Positions 1-52,176 are shown, counted from the first letter of the stretch. The stretch is 52,176 nt of DNA from Candidatus Micrarchaeota archaeon (GCA_043800955.1 JAZDMN010000060.1:1-52176); one strand, 5' to 3'. The notes: generated by a model from the sequence alone, not told the origin. Made by a program: numbers and translations.

Positions 1-802
1 TTGTCTTTCCGCCCTGCCTGGATATCTCCCGGATTATTTCCCGGTCGGTTTCATCCAGCGTCCTGAATATGGCGTTCGATTCCAGAGCGGATGGTGCGAC
101 CGGATGGACGCTCGCAGGAGTTTGCGTCACAGGCGAAGGTGGTTGCGATAGGGGTGGGGATTGCGCTGCCTTGGCCTTTTTTATCTGGATTGCGATAAAG
201 AGAATGGCCGCCAATGCCAGGATTCCGAGCCCGGCAATCAGCATATAATCCGGAGGGGCCGCTTGTTCCGTATTCGCGGCAAGCTCATATGATGCTCGCA
301 TGCGGGCACGGTGTGCCGTGTCGATTTGGCGGGCAGAGTACGAGATGATGAGCGAGCCATTCCCGCTCGAGACGGCGCCATTAGTCCCTTTGAGGGTTGA
401 GCCAGGGGGCAAAACCATCGACGCGTTGAAAGCGCTTATGTTCTCAGTCGAACCGACTGAAAGGTCGAAGTCCCAAAGCGAGCCGCTCTTTGTCGTCCAT
501 GAAGATGAGGTTGCCGAGTATTCCAGATAGTTCACAGGAACTGGGGCGCAGATGAGCGTTGAGTTATTCTCGTGGCGCTCCGTGTGCCCGATAACCAGAC
601 CGCTCCTGTCCTTTACCTGGATTTCGTCCAGGGAGCCGGAGATGTTCAGGCAGGCAGTCTTGCCCGATGAGGAGAAAAAATCTGTCGCGATTGTAAGGGA
701 AGCAGTTCCGGATGAGTCCAACGAACCAGAAAGCCCAAGATTGGAAATCCCGGGGTGGACTTCAGAAATAAGAAGCAGAATGACCAGAAGCGCCTTGCGC
801 AT
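1..802 (-). CDS. Membrane-anchored protein with extracellular domain and C-terminal winged-HTH (COG2512-like), truncated at window edge
   Basis: Read manually and not in the ORF track: ATG at 802, signal peptide MRKALLVILLLISE, TM helix MLIAGLGILALAAILFIAIQI, Pro-rich linker, then LDETDREIIREISRQGGKT running off the window. Confidence 0.7.
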   Translation of the reverse strand, partial: MRKALLVILLLISEVHPGISNLGLSGSLDSSGTASLTIATDFFSSSGKTACLNISGSLDEIQVKDRSGLVIGHTERHENNSTLICAPVPVNYLEYSATSSSWTTKSGSLWDFDLSVGSTENISAFNASMVLPPGSTLKGTNGAVSSGNGSLIISYSARQIDTAHRARMRASYELAANTEQAAPPDYMLIAGLGILALAAILFIAIQIKKAKAAQSPPLSQPPSPVTQTPASVHPVAPSALESNAIFRTLDETDREIIREISRQGGKT

Positions 803-808
803 CGCAAA

Positions 809-1681
809 TCACTTCTTCCTTCTTTTCCGCAGGCGAACCGGGGCTTTTACGGACTTCGCGGCCGTCTTTTTGCCTCCGGATTTCCGCGTCTTCGCCTTGG
901 CTTTCGGTTTTGAGGTGCGCAAAGGCCTCTTTTTCGCGGCTTTGGCTGCTTTTGAAACGCGTGCGCCTTTTTTTGGCGTTTTCCGGACAGCCGGAACCGA
1001 CGGAGATAAATGGGGGTGGTCTTCCCTGCCGTGCGAACGGACCGAGTGGATGAGGCTCCGCACTATATTTTCCGCTTTCTGGGCGCCTATCGAGCGGCTG
1101 TCCGGACTCTTGTGGGGGTCGAAATCGAACTGCCGGGCTTTGTCTCCATGCTCGTTGGTATTAGGCGCCTGGAAACGCGATTGCGGCGCAAGCATGGCAG
1201 TCTCAAGGCGCTCGCGGGCGCGTATAGGCATGTCGCGCATGTAAGCGTGGTCCTGGTTCGGGGAGAGGGGCTCTATCACCCCGAGGCGCGGGGCAGAGCC
1301 TTCCCGTGAAACCGGCCCGAAAATCAGCGACAATGCCGAGCGGTCTGACGATGGGTTTGGGAACATCGATTTCGGTGAAAGCGACTTCTGCGGCGCGCGG
1401 AAATCTGGCATCACAGGCTTGCGCATAGCAAGCTGGACAAGCTCCCCCCGCTCGCTTGGGGAAAACACCTGGGATGCGTTTCGCATAAGCTCCGGCATGA
1501 CATATGCTGCTTCAGGTGTTCCGCCATAAGTGCTGAGGAACTCCATCATAGCGCTTTTCATGGCCGCGGGGCCGCGCTTTCCAGCCCACTGCTTCAATTC
1601 GGCCCAGACCTGCCTCGCCCCCTTGCCGCTTGAGGCGATGGCTTTCGCCTCGTTTCTCAAGTCCTCAGGAAAGAATCGCAT
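809..1681 (-). CDS. Hypothetical protein with Lys/Ala/Arg-rich basic C-terminal tail
   Basis: 290-aa ORF co-oriented with and abutting the next gene; tail KAAKAAKKRPLRTSKPKAKAKTRKSGGKK. Confidence 0.7.
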   Translation of the reverse strand: MRFFPEDLRNEAKAIASSGKGARQVWAELKQWAGKRGPAAMKSAMMEFLSTYGGTPEAAYVMPELMRNASQVFSPSERGELVQLAMRKPVMPDFRAPQKSLSPKSMFPNPSSDRSALSLIFGPVSREGSAPRLGVIEPLSPNQDHAYMRDMPIRARERLETAMLAPQSRFQAPNTNEHGDKARQFDFDPHKSPDSRSIGAQKAENIVRSLIHSVRSHGREDHPHLSPSVPAVRKTPKKGARVSKAAKAAKKRPLRTSKPKAKAKTRKSGGKKTAAKSVKAPVRLRKRRKK

Positions 1682-1759
1682 GGCATCCTTTCTCCGCTAA
1701 GTTTAATTTATGTATCTTTCCTAGTGTCTATGCTTGTTTTGCTACATCGAGGTGTGACA

Positions 1760-3232
1760 ATGGATTTCAACAGGGAACTCAAAAAGCCCAGTTTCAGGAA
1801 GATTAACGATTACGTTTGGGAGATAGGGGCAGACTTCAAGCAGGGAATGCTTGTACCAGCGCGCATATTTGCCAGCGAGGGGCTGCTCAACCACATGGAC
1901 AACCAGGTCTTCGACCAGGTAACCAACGTGGCGACGCTTCCTGGCATCGTGAATTACGCCTATTGCATGCCTGATGGGCACAGTGGCTACGGATTCCCGA
2001 TTGGGGGCGTGGCGGCGATGGACATCAACGACAACGGGGTCATTTCCCCAGGCGGCATCGGCTTCGACATCAACTGCGGCATGCGGCTCGTGCGGACCGA
2101 CCTGACCCTGAAAGACGTCCAGCCGCACCTGAAGCAGATTGTCGACATGCTTTTCGGGCGCGTCCCGTCCGGAGTGGGTAGCAAAGGTTTCGTGAAGCTG
2201 GATGCCCAGGGCTTCCGCAAGGTCATCGAGGAAGGCGCCCCATGGTGCGTGGAGCATGGATACGGATTGTCTGATGATTTGGATGCGACCGAACTTCGCG
2301 GGCGGGACGACGGCGCTGACGAGAAAACCGTTAGCGACAGGGCCGTCGAAAGGGGTAAAAGCCAGATAGGCACGCTTGGCAGCGGCAACCACTACCTCGA
2401 AATCCAGCATGTCCGCGAAGAGAACATATTCGACAAGGCGCTCGCAAAAAAATGGGGGATATTCCCGGACCAGATTGTCATCATGTTCCATTGCGGCTCG
2501 CGCGGATTCGGCCACCAGGTGGCTACGGACTACCTCAACCAGTTCCTCTCTGTCATGGAAAGCAAGTACAAGATAAGGATACTTGACCGGGAGCTTGCAT
2601 GCGCCCCTTTCAATTCGCCTGAGGGGCAGGCGTATTTCAAGGCGATGAAGTGCGCAATGAACATGAGTTTTGCAAACAGGCAGACAATCGTCCACCGCGT
2701 GCGCGAGGTATTCAGCGAAGTGTTCAAGACCGATGCTGAAAAGCTCGGGATGAGGCAGGTCTACGACGTCTCTCATAACAGGGCTTCGATAGAGAAGCAC
2801 AATGTCAATGGGGGCATGAAGGAGCTGGTTGTCCACCGCAAGGGCGCGACCGCGGCATACGGCCCGGGCAGGGAAGAGCTCTCGCCGAGGTTCCGCGACG
2901 ACGGCCAGCCAGTAATCATCGGCGGGAGCATGGAGACGGGGAGCTACCTGCTTTCGGGCGTCTCAACCGGCGCCGCCAGCTGGTTCACCACCGCGCACGG
3001 TTCCGGCAGGACCATGTCCAGGACAAGGGCAAAGCAGCTCTACCGCGGCGACCAGCTGCAAAAAGACATGGAGAAGCGCGGGATTTACGTCAAGACGGGC
3101 TCATATGCGGGGCTCGCCGAAGAGGCGGGCGCGGCGTACAAGAACATCGATGATGTCATCGAATCCACCCACCAGGCTGGCTTATCCAACAAGGTGGCCA
3201 AGCTCGTACCTATAGGCAATGTCAAGGGCTGA
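1760..3232 (+). CDS. rtcB: tRNA-splicing ligase RtcB
   Basis: Motifs MPDGHSGYGFPIGG, GFDINCG, GTLGSGNHYLE, HCGSRG, HRKGAT, HGSGR; SD GAGGTG upstream of ATG 1760. Confidence 0.97.
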   Translation: MDFNRELKKPSFRKINDYVWEIGADFKQGMLVPARIFASEGLLNHMDNQVFDQVTNVATLPGIVNYAYCMPDGHSGYGFPIGGVAAMDINDNGVISPGGIGFDINCGMRLVRTDLTLKDVQPHLKQIVDMLFGRVPSGVGSKGFVKLDAQGFRKVIEEGAPWCVEHGYGLSDDLDATELRGRDDGADEKTVSDRAVERGKSQIGTLGSGNHYLEIQHVREENIFDKALAKKWGIFPDQIVIMFHCGSRGFGHQVATDYLNQFLSVMESKYKIRILDRELACAPFNSPEGQAYFKAMKCAMNMSFANRQTIVHRVREVFSEVFKTDAEKLGMRQVYDVSHNRASIEKHNVNGGMKELVVHRKGATAAYGPGREELSPRFRDDGQPVIIGGSMETGSYLLSGVSTGAASWFTTAHGSGRTMSRTRAKQLYRGDQLQKDMEKRGIYVKTGSYAGLAEEAGAAYKNIDDVIESTHQAGLSNKVAKLVPIGNVKG

Positions 3233-3237
3233 TTGGA

Positions 3238-4116
3238 TTGCGCGTGCCAGTCACGATTATTACCGGATACCTCGGTTCCGGCAAGACCACGCTGCTTCGC
3301 AGGATAGCCGATGAGAGCGGCATGAGGCTCGCCATCATCATGAACGAATTCGGCGAGATTGCCATCGACAGCAAGGTCGTCTCGGGGAAGAATATCACCA
3401 TGGCCGAGCTTGCAGGCGGCTGCGTCTGCTGCTCGCTTTCGGGCGAATTCAGCGTGGCGGTGGCAGAGCTGCTGGAGACTGCGAAACCGGAATGGATTGT
3501 GGTCGAGACGACTGGGGTCGCCGAGCCAGCCGCCCTCGCATATGACATCAAGGAGAACATCCCGCTTATTCGGCTGGACTCGGTTGTGACGGTTGTGGAT
3601 GCGGATTCGATGGCGAGGTTTCCGAGCCTTGGGCACACTGGTAGGGAGCAGATTGAGCTTGCCGACATTATAATCATCAACAAGGCGGACCTCGTGACGG
3701 GGGAGGCGCTCGGGCTTGTGAGGCAGGCGGTGGAGAAGCTGAACGGCCGTGCCGCGATTATGGAGACAGAGCGGTGCGGGGTTGAGACAGATGCGCTTTT
3801 CGGAATCGCACGCAATCGGCCCGCCCCGGTGCACAAGACGCACAAGGTCGCTTTCGGGTATTTCGATTTTTTATCAGAAAACGTGCTGGACCATGCTTCG
3901 CTTATCCGCATCCTTGAAACGCTGCCGGCCGGGATTTATCGGGCGAAGGGGTTCGCCAGGACGAATAAGGGCAGCTTCCTCGTGAACTACGTGGCGGGGA
4001 GGGTTGAGCTTGAGGAGCATGCGTGTAGCAAGACCGAGCTGGTTTTCATCGGAGAAGGGGCGCAGAGGTCCAAGGACGGCGTCATCAGGTCGTTTGAATC
4101 GGCATCCACCCCCTGA
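3238..4116 (+). CDS. CobW/COG0523-family G3E GTPase (metallochaperone)
   Basis: GYLGSGKTT, NEFGE, GCVCC, VETTG, INKAD motifs plus a CobW_C-like RAKG segment; TTG start. Confidence 0.92.
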   Translation: MRVPVTIITGYLGSGKTTLLRRIADESGMRLAIIMNEFGEIAIDSKVVSGKNITMAELAGGCVCCSLSGEFSVAVAELLETAKPEWIVVETTGVAEPAALAYDIKENIPLIRLDSVVTVVDADSMARFPSLGHTGREQIELADIIIINKADLVTGEALGLVRQAVEKLNGRAAIMETERCGVETDALFGIARNRPAPVHKTHKVAFGYFDFLSENVLDHASLIRILETLPAGIYRAKGFARTNKGSFLVNYVAGRVELEEHACSKTELVFIGEGAQRSKDGVIRSFESASTP

Positions 4117-4183
4117 TTCGGCAGGCAGTATAAGGATATAATGATGGGCGATGAACAAGTTAATGCTGAAGTGAAGTGATACG

Positions 4184-4615
4184 ATGCCTTACAGATTCCT
4201 TGAAGGCCTGACGATGGCGGATATCGCATTCGAGGCGACAGGCGCGACACTCGAGGAGATGTTCATCAGCGCGGCTGATGCGGTCACCAACACCCAGATT
4301 GAGGATCTGAAAGAGATAAGGGCAGATGTCCGCAAGGAATTTACTCTCAAAGCTGAAGATGCCGAGAGGCTGCTGCACGATTTCCTCCAGGAGCTGATTT
4401 TCCTCAAGGATGCCGAGCAGCTTCTTTTCCGGGACTATGATTTGAAGATTTCTAAGGCCAGGGAGGGCCTGGTGCTTGTTGCGAACCTCAAGGGCGAGCA
4501 ATTGGACCAAAAAAAGCACCACCTCCTTGTGGATGTGAAGGCCGTGAGCTGGCATAAGTTTAAAGTCGAGAAGGTTAAGGACGGATGGAAAGCCATAGTG
4601 ATAGTCGACGTGTGA
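4184..4615 (+). CDS. Archease (RtcB activator)
   Basis: MADIAFEATGATLEEMF, VKAVSWH, C-terminal IVDV; adjacent to rtcB. Confidence 0.93.
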   Translation: MPYRFLEGLTMADIAFEATGATLEEMFISAADAVTNTQIEDLKEIRADVRKEFTLKAEDAERLLHDFLQELIFLKDAEQLLFRDYDLKISKAREGLVLVANLKGEQLDQKKHHLLVDVKAVSWHKFKVEKVKDGWKAIVIVDV

Positions 4616-4624
4616 TGCTTGACT

Positions 4625-5353
4625 TCAGTCCACGCATACTGCATAGCCAAGGTTCCTTGTATATACAACCTTGCGGCCGAGCTCTTCGATTTTCCCTTCA
4701 GGCGATACCTGGAACCGGACCTCTTCGTAATCGACCTTGTCATAGCATCCGAATGTATTGTGGCTGTATGCAGTGACCAGGAAGCCTGATTCGTTTTTTT
4801 GCGCCTTGGCAGCTAGTGAAGGAAGTGGTCCGCGCTCGACTGTGCGAATGACGTCTTTGGAAAGGATTATGAACGCCAGCGCTTCGCCTTCGCTTGAAAT
4901 GGGCGCCGCAAAACGCGCAAGGGCGTCGGGGTTTCTTATCTGGACGAATTTCGAGCCGTCCCAGGCCACGTAGCTCGTGCATGTCCGGAGCATCCCGCCG
5001 CTGCAGTAGAAAAAGCCCTCCATTTGGGCCTCTGTCAAATTGTTGCCGTAGACTTCAACCGGGCACGCTACCAGGACCATTGACGGCTCGAGGGAGAGCC
5101 CGTCGCCCATGACCTGGAGCGAGGTGGAGAAGCAGTGGAACTGTGAGCGGAAGGACGCGTTGGCGCAATCGAGATAATCGTCCGAACCGTTCTGGCAGCC
5201 GGCCTGGATAAAAGGCGCCAGGTCTTCCGATGTCAGATTGCGCGGGGGCTCGTTTCCGCCTCCGCGCGTCTGCATGCATCCTGCGATGGATAAAACGACA
5301 AGGCAGATGAGGCGGAGACCGATGGCCGCCTGGAGTTTGCTTCTGTTTGGCAT
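4625..5353 (-). CDS. Hypothetical lipoprotein (Cys-containing)
   Basis: Lipobox-like LSIAGC after a hydrophobic stretch. Confidence 0.65.
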   Translation of the reverse strand: MPNRSKLQAAIGLRLICLVVLSIAGCMQTRGGGNEPPRNLTSEDLAPFIQAGCQNGSDDYLDCANASFRSQFHCFSTSLQVMGDGLSLEPSMVLVACPVEVYGNNLTEAQMEGFFYCSGGMLRTCTSYVAWDGSKFVQIRNPDALARFAAPISSEGEALAFIILSKDVIRTVERGPLPSLAAKAQKNESGFLVTAYSHNTFGCYDKVDYEEVRFQVSPEGKIEELGRKVVYTRNLGYAVCVD

Positions 5354-5415
5354 GGAAGGCAATCCGCATCAAGGGATTATTAAACATCGGGTTATCTGCG
5401 GTCGCCTGGACCACA

Positions 5416-6312
5416 TCAAGGAACCAATGTCGTCCCTGCGCGGCCCAGAAGCGCAGCACCGATGTCTTCGATTGAGCAGATGACGACCTTCCTTCCCCCG
5501 CCTTGCAGGAAGCGGAGCGCCGCCTCGACCTTCGGTTTCATGCTGCCTTCTGCGAAATGCCCATCCTCCAGGTGTTTTTTCGCATCCTGAGCGCTGGTTC
5601 GGCCAAGGGCGCGTTGGGACGTTTTCCCGAAATCCAGGTAGGCGGCATCGATGGAGGTTACGAAAACGAGCAGGTCTGCCTTGATATGCGATGCGAGCAG
5701 GGAGGTCGCGGAGTCCTTGTCGATGACGGCTTCAAGCCCTTCCCCGCTTTTCTTTATCGGTATGCCTCCGCCCCCGACCGCTATCACGACGAACCCTTTT
5801 TCGAGCAGGGCGCTTATGGCGTCATGCTCACGGATTTTTAGCGGCTCGGGAGAAGCGACGAAAAGGCGATATCCCCGTCCGGCATCCATGCGGTATTCGG
5901 TTCCGGGCTGCGCGTTTTGGGTTTTAGGCGGGGCGTCGTAAAAAGGGCCGATGGGTTTTGAGGGGTTCTTGAATGCCTCGTCATCCGGGTCGACCACAAC
6001 CCTTGTGATGAGCGTCGCCGAATGAAGGCCCGTCATCGAGACCGCGCTCGAGAGGTAATAGCCTATCTCGCCCTGCGTCATGGCATCGAGCACATCGAGG
6101 GGCATGGGTGCGACATCTTTGGTCGCCTGCTGCTGGATGAGCAGGTTGCCGACCTGCGGCCCGTTGCCGTGCGTTAGGACCACCTGGTTCTCCCGAAGGA
6201 TTGGCCCGAGGCTTGAGATTGCCCCTTTCGCGGCCAAGAGCTGCTCGGCCGCTGTCCCTTTGCCCCCCTTGCGCAGAAGGGCATTGCCCCCGAGTGCGAT
6301 AACGATTCTCAT
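5416..6312 (-). CDS. arcC: Carbamate kinase
   Basis: VIALGGNAL, THGNGPQVG, AFKNPSKPIGPFY, EAVIDKD, GSMKPKVEA, GTT. Confidence 0.95.
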   Translation of the reverse strand: MRIVIALGGNALLRKGGKGTAAEQLLAAKGAISSLGPILRENQVVLTHGNGPQVGNLLIQQQATKDVAPMPLDVLDAMTQGEIGYYLSSAVSMTGLHSATLITRVVVDPDDEAFKNPSKPIGPFYDAPPKTQNAQPGTEYRMDAGRGYRLFVASPEPLKIREHDAISALLEKGFVVIAVGGGGIPIKKSGEGLEAVIDKDSATSLLASHIKADLLVFVTSIDAAYLDFGKTSQRALGRTSAQDAKKHLEDGHFAEGSMKPKVEAALRFLQGGGRKVVICSIEDIGAALLGRAGTTLVP

Positions 6313-6363
6313 AAGGCGCTTTTACAGGATAGAATAAAAAATTCATAGGATATAATCAACCCT

Positions 6364-7671
6364 ATGAAGAGGAACGTGCTCATTCTTGGGGCTGCAGGCA
6401 GGGATTTCCACAATTTCAACATGTTTTTCAGGGATAACCCGAATTACTATGTCGTGGGGTTCACCGCGACGCAGATTCCTAATATCGCGAACAGGAGATA
6501 CCCCCCGGAGCTTTCAGGGAAGCTCTACCCTAAAGGCATACAGATTTTCGATGAGGGAAAGCTGGAGGAGCTTATCGTGAAGCATTCGATTGACGAGGTC
6601 TATTTCTCGTATTCGGATGTCGCCCACGAGTATGTCATGCATCTCGCTTCGCGGGCCCAGGCAAAGGGTGCAAGCTTTGTGCTTCTCGGCCCGCGCGAGA
6701 CCATGCTGAAAAGCTCCAAGCGGGTGATAGCCGTCACCGCGGTCAGGACCGGGGCTGGAAAAAGCGCGCTTTCCCGGACACTGACAAAAATCCTCAGGGC
6801 GAAAGGCGTCAGGTTCGTCGTAATCCGGCACCCGATGCCCTACGGGGACCTAACAAAGCAGCGTGTCCAGCGCTTTGCGACCCTAGAAGACATGGAGAAG
6901 CAGGAATGCACATTTGAAGAGAGGGAGGAGTATGAGCCGCACGTTCGGAACGGCGTCATCGTGTATGCCGGAATCGATTACGCGGAGATTTTGAAGCAGG
7001 CTGAGAAGGAGGCGGATATCATCGTATGGGACGGGGGCAACAACGACATGTCGTTCATCAAGCCGGACCTGCACATAACGATTGCCGATTCTCTCCGCCC
7101 GGGCCATGAACTATGGTATTATCCGGGCGAGACGAATTTCCGCTCCGCGGACATCATAGTCATCAACAAGGTGAGCGAGAACCCGATGGATGTCAGGCGC
7201 ATCCTCAAGAACTGCGAGAAGGCGAACCCGAAGGCGAAAGTGATTGAGACGGACATGGAATTGACGCCGTCCAAGGCGGTCGAGCTGTACGGCAAGAAGA
7301 CGATAGTCATCGAGGACGGCCCGACCGTGACGCACGGGGGGATGAAATTCGGCGCCGGATTCGAGTACGCCGCGAGGAACGGGGCGGACGTAATCGACCC
7401 GAGGCCGTTTGCTGTCGGGAGCATCAAGGAGGTTTATTCGAAATTCGACAACATCGGGCTGGTCGTTCCGTCGATGGGGTATTACGACAAGCAGATGAAG
7501 GAGCTTGCGGAGACGATAAACAAGAGCGGGGCGGAGATAGTGGTTTCCGGAACGCCGATAGACCTCACAAAGCTGCTGAAAGTGGATATACCGGTCCTGC
7601 ATATAGATTTCGAAATCAAGGAGCGCACGGGTAGCCTTGAATCGACGATAGCGAAATTCCTCAAGGGCTGA
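6364..7671 (+). CDS. arcE: Arginine synthetase ArcE-like P-loop protein (often annotated cyclic 2,3-diphosphoglycerate synthase/GTPase)
   Basis: ILGAAGRDFHNFN, FTATQIP, AVRTGAGKS, IRHPMPYGDL, EEREEYEPH, WDGGNND, EDGPTVTHGGM, as recalled for Thermococcus kodakarensis ArcE; divergent from carbamate kinase. Confidence 0.8.
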   Translation: MKRNVLILGAAGRDFHNFNMFFRDNPNYYVVGFTATQIPNIANRRYPPELSGKLYPKGIQIFDEGKLEELIVKHSIDEVYFSYSDVAHEYVMHLASRAQAKGASFVLLGPRETMLKSSKRVIAVTAVRTGAGKSALSRTLTKILRAKGVRFVVIRHPMPYGDLTKQRVQRFATLEDMEKQECTFEEREEYEPHVRNGVIVYAGIDYAEILKQAEKEADIIVWDGGNNDMSFIKPDLHITIADSLRPGHELWYYPGETNFRSADIIVINKVSENPMDVRRILKNCEKANPKAKVIETDMELTPSKAVELYGKKTIVIEDGPTVTHGGMKFGAGFEYAARNGADVIDPRPFAVGSIKEVYSKFDNIGLVVPSMGYYDKQMKELAETINKSGAEIVVSGTPIDLTKLLKVDIPVLHIDFEIKERTGSLESTIAKFLKG

Positions 7672-7713
7672 TTGGAGCGCGCTTATATCATTAAGCCAAC
7701 ATTGGTGCTAAAC

Positions 7714-8238
7714 ATGAACGATGAGATTGACTCTGATGCAGATGAGGACGTGGATGCTGGTAAGGAAGCAGGCAGACGCTTTCCAGGTCCACCCCTTCTT
7801 GAGAAGTTGCCGAGCAAAACCTGCCGGAAGATGCTCGTGAAAATAAGGAGGAAGGACGCCGAACGCGACAAACTTGCCAGGATGGCCAAGAATTGCGCCT
7901 TCAGGGGTAAGCTTCAGAGCGGGGAGCTCAGATCCCTCCTCCGCGAGATAGAGGCTGTTTTTTCGCCCAATGCTGGCAGGGAGCCGCAGCCGGCCGACCC
8001 CGTGATTTGCGAGGGGATACGGGGAGCGTCGAACGAATCGAAACCCCAGGCATATGCGAGGCGCCACTGGGCAAAGCAGAGGCAATGCAGAGATGAAACG
8101 CCGAAAATATGCAGGATTCCATTAGAGCCGAAGACACACTCAACCGAGGTGTTCAGGATAGCCATCATGCCCGCTGTCCCGAATACGGGGAGCATCTTCG
8201 GCTCAAGGCCCGAGATCCAGCGACTAAGAAGGAGATGA
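7714..8238 (+). CDS. Hypothetical protein
   Basis: Fills the gap between arcE and the dUTPase gene; TATA-like CTTATATC upstream; acidic N-terminus. Confidence 0.5.
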   Translation: MNDEIDSDADEDVDAGKEAGRRFPGPPLLEKLPSKTCRKMLVKIRRKDAERDKLARMAKNCAFRGKLQSGELRSLLREIEAVFSPNAGREPQPADPVICEGIRGASNESKPQAYARRHWAKQRQCRDETPKICRIPLEPKTHSTEVFRIAIMPAVPNTGSIFGSRPEIQRLRRR

Positions 8239-8242
8239 GTGG

Positions 8243-8740
8243 CTAGCGGTTCTCCCCCTTGTACTGGCCCTCGTACAGCGTTTTCGCATCCTCGGCCAGG
8301 CGGATGAAAATCATCTGGCCGATTTTCGCATTCTTCTTGAATACCGCCCCATGCTCGTTGCGCACGACCAGCAGGGCTTCGCTCCGCCCTTCGTAACCAG
8401 GGTCCCACACCGCGCATTCGAGCGTGACGCCGCACCTCAGAAGCGACGAGCGCGGAAGGCAGAGGCCTGCCACGTTCTTCGGTATGCGGACGTATTCGTT
8501 GAATATCACCTTGTACGCGCCGGGCTTGAGCAGGACGCGGTCGGAATCCGTACCGGAATCGAACACCACGGGCTCGACCTGGCTGATTTTCCTCTCCTTG
8601 TTGTCGAAATCAATCAGCCCGGCCTCCTTGAACCGGTAGACCTCCTTGAGGGTGATGTCTATCCCGCAGGGCTGGTATTGGCTGCTGTGCAATCCTTCGA
8701 ATATCTTAGCAACTTCAAGATGCTGTTTCGGAAGCAACAT
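8243..8740 (-). CDS. Archaeal dUTPase / dCTP deaminase family
   Basis: QPCGIDITL, PRSSLLRCG, WDPGYEG, IGQMIF, YEGQY. Confidence 0.9.
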   Translation of the reverse strand: MLLPKQHLEVAKIFEGLHSSQYQPCGIDITLKEVYRFKEAGLIDFDNKERKISQVEPVVFDSGTDSDRVLLKPGAYKVIFNEYVRIPKNVAGLCLPRSSLLRCGVTLECAVWDPGYEGRSEALLVVRNEHGAVFKKNAKIGQMIFIRLAEDAKTLYEGQYKGENR

Positions 8741-8773
8741 ATTTTTTCCACCTCTTCGCCAGGGTTTCCGACC

Positions 8774-10357
8774 TCATTTGCATGAACCATTCACGCTGTC
8801 ACAAGTCATCCCTGCGGGGCATTCAAGCAGCTCGTAGGCTATCTTCCCATCATCCGTGCACAGAACTTCGTGGATAACGTTTTCGTTCGAGCACGCATCG
8901 CGCTCGGTCCTGATGACGGTTCCGCCTTCGGTAAGAGTCGCCTCGCCCGGTTGGTAAGATGCGCCCCCGTCGCTATCGCTGCATGAATAAGGGTAGACGC
9001 AGGCGTTATCGATGCATTTCTCATCTTGGGGACACTGGATGAAGTCCACTGTCGATGACGTGCCGCTGCACGAGTATTCTGCAAGCGTGTAGTCGTTGAA
9101 GCAGTAGTCTTCCTTCACGGATTTCACAGAGCTGTTCGTTGTCTCTACAGCCTCAGATGCCACATGGACCGCACCTTCCGGTGCATTAGCGTCAAGGTCA
9201 TAGCACGCCGCCACTGTGATGGCAATGCAATCCGCCTGATAGCATATCTCGTCGTCATCGCAGGACTGGTAAAGGAACTCGATGCGGTTCGATATGCAGC
9301 GGTAGTCCAGGATGGTCTGGTAGTCCACGCAGCTGTCCGTCTCATTCCTTACTGCGGTAGTGCCGGCAAGAAGGCGCACTTCGTTGCTTGAGGCATATTC
9401 CTTGCATTTGAGTTCGGAACTGTCATAGCAGCGCCCGTCCAAGCAGACCCCGCTGCACGAGGTGCTTTGGACCACTGCCCCGCTGTCCGTGCACACGTAT
9501 TCCATCAGGAGGCTGCTGTCTGCGCAATAATCGTTGTATGTCCCCGATGAATCCCGCGCGTAGGAAGCAACTTTGTAATCCGCCCCTCCATCGTTGTCCG
9601 TGCAGAGCGGGATGCAGGCGCCCCCTGAGCAATAGGTTTTTTCAGGGCATTCTACTATCTTGGACGCGATGGTCGCACCCTGGCAGAAAAAGTCGGTTTT
9701 CGAGCTTGCGTCGATGCAGGAATCCGGCTTGCTCTCAACCACCATCCCGCCGCCGTACTGCGTGGCGCTGCCGGCTTCGAGCTCATTTGAGCCGCTGTCT
9801 GAGCAGGTGCGGTTCAAGGGAACGCAAGAGCCGGATTCGCATTTGTTGCCGGCCCCGCAGTTTTTTGAGGATTGCTTCAGCTTTCCTGATTCGCAGTAGT
9901 ATTCGAGGACGTCGTATCCCCCCTGGCAGCTGTCAACGTATGAGCGGTTCTCTAAAACCACTGTGCCGCTGGCCCAGATATCGTTCCCAGCGTCGCTGTC
10001 CTGGCAGGGTTCTGCCGGAGATGCGGTATCATTTTCCAGCGGGGGTTCCATGCACGCGCCCATTTTGCATTCGGTTCCAGCCGGACAGGGGAGCTCTTTA
10101 GAGACCGGCCTGCCGGATTCGCAGTAGTTTTCAATGACCGTGGAGCCGTCCTTGCATGAATCGGCATAATCAGAGCTGTTGAATGAGACCGAGCCATTGA
10201 CCGAGATGTCCGGCCCGGCATCGCTGTCGCTGCACGGCGGAAGCGCCACAGGCTGCGATGCGTTGCTCGTATTGCTGACGTTATTCTGGACCTGACCCTG
10301 CACGCACCCGCATGCGAGGACGAATAGTACCGCAAAGACCAACAGGATTCCCTTCAT
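8774..10357 (-). CDS. Secreted/lipoprotein with about 8 Cys-rich CxDSDxG repeats
   Basis: Start MKGILLVFAVLFVLACGC; repeated unit CSDSDAG..G......DSC......EYYC......C..G..C..G.C. Confidence 0.85.
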   Translation of the reverse strand: MKGILLVFAVLFVLACGCVQGQVQNNVSNTSNASQPVALPPCSDSDAGPDISVNGSVSFNSSDYADSCKDGSTVIENYCESGRPVSKELPCPAGTECKMGACMEPPLENDTASPAEPCQDSDAGNDIWASGTVVLENRSYVDSCQGGYDVLEYYCESGKLKQSSKNCGAGNKCESGSCVPLNRTCSDSGSNELEAGSATQYGGGMVVESKPDSCIDASSKTDFFCQGATIASKIVECPEKTYCSGGACIPLCTDNDGGADYKVASYARDSSGTYNDYCADSSLLMEYVCTDSGAVVQSTSCSGVCLDGRCYDSSELKCKEYASSNEVRLLAGTTAVRNETDSCVDYQTILDYRCISNRIEFLYQSCDDDEICYQADCIAITVAACYDLDANAPEGAVHVASEAVETTNSSVKSVKEDYCFNDYTLAEYSCSGTSSTVDFIQCPQDEKCIDNACVYPYSCSDSDGGASYQPGEATLTEGGTVIRTERDACSNENVIHEVLCTDDGKIAYELLECPAGMTCDSVNGSCK

Positions 10358-10408
10358 ACTCCTAGTTTCCCGGGTAAGATTAATAATATTGCGATGGTTC
10401 TCCCTTGT

Positions 10409-11863
10409 ATGGCCGCCTATAAGATGTACATCGGGGGGGAATGGGTGGGAACAGACTCCTATTTCGATACAATCGACCCCGCGACAGAAAAGGTCATCGC
10501 CAGGTTCCCGCTCGGCGAGCGGAAGCATGTGGATATGGCGGTCGATGCGGCGCAGGATGCGTCAGGGAAATGGTCCGGACTGCCTCCACCCAAAAAGGGG
10601 CTGATTCTCCAGAAAGCCGCCGAAATCCTCAGATTCGAAAAGGAGAGGCTTGGAAGGCTCGTGGCCACTGAGATGGGAAAGGTGCTCCCGGAAGCCCTCG
10701 GGGACGTGCAGGAGGCGATTGACACCTTCGAGTATTTCGCGGCCGAGGGCCGCAGGCTTTATGGGCACACGACAACGAGCGAGCTAAGGGACAAATTCTG
10801 CATGACGATTAGGCAGCCGGTCGGCGTCGTCGGGCTGATTACGCCCTGGAACTTCCCGACCGCGATACCGGCATGGAAGCTCGCCCCTGCATTGATTTGC
10901 GGGAACACGGTGGTGTTCAAGCCGAGCTCGGATACGCCGCTGTGCGCTTATGAGATGGTGAAGGTGCTGATTAAGGCCGGGGTGCCCCCGGGCGTCGTCA
11001 ACTTCGTTACAGGTACGGCATCCTCGGTGGGAGAGGCGATTGTGAAGCATCCGGATATCGAGGGGATTTCATTCACTGGCTCGAAGAGCACCGGGGAATG
11101 GATAACCAGGAACGCAGGCCTCAAGAAGGTCGGCCTGGAGCTAGGCGGGAAGAACCCCATCATCGTTATGGATGATGCTAGGCTGGATTTGGCTGTGGAT
11201 GGAATACTCTGGGGCGCGTTCGGCACGACCGGGCAGCGCTGCACCGCGACAAGCCGCGTCCTTGCGCACCGGAAAATCAAATCGAGGCTGCTGTCCGCGC
11301 TCGTGACCAGGGCCAGGATGTTGCGCCTCGGACCCGGGGTGCAGAAGACGAGTGACGTGGGCCCGCTGATAAACAAGGCCGCCCAGGAGAAAACCGGGAA
11401 GTACGTCGGAATCGGGATAAACGAGGGGGCGAAGCTGCTTTGCGGGGGGAACAAGCCCGCGGGAAGGGGTTTCTTCTTCAAGCCGACCATATTCGACGAC
11501 GTCAGGCCGGACATGAGGATAGCGAAGGAGGAGATTTTCGGCCCGGTCCTTTCGGTCATTGGTTTCGATACATTGGATGAGGCGATAGATATCGCGAACT
11601 CGGTAGAATACGGGCTGAGCTCATCCATATACACTGGGAATATCGGGAGCGCATTCCGGGCAATCGAGCGGATTGAGTCGGGGATAACGTACATCAATTC
11701 GAGCACGATTGGCGCGGAGGTCCACCTGCCTTTCGGTGGCGTCAAGGGCACGGGGCACACGCGGGAAGCGGGCATCCACGGCCTGGACGAGTTCTCAAAC
11801 ATCAAGACGGTTTATATCGATTACTCGGGAAAGCTCCAAAAGGCCCAGATTGATGCCGAATGA
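10409..11863 (+). CDS. Aldehyde dehydrogenase family protein
   Basis: ITPWNFP, FTGS, LELGGKNP, GQRCTA, EEIFGPV, PFGG. Confidence 0.95.
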   Translation: MAAYKMYIGGEWVGTDSYFDTIDPATEKVIARFPLGERKHVDMAVDAAQDASGKWSGLPPPKKGLILQKAAEILRFEKERLGRLVATEMGKVLPEALGDVQEAIDTFEYFAAEGRRLYGHTTTSELRDKFCMTIRQPVGVVGLITPWNFPTAIPAWKLAPALICGNTVVFKPSSDTPLCAYEMVKVLIKAGVPPGVVNFVTGTASSVGEAIVKHPDIEGISFTGSKSTGEWITRNAGLKKVGLELGGKNPIIVMDDARLDLAVDGILWGAFGTTGQRCTATSRVLAHRKIKSRLLSALVTRARMLRLGPGVQKTSDVGPLINKAAQEKTGKYVGIGINEGAKLLCGGNKPAGRGFFFKPTIFDDVRPDMRIAKEEIFGPVLSVIGFDTLDEAIDIANSVEYGLSSSIYTGNIGSAFRAIERIESGITYINSSTIGAEVHLPFGGVKGTGHTREAGIHGLDEFSNIKTVYIDYSGKLQKAQIDAE

Positions 11864-11867
11864 GGGT

Positions 11868-12404
11868 ATGAGTATGAAGGACGCAGCCAGGCTTTTCGTA
11901 ATGCAACTCCAGTACGGTGGCATTGCCGAGGACATCTACCACTTCCTGAGCGAGCATGAGAAAAAGATGCTCATCGAGAAGGGCGGCAGGTTCTTCCTTA
12001 AGGATGAGGAGAGGAAGGGGATAAAGGTCGTTCTCACCGGCGGCGTGTTCGACGTGCTGCATATAGGGCATATAGTCACGCTCAGCGAGGCAAAGAAGCA
12101 CGGGGACGTTCTCGTCGTAGCCGTCGCGCGCAACGAGCATATTCGGAAAAAGGGGAGGGAGCCGGTCCATGACCTGGAGTACCGGAAAATCATGGTCGAA
12201 TGCCTAAAGCCGGTTGACCTGGCGATTGCTGGATTCGAGGACCAGAAGAAAATGCTCGAGCTCGTGAAGCCGGATATCATAGTCTACGGATATGACCAGA
12301 AGGATTCTGTGCGGCCCAAGGGGGTCGAGATAGTGAAGCTCGAGCGCGGGATTGACGACTCGAAATTCAAGACAGGAAAGATTCTCGAGGACCTCGGCCT
12401 CTGA
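11868..12404 (+). CDS. Cytidylyltransferase family (FAD synthase RibL-like) with short N-terminal extension
   Basis: GGVFDVLHIGH (HxGH), LVVAVAR, KPDIIVYGYDQ. Confidence 0.85.
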   Translation: MSMKDAARLFVMQLQYGGIAEDIYHFLSEHEKKMLIEKGGRFFLKDEERKGIKVVLTGGVFDVLHIGHIVTLSEAKKHGDVLVVAVARNEHIRKKGREPVHDLEYRKIMVECLKPVDLAIAGFEDQKKMLELVKPDIIVYGYDQKDSVRPKGVEIVKLERGIDDSKFKTGKILEDLGL

Positions 12405-12437
12405 GAGGGTGGCCTAGGGTAAATTTATAAAGTTGCC

Positions 12438-12839
12438 ATGAGTTCTAGAAACATGATTGTGGGCCAGTTCAGACCCATGGCGACGAAGCCGCCGGGAGAG
12501 GAGGAGAAGGAGCCTGAGCAGACGCGGAAAGGCACTCAGGACCGCTCGAGCAATTCGGACGATTTCCTCAAGACGCCGGAAGCCCGGGAATTCATCAGCA
12601 AGATGCAGGGAAGACTTAAGGAAGGGAATTTTCCTGCCACAAGAAGAGGCATCACCGACATTTTAGGCACGCTTCACCGCAATTCCAACCTTACCGACAA
12701 AGAAGTCATCAGGGAAACCGAAAGGATTCTCCTTCGGCTTGGCGGACTGGATGGCTTTAGCGGTATGCTTTCCGGCCTGAAAGCGAAATCCGAGGGTCTC
12801 GTCAAAGGCCTGAAAGCCATATTCGGCGGCGGAAAATAA
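12438..12839 (+). CDS. Hypothetical protein
   Basis: 133-aa ORF preceded by AT-rich TTTATAAA. Confidence 0.55.
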   Translation: MSSRNMIVGQFRPMATKPPGEEEKEPEQTRKGTQDRSSNSDDFLKTPEAREFISKMQGRLKEGNFPATRRGITDILGTLHRNSNLTDKEVIRETERILLRLGGLDGFSGMLSGLKAKSEGLVKGLKAIFGGGK

Positions 12840-12855
12840 GCCGATTTGACATATC

Positions 12856-12996
12856 ATGCTCATGAACGTTGATGAAGAACGGGCGAGGGAGCTCATACGC
12901 GAGGGCATGTGCCCGGTCTGCGGCACGAAGCTGAAGCACATCGAAGGCTGCATCGAATGCATCATGTGCGGATGGAGCCAGTGCGGCGAGGCCTGA
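12856..12996 (+). CDS. 46-aa zinc-ribbon protein resembling the C-terminal Zn ribbon of class II ribonucleotide reductases
   Basis: Manual translation MLMNVDEERARELIREGMCPVCGTKLKHIEGCIECIMCGWSQCGEA. Confidence 0.7.
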   Translation: MLMNVDEERARELIREGMCPVCGTKLKHIEGCIECIMCGWSQCGEA

Positions 12997-13101
12997 AGCC
13001 GGGATTAGCGAGTTTTCAACATGTGCAAAAGGGCCAGCACAAACCCGAGTTGGAAAGTCGTCCGGTAACCATAAAAATACATACATTATAATAAGTAATA
13101 T

Positions 13102-15144
13102 ATGAGTTCAAGGTTAACACAGCTCAAGAGAGGAGCATCGGCAGTTTCGATTCCGCTTGCGATGGCCATCTCTTCATGCGCCCCCATGTTCAGCCAGGTA
13201 CCGGCGGAGAATCCGGACCAGTACGGAAAAGGGAGAGTATTATCCGAATTCTCGAATCGGAGGAATGTCTATGCGATCCTTATCAATGGCGGCCCGGACC
13301 AGGAATTGAACGCGTCCATCGAAAATGCGAAGGATGCCCTGCAGGCCTGGGGAGTCCCGAAAGACCGTGTCCTTTCCGCGTCATTCAGCGACGGGACCGC
13401 TTCGGAAGCGAGCCTTGTCAAGACGCTGGACAAACTGGCGGGAGAGATCACATCGGAAGACCTGCTCGTCGTCTATGTCGGAGGGCATGGATACGAAAGC
13501 GGCTTCAAGCTCCAGAACGATGAGACCATATCCCATGAACGTTTCATAAGCCTGTTCGAGAGATTCAAAAAAATCCCGTCCGTCTTCATCATCGGCGCCT
13601 GCTACGGTGACAGGGCCGTAAACCAGATAATCGATGCGGGGTTCTCCGCAATAGCGATGAGCCCTGAGGAAAGGGGCCTGACGATTTCAAAATTCGGCGA
13701 GTTTTTCTGGGCGACTGTCAAGGAGGGGGTCGATCTGGACGGAGACGGGAATTCTTCGATGCGGGAGTCATTCCTAAGAGCGCTCGATAAATACAATATA
13801 GCAAAATTCGGGTGCGTTTCAGGCGACGTGACGCCCGGCACCTTCAGGACCGCATTCCTGCCGCTGACAGACCGGGCGGAACTGGACGTGGGCAATATCG
13901 TCCTTTTCATCCGCAGCCCTTCAGGAGCAAGCCCGTCACAGAAGGCAAATCTGGAAAAGCTCGATGAATTTTCCGGAGCAAGCCTGAAGGTCATGGTATC
14001 GGATTCGTCGTCCGGGTTGCTGCCAGAAGGAATCCCGGCCAGAGCGGCGGAAGCATGGAAGGAGTCGGGGGCGGCTATCATTTTCCTGAAGGGAGGAAAG
14101 GTGATGAAAGCGATAAGCGGGAATGCTGATTTCGCCACGCTTGTTCAAGGCGCCAAGGAATCGTTCGGAATCAGGTATCCCAAACTGGAATACGGCACCG
14201 AAGCCACCCGGAGGGTTGTCAGAAACAGGATGTATTCCGAACAGGCGCTGGGGTCATATCATGATGGCATATCCGATTACCAGGATTCGGTTCGCCTCAT
14301 CCACCATTCCGAAACGGGCTCGGCCATCCACCAGGAAGAATCAGGATCGGCCCGGCTTGAAATCAATAAAAAAGCCGTCCCGGCTATAAGCATCAGGGCG
14401 CCGGTCCGCATCCCCCTGTCCGGCAACGGCTATTTCTCCGACGCACTGAGGCTCGGCATCGGTTTCGAGTTGCTTGCTTTGCGCTACAGGGTACATCAGA
14501 CAGGCCCCTCCACCGGGGATAAGCCGGATTCATCTGGTGCGGGCGAGGTGGGCATCGCCGGATTCATGGTTCGCCCTTCCCTTAGCTACTTCACGACAGG
14601 CAATGGCGGCGGATCCACCACATCGACTGAGATCGGCTTTCGCGGCTCGGTTTCAGGCTACTCGATTTCGGCGCCCGGTCTTTCCGGCAGTTTCGATAAC
14701 TTCGGTTGGCAGCCGTCAGCATTCTTTCAACTCTCAAATCGCAAATCCCCGGAGGGTTATAGCCTCTTGAGATTTGAAAATATCGGCGGCGAGGGCATTT
14801 TCGGAAAGGGAAATGCATCGGCCTATAGTTCATTTTCAGGCAACTGGAGCAGGACAGTAAGGACTGTGGCTACGCCCCGGGCAATCAGCCGGCTGGGAAT
14901 TGCTGGGTATGGCGGCGACCTGAAGCTCCTAGAATGGATTGGGGATTCAGCTGCCTTGGGATTCGCCCTGCACTGTATCCATTCTCCATCAAACGGAATT
15001 TCTACAGCTGCCGGTTTCGTCGATGCGGGAGTAGGCCGCGACAATACCATGGTATCTTTGCGGATCGGGTTCATACGAGAATTTGGCGGCACCGAATTCG
15101 AACGGCTTCCGTCAGCACCCATGGTTTGGGTATCCGTCTGGTGA
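13102..15144 (+). CDS. Clan CD (caspase/legumain-like) peptidase lipoprotein with additional C-terminal domains
   Basis: Lipobox AISSC; YAILING, VYVGGHG (His) and IIGACYG (Cys) dyad; EF-hand-like DLDGDGNSS; thioredoxin-like middle; beta-strand-rich C-terminus. Confidence 0.75.
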   Translation: MSSRLTQLKRGASAVSIPLAMAISSCAPMFSQVPAENPDQYGKGRVLSEFSNRRNVYAILINGGPDQELNASIENAKDALQAWGVPKDRVLSASFSDGTASEASLVKTLDKLAGEITSEDLLVVYVGGHGYESGFKLQNDETISHERFISLFERFKKIPSVFIIGACYGDRAVNQIIDAGFSAIAMSPEERGLTISKFGEFFWATVKEGVDLDGDGNSSMRESFLRALDKYNIAKFGCVSGDVTPGTFRTAFLPLTDRAELDVGNIVLFIRSPSGASPSQKANLEKLDEFSGASLKVMVSDSSSGLLPEGIPARAAEAWKESGAAIIFLKGGKVMKAISGNADFATLVQGAKESFGIRYPKLEYGTEATRRVVRNRMYSEQALGSYHDGISDYQDSVRLIHHSETGSAIHQEESGSARLEINKKAVPAISIRAPVRIPLSGNGYFSDALRLGIGFELLALRYRVHQTGPSTGDKPDSSGAGEVGIAGFMVRPSLSYFTTGNGGGSTTSTEIGFRGSVSGYSISAPGLSGSFDNFGWQPSAFFQLSNRKSPEGYSLLRFENIGGEGIFGKGNASAYSSFSGNWSRTVRTVATPRAISRLGIAGYGGDLKLLEWIGDSAALGFALHCIHSPSNGISTAAGFVDAGVGRDNTMVSLRIGFIREFGGTEFERLPSAPMVWVSVW

Positions 15145-15240
15145 ATACGCTTAATGGATGCGATGGGTGAAATGCCGGCAACCGTGCGGGATTCGGCGCA
15201 GCATAGGAACGCATAAACGGGCGGCGGGAAAGCAGTAGCG

Positions 15241-15249
15241 TTTTTAAAC
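15241..15249 (+). promoter_or_regulatory. TATA box of the tRNA-Asn gene
   Basis: TTTTTAAAC about 30 nt upstream of the mature tRNA 5' end. Confidence 0.55.
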
Positions 15250-15278
15250 AAGATTGGCCAATCAACATCCTGTTAATT

Positions 15279-15431
15279 GCCTCGGTAGCTCAGTTGGTAG
15301 AGCGGCTGACTGTTAGAGCCTTTTGACTTAGGTCCTTCTTATGGCAAAACCCTCGGGAAAAGCCATGAGGAAAACCAAGGTCGAAAGCTTCTGAAATCAG
15401 CAGGCCAGAAGTTCAAATCTTCTCCGGGGCG
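15279..15431 (+). tRNA. tRNA-Asn(GTT) with 80-nt intron at 37/38 (intron 15316-15395)
   Basis: Acceptor GCCTCGG/CCGGGGC with G73, D arm GCTC..GAGC, anticodon arm GCTGA-CT-GTT-A^A-TCAGC, T arm AGAAG-TTCAAAT-CTTCT; intron folds into a long hairpin. Confidence 0.93.
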
Positions 15432-15462
15432 ATACTTACTTTTCTGTAATATTCAGTAACAG

Positions 15463-15894
15463 GTGGTATGGTTGGCACATTACTCGCTTTTGGTTAAATA
15501 CGAAGGGACGATTGAGGAGGCTGGGGGTAGAGTCGAGAAAATGCTTGAGCCATACTGTGAAGATATGGATGACGACTCCGATGAAAATCCGGATGCCAAG
15601 TGGGACTGGTACGATATAGGGGGCGGGTACAAAGGCTTGCTAAAGCTAAAGAAGGACTGGCCCTCAAAATTCGGGTATCCCCCGAACTCTGACCGTGTCG
15701 AGCGTGCATATGCAAAAGACGTGGATTTGGAAGGATTATGGACTGTGGCCGTGCTGGATAAAGACGGCTTCCACGAGCCAACGGATATGTATGATGACGA
15801 AGAGATGAAGAGCTGGGCGAAGGACTATAAAACGAGATTTTTGGCAGATATCAGCGACAGAACAGTTCTTGTGATAGTTGACCTGCATATTTAA
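15463..15894 (+). CDS. Hypothetical acidic protein of a phage/mobile-element type family
   Basis: Motif NPDAKWDWYDIGG and C-terminal VIVDLHI, which I associate with phage/MGE proteins; first cassette after the tRNA. Confidence 0.7.
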   Translation: MVWLAHYSLLVKYEGTIEEAGGRVEKMLEPYCEDMDDDSDENPDAKWDWYDIGGGYKGLLKLKKDWPSKFGYPPNSDRVERAYAKDVDLEGLWTVAVLDKDGFHEPTDMYDDEEMKSWAKDYKTRFLADISDRTVLVIVDLHI

Positions 15895-15898
15895 AACA

Positions 15899-15968
15899 AA
15901 TAAATCTCTGTAAGGAAGCGTCAATGATCTGGGCGTATTTACATCACAAGCTTCGGTTCTCCGGGGCG
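15899..15968 (+). repeat. Cassette-end module R1 ending in tRNA 3' copy TTCTCCGGGGCG
   Basis: Gapless 55/70 identity with 16476-16545; last 12 nt identical to tRNA 15420-15431. Confidence 0.9.
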
Positions 15969-15971
15969 TTT

Positions 15972-16113
15972 TTGTTCACTTGCCTGTCGCGAACGGCATT
16001 CCGTTCGCGAACATGCTTAAGGTCGATTCGTCGACCTGGACATCGCCTTCGGCTCGGCGTGAACAACGAAGAGAGGCATTAGCCACGGAGAATGTCGGCG
16101 CTTGCGCCGGCGC
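15972..16113. other. Non-coding multi-hairpin element lying between two tRNA-end copies
   Basis: Stems TCGCGAACGG/CCGTTCGCGA (15987-16010), AGGTCGA-TTCG-TCGACCT (16020-16037), closing TTGTTCAC/GTGAACAA (15972-16066), and GTCGGCG-CTTG-CGCCGGC. Confidence 0.6.
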
Positions 16114-16126
16114 CTTCTCCGGGGCG
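16114..16126 (+). repeat. tRNA 3'-end copy R2 (CTTCTCCGGGGCG)
   Basis: 13/13 identical to tRNA 15419-15431. Confidence 0.8.
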
Positions 16127-16129
16127 GCC

Positions 16130-16432
16130 TTATTTCTTTTTACCTGATTTTGCTGCAAGCTGCGTGAGCGCAAGTAAAAACAGGTCAGAAACAATCAATC
16201 CTGCCATCGCCTGGTTGATGGCTGCGCATCTAACACTGTCGCAATAATAATCACTTCGTCCTTCGCATAGACCCAAGGAGAAATTAAATGGATTGCACAC
16301 ATACGGGGGTTTGTCAGGATAAGCGCTCAATAGAAGATTCATGACTACGGGGTGGCCAAACCAAAACAGCATGAGGCAGACAAGACCGGCGATTAGGACA
16401 ACTTGGATGACCATCATCGCGTTTAATTCCAT
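16130..16432 (-). CDS. Small membrane protein, two TM helices with a Cys-rich loop
   Basis: ATG 16432; hydrophobic N- and C-terminal helices, 4 Cys in the loop; stop lies just beyond R2. Confidence 0.6.
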   Translation of the reverse strand: MELNAMMVIQVVLIAGLVCLMLFWFGHPVVMNLLLSAYPDKPPYVCNPFNFSLGLCEGRSDYYCDSVRCAAINQAMAGLIVSDLFLLALTQLAAKSGKKK

Positions 16433-16475
16433 AACGGGTGATATGGATGCGAGATAATTAATAAGATTACGCGGC

Positions 16476-16545
16476 AATACATCAGTGCAAGGAAGCGGCA
16501 ATAATGAGGGCGCATCTACGTCAGAATCCCCGGTTCTCCGGGGCG
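16476..16545 (+). repeat. Cassette-end module R3 ending in tRNA 3' copy
   Basis: AATACATCAGTGCAAGGAAGCGGCAAT...CGGTTCTCCGGGGCG, 55/70 identical to R1. Confidence 0.9.
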
Positions 16546-16621
16546 AAATCATCTTATCGGGTTATCCGTCCGCGGCACACCCTTATATACGGGCCCACCC
16601 CAAGGATGTTTAAGTGGAACC

Positions 16622-17527
16622 ATGATGCGCGAGATCCAGTCTGATGAGGCCAAACAGATATGGGACAGGCTCGTCCCGGAAAAAGAGGTCTGGACAGACG
16701 ATTGGGATATTCGCATGGCAATATGCAGGCAGTATGGCTACAAGCCGCTCATCCTCTATGACGGGAAGAACTTTTTCCCATTGCAGCTCGACCCTGAAAG
16801 GGGATTCTATGAGCTCCTCGGGGGGGAGAGCGTGGAGAGGAATTATGTGACATTCGACCCGGAGTTCATGAAGAAGACCGATAAGATACCGAAAAACATC
16901 TATTTCGATTTCCTGGATGAAAGATTCGAAGGCTGCATAGAAGGATTATGCCCGCAATTCTTTTTGGATCTTACGCGCATAAGCAGCATAGATGATTATA
17001 TCAAACGATTCTCCAAGGCTCACCAGAAGAATTTCAAGAGGGAATGCAGGAGGTTCGGAAGCTACGAATTCTTAAAACGGGGGACCCTTGCTGATCTTGC
17101 CGAATTGAACAGGAGGAAGTTCAAGAAAGACTCCGACTTTGCGGACGATGGCATCGCAAGTTACGCCCTATTGGACAAGGACCCGCGCACTGAATACTGG
17201 TCGGTAGTCAAGGATGGAGAAACGGCCTCCATAACCCAGTTCTTCTTCTACAACCGCACGATGTCAACCTGCATATGGGGGATAGACGAAAGATACGGGA
17301 ACTCGATAAAAATCATATTGACTGAGGCGATAACCCTCGCCAAAAGCAGAGATTGCACGAAGATAGATTTCGCTCCGACATATTCGGACTGGAAATTTTT
17401 CTACCGCCTGGATACTTCGCCCCTTTGGAGATACAAGCGGGGCGACATCCCGGATTCAGTCGAGACAACTGATTATGGCATACCGCCAGACGAAAGGGTA
17501 AGGCTCAAGGCGGAAGGAAGGCTATGA
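16622..17527 (+). CDS. GNAT/FemAB-like (Acetyltransf_6-type) protein
   Basis: DLTRISSIDDYIKRFSKAHQKNFKRE, AITLAKSRDCTKIDF, DWKFF; own TATA CTTATATA upstream. Confidence 0.7.
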   Translation: MMREIQSDEAKQIWDRLVPEKEVWTDDWDIRMAICRQYGYKPLILYDGKNFFPLQLDPERGFYELLGGESVERNYVTFDPEFMKKTDKIPKNIYFDFLDERFEGCIEGLCPQFFLDLTRISSIDDYIKRFSKAHQKNFKRECRRFGSYEFLKRGTLADLAELNRRKFKKDSDFADDGIASYALLDKDPRTEYWSVVKDGETASITQFFFYNRTMSTCIWGIDERYGNSIKIILTEAITLAKSRDCTKIDFAPTYSDWKFFYRLDTSPLWRYKRGDIPDSVETTDYGIPPDERVRLKAEGRL

Positions 17528-17535
17528 CAGAGAAG

Positions 17536-17610
17536 TGCACAAATAGTTCTTAGTAAGGAAGTGCCAATACAAAAAGCTTCTCCGCTTCACGCTGTCCCGG
17601 TTCCAGGGGG
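17536..17610 (+). repeat. Degenerate cassette-end module R4
   Basis: AATAGTTCTTAGTAAGGAAGTGCCAAT...TCAC...CCCGGTTCCAGGGGG; similar length and same motif order as R1/R3; starts 8 nt after a stop codon. Confidence 0.7.
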
Positions 17611-17690
17611 AATTTCGTCTTCCTGCTTCTTATTAAATTGTGGGAATTAATGGATAAGTATATAAACTATTCGAAGCATAGAATATATCG

Positions 17691-18893
17691 ATGCTGGCGT
17701 TCACAGATGAATTCAGAGAGCATGGCTCATATATACTCCCAAACCCAAGAGGCGTACAGGACGTACTCAATTATGCGATGTGGGCAAAGGCAGGAGAGCA
17801 GTTCATAAGAGAAAACCAGAGGCTGCCGGAAACCTGGGACGAATTCAGGACATGGTATAAACGCGCATCAGAGCCAGTTCGCATCCTGGATGTGGGATGC
17901 GGGTCCGGATATTTCGGGTATCTTCTGGCGAAACAAGGCGCTAAGGTTGTCGGCATAGATCCAGCGCTCTGCCCCACGCACAAAGAGCACCCCCCTAGGA
18001 TATATCGCCATCGGAACTTGAAACTCTTTATAGCCGGTCTGGAGGGGGTGGCATCACCATCATGTGGTCATAATCCCAAAACCAGGAGCAAGGATATCGA
18101 GGAGGATGTCAAAAAAATCGAAGCGTCCATAAAACGGTTATGGGGAATCTTAAAGGGAAAGGCAGTAGACCTCGTAATCAGCGTTTGGATGCCATATGGG
18201 ATTAATCTGACACCGGCAATCAGATCTATAGGCGCCAATGGGATTTGTTATCTCCGGAGCCACATAGGTGGCACAGGATGCGATTTTGGAGAATATGGTT
18301 CGCTATCAGGGTCTGTCCTGGATAGACCCCGTGAACCGGCTAAGGAAGCCTTGCTGCCACATTATTGGAGTTTCCATCCTGGCGAGGATTACAGAGGCTA
18401 TCGGCACTACGCCCTCAGTGCAGAGTCGGTTATAGGTTACGCACCCCAGGCATTGATCCAGTTCAAGCAAGACATCCAGCCGCCTGATTTTGAGATGAGC
18501 CATGAGTATGCCAGAGAACGGCAATTAAACCGAATAATAACCACAGAGGCGGGTTGTGATACTAAGAGATACACCAAAGAATCCATACCAGAACTTCCGT
18601 ATGATGTTCTTCATTTGGCAGATGAGGGGACGTGGTTCCAGCATTATAAAAGTAGTACGATAACACCTTCGTCGCCTCGACAGTTCAGGCTAACAAAACC
18701 AGGGCATAAATCAATGCGTTTCATGTGTTCGATGAGTTCTTCTCTGGAAGGGGAACAACGCCCTCAATTGACCGACCACCACGTTCGAAACCTTGACCCT
18801 TACGAGGCCATGCGAGTGGCGAGAATCATAGAGTCCAAACATGCTGCTGCGGCTACCCATTGCCGGAAACCCCGTTCTTCAGTTATCGTTTAA
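17691..18893 (+). CDS. Class I SAM-dependent methyltransferase domain protein
   Basis: ILDVGCGSGY, VVGIDP, VDLVISVWMP; TATA TATATAAA upstream. Confidence 0.75.
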   Translation: MLAFTDEFREHGSYILPNPRGVQDVLNYAMWAKAGEQFIRENQRLPETWDEFRTWYKRASEPVRILDVGCGSGYFGYLLAKQGAKVVGIDPALCPTHKEHPPRIYRHRNLKLFIAGLEGVASPSCGHNPKTRSKDIEEDVKKIEASIKRLWGILKGKAVDLVISVWMPYGINLTPAIRSIGANGICYLRSHIGGTGCDFGEYGSLSGSVLDRPREPAKEALLPHYWSFHPGEDYRGYRHYALSAESVIGYAPQALIQFKQDIQPPDFEMSHEYARERQLNRIITTEAGCDTKRYTKESIPELPYDVLHLADEGTWFQHYKSSTITPSSPRQFRLTKPGHKSMRFMCSMSSSLEGEQRPQLTDHHVRNLDPYEAMRVARIIESKHAAAATHCRKPRSSVIV

Positions 18894-18902
18894 GTATGGT
18901 TT

Positions 18903-18927
18903 TGCACAAATACTTCTTAGTAAGAAA
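18903..18927 (+). repeat. Partial cassette-end module R5
   Basis: TGCACAAATACTTCTTAGTAAGAAA, 23/25 identical to 17536-17560; starts 9 nt after a stop codon. Confidence 0.8.
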
Positions 18928-18994
18928 AAGAGCCAAAAAACTGATTGTTGAATGGCAATAGCCATGGAGGAGGACGACGCTGTCCATCGCTGTG

Positions 18995-19669
18995 TCACCA
19001 GACGAACGGAAGCAGGCGATAACGGGTTTTATTGCAATATTCCTTGTATCCCGGCAATTCGCGCCGAAGAACCTCCTCTTCGTTCAGGATGCGGAGGACG
19101 AGAAGCGGTACGATGAGCAAGAACGCAGGCAGAGCCCAATAGGAGCCAAGCGCTATCGGGGTGGCAGTCCACATGAGGATAGTGCCAAGATACATGGGGT
19201 GTCTGATGACGGAGTAGGGCCCGGTAGATATGACCTTCTGCCCCTTCACGACCTCGATTGTTCGTCCGGCGAAGCTGTTCTCCCGGAAGACCAGGAAGAT
19301 GAAGAGGTAACCGAGAAACACGACCACGTCCGCGGCAATCACCAATTCTGGCGGGACGCTCGACCATCCGAAGCGGCGGTCGAAACCGGGGAGCAAAAAA
19401 CCGACAATGAAAATTATTCCTGAAAGCTTTACGACCAGTTGTTGTTTTACCTGCTTTTCCTTCAGCTTCATTCTACGCTCCAAAAACTCCAGGTCGTTCT
19501 TGAGGAAATAGGTGACGACGAATGTTGCCGGGATGATAAGGATTGCCAGGTACATCCACGCCTGCCAGTAATCAAGGGTGCCCGCGGTCAGGAAAAACAT
19601 GAGGCTGAGTACGACAAATGCGGCTGGGAATAGCAGCAGGGCTCTTTTCTTGATTGCATCAGAGTCCAT
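18995..19669 (-). CDS. Isoprenylcysteine carboxyl methyltransferase (ICMT/PEMT) family membrane protein
   Basis: GQKVISTGPYSVIRHPMYLG, EEEVLRRELPGYKEY..RYRLLPFVW; start taken at MDSDAIKK. Confidence 0.9.
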   Translation of the reverse strand: MDSDAIKKRALLLFPAAFVVLSLMFFLTAGTLDYWQAWMYLAILIIPATFVVTYFLKNDLEFLERRMKLKEKQVKQQLVVKLSGIIFIVGFLLPGFDRRFGWSSVPPELVIAADVVVFLGYLFIFLVFRENSFAGRTIEVVKGQKVISTGPYSVIRHPMYLGTILMWTATPIALGSYWALPAFLLIVPLLVLRILNEEEVLRRELPGYKEYCNKTRYRLLPFVW

Positions 19670-19799
19670 CAGACGAGATACACAGTCAGGTAATAAATAT
19701 TCAGGAGGTGCACCGTTTTCCATGATGTTTTTACCAGGCCAGAAAAACCTTGGGGGGCAGGCATATAAACACCGGATTGGCAGGTAATAGGATGATCTC

Positions 19800-19958
19800 A
19801 TGGGAATGAGCAAAAAGGACTTGTCACGGAAGAAGGCCAACATCAAGGCGAGGATTGAGGATTTGGAAAAGAAGGCTAAGATGGACCCGCTCAAGAAGAA
19901 CAGGGCGCTCCATGATGAGCTCGATGATTTGAGGAAGAAGCTCGCCGAAGGGGATTGA
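19800..19958 (+). CDS. 52-aa basic coiled-coil small protein
   Basis: MGMSKKDLSRKKANIKARIEDLEKKAKMDPLKKNRALHDELDDLRKKLAEGD; TATA CATATAAA upstream. Confidence 0.7.
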   Translation: MGMSKKDLSRKKANIKARIEDLEKKAKMDPLKKNRALHDELDDLRKKLAEGD

Positions 19959-20019
19959 ACGACAGCCGGGTAAGACTTCATCCGGCAGGGCTATAAGATT
20001 TACCCTTGAAAAGGGCATC

Positions 20020-20145
20020 ATGGGGGTTTGCTTCCTCTGCCGCGAGCAGAGCGAGACTAGGAAGGTCTTCATGGGAAGCGCGAGAGGCTTTTCCGAACTG
20101 TGCATCGACTGCGTAATCAAATTCTATAAAATCAAGACCGAGTAG
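20020..20145 (+). CDS. 41-aa C4 zinc-finger micro-protein
   Basis: MGVCFLCREQSETRKVFMGSARGFSELCIDCVIKFYKIKTE (CxxC..CxxC); CTATAAGA upstream. Confidence 0.55.
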   Translation: MGVCFLCREQSETRKVFMGSARGFSELCIDCVIKFYKIKTE

Positions 20146-20231
20146 TCGAAAGCCGGCAACAGTCTTGCGCGAAGGCTACGATGGGGTCTGAACATCAGAA
20201 GGCATTTTAACGTTCCCTGCGGAAAAAAAGC

Positions 20232-20810
20232 ATGACCGGCCTCATAGAAGCATTTGTCCTACTCCTGGGCATAATCGACCCGCTTGCCAGCCTCGGCGCG
20301 TTCCTTTCCCTGACAAAGGGGATGGAAGAGCGGGAGAAGTTGCGGATAGCACAAAAAGCCGTCTCTGTAGCGGCGCTTGTGTTCTTTATATTCGCGTTTG
20401 GAGGCCAGCCCATACTCGATATCCTGGGAGTGGACATTCAGGCGTTTCGGGCCGCAGGCGGAATCATCCTTGTGCTCCTTGGCATCCAGATGGGCCTGGG
20501 GATATCATTCCCCAAGGAGAAGGAGGAGATAAGCGAGGTGGCGGTCGTCATCGGCACGCCGATGATTTGCGGGCCGGCGACAATCACGACCGCGATTATC
20601 CTCTCAAGCGAGACCGGGACCGCGGTTACGGCCATGGCCGGTGCTGCCGTCCTATTGATAACGCTCGCAGTGCTCGTGCTTTCCCAGCACCTTACAAAAC
20701 TGGTCGGGAGAAGCGGCCTCCAGATAATGTCAACGATGATGGGGATAATCACGATGGCCTGGGGGATTCAGTACCTCTTGAGCGGAATCAGCGCATTCAA
20801 CATGGCATAA
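20232..20810 (+). CDS. MarC family membrane protein
   Basis: IIDPLASL, FRAAGGIIL, GTPMICGPATIT, multiple TM helices. Confidence 0.9.
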   Translation: MTGLIEAFVLLLGIIDPLASLGAFLSLTKGMEEREKLRIAQKAVSVAALVFFIFAFGGQPILDILGVDIQAFRAAGGIILVLLGIQMGLGISFPKEKEEISEVAVVIGTPMICGPATITTAIILSSETGTAVTAMAGAAVLLITLAVLVLSQHLTKLVGRSGLQIMSTMMGIITMAWGIQYLLSGISAFNMA

Positions 20811-20843
20811 GCGATAATAAACCATTCTTGCAACAATCATTCA

Positions 20844-21836
20844 ATGTTCGAATGGCTAACAGAGGCTGTACCCAGCATATCCTCGATTCTTTCATCGGCA
20901 TCCATAGCTTTTTTCCTTCTCGCAGCAATTTCGGCTGCGGTATTGATGATAAGGAGAAGGGATATCGCCATCGTAAAAATCGAGAAGGCTTCTGCAAGGA
21001 GATGGCTCATTAGAATCGCCGCCGCATATATTGTCATCCAGGGGATTCTCCTTTTCACCATGTTGCAGATAGACAGCGAGACGCGGGCGGTCCCGAAATA
21101 TAAAATCGTGATTATCGAGATAGACGATTTCTGGAGCCTGGAGGGTGGATATTTCGACGGGCGCGGATACTCGTTGGAGAACTACGAGGCTGTGCTCGGG
21201 ATTATCGAAAAACACAATTATTCTGCAACGCTCGCTGTCACGCCATATATATTCATCGAGGAAAACACGGACATACTCGCGCTTCGCGATGACGAAAGGA
21301 CGGTTGCTTACCTGAATTCCAAGAAGGAAAAGGGGCACGAAATCGCCATGCACGGATTCGCCCATTGCCAAAACAGGTATTATTGTCCGGATGTTGAGGA
21401 GAACTACCTAAATGTGCTGGAAGGCAAGAAGGAGCTCGACAAAATGTTCAGCCAGGAGACGGTGACATATCTGCCTCCGGGCAATTTCTGGGACGACGTC
21501 CAGTACAACAATGTCAAAAGGAACAGGCTCAAGATTATCGGGAATACAAAAATCCAGCGCCCGTATTGGGATGGCAACGTGCTGATTACCCCCCGCGGCT
21601 ACGATATCGTCAAGAGCTGGGATTGGTACGGGGGGAACTACCAGCACTATCCGTATACGGATTGGCTCGAAGCGTATAACAAGACAGACATCTTCATTCT
21701 CCAGCTGCACTGCAACACGTTCACCAGCGAAGGGAAACTGGAGGATTTGGACCGGTTCCTTGACCGCTTGGACGAGGACAATGCAACTGTCGTAACATAT
21801 TTCGAAGCGTATAAATTAATGAAAAAAGGGGGATGA
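20844..21836 (+). CDS. Membrane-anchored polysaccharide deacetylase-like (DUF2334-type) protein
   Basis: Two TM helices, IEIDD, EIAMHGFAH, YLPPGN, LQLH. Confidence 0.75.
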   Translation: MFEWLTEAVPSISSILSSASIAFFLLAAISAAVLMIRRRDIAIVKIEKASARRWLIRIAAAYIVIQGILLFTMLQIDSETRAVPKYKIVIIEIDDFWSLEGGYFDGRGYSLENYEAVLGIIEKHNYSATLAVTPYIFIEENTDILALRDDERTVAYLNSKKEKGHEIAMHGFAHCQNRYYCPDVEENYLNVLEGKKELDKMFSQETVTYLPPGNFWDDVQYNNVKRNRLKIIGNTKIQRPYWDGNVLITPRGYDIVKSWDWYGGNYQHYPYTDWLEAYNKTDIFILQLHCNTFTSEGKLEDLDRFLDRLDEDNATVVTYFEAYKLMKKGG

Positions 21837-21853
21837 GCAGCCGGTAGACGCAC

Positions 21854-21976
21854 TCAATAATACAGGGCCATCTGCCTCCTTGCTTTTCTTCCCCGCCGCG
21901 CCCTCCTGAATGCGCGCATCCGGTAATTGTCAATCTCCCCCAATAGCTCCAAATCCTCGTAGCTCAGGCCAATCAT
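21854..21976 (-). CDS. 40-aa Arg-rich small protein (tentative)
   Basis: MIGLSYEDLELLGEIDNYRMRAFRRARRGRKARRQMALYY; GGTG SD and TTTAAA upstream. Confidence 0.4.
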   Translation of the reverse strand: MIGLSYEDLELLGEIDNYRMRAFRRARRGRKARRQMALYY

Positions 21977-22083
21977 GCAAACACCGCAAATGCGGGGAGT
22001 TTTTCTTTTAAAGAGCGTTTCCCAGGATAGCTCATTTCCGCGGAAGACGCGGGATTTTATTCTTTCAAGTGGATGGGATTTGA

Positions 22084-22482
22084 ATGGACACGGCAATCAT
22101 CCTGAGAAACGCGAAGACGGTCGCGGTCGTCGGCCTGTCAGACAAGCCTGAGAGGCCAAGCTACGGTGTCGCAAGCTACCTTCTGAGCAAGGGATACCGG
22201 ATTATCCCGGTGAATCCGAACCTTTCCGAGTGGAAAGGCATCAAGGCATACCGTTCGCTCCTGGAAATCCCAGGTGACATCCGAGTTGATATCGTCGACA
22301 TTTTCCGTAAAAGCGAGGATGTGCCCCCTATTGTCGATGAGGCGATAGCAATCCACGCGAAAACAGTCTGGATGCAGCTTGGAATCGTGAACGAAATCGC
22401 GGCGGAAAAAGCGAGGGGCGCAGGGTTGGATGTCGTCATGGATAAGTGCATGAAAATCGAGCATATGAATATGAAGGATTAA
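22084..22482 (+). CDS. CoA-binding protein (YccU-like)
   Basis: AVVGLSDKPERPS, PVNP, VDIVDIFR, WMQLG, VVMDKC. Confidence 0.92.
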   Translation: MDTAIILRNAKTVAVVGLSDKPERPSYGVASYLLSKGYRIIPVNPNLSEWKGIKAYRSLLEIPGDIRVDIVDIFRKSEDVPPIVDEAIAIHAKTVWMQLGIVNEIAAEKARGAGLDVVMDKCMKIEHMNMKD

Positions 22483-22506
22483 ATTCTCCGGTGAAGATAG
22501 CATAGT

Positions 22507-23478
22507 ATGGAACCGGAGGACGTTGCGCCGGCGCTGAAAAAAATCAGGCTGGAGATGCTGGAACCCGAACTCCAGCGGGAGATAACCGAGCTCGCTGCGG
22601 AAATGGGATACGAAGCGACAATCACCACCTCAAGCAATCTGCATTTCCTCTATGAGATTTACCGGGCTGAGAAGGCAAGAGGTGAGAGAGATGCCAAGGC
22701 TCTGAAGAAAGCCGAGGACATGATATTGCGGCTTTCTTCCCTCCACCATTCGATAATCCAGCGCGAGGAGGGCAGACGGAAGGCGGAGAGGAGCAGGAAG
22801 GTGCCCCTGACCCTCATAGAAGGAGGATTAACAGCAAGCAAGAGGATGCGGGAACTCTTGGAATCCGTCGGGATAAAGGATGAGAAAATCATGGAGCATG
22901 CCGCAGGATTTTTCAGTGAGGATGAGATTCTGTCCAGGGTCGAGCTTATCCAGGCGAGCAATCTTTGGCCTGATGCTGCAAGGCGGGTTTTCGGCGCTCA
23001 TCCGGAGACAATCATGATAGCGAAGCATGATGAGTTCATTTCAGAGATTGAGGCGATGGAAAACAAGAAAGCAGTCCTGGAGGGATGGGTAAAGGCGCAC
23101 GAGCGCGATTTGCCCATATGGGCAGACTATAATAGAACCCCGGGAATCCTTCTCGACTCTTTCGAGGATATAACCCGCCAGCTCGAAATCCGGCTGCCGG
23201 AAACCTCCCCGATGAAGGAAGAAGGCGAGGTCAGGTACAGGGGCAAGCCGATGGATCCGCGGGATTTCATGAAAGTGACCCTGGCCCTTGGTTTTTTCGT
23301 GCTCCGCGAGGCAACGCATGGCACCCTCCTTAGCGACGATAGGGGGAAGATTATGTGCGTGCAGAAAGCACACAGAAGCCAGATGGAACTGAACCAAAGC
23401 ACCATCAAGAAGAAACTGAACGAAGCTGGTGTGGATTTGGACGAGTTCGAAAAGAAACGGAGGGAGCTGAGGCTCTAG
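22507..23478 (+). CDS. Helical protein with C-terminal HicA-like domain
   Basis: C-terminus MDPRDFMKVTLALGFFVLREATHG..IMCVQKAH..ELNQSTIKKKLNEAGVDLDEF matches the HicA pattern; followed by a HicB-like gene. Confidence 0.6.
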   Translation: MEPEDVAPALKKIRLEMLEPELQREITELAAEMGYEATITTSSNLHFLYEIYRAEKARGERDAKALKKAEDMILRLSSLHHSIIQREEGRRKAERSRKVPLTLIEGGLTASKRMRELLESVGIKDEKIMEHAAGFFSEDEILSRVELIQASNLWPDAARRVFGAHPETIMIAKHDEFISEIEAMENKKAVLEGWVKAHERDLPIWADYNRTPGILLDSFEDITRQLEIRLPETSPMKEEGEVRYRGKPMDPRDFMKVTLALGFFVLREATHGTLLSDDRGKIMCVQKAHRSQMELNQSTIKKKLNEAGVDLDEFEKKRRELRL

Positions 23479-23500
23479 ACCGGAAAGGAGGGTATCCTAT

Positions 23501-23755
23501 ATGAAGGAAATAGAAGTGGAGGGTTTCAAGGTCACGATTGAGAGGTCAGAGGGAAAATTTATCGTCTCTGTGCCGAAGCTTCCCGGATGCACTACACAGG
23601 TGGACAGGGAAGAGGATGCGGCGCACGAGATACGGAGGATTATCGGGGTATATCTTGCCGGGCTCTCTAATAGCTTCACCCCTTTAAAGCGTGGGCAGCT
23701 CCTGAAGCTCAGGGCACGGAAGGATAGCGAGCCTCCGCCAAAAATCAGGAAATGA
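23501..23755 (+). CDS. HicB-family antitoxin-like protein
   Basis: FKVTIERSEGKFIVSVPKLPGCTTQ..EEDAAHEIRRII; SD GGAGG. Confidence 0.8.
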   Translation: MKEIEVEGFKVTIERSEGKFIVSVPKLPGCTTQVDREEDAAHEIRRIIGVYLAGLSNSFTPLKRGQLLKLRARKDSEPPPKIRK

Positions 23756-23769
23756 GCGCGAAGGGAGTA

Positions 23770-24795
23770 CTAACCGTCAATCAGGTTCCAGAACACCCAA
23801 TCGAACAGTTTCCGTCTAATTCTCCCGTTCGGATTCTTCAGCACCCAGTCTAGCATCCAGCAGAACGGAAGGCTAGGGTTGGTGAAAAGGTGAAACAGCC
23901 GGACCTGCCACATGTGCGCATCGGCCATACTCTTCATTATGGCGCGGCCTTCGGGATTTCCCAGGATATGTTTCGCAACGCCCTCGCCGCTCCGCATCGC
24001 GAACGCTATGCCTTCAGTGGTCAACGGGTTCAGGAAGCCGCCGGCATCCCCTACGAGGTAGGTGTTGCCGAACTCCCAGCCCCGGTAATCCGCATTGCCC
24101 CGCATAGCCTCGGATTTGAGCTTCGATGCGTCAATTCCGAACGTCTTCCCGACCCATGCCCTGGCCCTTGCCGCAAGCTTATGGTCGAATTCACCACGCC
24201 AGGCCATGCCGACCATTGTCTGGCCCCGGTTTTTCGACATCATATATCCGTATGAGCCGAGCAGCGTTTTCGGGAGCCAGTACATCTGGAATTCCGTGCA
24301 GGGCCTATCAAGAATGAAATGGAATGCCCAGCCCGAGATGTTGTTCGAGGGGAGCCCCAGGTGCTGGCGGACCATTGAAAACGAGCCGTCGGCGCCGACG
24401 AGGTGGCGGTAACCGTAGCGGCCTTTGGATGTCTCGACATAGGCAGGCGTTATGCTTTTCACAGGCTCGGAGAATTTCACCGTGGCGTTGCACAGGGATT
24501 TAAGATGGTTCTCTATCTCACTGCGTCCGACGGTATGGAGGAAAGGCCGCTCAAGCCTCACTACGGTTTTCGTGGTGTCCGTACCGACGTGGATTTCTGT
24601 CCACGGATGGCCGCGGTCGAAGCTCTCGGGCGTCTTGACTTTGGAGGATATCTCGCCGGAGCATATCTTCTTCCCGAGCCGGTCGTTCTTCTCGAGCACC
24701 AAAACCCGCAACCCGGAACCGGAGAGGTGCCTGGCGCAGGAGAGGCCGCCAGGGCCTGCGCCCACAATTACTACGTCGTAAGGCTGGGGGTCCAT
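23770..24795 (-). CDS. Geranylgeranyl reductase-family FAD oxidoreductase
   Basis: YDVVIVGAGPGG, KICSG, VGADG, VGDAGGFLNPLTTEGI. Confidence 0.85.
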   Translation of the reverse strand: MDPQPYDVVIVGAGPGGLSCARHLSGSGLRVLVLEKNDRLGKKICSGEISSKVKTPESFDRGHPWTEIHVGTDTTKTVVRLERPFLHTVGRSEIENHLKSLCNATVKFSEPVKSITPAYVETSKGRYGYRHLVGADGSFSMVRQHLGLPSNNISGWAFHFILDRPCTEFQMYWLPKTLLGSYGYMMSKNRGQTMVGMAWRGEFDHKLAARARAWVGKTFGIDASKLKSEAMRGNADYRGWEFGNTYLVGDAGGFLNPLTTEGIAFAMRSGEGVAKHILGNPEGRAIMKSMADAHMWQVRLFHLFTNPSLPFCWMLDWVLKNPNGRIRRKLFDWVFWNLIDG

Positions 24796-24897
24796 AAATA
24801 ATAGGATATGCGGAAGTGATTTTAAGGCATCTTTACACAATCATTATGCTGATGCCCTTAGCCTGAAAAAGGGGCTTTGGGCGAGGAAAGGATTGAT

Positions 24898-25686
24898 ATG
24901 CCAAAGGAAGCATTCGGAGGCGACGACAGTTCAAGGTCAGCCCCTGAAAAGAAGAAAATCGGCCTAAGCAGGTTCGGACTGTCGCCGGACGCCAACATAC
25001 GCGACGTCTTCTGGAGGATAATGGGCGCCTATGCGGCGACAAAGAAGCCCGGGCTCGAGCTTTCCACGCTTGCAAACGACAGGTTCGCGCTGATGAGGAT
25101 AGCAATTACAGTGCTTTCGAGCCAGCATGGCGAGCGGTACGGCCTTTCGCCTAAATTCATAGCATCGTATTCCCTCATGATGATTATCGACGGCGAATGG
25201 AATGACGCTTTTTCCGAGTACCTCGAGAAAGCATGCGAGAAGAAGCTCGGCATAAAGAAGGATGTCACATCCGCATTGAAGAAGCTGCTCGCCCAGGAGA
25301 AGTACAGCAAGGCAATCGGCGAGAGCCTTGGCACGATGGTGCGTGGGCGGGACTCCGGAGCGGTCGCGCTGGAGTATATCGCGGACCTGGAAAGCAATGA
25401 ACTCGTGCTGGCCCTTAAGAAGGAGCTGATGATAATAGCCCGCGGAGACATCGGCCAGAACCAGCTCAATGCTATTAAAGCGATAGCGCTCATAAGGGAG
25501 GATGAGGAGATAAGGAAGTCCCTCATCATACTGCTTTCGCATTGGGATGCGCAGGCTAGATTCGCGGCCGCTGAGGCGTTGCTCGGGATGCAAGATAATC
25601 CGGATGTGAAGGCCGCTGTGGCACAGAGGCTGGAATCCGAAAGGGATGAAGAGATAATAAAACTGCTCAAGAGGATGGCATCATGA
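24898..25686 (+). CDS. HEAT-repeat protein
   Basis: C-terminal LLSHWDAQARFAAAEAL..LESERDEEI; overlaps the next start (ATGA). Confidence 0.7.
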   Translation: MPKEAFGGDDSSRSAPEKKKIGLSRFGLSPDANIRDVFWRIMGAYAATKKPGLELSTLANDRFALMRIAITVLSSQHGERYGLSPKFIASYSLMMIIDGEWNDAFSEYLEKACEKKLGIKKDVTSALKKLLAQEKYSKAIGESLGTMVRGRDSGAVALEYIADLESNELVLALKKELMIIARGDIGQNQLNAIKAIALIREDEEIRKSLIILLSHWDAQARFAAAEALLGMQDNPDVKAAVAQRLESERDEEIIKLLKRMAS

Positions 25687-26210
25687 CGGATTTTGTCAGA
25701 ATACCCTCGGAAAGGGTAAAGGTCCTGCTCGGGAAGGATGAGGCCGCCAAGAAGAAGATTGAGAAGAAGTGCAATGTCGAATTGATAGTTGACCCTGAAG
25801 GGGAAATCGAGATTGTGGGAGACCCAGCTGACGTCTTTTTCGTCCATGACATAGTGAAGGCAATCGGAAGGGGTTTCACGCCCGAAACTGCCCTAAGGCT
25901 TCTTGGGAGCGATTACGGACTTTACATCATCCCCCTGAAGGAGATAGTGCACTCCGAGAACGCCCTGACAAGGCTCAAGGGAAGGGTAATCGGTGAAAAT
26001 GGGAAAATCAAGTCTGCCATAGAGGACGCCACCGACTCGTATGTCAGCGTGTACGGGAACACGATAGCGATAATCGCGAAAATAGACACGATGGAGTATG
26101 CCAAGGAGGCCATCGGCTTGCTGATTGACGGCGCGCGCCACACCAGCGTCCTGGGCTATCTTGCCAAGGCGAAAAGGGAGATACTCGAGGCGCGCCTCAA
26201 AGGCCGCTGA
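25683..26210 (+). CDS. KH-domain pre-rRNA processing protein (Dim2/Pno1-like)
   Basis: VKAIGRGFTPE, RLKGRVIGENGK, VSVYGNT, GARH. Confidence 0.9.
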   Translation: MTDFVRIPSERVKVLLGKDEAAKKKIEKKCNVELIVDPEGEIEIVGDPADVFFVHDIVKAIGRGFTPETALRLLGSDYGLYIIPLKEIVHSENALTRLKGRVIGENGKIKSAIEDATDSYVSVYGNTIAIIAKIDTMEYAKEAIGLLIDGARHTSVLGYLAKAKREILEARLKGR

Positions 26211-26276
26211 ACTCGACGCAAGATATTAATAGCTGCATTCCGATAAGACCCAACAGCACCCATGCCAAGTGATAGA

Positions 26277-27896
26277 ATGGCCGACGACGACATTTTCAAG
26301 CAGTTCAAGGAGCATTCGGTTGCCGAATTCTTCAAGAAGAACCGGCAGATGCTCGGTTTCTCGGGCAAGGTCCGCTCGATGACGATTATCGTGCATGAGT
26401 TCATGACCAACTCGCTCGATGCGTGCGAGGAGGCCGGGATACTTCCGGAGCTGTTCGTGCAGGTCGAGGAGCTGGACAAGGAGAAGGAGCATTATCGGCT
26501 CACAATAAGAGACAACGGACCTGGCATCCCGAAATCGCACCTCGGGAAGGCGCTTGGCCAGATGCTTGCGGGCACGAAGTTCCACCGCTACATCCAGCAA
26601 AGAGGCCAGCAGGGTATCGGGGCCGCCGCCTGCACAATGTTCTCATACCTAACAACCGGCCAGCCGACGAAGGCAATCTCATGCCACAAGGGGAGGAGAA
26701 TCACGGCATCCATAGGCATCGACTTCAAGCAGAACAAGCCAATGCTCGAGGTCGTCGAGGAAACCGCAGTGGAGAACGAATCCGGCCTCAGCGTCATATC
26801 CGAATTCAAGGATGTCCGGTACGAAAGGAGCAACTACGGTGTTTACGAGTATCTGCGGAGGACCGCGCTCGCGAACCCGCATTGCGCCATCACGCTCATC
26901 GAGCCTAACAACGAGAGTACGGTGTTCCCGCGCTCTGTCGCGAACAACCCGGCAAGGCCCACTGAAATCAAGCCGCATCCGCTGGGCATCGGGACGCACG
27001 ACCTCTTGGAATTCGCCAAGCACAACAAGGAGAACCGCAGGCTCTCGTCATTCCTCCAGGAGACTTTCTCCAGGGTGAGCGCGGGGAAGGTGGATGAGCT
27101 GCGGGCGCTCCTCCCGAACATGGACCTTAACAAGAACCCGAAGGACCTCACATGGGAAGAGGCCGAATCGATGGTCAAGGCATTCTCCCAGGTGAAGTGG
27201 ATAGCCCCATCGACCGATTCCCTGGTTCCCATCGGAAAGGAGCAGGTCGAGCTTTCATTCAGGAACATTTTCAATCCCGAGGTCCTCGTAGTCACCGAAA
27301 GGAGCCCGAAGGTATACCGCGGAGGAATCCCGTTCATGGTCGAGGTCGGAATAGCCTATGGTGGCGGGGTGGCGGCGGCCGGGAAGAGGGGGGAAGTGAT
27401 GAGATTCGCCAACCGCGTGCCCCTGCTTTTCGATTCTGGCGGATGCGCAATCACCGAGACGATAAAGACGATGGACTGGAAGAGGTACGACATCAAGGAT
27501 TTCGAGGAGGAACCAATAGCGGTCCTTGTCAACCTCATCAGCGTCCATGTCCCCTACACAAGCGCGGGCAAGCAGGCTGTTTCGCCCGAGGAGGACGTGA
27601 TGGACGAGATAAAGTTCGCAATCATGGAGGCCTCGCGCGGCGTCCAGAAATACCTGTCCGGAAAAAGGAAGGCGCATGAGATTGCGAACAAGAAGAAAGT
27701 CGTGAGCAGGTATATCCAGCAGCTTTCCGGGGACATGGCCAGCCTGACGGGTGAGAAGAAGGCCGACATCGAGAAGGCGCTCACTAAGATTATCGAGGAT
27801 AAATACGCGCAGGATGAGATGGAGACCGAGGAGACCTCGGAGAAGGATCCTGAAACTGGGAACGGGAAACCGGATGAAGGAGGCGATGAAGAATGA
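26277..27896 (+). CDS. top6B: DNA topoisomerase VI subunit B
   Basis: SVAEFFKKN, EFMTNSLDA, DNGPGIP, RGQQGIG, RFANRVPL. Confidence 0.97.
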   Translation: MADDDIFKQFKEHSVAEFFKKNRQMLGFSGKVRSMTIIVHEFMTNSLDACEEAGILPELFVQVEELDKEKEHYRLTIRDNGPGIPKSHLGKALGQMLAGTKFHRYIQQRGQQGIGAAACTMFSYLTTGQPTKAISCHKGRRITASIGIDFKQNKPMLEVVEETAVENESGLSVISEFKDVRYERSNYGVYEYLRRTALANPHCAITLIEPNNESTVFPRSVANNPARPTEIKPHPLGIGTHDLLEFAKHNKENRRLSSFLQETFSRVSAGKVDELRALLPNMDLNKNPKDLTWEEAESMVKAFSQVKWIAPSTDSLVPIGKEQVELSFRNIFNPEVLVVTERSPKVYRGGIPFMVEVGIAYGGGVAAAGKRGEVMRFANRVPLLFDSGGCAITETIKTMDWKRYDIKDFEEEPIAVLVNLISVHVPYTSAGKQAVSPEEDVMDEIKFAIMEASRGVQKYLSGKRKAHEIANKKKVVSRYIQQLSGDMASLTGEKKADIEKALTKIIEDKYAQDEMETEETSEKDPETGNGKPDEGGDEE

Positions 27897-28987
27897 GCGA
27901 CGCTGCCAATACTAAGCTTCAGGCCCTGGGGAAGCAGATGGTCGGACAGGTCCAGAGGGGCGAAGGGCCGACCTTCGAGACAGTGCTTCGCACGAGGAGC
28001 AACACCATTTTCGACGAAGACATAGGATGCCTGAGGACCGGTGACAAGAAGGAGGTGAGGAAGTTCCTGAGCGTGGCCCAGGCCCGCACGTTCATGCAGA
28101 CCGTGGCGATTGCCGCAAAAAGCAGGCAGTTCCTTAAGGAGAATCTCCACACGTCCATCAGGGGCCTTTTCTACCAGCTGAAATTCACGCTGGGGGAAGA
28201 CATTGACGAGGACCTCTTCACCGAGCAGTCCGAATCGAACGCCCTCATAGAGGATTTAGAGGTCGCCCTCAAGATAAAGCGGGAAGACCTGAACCTGACT
28301 ACGGACAGGAAGGGATTCGTCGCGGGGCCTATGACGATTCTCGACCGCTTCGGCGGCGAGGAAACACTGATAGACCTTGAGAAGCAGGGCCGGAGCGGCT
28401 GGAGCATACCGTCCGATGTGGATAACGGCATGGAGATAAAAAGCCTGGATGCGGACTACGTCCTGGTTGTCGAGAAGGACGCGCTCTGGCAGAGGCTGAA
28501 CGAAGACAAGTTCTGGAAAAAGGAGAACTGCCTGCTAATCACGCCCAAGGGCCAGTCGACGCGCGGCACGCGCAGGCTGTTGCGGAAGCTTGCAGACAAG
28601 ACGCTCCCAGTATACTGCCTCATGGACTGCGATGCCTGGGGATGGTACATATACTGGACCATAAAGACCGGAAGCATGAACCTGGCCTATCTTGGCCGGG
28701 ATTTCGCTGTTCCCGAGGCTAAGTTCTTAGGGGTAACGATGAGCGATATCAAGGAGTTCGATTTCCTGGACAAGCTCACAATCAAGGCCAAGGACGTCGA
28801 TGTGAAGCGCGCAGAGGAGATGCTCGGCTATCCCTGGATAAACCGCTATGCGGACTGGGTGCGCGAGCTCAAGATGGTCCTGAAGACGAGGAAGAAGATA
28901 GAGCAGGATGCCTTGCAAGGGCAGAGGCTCACCTTCGTCGGCGAATACATCAACAAGAAAATCAAGAACAAGGAATGGCTGTCTTAG
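27893..28987 (+). CDS. top6A: DNA topoisomerase VI subunit A
   Basis: SIRGLFYQ, VVEKDA, KGQSTRGTR, DCDAWG, KIEQDAL. Confidence 0.96.
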   Translation: MSDAANTKLQALGKQMVGQVQRGEGPTFETVLRTRSNTIFDEDIGCLRTGDKKEVRKFLSVAQARTFMQTVAIAAKSRQFLKENLHTSIRGLFYQLKFTLGEDIDEDLFTEQSESNALIEDLEVALKIKREDLNLTTDRKGFVAGPMTILDRFGGEETLIDLEKQGRSGWSIPSDVDNGMEIKSLDADYVLVVEKDALWQRLNEDKFWKKENCLLITPKGQSTRGTRRLLRKLADKTLPVYCLMDCDAWGWYIYWTIKTGSMNLAYLGRDFAVPEAKFLGVTMSDIKEFDFLDKLTIKAKDVDVKRAEEMLGYPWINRYADWVRELKMVLKTRKKIEQDALQGQRLTFVGEYINKKIKNKEWLS

Positions 28988-29100
28988 GGGTGGAGGAGGG
29001 CTCCCCGACATGCCTGAGCACCGATAAGGTATTGTTCAAAGGATTCGTTGAATTTGAGAGGCGTTTAGGATTGCTGTTAATGATTTTTATCAATATAAAA

Positions 29101-29910
29101 TCATTCAATCGCTCCCCGAATCACAGTTATCGCTCCGTCTACACGGATGGCTGTGTTGTTCCAGCCGAATCTTTCTTGGCCAGCTTGGATTTTTTGCCAA
29201 GATGCCATTAATTCCCAACTCCCACTATCTGGCAGTGGTGGCGGAGGAAATTTGCGCTGCAGAGGGGTAGAAGATAACTGAGAGATATCAATAGGCGGAC
29301 ATGAGGGGGAAAGAAGAGAATTTAACGCGTAAATATGGCTTCCTCCGGCAAATACGGCGATTCTTGCATCCGGATGCTGCCCCTGGTAATCTCGGATAAC
29401 AGTTGCCCAATGTTCGTTTCGAGCCGTGAAATCTGAATCCAAAGTAGGAGCCGGATTATAGTTGTCAAGTGTTCCCCTGGAGGGTGCTTCGAGCCCTATA
29501 ACAGATATTCCATTATCCCGTGCATACAATATCAGGTTGAGATAGGATTGGGCATTTTCACCCATTCTGGCCTGGAGATAAGTTTGGATTCGCGAACCGT
29601 CATTTGCTCCTGAAAGAAAACCGTCGATATATGATTGCGCAGAAGAAGGCAGGCATTCAAGCGCCAGCACGGTTGGGCGGCTTTCCCGTAGTATTGTTGT
29701 CATTTCCTGCCTTTGGATATCCGAGCAGTGCCTTTCGCCTACCAGAAAGAGGTTATGACCCCTGGTCCACGAAGCATAGTCGATAGGAACCATTTTGCGT
29801 GCCGCATCTACAAAAAAACGAGCCGGTAATTGTCGGGAATCGGTGTCTGGTGGCAGAAATGCAGTGGGATGTGATTCTCTTGGGGCGGCATCATGTGGAT
29901 GTTGAACCAT
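29101..29910 (-). CDS. ChaN/EreA/Tiki superfamily protein
   Basis: LVGERH, LALECLP, VIGLE, ARNEHWA, FAGGSHI; AT-richer than its flanks. Confidence 0.65.
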   Translation of the reverse strand: MVQHPHDAAPRESHPTAFLPPDTDSRQLPARFFVDAARKMVPIDYASWTRGHNLFLVGERHCSDIQRQEMTTILRESRPTVLALECLPSSAQSYIDGFLSGANDGSRIQTYLQARMGENAQSYLNLILYARDNGISVIGLEAPSRGTLDNYNPAPTLDSDFTARNEHWATVIRDYQGQHPDARIAVFAGGSHIYALNSLLSPSCPPIDISQLSSTPLQRKFPPPPLPDSGSWELMASWQKIQAGQERFGWNNTAIRVDGAITVIRGAIE

Positions 29911-30100
29911 ATTCCAATCATGATGAATTGTTATTATAAGAACTCGTTTCGTCGAAGCTGTAAATCATCCATTTCTCTGATATTGTGATATCCACTTAGA
30001 GCGATACACCTAAAATGCGGATTTATCATGGGCCATTCCCGTATATTTCTTCAATATTCTTCGACATACCTCATTCGGACTACTGAGGGACAAAAGATAA

Positions 30101-32695
30101 TCAGCCGGTCGAATTAGTACCACTGCTACCAGAACCGCCGGTTCCGCCTGTTCCCCCGGTTCCACCCGAACCGCTGCCAGTTCCCGTCCCGGTCGTACTG
30201 TTGTTCGGTATATACGGGGTTCCGCTTGCAGGGAGCGGACGCTCCATAAGCTCGAAAAGGCGTTTGCCATCCGGGCAGAAGTTGTTCTCGCAGCCATTGC
30301 TCAGGTAGATGAAGGCCTCGACCTTCGTCTTACCCGGGTCGACCTGGCGCGGAAGGAACGGCACTTCGCATTCCTGCACATACTGGATGAAATCCGTGTA
30401 GCCGTAGCATTCATAGGGCGGGTCTTTCTTCGGGTGGCCGTCCTGGCACCGGCTGTCGCTCGCGCCATCGGATGACGCGCAATATGTTTCATTGATCGCC
30501 CAGCTCTGCGAGAAGCCGTACGCCCAGCAGTCGCCGTTTGAAACCGAGCTTGAGCAGCGGGGGTGGTCTGCAGCCCTCGCTGTCGAGCCCCAGAAACCGG
30601 CATACATGTTGCCGGCGATGTATGCTGCGAAAAGGTTGTCCTTGTCCAGGTCTCCTGCGCCCCAGTTCAGCTTGCCCCGATTTGTGGTTATCCAGCTCCT
30701 TGCGCTCCTCATCATGCTCTCAATCTTGAGGGTGCCGATGCAAATCGAATCCGAAGGCACGAATGGATTGAACCGCGGATTGCAGCCTTTTGCGCCGCTC
30801 AAATCAAGAGTGCGGAAGCCCGAACGGTCGAAAACATCGAAATAGGGGCCGTCTACCCCATCTGGATTGACCGAGGCCGGCCAGAACGTGAATGGCGGTT
30901 CCAGGCTCTGCATAATGCCGACTGCACACCAGCGCCAGTCCGGCTGCGCGGCAGGAGGGGCGTTTGTGAGGTTCGCATTGCAGTTGCCATCCGGGTCGTA
31001 CATCTCGTCATAGGCCTTATCATAGCATTCGTCCTTGCCAGGCCCTGGCTCGAAGCATCCCGGGCCGTCATAGCCCGCTCTGCAGACCTTTGCCGCAGAG
31101 CAGGGATTGAAGCCGCTTTCAGTCAGTATGAATGCGCGCACCAGCATCGGGTCGAGATTTCGCGCGCTGGCCCATTGGTTGACTTCCGGGAAGCCGGTGC
31201 AATACGTATCTGGCGGAGTGCCGCTAGAAGGATGAAGGCTCGCGAAGATGCTGCTCAGCGGCCGACTGGCGTTTACCATCAGGCATGCATCGCACGTGAA
31301 GAGCAGGGGAGCCGGGGCACGCAGCTGGTTGGTCTGCTGCTGCATGATGTCGCGACCTGAGAATGCGAAGCCGCGCATGTAGTCCTGGTTCTCATTGGCG
31401 TTGCATGCCACACCTGACTCGTTGCCGAAGAGTATCTGCCTGTTGCCGGAGTTCTGGCCCGAGACGTTGGTCATTATCTGGCAGCCGCCATACCAGGCCT
31501 GCAGGCGGGACTGCGTCCTGCCCACTCCACAGTTCGTACAGTTCAATGGGTTCGTGACACCTACCCCACCACTCGTGTTGAACGAATACGGAGCGATGCC
31601 AATCACGCCCCGCTTCTTCAGCGTTTCCACGCCGAATGGGAAGAATGCGCCGTATGCGGCGACAACGTCGCTTTCGGTCCAGTTGCATGAATTGTCGATG
31701 TCGCTGGTTCCGGGGTCGAAAAGGACATATGGGATTAACGAGGGCTTGCTCCAGTTGTAAAGCGAATACATTGAGAAGTTCGTGGCCTGCTGGCGTACGC
31801 GCGCAGGGTCGCATGAATGGACATATCTGCCGTTGATGCCGTATGCCACATAGTCGACCTTGTCCGCATCTGAGCCAAGGGCAATCATCACATCGTTAAG
31901 CGCCTGGAAGTCGTTTATTTTCGGCGCGACCGCGATGAAGCAATAGATTTTGCTGTTCGCCCGGTCGTTCATGCACTCCCGGTCGATTGCACGGACCTGG
32001 TTTGCTATCTCAGGGGCCCTGTTCCTGTCGAAATCCATTTCCGTGACAACGATAACCGGTCCGACAGGGCCGCTTGACAGCCTCCCCAGGAAAACATCGT
32101 CGCCTTCTGTCCCGAGTATCCTTGCGATTTGCTCGGTACGGCTGATGTTGATATTGGTGCCGTTGCTGTAGAGGATGTAGACCGGGATGATATCCTTGCT
32201 GAGGAAGCACATCGAACGCATGGAATCAGGAGTCAGGTATGGCGACTCGTTTGTTGCCACAAGCCACTGGACCGCCATGTTCAGGCGGTCGGAACAGAAT
32301 GTGTTTGCAGTGCCGAAATCCCCGAACGTGGGGCCCTGCCCAATCATGAAGGGCCGCACAGACAGGCTCGGGTCGCCTGAATTGTTGTAATTTGCATATC
32401 TTGCCATCTGCGCAGGCGTGCAGTTCTTGTCGAAATAGCAGTAGCCGCCTATGAGGTTGGTCAGGGGGCCGAATATGTTCGTGCCGTTCCTGCAGACCAT
32501 GCACCAGCAGCTTCCAGGCTTGCAGTACTCGACCATGGAGGCGTTGTTTATCGCCACGCGGCTGAGGCCGTCGCGGTATTCCTGCTCGAAGAGCGATGAG
32601 CCGCCGTTAAGCCTCTGGAGGCAGCCTGCCAGTATGAGGGCACCGCCGACAACCGCCAGTAGCGCCAGTAAGGATACTGCTGGTCTCATATGCAT
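30101..32695 (-). CDS. Large Cys-rich secreted/lipoprotein with a lytic transglycosylase (SLT/GH23)-like domain
   Basis: Signal LILAGC; ASARNLDPMLVRAFILTESGFNP and AVGIMQ; possible GH-like barrel N-terminal to it; Gly/Thr/Ser tail. Confidence 0.75.
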   Translation of the reverse strand: MHMRPAVSLLALLAVVGGALILAGCLQRLNGGSSLFEQEYRDGLSRVAINNASMVEYCKPGSCWCMVCRNGTNIFGPLTNLIGGYCYFDKNCTPAQMARYANYNNSGDPSLSVRPFMIGQGPTFGDFGTANTFCSDRLNMAVQWLVATNESPYLTPDSMRSMCFLSKDIIPVYILYSNGTNINISRTEQIARILGTEGDDVFLGRLSSGPVGPVIVVTEMDFDRNRAPEIANQVRAIDRECMNDRANSKIYCFIAVAPKINDFQALNDVMIALGSDADKVDYVAYGINGRYVHSCDPARVRQQATNFSMYSLYNWSKPSLIPYVLFDPGTSDIDNSCNWTESDVVAAYGAFFPFGVETLKKRGVIGIAPYSFNTSGGVGVTNPLNCTNCGVGRTQSRLQAWYGGCQIMTNVSGQNSGNRQILFGNESGVACNANENQDYMRGFAFSGRDIMQQQTNQLRAPAPLLFTCDACLMVNASRPLSSIFASLHPSSGTPPDTYCTGFPEVNQWASARNLDPMLVRAFILTESGFNPCSAAKVCRAGYDGPGCFEPGPGKDECYDKAYDEMYDPDGNCNANLTNAPPAAQPDWRWCAVGIMQSLEPPFTFWPASVNPDGVDGPYFDVFDRSGFRTLDLSGAKGCNPRFNPFVPSDSICIGTLKIESMMRSARSWITTNRGKLNWGAGDLDKDNLFAAYIAGNMYAGFWGSTARAADHPRCSSSVSNGDCWAYGFSQSWAINETYCASSDGASDSRCQDGHPKKDPPYECYGYTDFIQYVQECEVPFLPRQVDPGKTKVEAFIYLSNGCENNFCPDGKRLFELMERPLPASGTPYIPNNSTTGTGTGSGSGGTGGTGGTGGSGSSGTNSTG

Positions 32696-32841
32696 AAGCA
32701 GGATATTGCGCGTTTCTTAATATAAATATTAGCGATTTCCCGGATTTGGGTCGCTAGGGGGCCATGCGCGTCCGGATTGGGGATGGATGGGAAAGTGATT
32801 GGAAAAAATAAGAGAAAAATTCAAAAAGGAAAAAAGAGGGC

Positions 32842-35800
32842 TCAGTAAAGAGCCTGTTTGCATGCGGCGTTCTTGCACATGCTCCCGCGGTAGTTGGACA
32901 TGCCGCATTTCGGGCAGTACACCACCATGGAGAGCTTCTGGGGCTGGACCAGCTTCGAGAGACCCTGTCCCATGCCTTCCGCCATGTGCTGGAGGTTCGA
33001 GCCGAATCCGCCACCGCCGTAGCCGTGCTTGGAGCGCGCGACGTATTTCGCGGCAATCTCCTTGGGCGTGGCCGACTGCGGGAACAGCGGGACCGGCATG
33101 TGCCATATGAAGGCCAGCGGGTTTGCCCATCCGAAGAGCGAGTTCTGCAGCACGCCGAAGCCCCTGAGCTCCTGGTCCCTCCGGATTGCGAGGGATTCCG
33201 CCGAGACCGTCCTCCTCGTGGTGTTGTCCATCGCGGATTTGTAGAGGTCCTTGTCGTAGAGGTAGGACGCCTCCTTGGACCTGAAGAGGTACTCCGCCAT
33301 CGGCGCGTCGGCCTTCATCGTCATCCTGTAGTCGTAGAAGGTCTCGCCGGGATTGACGTCCTCTGTTCTCGCGTTCGCATAGACACCCTTCTTCTGCAGG
33401 AATATGTCCTGGGGTGCCTGCCTCAGGCCGACCATATAGTCGTGGCCGGCAAGCTGGTGCCTCTCGAGGCTGCCTCCGAAGACGTTGAGCTTCGACATTG
33501 TATCGGAGTTCTTGCCGCCGAACCACTTGAACGACATCGGATTCAGGGCCTGCATCGCTTCAAGCATCCTGGGCTCGGTGTAGTTCCACTGGCGCAGCGC
33601 ATCACCTGTCGAGTCCCACTTGGACGCATAACCCTGCATGGACATCTGCATGCCCCTCATCATGCTCACATACGGACGGAGCATCTTGCCTGCAAGGTCC
33701 ATCGGGAATCCGTATGGACCGAGGGTGAAGTTCATATACTCTCCCTTGCCCATGAATCCCCTCAGGTTGTCCTTCACGTTGAAGGGAACGGCAGGACCGT
33801 AGTGGAACGACGCTGCCCACGCCTGGTGGGTTCCGAAAGAGGACGATATCCTCCACGGGTTCCTGTCTATGGCGTACTGCCATACCTGGACGAATGCGCC
33901 GTGCTGGGCTGCGACCGCCCTGTATGCGGTCTTCTCCTCTTCTGAGAGGCCGTTCAGTATCTGGCCGGACTGTATCTTGCTCGCCAGCTGGAACGAGTGC
34001 ATCCTCAGCTGCGAGGATGTCGGCGTTATGTCGTATGATGTCCGCAGCAGTTCCCCGCCTGAGGCCATCGCCACCTTGGAGATGTAATCCCCGCCGTGCA
34101 TGCCTATGTCCCTGAACGGCTTTATCATCGGACCCACGCTGTGGCCCTCCACACCGAAGAAGCGCAGGACCGAGGGCGCGACAGGGGTGACCTGGCGCTT
34201 CGCCTCGACCGTAATCGCGCTCTCCTTCCAGAAGCGCCCGTAGTCGTAGGTCTTCTGGGCGTATTCCCAGAGCACGGATGCGAGCACGCGCTCCTTCTCG
34301 TAGTTGTAGCCGCCCTCCTTGGTCCATTTGACCGCTGAGTCGACAAAGCCGGCCCATTCGGCCGGGTCTTTGGACGAGCGCGACTTTTGGAACTGCATCT
34401 GGAGGTCGTCCCTGCTGCCGAAGCTGACAACGACGTCTTCCGGTATGAATTTCCGGAGCACGCCCTTCTCGTCGCGCAGAGCGGTCTCGCCTGCCATGAT
34501 GCGGTCCGCATCGCTGAGCATCATGCCCTTCTTGTAGTAGGCATAGCCTCCTTCGCCGAGCATGACGACGGCCTTGTTGGCCTTGGCCACATCATCGTAG
34601 CTCATGTCACGGGTTATGACCTTCTGGTAGGCATCCTTGTGCGTGTTCATGAGGTCTTTCAGCTTCGCAAGGTCCTTGGGGCTCGTGAGGTCCATCTTCG
34701 AGAGGAACGTCATGTCCGGGTGGTTGTTCTCCATGCCCTTCTCCTGCAGCGCTTTTTCCATGAAGCCGGCCATTATGCCTGCGTAGAACCTCGTGGTCTC
34801 GCGGGTTGTGCCGTAGGTGTTCTGCCCGAAGTGGGAGTTGAACCTCGACTCGAAGTCCTGCATGAGCGTCTCGCTTATGGCAAGCTTCTTTACCACCTGG
34901 GTCCTCTGCTCGACGGTCCAGCTTGCTGAACCTGCCATCCGGTTGGCCTGGGCCTCTATCGAAGCGTTGTAGTATGGCGCGTAGCTCCTTGTGAACCTGG
35001 ACTCGGTGGACTGCGCTATCGCGAAGTTCTCCCTCGCGTCCAGCGCGGCAACCCAGTGCCTCTTCACATCTACGTTGGTGTATGTGGTGGGAAGCTGGAG
35101 CTCCTTGTCTGAGGCGCGCCACATCATCTTGCCAGTATTTTTGTCTATTTCCCCGATGCGGGGCATGAGGCCCCCGTACATGAATTTCACTACCTCTTCT
35201 ATCGAGGCTGAGGCTATGCCCTTGCCCTTGGAATACTGCGTGAACGCCTGCCTGCCCTCTTCGCTGAAGAGCGCTATGAGGTCCTGCCTGTTCCGTTCGG
35301 CAACGGCTTTGAGCTGGCTCGGGTTCCTCATGTGCTCTGGAAGCTGTCCCATCGCCGTGGTCGGGTCGAGGCTGGCGAGCCTGTTGGCCGTGTTCAGCCT
35401 GGCCGAGAGGAGCTCCTCCTTCAGGCCGCCGCGCAGGAAGCCGTTCTCGGCATCCCATATCATAGTGCGCAGCACCATGGTCTCCCAGACCTGGCTTCCC
35501 TTGAGGGATTCGCCACCCACGTGGCAGATATAGGCGTCATCGTGCCTTCCGCCCGCTTTGGCAGCCATCCTGACCTTGTTCTGCTCCTCAAGCGCCTGCT
35601 GGAGCGAAATCATCTTCATGTGGTCTGGCTCGGCCGTTTTCTCTATCGACTCTATCCGCTGCGCGAATGTGAGCATCTGGTGGTCCAGGTGCGCCCCGTG
35701 CGACTCCGCAAGGCGGCCGAGCGCCGAGAGCTTGTCCTGGCCCGAGAGAGCGCTGTTTGAGAGTATCCTGCGGATTTCCGCTTCCGCAGCCGCAAGCTCG

Positions 35801-37656
35801 GCTGAACCGTGGAGGTTGGACCTCTTGAGGATGTCCATGTCCAGGTGGCCCATCGATGCGAGCTCTGCCTCGCTGATGTCGAATTTCACGCCCATCTTCT
35901 TGTAGAGCTGGCGCAGGACGTACCTCATCTCATCGCGCAGCGTCTCGTTGTGGAGCGTGCGGTAGAGGTGGGCCATCTTGTCGTTAATCGGGAACATCGA
36001 GCCCACTATGACCTGTGAGGGGTGCTTGTTTATCTGGCCCGAGAGCCAGGCAGCCGTCGGCGACGTCTTCGCCTTCGCTTCGAGGTCGGCTATCGCGTGC
36101 TTCCCTCCGAGCATCTCCATCGTGGTCCTGGTGGTCGAGCGCACTAGGCTCGGGGCTTCCGTAACAATGGACTTGCCCATCCTGCCGACTACCTTTACGG
36201 TTCTGAAGGCCGAATCCGTTCCGGCCATGACGACACCGCTGAGTATCGCGTACCTGTTCGCACCGTAGAACTTGTTGAGCGTGCCCGTCAGCCGGTAGTG
36301 CATCGCGCTTCTCTGGGCAACACCCGGGTGGGCTGTGAGCACTTCAAGGCTCTGGAATGTCCTCATGCTGTAGAGGTAGTCTTTGAGCGTCATGCCAAGG
36401 AGAGCCTGCCTACCGCCTGCTGCTTCGAGCGCCTGGAGCACCTGTGCGACTGTTTTGTGCTCGGCATCTCCCCAGTGGTAGGGGAGGCCAGCGAGGCGCT
36501 GGAGCGCGGACCCGCGTATGCCGACCGAAGCTGCCGCCGTGACGAATGCCTCGGATATCCTCCTCTGCTGTGCGATATCCGCCGGACCGCCTACGGCTGC
36601 GCGGTCTCCTGCCGTGCCTTGCGCTGAGCGTGCTGAGCGGACCGCGTTGTCCACTTCTGAGTTGCCGCGCATCCTGTCCTGCAGTATGCGGGTAGTGGCT
36701 GCGGCTGCTGTTGCCGCTGCGGCCATCTTGGCTCCCGTGGTCCTCTTCATTTCCGTATAACCGAAAGGTGCGAGTATCTGGCCGCTCGCGGACACGCCCT
36801 TTGGCGCTGGAAGCCTCGGGGTCGTTATGTCAAGGAGCGAAATCGGGGATTTGCCCGAGAAATACAATGATGCCAGCAGCAGGCCCATTATCATGAAAAG
36901 GCCCACGCAGGGCAGCGTTCCGCCCGCGCTCACGCACTGGGTGGTGGAACCAGTGCCCGTGCACTGGCCTCCCGAGTCTGCGACGCTCACTATGAAGTTC
37001 TTTAGATCCTGGGCGAACTGGGTCGCCGGAGTGACATGCGCGTTGCTGTATTCGTATTCGGCCGAGCTCTGGCTGATTGCCTGGTCCGGGAGCGGCACGA
37101 ATGTCGCCCTCACGAAGACCCTGGCGCCCTCCGTCACCGGAGCGAGGTCGCACTGGCCGTAATAATAGTTGTATGGGGCAGGGGTATCCGAGCCCTGGAC
37201 AGGCCTGTATGCGATCGCGACCGTGCTCGCTATAACATCCTCGCAACCTGGAATAACCGTCCACTGGCCGCGGTATGCGTTTCCCTGGGGGTTGAAGTAT
37301 TCGACTATGAAATGGGCGTCCTGGAGAGAGGTCAGGTTCATCTGGTAGTCCCTTGAAGCGGCTGTGCGCTCAAGGGCTGCCCTCTGGATGCATCCCTGGC
37401 GGTCCGGGTCGCTTGCGCAACCGGCCACAATCTCCTGCATCACCACCCGTATGTCCGTCCCGCCGGTGCTTGTGGCAGGCTCGAAAACGAGCACGCTGAG
37501 GTTGATGACCCTGCCTGCGCTATCTGCAGGAGTGATTATCACCTGGCTCTCCTTCAGGTTCTCCTGAGGGAAAAGCTCGTCTGCGAACACCGCTGTGGCT
37601 AGCAGAACGAGCAACAAAGCACCCAGAACGTATTTCGCTGATGTCATACCGAACAC
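32842..37656 (-). CDS. 1604-aa membrane-anchored protein of unknown function with C-terminal Zn ribbon
   Basis: Signal peptide, ~220-aa outer domain, TM VGLFMIMGLLLASLYF, long helical region, CPKC...CKNAAC. Confidence 0.85.
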   Translation of the reverse strand: MFGMTSAKYVLGALLLVLLATAVFADELFPQENLKESQVIITPADSAGRVINLSVLVFEPATSTGGTDIRVVMQEIVAGCASDPDRQGCIQRAALERTAASRDYQMNLTSLQDAHFIVEYFNPQGNAYRGQWTVIPGCEDVIASTVAIAYRPVQGSDTPAPYNYYYGQCDLAPVTEGARVFVRATFVPLPDQAISQSSAEYEYSNAHVTPATQFAQDLKNFIVSVADSGGQCTGTGSTTQCVSAGGTLPCVGLFMIMGLLLASLYFSGKSPISLLDITTPRLPAPKGVSASGQILAPFGYTEMKRTTGAKMAAAATAAAATTRILQDRMRGNSEVDNAVRSARSAQGTAGDRAAVGGPADIAQQRRISEAFVTAAASVGIRGSALQRLAGLPYHWGDAEHKTVAQVLQALEAAGGRQALLGMTLKDYLYSMRTFQSLEVLTAHPGVAQRSAMHYRLTGTLNKFYGANRYAILSGVVMAGTDSAFRTVKVVGRMGKSIVTEAPSLVRSTTRTTMEMLGGKHAIADLEAKAKTSPTAAWLSGQINKHPSQVIVGSMFPINDKMAHLYRTLHNETLRDEMRYVLRQLYKKMGVKFDISEAELASMGHLDMDILKRSNLHGSAELAAAEAEIRRILSNSALSGQDKLSALGRLAESHGAHLDHQMLTFAQRIESIEKTAEPDHMKMISLQQALEEQNKVRMAAKAGGRHDDAYICHVGGESLKGSQVWETMVLRTMIWDAENGFLRGGLKEELLSARLNTANRLASLDPTTAMGQLPEHMRNPSQLKAVAERNRQDLIALFSEEGRQAFTQYSKGKGIASASIEEVVKFMYGGLMPRIGEIDKNTGKMMWRASDKELQLPTTYTNVDVKRHWVAALDARENFAIAQSTESRFTRSYAPYYNASIEAQANRMAGSASWTVEQRTQVVKKLAISETLMQDFESRFNSHFGQNTYGTTRETTRFYAGIMAGFMEKALQEKGMENNHPDMTFLSKMDLTSPKDLAKLKDLMNTHKDAYQKVITRDMSYDDVAKANKAVVMLGEGGYAYYKKGMMLSDADRIMAGETALRDEKGVLRKFIPEDVVVSFGSRDDLQMQFQKSRSSKDPAEWAGFVDSAVKWTKEGGYNYEKERVLASVLWEYAQKTYDYGRFWKESAITVEAKRQVTPVAPSVLRFFGVEGHSVGPMIKPFRDIGMHGGDYISKVAMASGGELLRTSYDITPTSSQLRMHSFQLASKIQSGQILNGLSEEEKTAYRAVAAQHGAFVQVWQYAIDRNPWRISSSFGTHQAWAASFHYGPAVPFNVKDNLRGFMGKGEYMNFTLGPYGFPMDLAGKMLRPYVSMMRGMQMSMQGYASKWDSTGDALRQWNYTEPRMLEAMQALNPMSFKWFGGKNSDTMSKLNVFGGSLERHQLAGHDYMVGLRQAPQDIFLQKKGVYANARTEDVNPGETFYDYRMTMKADAPMAEYLFRSKEASYLYDKDLYKSAMDNTTRRTVSAESLAIRRDQELRGFGVLQNSLFGWANPLAFIWHMPVPLFPQSATPKEIAAKYVARSKHGYGGGGFGSNLQHMAEGMGQGLSKLVQPQKLSMVVYCPKCGMSNYRGSMCKNAACKQALY

Positions 37657-37729
37657 CTAATCACAACTGCTAATATCGCGCTTTTCCCGCTTTATAAAGG
37701 TTTATGTTCATAGGGTATATGAAAAATAC

Positions 37730-37754
37730 AAAAACTACAAAGTTTGTAGTTTTT
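37730..37754. promoter_or_regulatory. Perfect inverted repeat, putative operator
   Basis: AAAAACTACAAA-G-TTTGTAGTTTTT in the divergent intergenic region. Confidence 0.65.
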
Positions 37755-37784
37755 TGTTGTAATAATATAACAGAGGTGGTTTAA

Positions 37785-38801
37785 ATCAAAGGCCCAAACC
37801 CGTTTGCGCCATACGAAAGCGACCCTGAAGGCATCAGCGGAAGGAAAGAGGAAATCAGGGCCTTTGCGGCATTTGTTAATGCGGCATCGAATGGCCAGGC
37901 CGGGCTGCTGCTCTTAGTGGGGGGCCCTGGATGCGGAAAAACCGCGATAATCCGCCTATTCCAGGCCGAAGCGGAGAAGGCAGGCATGCTCGCACCAAGC
38001 GTGAAAGCCGAGAAGGGGGAGGACGAGAAGGACCTGGCGGGGAAGGCCTACCAAGAGATGGCGCTCTCACCGGAATTCCGCAGGGAAGGGAAATCCCCGG
38101 GGAATTTCAGGGAGCTTGCCGAGGCCGCCGAAAAGGCCGGGCGTAAAAAGTTTGGAGCAGTAATTTTCATTGACGATATAGACCAGATGAGGAATGAAGA
38201 TAAGGCGATTGCTTCCCTGCAGGGCGCGCTCAAAGCCGGATGGGGGAAAAGGAAGGTCGCATTCGTTGTCTCTTCGACAAGTGAAATCACGGTGCAGTCC
38301 GAGATTATGAGGGAGGTTGCCCTCGGGCCGTTTGCAGAATTAGAAGCGAGGGAGATGATAGAGCATGCCCTCAAGAAAGGCCCGCCGAAAATGGGCGAGG
38401 AATGCCTGCAGTCTATTTTGGCCGACAGCGGTGGGAATCCCCGGCTCCTCAAGACCGTCTGCTATAGCATATACGAAAGGCTCCGCGAGAATGAGAAGGT
38501 CATCAGCAAAGGGCACTATCTCGCGTACCTGCCTCAGATAATGAGCTCGCTGTCAAGGGATTGGTTCGGGCGGCTGTACCGGGATATTCCGCAGGGGGAG
38601 CGCGCAATACTGCGCATCCTTACCAAAGACGAGGAAGGCATGCATGTCTCGGACATCGCGAAAAAGGCGGGCAAGCCGCTTGGGCCGATCACGGCGCTGA
38701 CAAAGAGGCTTCTCGACCGCGGCCAGATTGTGAGAATCGGCCGCGGGAAGTATCGTATATTCTCGAAACTGTATATGAGGTACGTCTCCCAGCGGGAATG
38801 A
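37785..38801 (+). CDS. Archaeal AAA/P-loop ATPase with C-terminal winged helix; apparent ATC start
   Basis: NPFAP, SGRKEEI, GGPGCGKT, IFIDDID, SGGNPRLL, wHTH; SD GAGGTG 6 nt before ATC, which follows an in-frame TAA. Confidence 0.8.
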   Translation: MKGPNPFAPYESDPEGISGRKEEIRAFAAFVNAASNGQAGLLLLVGGPGCGKTAIIRLFQAEAEKAGMLAPSVKAEKGEDEKDLAGKAYQEMALSPEFRREGKSPGNFRELAEAAEKAGRKKFGAVIFIDDIDQMRNEDKAIASLQGALKAGWGKRKVAFVVSSTSEITVQSEIMREVALGPFAELEAREMIEHALKKGPPKMGEECLQSILADSGGNPRLLKTVCYSIYERLRENEKVISKGHYLAYLPQIMSSLSRDWFGRLYRDIPQGERAILRILTKDEEGMHVSDIAKKAGKPLGPITALTKRLLDRGQIVRIGRGKYRIFSKLYMRYVSQRE

Positions 38802-38826
38802 TAGCGGGGAGACAAGGCCGGAGGCA

Positions 38827-39339
38827 TCAGGCGAGAAGCCAGTCCTCTTCGAATGCGCGCATAAAGGACCGGACCGTTGCTCCGTCGTTGATAATCACGG
38901 AAGCCTCGCGGTTCTTGTATAGGGCGGAATTGCTCAGGTTGTGCGAACCCACCAATACCTCTTTTCCATCGACAATGATGAATTTCGCGTGCGTGAGCTT
39001 GTAGGCGCTCGAAGCATAGCGGATATCGAATCCTTTGGATGCAAGCTCGCGGAATATCGCGTCGTTGTCGTCGCCGACGACGTTGCGCTCGATGATGATG
39101 CGTATGCGGACGCCACGTGATTTCGCCCGCTCGAGCGCCTCGACGACGTCGCGCGAGCTGAACACGTAAATTTCGATGTCGATGCTTGTCTTCGCCCCGT
39201 CAATTAGGGCAGGAATCCTCGCCCCACCCTCCGGCGAGAACACAGGCTCGATTTCCGGGCTGAAGAATACGGGCTGGAGTATGAAAAATAGCAGGGCACC
39301 GGCCGCCATGCCCGCCCCGAATGTCAATCCCCGATTCAT
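38827..39339 (-). CDS. Phospholipase D-like (Nuc-type) protein with N-terminal anchor
   Basis: HAKFIIVD, VGSHNLS, NRE. Confidence 0.9.
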   Translation of the reverse strand: MNRGLTFGAGMAAGALLFFILQPVFFSPEIEPVFSPEGGARIPALIDGAKTSIDIEIYVFSSRDVVEALERAKSRGVRIRIIIERNVVGDDNDAIFRELASKGFDIRYASSAYKLTHAKFIIVDGKEVLVGSHNLSNSALYKNREASVIINDGATVRSFMRAFEEDWLLA

Positions 39340-39406
39340 ATGGGGAGCACTGGGGAAGGCGTATAAATAATTTACCCTTACGGCGCTGTGCGTTTCAATA
39401 TTATGA

Positions 39407-39472
39407 TGTCCTCAGAACTCAAGATCCGTCGAACGGCGCACCGTTCGCCATCTCTCAAGTTCTTCGTCACAA
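39407..39472 (-). ncRNA. Second C/D-like unit (partial duplicate), hairpin with K-turn-like ends
   Basis: On the minus strand GTGACGA...GATCTTGAGTT-CTGA; shares 18 nt (TCCTCAGAACTCAAGATC, 39409-39426 and 39476-39493) with the upstream sRNA. Confidence 0.4.
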
Positions 39473-39475
39473 TGT

Positions 39476-39541
39476 TCCTCAGAACTCAAGATCGCGGTCA
39501 TCGCCCTTGCGGGCTCTCAGGTATTGCATTCTCATCATTAA
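39476..39541 (-). ncRNA. C/D-box guide sRNA
   Basis: Minus strand: C ATGATGA, guide GAATGCAATAC, D' CTGA, hairpin GCCC-GCAA-GGGC, C' ATGACC, guide GCGATCTTGAGTT, D CTGA. Confidence 0.78.
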
Positions 39542-39562
39542 TCGGGATATAATCGCCAAACC

Positions 39563-39568
39563 TTATAA
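39563..39568. promoter_or_regulatory. Palindromic TATA box (TTATAA) between divergent sRNAs
   Basis: About 22 nt from the predicted 5' end of each sRNA. Confidence 0.6.
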
Positions 39569-39590
39569 CCCCGAGCGGAGATATTATGAG

Positions 39591-39653
39591 TGGAATGATG
39601 AGAGTTTGACAGGCTGAGGGGCAACCCTATGAAGTAGAATATCACTCTGACCA
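39591..39653 (+). ncRNA. C/D-box guide sRNA
   Basis: Terminal stem TGG/CCA, C ATGATGA, guide GAGTTTGACAGG, D' CTGA, hairpin AGGG-GCAA-CCCT, C' ATGAAG, guide TAGAATATCACT, D CTGA. Confidence 0.85.
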
Positions 39654-39697
39654 AAAATGGAATTAAAAATGAAGAAAAATAGGGAAAAGGAAAACTT

Positions 39698-40612
39698 CTA
39701 GAGGTTAACTTTGAGGCCCAGCTCCTTCTTGAGCTCGCGGTAGCGGTTCCTGATTGTGACCTCAGTCACGCCGGCCACATCCGCGACCTCCTTCTGGGTC
39801 TTCTTCTCGCCGTGCATCGCGCTCGCGATATAGAGCGCCGCTGCGGCGACCCCGGTCGGGCCGCGCCCAGATATCAGGCCCTTGCGGAGAGCCTTCTTGA
39901 TAAGCTTCACGGCCTCCTCCTGCACTTCGCCGCCGAGTTTGAGGGCGGTTGCGAATTTCGGCACGTACTGCGCCGGGTCTGTCAGGGGGACGTCCACGTG
40001 GAGCTCCGCCTTGAGGAAACGGTATGCGCGGCCAATCTCCTTCTTCTCGATGCCGGAAGCGCGGGAAATCTCGTCCAGCGTCCTTGGGATGCCCTGGAGC
40101 CGGCAAATCGCGTAAATGACCGCAGCGACCACGCTCTCAATCAGCCTTCCGCGGATGAGCTCTTCCTTGACCGCCCTGCGGTAGAGGAGCGCAGCGCTCT
40201 CCTTTATATTCTCTGGAAGCCCGAGGGACGATGCGACGCGGTCCAGCTCGGCAAGCGCGATGACGAGGTTCCTCTCCATCGACGTTGCGATGGATACCCT
40301 CTTGTGCCATTTCCTCATACGGTAGAGCTGCGCCTGCTTCTTCGGGCTTATCTTGCCCCCGCGGATATCCCGGTTATACTGGTCTATCTCGGTGACAAGG
40401 CCTTTGTTCGGCCTCATGTATTTTATGGGCGCTCCGCCGCGGGCCTTCTTCTCCTTCTGCTCTGCGTCGAAAGCACGCCACTCGGGACCCATATCGTGAA
40501 TGTTTTCTGCGATGATAAGGCCGCAGCTGGAGCAGAGAAGCTCCCCGCGCTCATAATCGCGAACAACGCGCTTGCTCTTGCATTCGGGACATTTAGTCGC
40601 AGTTGAACCCAT
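39698..40612 (-). CDS. tfb: Transcription initiation factor IIB
   Basis: Zn ribbon CPEC..CSSC, GPEWRAF, two cyclin repeats, VTEVTIRNRYREL. Confidence 0.98.
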   Translation of the reverse strand: MGSTATKCPECKSKRVVRDYERGELLCSSCGLIIAENIHDMGPEWRAFDAEQKEKKARGGAPIKYMRPNKGLVTEIDQYNRDIRGGKISPKKQAQLYRMRKWHKRVSIATSMERNLVIALAELDRVASSLGLPENIKESAALLYRRAVKEELIRGRLIESVVAAVIYAICRLQGIPRTLDEISRASGIEKKEIGRAYRFLKAELHVDVPLTDPAQYVPKFATALKLGGEVQEEAVKLIKKALRKGLISGRGPTGVAAAALYIASAMHGEKKTQKEVADVAGVTEVTIRNRYRELKKELGLKVNL

Positions 40613-40769
40613 AAAAAAGCCTCCACAAACATAGTAAGGTTTTTAAGAATTTGCAGAATTTTTATGAAAGTAGGTATTTTTATATTTTTCGGTAGGCCCC
40701 ACGGATGACGTATAAGCCCCGGCAATGCATTAAAATATTGGGCGTGCCTAGGATTCGGGTGATTTTTGG

Positions 40770-41174
40770 ATGGTTGGACTTGTACCGCCTGATACGGAGA
40801 AGAGGATATTCGATACACTGATGGAATACTATAAGCAGCTATACCCCGGAGTCCGGTTCTCGAAGACCGAGGAAACCCTGACTCGCAAGGATATCGGGGA
40901 CATACTCTACACATATTGCGGGGAGGAGACCGAAGCGACCGCAGCCGAGAAGATGCGCCTGATAAATTCGGCCATAGGTGAGGGCTATTCGACCCCGATA
41001 ATCGTCCTCCGGAAAAAGAGCGGGCTCATCCTGCTTGACGGTCACAGGAGGGCGAGAGTGGCGTTTTCGCAGGGGATGGGGTGGTCTGCGCTGGTAATCA
41101 GCCCGGGAAAAGAGATTAAATTCGGCATCGAGGACATGGTGTTGGGCAGGATTAAGGACTTATACGGCAAATAA
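40770..41174 (+). CDS. Stand-alone ParB/Srx-like domain protein
   Basis: PIIV...LLDGHRR. Confidence 0.75.
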   Translation: MVGLVPPDTEKRIFDTLMEYYKQLYPGVRFSKTEETLTRKDIGDILYTYCGEETEATAAEKMRLINSAIGEGYSTPIIVLRKKSGLILLDGHRRARVAFSQGMGWSALVISPGKEIKFGIEDMVLGRIKDLYGK

Positions 41175-41195
41175 GCGGAAGCCCAACAAACGGGG

Positions 41196-42305
41196 TTATT
41201 CCGGCTTTTCCGGAAGCAGACCCATTTTCTTGACCCAGAGATAGGAACCAATCGTTGCAATAACCATCGAACCGATGAGAAGCGCCATATACCACAGCTG
41301 GTCGGCGGGCGTCAAGGCGAATGCCGTGCTGCCAAGGGCGGTCGCAATCGTGTTCGGCACGAGGAACGCGGTGCCAAGAACTGTCAGATAGGCGACAAGG
41401 AGCGCGAGCTTGTTGTTGAGTATCTGGAGCTGGTTGTTGTAGATGCTCTGCATTACCTCCAGCCCGCTTGCGAGGACCTCGCTCATATGCTCGGCAAGCC
41501 CTATCTGGTTGTTGACTTCCACGACGAGGCCGGCCAGGCGCTGGAGCAGCTTGGGGTCGTCTGTCAGGATTTCCGGATCCCCATAACGCAGCGTGTTCAG
41601 CACATCTACGGTCTCCCAGAGCGCGTTGAGGTAGCAAATCAGGGCATGCTTCATCATGTGGATGTCCTTGCCTATTTCAACCCGGGGCGTCTTGACATCC
41701 GAGAGCTTTGCGCTGAGCTTGTCGGAGTTCTCCTCGATTTCCCGCAGGTGGTCGAAGTTGCGCGCGTTGTTCTCATCGATAATCCTTATGAGGATGGAAG
41801 TAACCTTGTCCTTGCTTGGGAGGTTGGGCTTGATTTTCCTCATGAAAATCTTGGCATAGCGCCTCAGCCTGAAGAAGCGCTTGACTTCGGTGGTATGGAT
41901 TGTGGCTACGAGCCCGTCGCGGATAAGAAGGAGGAGGTACTCGACTTTGACATCGAAACCTTCTACGATGATGGCCGGAATCAGCAGGCCCATCTCGGTG
42001 TCGAGGTCCTCGTAACCCGAGCGCTTGTTCTTGAGCAGGGCGGAGACCAGGCTTTCGGTGAAACCGAGGGAGATTGCGGTTTTCAACGCTTCTCCTTGGA
42101 AATCGTCAACGATGTAGTCAATCCATGCAACAGAGCAGGATTTCGCCCGTTTTAAAAATTCCCCGACATCGCGGGATTCCATCTCTTCCGTGCTGCCATC
42201 CTTGGATTGGGCGACGCAGAACCCCTTCTCTTCCAGGGACAGGATGATTTTCGCGTCCCCGTGCTTGGTCCGGATTTTGGAGAGGATTTCCTTGTCTATG
42301 GGCAT
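41196..42305 (-). CDS. CorA-family divalent cation transporter
   Basis: Long soluble domain with helices, NNQLQILN, two C-terminal TM helices (VPNTIAT). Confidence 0.8.
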   Translation of the reverse strand: MPIDKEILSKIRTKHGDAKIILSLEEKGFCVAQSKDGSTEEMESRDVGEFLKRAKSCSVAWIDYIVDDFQGEALKTAISLGFTESLVSALLKNKRSGYEDLDTEMGLLIPAIIVEGFDVKVEYLLLLIRDGLVATIHTTEVKRFFRLRRYAKIFMRKIKPNLPSKDKVTSILIRIIDENNARNFDHLREIEENSDKLSAKLSDVKTPRVEIGKDIHMMKHALICYLNALWETVDVLNTLRYGDPEILTDDPKLLQRLAGLVVEVNNQIGLAEHMSEVLASGLEVMQSIYNNQLQILNNKLALLVAYLTVLGTAFLVPNTIATALGSTAFALTPADQLWYMALLIGSMVIATIGSYLWVKKMGLLPEKPE

Positions 42306-42448
42306 GCACGGCCACCCCGTGTCAATTTCTGGGTGTTAATATTGCGAATTCCGAGATTTAAATATCTGCCGGTCATCCGCCTGGCATATGATGGCCGAAA
42401 CCGCGCCTGCGCGCGCCCTATTTGGCTTTCCGCATTCACCTTCGCGAT

Positions 42449-43687
42449 TCAATGCGAAGCGTGCCCGGGCACCCCCTTAACCGGCTTGCCGAGCGGGAAA
42501 TTCTTCTCGTTATCATCAAGGGCGGCTATTCCCGGAAGGGTATGGCCGCAAAGGTACTCTATAAGCGCCTTGCCAGAGAGGCTCACGTAGCTGAAATGAG
42601 TCTTGTCCAGACCGAACCTCTCGATTGCTGAAATCGTATGGCCCCCGCCAAGCAGGGAGAACGCGTCCGAGTTCGCGACTGTCTCGAGGAGGGCGCGGGT
42701 GCCGTGGGAGAAATCGTCCAGCTCATAGACGCCCGCAGGGCCGTTCATGACTATGTAGTGCGAATTGTTGATGACTTCCTTGTAGCGCTCTATGGTCTTT
42801 GAGCCGATATCCCATATCTGCCCCTTTGTAATGCTCTGCGCATCTGTTTCGTGCCTTTGCATATCTATCGAGAGGCCTACATCTACAGGAAGCATAATCT
42901 TGCCATCGAACTTCTCAAGCAGCTCCTTTGCCTCCGGGACCTTGTCCATCAGCTTAGAATCCTTTAGATACGTGAGCGAGTCCCCCACCTGGTGGCCGCT
43001 CGCATAGAGGAAGAGAACGGAAAGCGCGCCCCCGACGAGGACTTCCCTGGCCCTGCCATCTGCAAGCCATTTCTTCATCACAGCAAAGGAATCGTCGACC
43101 TTGGAGCCGCCGAAAATGAATGTCACGTCCGTGCCGTGCCTGACCTGGTCGACCGCTTCAAGCTCTGAAGCGAGTATATCTCCGGCAAAGCACGGGATAT
43201 GGTGAGCGAATCCCACGACGCTCGAGTGCTTCCTGTGTGCCACAGAAAGGGCGTCAAGGACATAATAGTCCGCAAGAGGGGCCATGTGGAATACGAGCTC
43301 GCCTTCGCCAATCGGGTGCTCGGTTTCGCAGTGCAGGTGGCGCACATTGTCAAGGACAAGGATTTCCCCGTCTTTGAGCGATGTGACCGCCTTCCTCGCC
43401 CGCTCGCCGACCACGTCGTCTACATAGATGATGTCCCGCTTGAGCAGGTGGTGGAGAACTCTAGTATGCTGCTCCAGGCTCATGAAGTCCTCGCGCCCCC
43501 TGCGTCCCTGGTGCGATAGTATAATGACACGCGCGCCGCGGTCGCTGAGCTCCTTTATGGTGCTGGAATGGGCGCGGATGCGGGTTTCTCCAATGATTTT
43601 TCCGTCCTTGACAGGGCAATTCAAATCGACACGTAGTAGTATTTTCTTTCCTTTCACTGGATAATCAGATATCTTTCTCATCGCCAT
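42449..43687 (-). CDS. pgk: Phosphoglycerate kinase
   Basis: RVDLNCP, SHQGR, AHRKHSS, GGSK, NGPAGVYE, GGGH. Confidence 0.95.
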   Translation of the reverse strand: MAMRKISDYPVKGKKILLRVDLNCPVKDGKIIGETRIRAHSSTIKELSDRGARVIILSHQGRRGREDFMSLEQHTRVLHHLLKRDIIYVDDVVGERARKAVTSLKDGEILVLDNVRHLHCETEHPIGEGELVFHMAPLADYYVLDALSVAHRKHSSVVGFAHHIPCFAGDILASELEAVDQVRHGTDVTFIFGGSKVDDSFAVMKKWLADGRAREVLVGGALSVLFLYASGHQVGDSLTYLKDSKLMDKVPEAKELLEKFDGKIMLPVDVGLSIDMQRHETDAQSITKGQIWDIGSKTIERYKEVINNSHYIVMNGPAGVYELDDFSHGTRALLETVANSDAFSLLGGGHTISAIERFGLDKTHFSYVSLSGKALIEYLCGHTLPGIAALDDNEKNFPLGKPVKGVPGHASH

Positions 43688-45716
43688 CACTCTTCGCCTC
43701 TCTCTTTTTCCAGCTGGCCTTTGATGGGCAATTCGGGTCTATGCACATACTATATCGTGTCCTGGCTTTTTTAACGTTTATAGTCGGCTTGCCGCATGTC
43801 AGGCAAGGCTTTGCCCCTGGCGTGACCGTGGATTTCGGCGGAAGCGGGTAGGCGTTCCTGCATTTGGGATAGCCCGAGCATCCGATGAACTGGCGCCCGT
43901 CGCGCATCCGGATTATGCGGAGCTGCTCGCCGCATTTGTCGCAGGGGCCAAGCAGGTTCTCCCGCGCCTGCGTGAGCTTGAGGGCTTCGGCCAGCTCCGC
44001 GCCGATTTTCGCCTCGTTCGATTTCCATTTGTCGAGAATCTGCGTGAGGATTTCCTTGCTCTCCTTGATGACGGCCTCCTTGTCGAGCTTGCCGTCCTGA
44101 ATCAGCTCCATCTCCTCCTCCATTTTCCGGGTCAGGTTCTCATCGAGGATTTCAGGCGCATATTTCCGCAGGACGTCGTTGACTTTGAGGCCGAAATCGC
44201 TGACCTCTATCGATTTCGCCCCTGAGGCATAGCCCCTCTTGAGGAGCGTGTCGACAATCACAGAGCGCGTGGCCTTTGTGCCGAGGTGGCGCTTTTCCAG
44301 CTCAGAAATGATGGACGCCTGCGTGTAGCGCTTGGGCGGCTTCGTCTCCTTCTTTGTCTTCTTCTTGGATTTGGCATCAACGGTCTCGTCCATCTTGAAC
44401 GGCGGGAGTTCGACATCCTCCGGGGTGTAGTACTTGCCATAGAATTCGGTCCAGCCCTTCTCAATCAGCCGGCTTCCGCTTGCGGCATACACCTCCCCGC
44501 CGCAGTCGGCCTCGATGCGGTTCCTCTGGCGCTTGGCACTCGGCGCGAACGCTGCGAGGAAACGCCTGACTATAAGGTCGTAAAGGTTTTTCTCCGGCCC
44601 GCCGATGGCTCCTTTCTGCCCGGTCGGATGGATTGCGGGGTGCGCCGGGTCCTCTTTCTTGCCCTGCACCGGCGTGTACCACTTGTTCTGGACTATCTTC
44701 TTCACCAGCTCGGAGTATTCAGGATTCGACGCGAGGGCTGAGATTATCGGCGGAAGCTTGATTGTCGGGGGCAGCTGCTGCGATGACGTCCTGGGGTATG
44801 TTATCAGGGAGGCCTCGTATAGGTTCTGCGCGATTTCGAGCGTGCGTGAGGGCGGGTAGCTAAAAAGCCGGAAGGCCTCCACCTGCAGGCTCGTCAAATC
44901 GAAATTGGGCTGTGCCGGGACCTCCTGCTCCTTGACGTCCACGAGTATGACATATCCCTTCTCTTTCGTGCGCTCGAGCGCGGTAGTGGCATTGGCCTCC
45001 TCCAGGAACCGACCGCTTTTATGCAGGAATTCCACGTCTTTAATCACGACGCTAAGCTCCCAATACGGTGTCGGCACGAAAGCGCGGATGTCTTTTTCCA
45101 AATCTGACAGCAGCATGAGGCCGGGACCTTGTACGCGGCCGATAGAGAGGACGCGGTATCCGTGGGCCTTGTGCAGAGCGCCCATGAGCGCGCGGCTGAG
45201 GTTGATGCCGTAGAACCAGTCTATGATGTGCCTCGTCTCGCCCGCATAGGCGTTGTTGTAGTCGAAATCCGTGCGCTCCTCATAGGCGCTTGAGAGGTCC
45301 TCCTTCGTGAGGGCCGAGAACTTCATCCTGCGGCCCTCGCGGATTGTCGTCGCGAAGCGGAAGATGTTGTACGCTATCGTGCTGCCCTCGATATCATAGT
45401 CGCAGGCCGAGACGAAGACGTCTGCCTTCTTTCCGAGCTTCTGCAGCAGCTCGACATATCCCTTGGTATATGCAGCCGCTTTAGACGCAGTGTATGAGGG
45501 CACCCATTCGATGTCGAACGCCGGGTACGTGCGCGTCCTTTCCTTCTCGATCAGAGTGTAGACGTGCCCGACGGCCGGGGCGATGACTATCTCCTTGCCG
45601 TCCCTCTCGGTCTCGTAATAGGAGACGCCGTTGTGTCCTTTCTTCTCGACTTTGTCGCCGATTGCCATCGCTATTTTCTCTGCTACCCTTGGTTTTTCTG
45701 CAACAATGAGCTCCAT
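43665..45716 (-). CDS. topA: DNA topoisomerase I (type IA)
   Basis: LIVAEKP, ACDYDIEG, SIGRVQ, ITYPRT, GTKATR, C-terminal Zn ribbons. Confidence 0.96.
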   Translation of the reverse strand: MELIVAEKPRVAEKIAMAIGDKVEKKGHNGVSYYETERDGKEIVIAPAVGHVYTLIEKERTRTYPAFDIEWVPSYTASKAAAYTKGYVELLQKLGKKADVFVSACDYDIEGSTIAYNIFRFATTIREGRRMKFSALTKEDLSSAYEERTDFDYNNAYAGETRHIIDWFYGINLSRALMGALHKAHGYRVLSIGRVQGPGLMLLSDLEKDIRAFVPTPYWELSVVIKDVEFLHKSGRFLEEANATTALERTKEKGYVILVDVKEQEVPAQPNFDLTSLQVEAFRLFSYPPSRTLEIAQNLYEASLITYPRTSSQQLPPTIKLPPIISALASNPEYSELVKKIVQNKWYTPVQGKKEDPAHPAIHPTGQKGAIGGPEKNLYDLIVRRFLAAFAPSAKRQRNRIEADCGGEVYAASGSRLIEKGWTEFYGKYYTPEDVELPPFKMDETVDAKSKKKTKKETKPPKRYTQASIISELEKRHLGTKATRSVIVDTLLKRGYASGAKSIEVSDFGLKVNDVLRKYAPEILDENLTRKMEEEMELIQDGKLDKEAVIKESKEILTQILDKWKSNEAKIGAELAEALKLTQARENLLGPCDKCGEQLRIIRMRDGRQFIGCSGYPKCRNAYPLPPKSTVTPGAKPCLTCGKPTINVKKARTRYSMCIDPNCPSKASWKKREAKSDGDEKDI

Positions 45717-45809
45717 AAGAATCTGATTCCTCACTTGAAATCGCAAGAAATATATAGGTAACTGGATTTTTGTCGTCCCGAATGGCAATAGGCGGGTGGG
45801 GCGCAAAGC

Positions 45810-47030
45810 TCAGTCATAGCGAAGCGCTTCGACGGGGTCCATCTTGGCCGCGCGCCAGGCAGGCAGGAAACCGGCCAGCACGCCGGTCCCTATTGAGAAG
45901 ACGAACACGAAGGCGATTATGCGGAGCCTGAGGAATGCGGGCACGGCAAACATATCGACAAGCAGCTGCAGGAGGAGGTATCCCAGGATGAGGCCTATCA
46001 CTCCGCCTGCGAGCCCTATGATGGCGCTCTCTATGAGGAATATGGCAAGTATGTCGGATTTCGTCGCCCCGACAGCCTTGAGTATCCCGATTTCGCGGAT
46101 GCGCTCAAGGACGTTCATGAACATCGTGTTGGCTATCCCTATCGCTCCGACGACCGAGGCTATCATCGTAACCGCGGCCAGCACAAGCTGGATGCTAAGG
46201 AGGATGGTCCCTACGATTTCGGATATCTGGTCCGAGGTTATGACCGAGAAATCAAGGTCGTCAAGCTTGACACGATGGTTGTCGGCAAGCTTGCGCTCTA
46301 TCGTGGCCTTGATATCATCGGGATGGAATCCCGAATCCACCTGCACCATGATGATGCTCACTTCGTCATCAAGCAGCTGCCCGCGGAACAGTTCCTTTGA
46401 ATCGTCGAAAGAGACATAAATCTGCGAGTCATCCTGCGAGGAGAGCGAGGTGCCGATTTTTTTCTGGATTCCGACGACGCGGTAGTTCTTCCCGTTGATC
46501 TGCACGACGCTCCCGACCTGGACCTTTTCCTTCCCGAAGTATTCGGTGGCGGCATCGGCACCGAAGAAAGCGACGTTCCGCTCGCCTTCTTTGAAAATCC
46601 GGCCGGATTCGACCTCGATGTAATTGCTGTACATGTCGAACATCGAATTGTCGGTCCCCAGCAGGAAAACCGATATGTTCTTGCCCTTGTAGGACAGGCT
46701 GGCCCGCCCCATGATGGAACGCGCCACCTCCTTGACTCCGGGTATGCCCTTGATGTCGTCCACGTCGGCCTGCCGAAGCTTTCCGCTCGTCTGCATCAGC
46801 GAACCGCTGGAAAGCGACGAACCGATGTCTCCAACTGGATATACAAACATCATATCCGAGCCGAAGGCGGATATCTGGGTGTTGATGTCGCGATTGAAGC
46901 CTTCGCTTATGGATAGGATTACCACTATCGCTATCACGCCGATTACCATTCCGAGAATGGTGAGCCAGCTGCGGAGGCTGCGCCTAACAAGGTTGTTGAA
47001 CCCGTACATGCCGGCTTCAATCGGGTCCAT
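45810..47030 (-). CDS. ABC transporter permease (MacB/FtsX family)
   Basis: RSWLTILG, ERIREIGILKAVGA, PAWRAAKMDPVEALRY. Confidence 0.93.
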   Translation of the reverse strand: MDPIEAGMYGFNNLVRRSLRSWLTILGMVIGVIAIVVILSISEGFNRDINTQISAFGSDMMFVYPVGDIGSSLSSGSLMQTSGKLRQADVDDIKGIPGVKEVARSIMGRASLSYKGKNISVFLLGTDNSMFDMYSNYIEVESGRIFKEGERNVAFFGADAATEYFGKEKVQVGSVVQINGKNYRVVGIQKKIGTSLSSQDDSQIYVSFDDSKELFRGQLLDDEVSIIMVQVDSGFHPDDIKATIERKLADNHRVKLDDLDFSVITSDQISEIVGTILLSIQLVLAAVTMIASVVGAIGIANTMFMNVLERIREIGILKAVGATKSDILAIFLIESAIIGLAGGVIGLILGYLLLQLLVDMFAVPAFLRLRIIAFVFVFSIGTGVLAGFLPAWRAAKMDPVEALRYD

Positions 47031-48245
47031 TCACTCGTACCTCAGCGCCTCTATCGGGTCCACCTTTGCCGCATCAATCGCGGGCTTCGTGCCCGAAATC
47101 AGCCCAAGCGTTATTGAAAATGCTATCGAGCCACCGATGACGAGAGGGTCGAATACGAATGTCAGCTTCAAAAGCAGGATGAGCACATACCCGATTCCGA
47201 CTGCGGTCAGCAGCCCTAGCAATCCGCCCGCCAGCCCAAGCAGGCTCGCTTCGACAATGAAGATGTTCCGTATCTGCTCGGTCGTCGCGCCTATCGCCTT
47301 CATCGTGCCGATTTCCCGCCTCCGCTCAAGCACACTCATGAACATTGTGTTCATTATGCCGACGCCTCCGACAATAAGAGAGATGGATGCAATCGCGCTC
47401 AAAAACAGGGTGAGCAGATCGAGGATGGTCGTGAAGCGATCGTTGATGAATTTCGGCGTGATGACCGTGAAATCCTTCGTATCTTTCGTGACGCGGTGGG
47501 ATGCCATCAGCTCATCCTCGATGCGCTGGGCATCGGCTTCGACATCGCTCCCTTCCTTAAGCGTCAGGCGCATAGCCGATATCTCGCCTTCAAGCAGGCT
47601 CTCGTTAAAGAGGTCACGGGCATCGTCGAAGGCGATGAATATCACGTTGTCTATTGGGGCAAACGAGTTTCCTGTCGGCTTCAGGACTCCTAGCACCTTG
47701 AACTTTTTACCAGAGAGGTATATGTTCGACTGGATCTTGACATCGGTCTCAAAGCCGGTAGCGACCCCATTGCCAAGGCCGGCCACTCCCCGGTCGCTGC
47801 TTTCAAGGAAACGCCCGGAATCGACCTCGACCGGAACCGTGTCGTCGAAAAGGCCGGCCTCAATCCCATAGACCGTGCCGCTTATGGATTCGTTCTTGAA
47901 CGTCACGGTCGTCTGGCTGGTGATTATCTTTGTGATGCTCTTGATGTCGGCAAGCCGCTTGATGCGCTCGTAGTCCTTCTCGAAAAGCTTCCCCTTTGTA
48001 GGCAGGAACGACGATGCCCCGCCTATTGCCGCCCCGCCCCCGGCCCTTGCGGGCGAGATGATTATGGTCCTTGGGCCGAAGTCCTCGAGCTGCGTCAGGA
48101 TGTCCTTCTTCAGGCCCTGAACGAGCCCGACAAGAAGGATTACAGACGAGATGCCTACGACTATCCCCAGCACAGTAAGGAAAGTGCGGAGCTTGTGGTG
48201 CTGGAGGTAGTCGATCGAATACGCCAGCATCTCGGTCAGATTCAT
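47031..48245 (-). CDS. ABC transporter permease (MacB/FtsX family)
   Basis: RTFLTVLG, ERRREIGTMKAIGA, DPIEALRYE. Confidence 0.93.
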   Translation of the reverse strand: MNLTEMLAYSIDYLQHHKLRTFLTVLGIVVGISSVILLVGLVQGLKKDILTQLEDFGPRTIIISPARAGGGAAIGGASSFLPTKGKLFEKDYERIKRLADIKSITKIITSQTTVTFKNESISGTVYGIEAGLFDDTVPVEVDSGRFLESSDRGVAGLGNGVATGFETDVKIQSNIYLSGKKFKVLGVLKPTGNSFAPIDNVIFIAFDDARDLFNESLLEGEISAMRLTLKEGSDVEADAQRIEDELMASHRVTKDTKDFTVITPKFINDRFTTILDLLTLFLSAIASISLIVGGVGIMNTMFMSVLERRREIGTMKAIGATTEQIRNIFIVEASLLGLAGGLLGLLTAVGIGYVLILLLKLTFVFDPLVIGGSIAFSITLGLISGTKPAIDAAKVDPIEALRYE

Positions 48246-48247
48246 CT

Positions 48248-49696
48248 TCAGGCCTTCCGGAACTTGAAGTACCAGAGCACTAATAGGAGGCCGAAACCCC
48301 CGGCAATCAGCGGGAGCGGGCTTTGCTCCGTAACAACGCCGTTGTGCACTGATATCATCTGGGTAATCACCCTCTGCTTCCATTCCCCGGACTGGTCGCG
48401 GTAGTTGACCGTTACGCTTACCGGGTAGTCGCCCTCAGCGGTCGCATTCGTCTTCATGAGGAATTGGACCGTCGAGAAGTCGTCGCTCTGGAGCCCGCCG
48501 ATGTATTGCTTGTCGGAAAGGTCGAGCGAGCTTAATGCCGGCGACTTGATGCCCACGTCAACATTCTCTATCGGGTATGAGCCCAGGTTCGAAACGAGGA
48601 CAGATATCGTGTGCTCGGTGCCTATCGTGAGCGGAAGCGGCTTGGCTTCCAGGTACACCCCGACATCGGCATCAGAGCTAATCGTCAGGGGTAACTGGCG
48701 GCTCCCTTCCTTCTGCACGTCGCGTTCAATCCAGCTCAGCTCTGATGCAACGAGGTTCACTCCCGGAGGCAGCTCTGCGAAAACCGTTGCAGTGGCGGTT
48801 GCGCTTTCGCCGGGTTTGAGATCTCCGAACTTTATCTCATCAGAATCCTTTATTCGAATAGAGTCGTTCGGGAAAGAGAGCCGTATGTCCCTGAGCGTTT
48901 CTGTGCCGTCGTTGCGGACCGAAAGCTTCAGCGCCCCTTCCTTCTTGGTGATTATGTCGCTCTCCTGGCTGAACGTCAGGTCCAGCCGCTCGTTTCGGAC
49001 GGTCATCCTTATCGTAACGTTATTTTCAATAGGGATACCGAGCTCGTCCTCGTAATTGAGTTTCAATACAACATCGGTCGGGCCATCCTGGGCATCGCGG
49101 GAGTCCAATGTCAAATCCACGGTTTTGTTGCCTGTGAGTTCGCCCAGATAAATCTGGTCGGAACCGTAGAGGGATACCGTACCAACCGTGGTGAGCTTCG
49201 CACTCTTTGCCTGCCCGCCATTGTTGCTTATCGTCAGCCTGACCGTGTCGATGCTTGAGAGCACGGTCCGGTCGACCGTGAATGACAATTCGGGCTCGTT
49301 GACGACTGTGATGGGGATTGACACTGTGTTTATCGAAGTCTGGGAGGAGCCCGTAGCGCCCACGCTCTTGTATCCGGCGAACTGGACGTTCAGGAGATAA
49401 ATCCCCGGCCTTGCATTATCCGACACCCGGAAGGGTATGGAGACTATCGCGGAGCCTCCCGCATCGATATCAGACATCTTGGGGGCGCTTGTCACCTGGA
49501 TTTCGGGCGGATTCTGGATTGTCATCGTGATAGCAGAAACCCGCTCGGAACCGATGGGGTTTGACACCGTGACAGTGGCTACGCCCGGTTCGTTGGGCGA
49601 ATAGACCGATTTGGTCAATGAGAAATTCTCCACCGAAAGCCCCGCAAATGACATGCCAAGGGTCAGCATCAGCAATAATACAATCGTCCATTTCAT
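48248..49696 (-). CDS. COG1361 S-layer/Ig-like domain membrane protein of the ABC operon
   Basis: Signal peptide, repeated N.G..A / YLGEL Ig-like units, C-terminal TM helix. Confidence 0.8.
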   Translation of the reverse strand: MKWTIVLLLMLTLGMSFAGLSVENFSLTKSVYSPNEPGVATVTVSNPIGSERVSAITMTIQNPPEIQVTSAPKMSDIDAGGSAIVSIPFRVSDNARPGIYLLNVQFAGYKSVGATGSSQTSINTVSIPITVVNEPELSFTVDRTVLSSIDTVRLTISNNGGQAKSAKLTTVGTVSLYGSDQIYLGELTGNKTVDLTLDSRDAQDGPTDVVLKLNYEDELGIPIENNVTIRMTVRNERLDLTFSQESDIITKKEGALKLSVRNDGTETLRDIRLSFPNDSIRIKDSDEIKFGDLKPGESATATATVFAELPPGVNLVASELSWIERDVQKEGSRQLPLTISSDADVGVYLEAKPLPLTIGTEHTISVLVSNLGSYPIENVDVGIKSPALSSLDLSDKQYIGGLQSDDFSTVQFLMKTNATAEGDYPVSVTVNYRDQSGEWKQRVITQMISVHNGVVTEQSPLPLIAGGFGLLLVLWYFKFRKA

Positions 49697-49698
49697 TT

Positions 49699-50385
49699 TC
49701 ACACCTTCTCAATCATCCCATCTTTTATCCTCACGACGCGGTCCGTCACTTTCGTGATGTACTGGTCGTGCGTTATTATTACTACGGTCTTCCCCTGCTC
49801 GTGCAGGTTTTTCAGAAGCATGAGGATATCGTGGCCGGTCTTGGAGTCCAGATTGCCGGTCGGCTCGTCAGCGAGTATGAGCTCGGGCGAGTTCACCAGC
49901 GCTCGGGCGATGGCCACCCTCTGCCTCTGGCCCCCTGATAGCTCGTTCGGATGGTGGTGCAGACGGTCGCCCAAACCCACCTGCTTGAGGAGGGAGGCGG
50001 CCTTTTCCCTGCGCCCTGGGAATGCGCCGCGGCAGAGCATAAGCGGAATCTCCACGTTCTCGAGCGCTGTCAGGCTGGGTATCAAGTTGAAGGTCTGGAA
50101 AATGAATCCTATCTTGAGTCCGCGGACCCGGGCCTGCTCGTCCTCGCTCATGCGGCTGGATTCGATGCCATCGAGGTAGCGCTTGCCGGACGTGGGGCTA
50201 TCAAGCAGGCCGACCATATGCAGCAGCGTCGATTTCCCGGAGCCGCTGGGGCCGAGTATGGAGACGAACTCGCCTTTCTTTACCACGAGGTCTATTCCGC
50301 GCAGGGCTTCAACGGTGACGCCTTTGCCCATCGGGTAGACCTTTGTGATTTTCTCAAGGCGGACCACATCGTTTGCCGTTGCCAT
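49699..50385 (-). CDS. ABC transporter ATP-binding protein (LolD/MacB-like)
   Basis: GPSGSGKST, LSGGQRQR, ADEPTGNLD. Confidence 0.95.
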   Translation of the reverse strand: MATANDVVRLEKITKVYPMGKGVTVEALRGIDLVVKKGEFVSILGPSGSGKSTLLHMVGLLDSPTSGKRYLDGIESSRMSEDEQARVRGLKIGFIFQTFNLIPSLTALENVEIPLMLCRGAFPGRREKAASLLKQVGLGDRLHHHPNELSGGQRQRVAIARALVNSPELILADEPTGNLDSKTGHDILMLLKNLHEQGKTVVIITHDQYITKVTDRVVRIKDGMIEKV

Positions 50386-50480
50386 CCAGTCATCTCCAAA
50401 GCAAGTTCATTCAATCCATTATTGTATATATCCCTTGCACTCTGCATCCCTTGGACCAATTTTGACTTTCCCCGGTGAGT

Positions 50481-50840
50481 TCATTTAACCATCTCTCTCA
50501 GGAACTGCCTTTTTAGCGGACTCTCGCACATGCATTTCTTCGCCTGCGCCAGCGCTGCTCTACCGGCGCCCGTGATGTTGTACACTTTCCGGACACGCTT
50601 GCCCTGCATCACCCTCTCCTGCGAAATCAGCCCCTGCTTCAGTAGCGAATTCAGCATCGGATAAAGCTGGCTGGCAGTAATCACATGGAATTTCTCTTCC
50701 TCATCAAGCCTTTTTATCAGCTCGTACCCGTGAGTCCTGTGCTTGGAGATGTACCAGAGAAGGAACGTCGAGAACATGTGGCGCATGACCCTCTTTTCGA
50801 AAGCCCTGCGGTTCCCGGCGTCGCTGAATGCCATATTCAT
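50481..50840 (-). CDS. PadR-family transcriptional regulator
   Basis: HGYELIK, LYPMLNSL, RKVYNITGAG; upstream of the ABC operon. Confidence 0.88.
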   Translation of the reverse strand: MNMAFSDAGNRRAFEKRVMRHMFSTFLLWYISKHRTHGYELIKRLDEEEKFHVITASQLYPMLNSLLKQGLISQERVMQGKRVRKVYNITGAGRAALAQAKKCMCESPLKRQFLREMVK

Positions 50841-50951
50841 ATTAAACGATATATCTATTTTATTATATATATTTAAAGCGATAGGTGCGGGGAACGCCCG
50901 GGGGCATCGGTGGAAATCATCTTTAAAACCCTTTATGGGGAAATACCGTCC

Positions 50952-52176
50952 ATGGCTGATTTTGAGGTTAAGGACATGGCCCTTGCAGGCCAGGGGAAGC
51001 TGAATATCGAATACGCCGAGCGCAACATGCCCATCATGCTCATGATAAGGAAGAGGTTCGCAAAAGAGCTGCCCTTCAAGGGGATGCGCATAGGCATGGC
51101 CTTGCATGTGACCAAGGAGACGGCGGTCCTCGTGCGCACGCTCAGGGAGGGCGGGGCGCAGGTGGCTATTGCTGGATGCAATCCGCTCTCGACCCAGGAT
51201 GATGTCGCTGCCGCTCTTGCCCAGGAGGGCATTGCCGTTTTCGCCAAGAAAGGGGAGACGAATGAGGAGTACTACCGCTACATAGACGAGGTCATAAGCA
51301 GAGGCCCGGACCTCACGATTGACGACGGATGCGACCTGATAAGCGCGCTCCACACGAGGCATGCGGATAAGCTGAAGAAACTAATCGGCGGGTGCGAGGA
51401 GACTACGACCGGGGTCATCCGCCTGAGGGCGATGGAGGCTGACGGGGCGCTCAAATGCCCGGTAGTCGCGGTCAACGACAACAAGACCAAGCACCTGCTG
51501 GACAATTACTACGGCACAGGCCAATCGACGATAGACGGGATTCTCCGGGCGACCAACACGCTGATTGCTGGCAAGGTTTTCGTGGTCTGCGGATACGGGG
51601 ACTGCGGAAAGGGCGTTGCGCTGCGGGCTAGGGGCATGGGCGCCAATGTCGTCGTGACCGAAGTCGACGCTTTCAGGGCCCTCCAGGCAACGCTGGACGG
51701 CTACTCGGTGATGCCTATTTCGAAGGCCGCCGCAATCGGGGACATATTCCTCACAGTGACGGGAGACAAGGACGTAATCACGATAGAGCATGTGAAAAAG
51801 ATGAAGGATGGCGCCATCTTGGCGAATTCAGGCCATTTCGACTGTGAGGTGGATATGGCCTCGATGAACAAGAGCTTCAAAAAGCGCAGGATACGCCCGT
51901 CCCTAGACGAATACGATATTGGGGGAAGGAAGGTGTTCGTCTGCGGCGAAGGCAGGCTCATCAACCTGGCCGCCGCAGAAGGCCACCCCAGCGAGGTGAT
52001 GGCGACTTCATTCGCAGGCCAGTCGCTCGCGTGCGAGTTTTTGGTGAAAAACAAGGGGAAGCTTAAGGCCGGCGTGGTCACCCTTCCGCCGGAAATCGAC
52101 CAGAGGATAGCGGAACTGCAGCTTGAAGCGATGGGCGTCATGAAGGATTCGCTGACGAAAGCGCAGGAGAAGTACC
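50952..52176 (+). CDS. ahcY: S-adenosylhomocysteine hydrolase, truncated at window edge
   Basis: LHVTKET, CNPLSTQD, EETTTG, KHLLDNYYGTGQS, GYGDCGKG, NSGHFD, EGHP. Confidence 0.96.
   Translation, partial: MADFEVKDMALAGQGKLNIEYAERNMPIMLMIRKRFAKELPFKGMRIGMALHVTKETAVLVRTLREGGAQVAIAGCNPLSTQDDVAAALAQEGIAVFAKKGETNEEYYRYIDEVISRGPDLTIDDGCDLISALHTRHADKLKKLIGGCEETTTGVIRLRAMEADGALKCPVVAVNDNKTKHLLDNYYGTGQSTIDGILRATNTLIAGKVFVVCGYGDCGKGVALRARGMGANVVVTEVDAFRALQATLDGYSVMPISKAAAIGDIFLTVTGDKDVITIEHVKKMKDGAILANSGHFDCEVDMASMNKSFKKRRIRPSLDEYDIGGRKVFVCGEGRLINLAAAEGHPSEVMATSFAGQSLACEFLVKNKGKLKAGVVTLPPEIDQRIAELQLEAMGVMKDSLTKAQEKY

Follow-up and report, generated by a model that had tools for sequence, protein, structure and literature searches.

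A tRNA-Asn gene as a probable integration hot spot with stacked integrase-less units in Micrarchaeota-like DPANN archaea

Little is known about how DPANN archaea, whose genomes are tiny and for which no genetic system exists, acquire genes. Downstream of a tRNA-Asn gene in a Candidatus Micrarchaeota archaeon, copies of the tRNA 3' end alternate with unrelated genes, which raises the question of how these genes arrived and whether they can still move. The original prediction saw here an integron-like system, in which single-gene cassettes ending in a conserved module are inserted by an integrase acting in trans. We analysed the locus in a window of 52,176 nucleotides (the whole stretch of DNA considered), which belongs to a 1.34-Mb assembly that is 87% complete, and in related genomes.

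The tRNA-Asn gene and repeats of its 3' end

The array starts with a tRNA-Asn(GTT) gene on the plus strand (15279-15431; Rfam RF00005, 56.1 bits). An insertion of 81 nt follows the anticodon loop, that is, an intron at the canonical position. ARAGORN with default settings did not detect this tRNA. A homologous tRNA is present in 35 of 41 related genomes. The last 12 nt of the tRNA (15420-15431) coincide with the candidate att core and appear to serve as attB. The core, TTCTCCGGGGCG, occurs exactly at 15420, 15957, 16115 and 16534, always on the plus strand, so that the three copies outside the tRNA are all perfect, as originally read. Two more matches, each with one mismatch, lie elsewhere in the window on the minus strand. 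The expected number of matches is 0.52, and six were reached in none of 100 shuffles.

Archaeal tyrosine-integrase elements are of a split type, which we take to be that of SSV, or a non-split type, presumably that of pNOB8. In non-split elements, according to a published account, the integrase gene lies whole next to attL, and a second copy of the tRNA 3' end forms a direct repeat with the first (PMC8371274). The window likewise has an intact tRNA and direct 12-nt repeats of its 3' end, and the units between them are indeed bounded by such copies. Another mark of non-split elements, presence or absence at one and the same site, is found here as well, whereas an intact integrase at the end is absent from the units of the window.

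The variation downstream of the tRNA, which had been proposed, is seen in several relatives. The tRNA directly adjoins a 301-aa gene in G004 and is followed by unit B in G017, G023 and G003, and the inserts differ among G018, G024, G054 and the window. In G017 the tRNA core runs straight into the beginning of unit B, and the 537-bp unit A, which in the window lies between two cores, is missing at exactly this point. Since this empty site matches the position of unit A exactly, the unit boundaries are precise.

The conserved module

The core copies at 15957 and 16534 terminate a conserved module. In the window it is about 75 nt long; in the complete elements described below, an arm of about 75-95 nt precedes 10-12 nt repeated from the tRNA end. 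The reported similarity of R1 (15899-15968) and R3 (16476-16545) was reproduced: they align without gaps and are 79% identical over 70 nt. Of the other two proposed copies, R4 (17536-17611, plus strand) keeps the layout, with 80% identity to R1 over 30 nt, but its core is degenerate (GGTTCCAGGGGGA). R5 (18903-18927, plus strand) could be retained only as a fragment, the left 25 nt of the module without a core; 23 of these 25 positions (92%) are identical to R4, and weaker likeness runs about 15 nt further by eye.

A profile built from the four copies recovers them with E from 1e-15 to 1e-10, while the best match elsewhere in the 1.34-Mb assembly has E 0.029. The profile search suggested at the outset thus confines the module to this locus within the assembly, and it recovers the module in relatives. 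It is present in 8 of 40 genomes of the genus and 8 of 151 genomes of the order; the module-bearing genomes all belong to one family (7/73), with none in other families (0/77). Strong matches (E 8e-5 or better) adjoin tRNA-Asn or core copies, except in G145, where the neighbour is another tRNA. Four matches are weaker (G019, G013, G003 and contig C72 of G000).

Units in the window

Unit A (15432-15968, plus strand) consists of an ORF (15463-15894), R1 (15893-15956) and a core (15957-15968). The ORF encodes an acidic, phage-like protein of 143 aa (phrog_10079 of PHROG, E 1.9e-12), 36% identical to proteins of two IMG/VR contigs and without a homologue in the 175 other genomes of the order. The GC content of the unit is 46.4%, compared to about 56% in the flanks.

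Unit B (15969-16126, plus strand) is non-coding and forms a hairpin, with the core copy 16115-16126 as its 3' strand. An outer stem, GCCACGGAGAA/TTCTCCGGGGC, encloses a variable but perfect inner hairpin. The consensus fold of eight copies has 17 pairs, seven of them with compensatory changes, and the covariance model finds matches in 15 of 40 genomes of the genus, mostly beside tRNA-Asn. Tandem copies occur in G048 (three) and on contig C55 of G000 (two or three). The element had been taken for a cassette; it is rather a feature of the locus conserved across the genus, and it looks ancestral there.

Unit C (16127-16545, plus strand; 419 bp) contains a reverse-strand ORF (16130-16552) for a small membrane protein that belongs to no Pfam or PHROG family, and then R3 (16470-16533) with its core (16534-16545). 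Its GC content is 47%, and small units of G054, G053 and G148 have the same layout. Overall, small units have 46-49% GC compared to 55-56% in the flanks; the G054 element described below has 46%. Exact cores flank both unit A and unit C, and each of the two contains one ORF and no integrase, as in cis-mobilizable elements (CIMEs).

The 301-aa gene (16622-17527, plus strand), originally described as a GNAT-like cassette, is not obviously a cassette, as it adjoins the tRNA-Asn locus in five relatives. These copies, 64-73% identical, lie beside tRNA-Asn, unit B or a module (G004, G018, G023, G024 and G053), and no R4-like module could be detected after any of them (z at most 3.0). The gene is present in 16 of the 39 other genomes of the genus. 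Its product has no Pfam match and 62 homologues, from Micrarchaeota where named, one source naming a BioF2-like acetyltransferase domain protein.

The next gene (17691-18893, plus strand) encodes a protein of 400 aa. Residues ~58-98 contain a SAM-methyltransferase motif, and there are weak matches to Pfam methyltransferases, the best of which (E 5.4e-6) falls just under the cut-off. No copy was found in the relatives' loci L021-L028 and L043-L045. In G018 this segment is missing between the 301-aa gene and a PEMT/ICMT-family gene, whose stop codons lie about 40 nt apart by eye. In the window the corresponding membrane methyltransferase gene (18995-19981, minus strand; PF04191, E 1.2e-10) forms the right border of the array.

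Complete elements and the location of the integrase

In G024 the tRNA-Asn gene is followed by a 390-aa tyrosine integrase (PF00589, E 4.1e-27), an AAA_25 helicase (E 5.7e-29), a module with core 8.3 kb from the tRNA, unit B and the 301-aa gene. G054 has an element of the same layout over 11.2 kb, and the two integrases are 73% identical. Both elements start with the integrase gene, which is whole and adjoins the tRNA, and both are flanked by an 11-12-nt direct repeat. Beside the module, both carry ORFs on the reverse strand, apparently for membrane proteins (by eye). Beside the integrase start there is an inverted module motif (z 6.1 in G024 and 3.2 in G054, against shuffles) and a sequence common to both elements, CTTCCTTATAAA..GG.

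Since module and core close these two elements, the module is the arm on the attR side of an integrative element of the classical kind that targets tRNA genes, which agrees with its suspected role as an att arm. Larger integrase-carrying islands in relatives, which the original prediction had set against its own cassette model, are represented by the same two elements.

The integrase is not local, as had been stated: there is none in the window. The assembly has three PF00589 matches, on contigs C8, C37 and C55, none of which exceeds 41% identity to the cognate type, and no cognate integrase was found in this 87%-complete assembly. A tblastn search with the G024 integrase gave no match or fragment in the window locus or the loci of G103, G145 and G148. 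A split-integrase element was considered and rejected, as the window locus contains no integrase fragment, no reading frame is open across all ten modules, and the integrases of G024 and G054 are whole.

Integrase-less units in other genomes

Units of 0.4-1.8 kb that end in a module and lack an integrase were observed in the window (A and C), five other genomes and one metagenome contig. There are nine of them, compared to two complete elements. Seven (A, C, G054-C' and those of G053, G103, G148 and contig L062) carry a single, apparently whole ORF with at most ~110 nt of non-module flank. The G018 unit has two ORFs, and the G145 unit has only small ones. No intact integrase occurs in the units of G018, G053, G103, G148 and L062. 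The cargo is unrelated: a phage-like acidic protein, small membrane proteins, a FecR-domain protein, PEMT and DUF3800. None of these genes resembles those of the two complete elements. In L062 one PEMT-like gene lies exactly between two copies of module and core; the PEMT/ICMT protein of the window is a distant paralogue (33% identity). Several units stand in tandem in the window and in G054.

In the G145 unit the arm and promoter on the integrase side are retained (about 90% like those of G024, by eye), but there is no integrase, and the unit ends in a related module; by its sequence it plainly looks like a direct deletion derivative of a complete element. The G103 and G053 units keep the core-proximal ~16 nt of the other arm of complete elements, ATAnTCnnAAGTGnAT (by eye). 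The distal inverted arm is absent from unit C and the G018 and G054-C' units, and marginal in unit A (z 2.7).

Origin of the array

The best explanation, to which we assign a probability of about two in three, is that tRNA-Asn is an integration hot spot of Micrarchaeota-like DPANN archaea, with stacked non-autonomous derivatives of a family of tRNA-targeting elements. The 3' end of the tRNA would be the attB of this family. Its complete members, of 8-11 kb, would consist of the tyrosine integrase adjoining the tRNA, an AAA_25/DnaB-like replication helicase and the arm with core at the far end. Because the integrase is at the tRNA and the arm and core are at the end, the attP is predicted to be the arm, the core and an inverted arm motif, the last of which would include the integrase promoter as well. 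Strand exchange would take place inside the 12-mer, where we infer the exact crossover position, so that the tRNA would be rebuilt and arm and core would remain at the opposite end. Wherever a core is intact, in the tRNA or probably in unit B, later integrations would push older units outward or flank them. The window would then hold the integrase-less derivatives A and C and older vestiges, R4 and R5, around the methyltransferase gene, interleaved with unit B. The units would have been placed by an element-borne integrase and would now be immobile unless a cognate element enters the cell. We slightly prefer reduction of the units after integration to their arrival as small units.

Several observations count against this explanation. 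Firstly, neither integrase fragments nor backbone debris were seen in the small units, their genes are unlike those of the complete elements, and the small units outnumber the complete elements. Secondly, the intact ORFs in seven of nine units argue against random deletion, as such deletion would often truncate genes. Thirdly, R4 is on the far side of the 301-aa gene, after which no module was detected in five relatives, and simple outward stacking would not account for the segment from R4 through the methyltransferase gene to R5. Finally, units C and G054-C' are further from the tRNA than unit B, which looks ancestral, and an additional assumption is needed, namely that the core of B was also, as is probable, used as an attB.

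One alternative is that circles of one gene, arm and core are integrated and excised at core copies by an integrase supplied in trans from 8-11 kb helpers. Such a system, a sharper form of the original cassette model, would function much like integron cassettes or satellites. We consider this unlikely, though it is the strongest competitor. The nine units in seven genomes or contigs, the seven single intact ORFs, the unrelated cargo, the exact boundaries of the L062 gene, the tandem units and the perfect state of all three core copies outside the tRNA speak for it, and excision of the units retaining ATAnTCnnAAGTGnAT would rebuild a minimal attP. On the other hand, no unit was seen at two places or in two genomes, and the distal inverted arm is lost or marginal in the four units named above. 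Genomes with small units lack a cognate integrase, the best matches being 41% identical in G000 and 40% in G018, with none in G053, all three being incomplete assemblies. G145 points to deletion, and the reverse-strand ORFs beside the module in complete elements reproduce the layout of C, C' and the G053 and G148 units, which could be right-end leftovers. In its full form this would be an independently evolved gene-cassette system of DPANN archaea and a functional counterpart of integrons derived from a tRNA-targeting integrase. Mini-circles with a single gene, a 75-95-nt arm and a 12-nt core would be captured in arrays at tRNA-Asn and at a tRNA-mimicking unit B, with an integrase encoded on a helper plasmid or virus. 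This form seems to us slightly less probable again.

It is very improbable that the module recurs at gene ends because it encodes a small RNA or acts as a promoter or terminator of transcription, with the tRNA-end copies being incidental. The ORFs ending at 15894, 17527 and 18893 do stop 5-10 nt upstream of R1, R4 and R5, respectively, as first noticed, longer module copies have a TTAAATAA-like stretch upstream of GTAAGGAAG, and most copies can form a 6-bp hairpin across the core. However, this terminal hairpin is all that the alifold consensus of ten modules contains, and z-scores of single-sequence folds are mostly near 0. Neither the module nor unit B has an Rfam match (apart from the tRNA, E is at least 0.26, far under the gathering thresholds). 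The restriction to one locus in the assembly, the tRNA or core neighbours of strong matches and the position at the far end of integrase-bearing elements also disagree with such a role. Least probable is an origin by duplication of local segments or by unequal homologous recombination, with no site-specific integration involved, since despite the near-identity of R4 and R5 around the methyltransferase segment and the tandem copies of unit B, the sequences between modules are unrelated, module copies differ by 15-28% while cores are exact, and in other genomes the module ends integrase-bearing elements.

Comparison with known systems

Integrons consist of the integrase IntI, the attI site and cassettes with attC sites, which are imperfect hairpins with paired R''/L'' and L'/R' boxes. 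The likeness lies in arrays of an ORF with a recombination site, unrelated cargo and one primary site. In the window, units A and C have this layout, as do the 301-aa gene followed by R4 and the methyltransferase gene followed by R5. However, there is no IntI beside the primary site, the anchor is a tRNA end instead of attI, the module has no attC-type long stem, and ORFs are oriented both ways. The integrase sits on elements of 8.3-11.2 kb and scores far under the integron-integrase cut-offs (53 bits against 265 for TIGR02249; 40.5 against 435 for NF011946). In its parts the system is thus unlike an integron.

CIMEs of streptococci are att-bounded segments that lack recombination genes; they derive from ICEs or IMEs, or stand next to them in tandem, at the 3' ends of tRNAs or other genes. 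Like CIMEs, the present units are att-bounded without recombination genes and would be movable only with a cognate integrase. They differ in the DPANN host, the far smaller size (0.4-1.8 kb, mostly one gene), the conserved 75-95-nt arm and the lack of conjugation functions. Tandem islands of Dehalococcoides at the 3' end of ssrA (tmRNA), separated by direct repeats of that end, are bacterial and multi-gene.

In the tycheposons of Prochlorococcus a tyrosine recombinase lies beside a tRNA, successive integrations push older ones outward, partial tRNA copies separate the cargo, and degenerated elements remain, including fragmented integrases (10.1101/2020.12.28.424599). The present case differs in the archaeal host, single genes with a long conserved arm, and no integrase fragments seen. 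Tandem integration at one locus and integrase loss after integration are described for archaea (PMC8371274). Compared to non-split elements, this case stands out by its stack of integrase-less units of one gene each and by its palindromic arm-core-arm attP. Our literature searches listed no paper on this tRNA-Asn element family in Micrarchaeota.

The tRNA-Asn locus is a concrete candidate route of gene gain in DPANN archaea, with a hot spot, an identifiable integrase, a defined attP and very small cargo units. If the units are fossils, they form a clean record of repeated integration and reduction, which is ordinary biology. Should they prove mobile in trans, no smaller integrative cargo units would have been described from archaea; they would then amount to a natural cassette system, of which the integrase, the 12-nt core and the ~75-nt arm might provide the parts of a genetic tool.

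Repeats downstream of tRNA-Asn

A tRNA-Asn(GTT) gene was found at 15279-15431 on the forward strand (Rfam, 56.1 bits); it is the sole Rfam tRNA of the window. It has an 81-nt insertion 3' of the anticodon loop and is undetected by ARAGORN at default settings. When introns are allowed, 11 of 17 ARAGORN tRNA calls in the assembly (G000; 1.34 Mb, 82 contigs, 54% GC, 87% complete) contain one. A homologue of the gene is present in 35 of 41 related genomes. The intron (15316-15396) is a member of a repeated family, GAGCCTTTTG...GGCAAAACCCTCGGGAAAAGCCCTGAGG. One further copy forms the intron of a second tRNA (G000:C72:30125-30250; anticodon TGC by eye), two are in tandem at G000:C33:4548-4749, and many are observed in related genomes.

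The last 12 bases of tRNA-Asn (the core) recur exactly at 15957, 16115 and 16534. With at most one mismatch the 12-mer has six matches, including the tRNA copy and two one-mismatch copies elsewhere, against 0.52 expected. None of 100 shuffled sequences reaches six. The recurrence of the tRNA 3' end downstream of the gene is confirmed. The cores at 15957 and 16534 are preceded by a module of about 75 nt. Module copies R1 and R3 are 79% identical across 70 gapless nt; R4 has the complete layout with a decayed core, and R5 consists of the left 25 nt only, 23 of them identical to R4. A profile of the four copies recovers all of them at E 1e-15 to 1e-10 and has no match better than E 0.029 in the rest of the assembly.

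The module is not peptide-coding, as some copies have stops in every frame; a structured RNA was considered and rejected. A general genomic signal was rejected too, as the motif GTAAGGAAG has just 15 occurrences in the assembly and longer motifs have 0-2. The module was found in 8 of 40 genomes of the genus (E 0.01 or better) and in 8 of 151 genomes of the order (E 0.001 or better). In the order search it is confined to one family (7/73 genomes versus 0/77 in the remaining families). No match to the module pattern was observed among the viral contigs searched, and one metagenome scan yielded a single contig (L062).

The cores divide the array into unit A (15432-15968, 537 bp, a 143-aa acidic ORF on the forward strand), unit B (15969-16126, 158 bp, a hairpin element) and unit C (16127-16545, 419 bp, a small membrane-protein ORF on the reverse strand). 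These are followed by a gene of 301 aa with R4, a methyltransferase-like gene of 400 aa with R5, and a PEMT-family gene (18995-19981, reverse strand) that closes the array on the right. None of the cassette genes are paralogues within the genome. The acidic protein of unit A has three metagenomic homologues (84%, 60% and 87% identity); in the scan of genome contigs its only match, 26 residues long, was to a bacterial MAG of no relation.

As predicted, the cassette content at tRNA-Asn differs among relatives. In genome G017 unit A is absent between the tRNA and unit B, and its boundary is exact: there the tRNA core is followed by TTCTTGTTCACTTGCC, and in the window by unit A, a second core and TTTTTGTTCACTTGCC. 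The 301-aa gene is repeatedly found beside this locus. It starts 12 nt past tRNA-Asn in G004, follows the tRNA and unit B in G023 and unit B in G024, and stands after module and core in G018 and G053. It was found in 16 of 39 other genomes of the genus, and is therefore accessory yet widespread. Among its homologues, those of named origin belong to Candidatus Micrarchaeota or Ca. Bilamarchaeum, which makes a DPANN archaeon of this lineage the most likely host. McrA, looked for solely as a guide to lineage, is not found in the assembly. In the window R4 lies beyond this gene. No module was detectable at this position in five relatives, and a decayed one was ruled out (z at most 3.0 across the five loci). 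The segment from R4 through the methyltransferase gene to R5 is missing in G018; there, about 40 nt separate the 301-aa gene from the PEMT gene. In their left parts R4 and R5 are nearly identical, which points to a distinct event of later date that may have been recombination between modules. A module-bounded gene of the PEMT/ICMT family at 2082-2783 of L062 (reverse strand) is 33% identical to the window PEMT gene, and the latter may be island-derived too.

The upstream side of tRNA-Asn (12997-15278) is also variable between genomes. In the window it contains a caspase-domain-like gene of 680 aa (13102-15144; PF00656 just under the cut-off, E 3e-4). In G010 tRNA-Asn lies about 40 nt past the conserved upstream gene; in G023 and G017 there are instead about 1.2-1.3 kb of other sequence. 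In G054 (L059, reverse-complement 1814-1868) a duplicated 12-nt fragment of the tRNA-Asn 5' end with a perfect hairpin is observed just upstream of the intact gene.

The hairpin element

Unit B was found by a covariance model in 15 of 40 genomes of the genus. It is immediately 3' of tRNA-Asn in G017, G023 and G003, and likewise, by coordinates, in G006, G011 and G012; in the window, G024 and G054 it sits after module and core. There are three tandem copies in G048 and two to three on contig C55 of G000. The outer stem is formed by pairing of the core with an upstream complement. The sequence of the inner hairpin is wholly different between copies, with the pairing retained, and compensatory changes occur in 7 of 17 pairs among eight copies compared. 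No matching Rfam family was found. Unit B may mimic the acceptor and T-stem of a tRNA, act as a secondary attB or be a small RNA.

At G000:C55:18634-18800 (reverse strand; L058) two tandem copies follow a degenerate 14-mer resembling the tRNA end, with no tRNA visible. The motif GTTTCGGGTTTCGGG occurs 3' of these copies, and a similar one replaces the first 17 nt or so of tRNA-Asn in G003. Either a further mobile element or an att site altered by rearrangement may account for this arrangement. In G010 a module-less insert of 2.6 kb (L023, 3129-5781) separates tRNA-Asn from two unit-B-like copies, with a degenerate core at the end of each of three segments. It contains several small reverse-strand ORFs, one of which (107 aa) is ArsR-like by eye. 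As this insert lacks the module, the hot spot may serve other element types too.

Integrase-bearing elements in related genomes

The module closes two larger, integrase-bearing elements at tRNA-Asn. In G024 a tyrosine integrase of 390 aa begins 64 nt past tRNA-Asn (PF00589, E 4.1e-27; PHROG integrase, E 3.7e-36). The element also encodes a 469-aa AAA_25/DnaB-like helicase. Its far end, at 8.3 kb from the tRNA, consists of module and core; unit B and then the 301-aa gene come next. The arrangement in G054 is the same over 11.2 kb, and the two integrases are 73% identical. Three to four more ORFs are common to both elements, which have no relation to each other in their right-hand halves. Near the integrase start both contain an inverted module motif (z 6.1 in G024 and 3.2 in G054 versus shuffles), inside a common CTTCCTTATAAA..GG sequence that is the probable site of the integrase promoter. 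On excision, the attP would thus consist of arm, core and inverted arm.

The G054 element has 46% GC against about 63% in its host; the window units have 46-49% against 55-56% in the flanks. Base composition supports a foreign origin.

No match to the G024 integrase was found among the viral contigs searched, and no cognate integrase in G000 (87% complete). All three integrases of the assembly are on contigs other than that of the window, in agreement with the prediction of a non-local enzyme. Two are members of the broad family that includes the G024 integrase: one at G000:C55:37472-38532 (38% identity), adjoining tRNA-Leu(GAG), and one at G000:C37:50011-53352 (41% identity), with tRNA-Ser(TGA) about 2 kb away. 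Both loci are probably further integrated elements. Neither shares the arm motif of the tRNA-Asn elements.

Taken together, we assign a probability of about 0.7 to a family of elements that target tRNA-Asn and include non-autonomous units. The 3' end of tRNA-Asn would be the attB, with strand exchange inside the shared 10-12 nt; integration would restore the tRNA and leave arm and core at the distal end. Since units C and G054-C' (a small unit of G054) lie beyond an ancestral-looking unit B, we infer that its core copy is usable as a landing site as well.

Origin of the small units

Module-ended units without an integrase are common. Besides units A and C, they include G054-C' (575 bp, a reverse 140-aa ORF) and units in G053 (448 bp, a reverse 108-aa ORF), G018 (1.8 kb, two ORFs, one of them DUF3800), G148 (830 bp, a reverse Cys-rich ORF) and G103 (1194 bp, a single FecR-domain ORF; another genus, with an intron-less tRNA-Asn). 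In L062 a PEMT-like gene is flanked exactly by two copies of module and core (857 bp). The G145 unit (about 1.2 kb) is at a different tRNA.

One possibility, which we hold tentatively and at somewhat less than even odds, is that these units are full elements reduced after integration. Deletion clearly gave rise to the G145 unit, which retains the arm and promoter of the integrase side and has no integrase. The small units lack the distal inverted arm. The module-adjacent genes of both full elements are reverse-strand ORFs, membrane proteins by eye, like those of four small units. Finally, one archaeal study records integrase loss after integration, as well as tandem integration (PMC8371274).

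On the other hand, the units may have arrived small, with an integrase helping in trans; we consider this rather unlikely. In its favour, nine small units stand against two full elements. The ORFs of the small units are compact and apparently intact, and no backbone debris was found. Small units occur in tandem in the window and in L062, and the core-proximal 16 nt or so of the other arm are kept in G103 and G053 (by eye).

Comparison with known systems

The original prediction described integron-like capture of one-gene cassettes. The core- and module-bounded units and the non-local integrase stand; the integron does not, and the only likeness is the logic of the array. A generic tyrosine recombinase, the G024-type enzyme scores far under the cut-offs of the models for XerA and integron integrases, and the module does not adopt the attC fold. 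In streptococci, att-bounded elements without an integrase are termed CIMEs. A comparable arrangement is described for the tycheposons of Prochlorococcus, which integrate in tandem at one tRNA, displace older elements outward and leave remnants with partial tRNAs (10.1101/2020.12.28.424599); the supplementary examples of that work may include comparable small units. No description of the tRNA-Asn family was found in the literature on tRNA-integrated integrases of Micrarchaeota or on the genus. The window units are non-autonomous, and the locus represents a family of tRNA-targeted integrative elements in a DPANN archaeon, with unusually small non-autonomous units of one gene.
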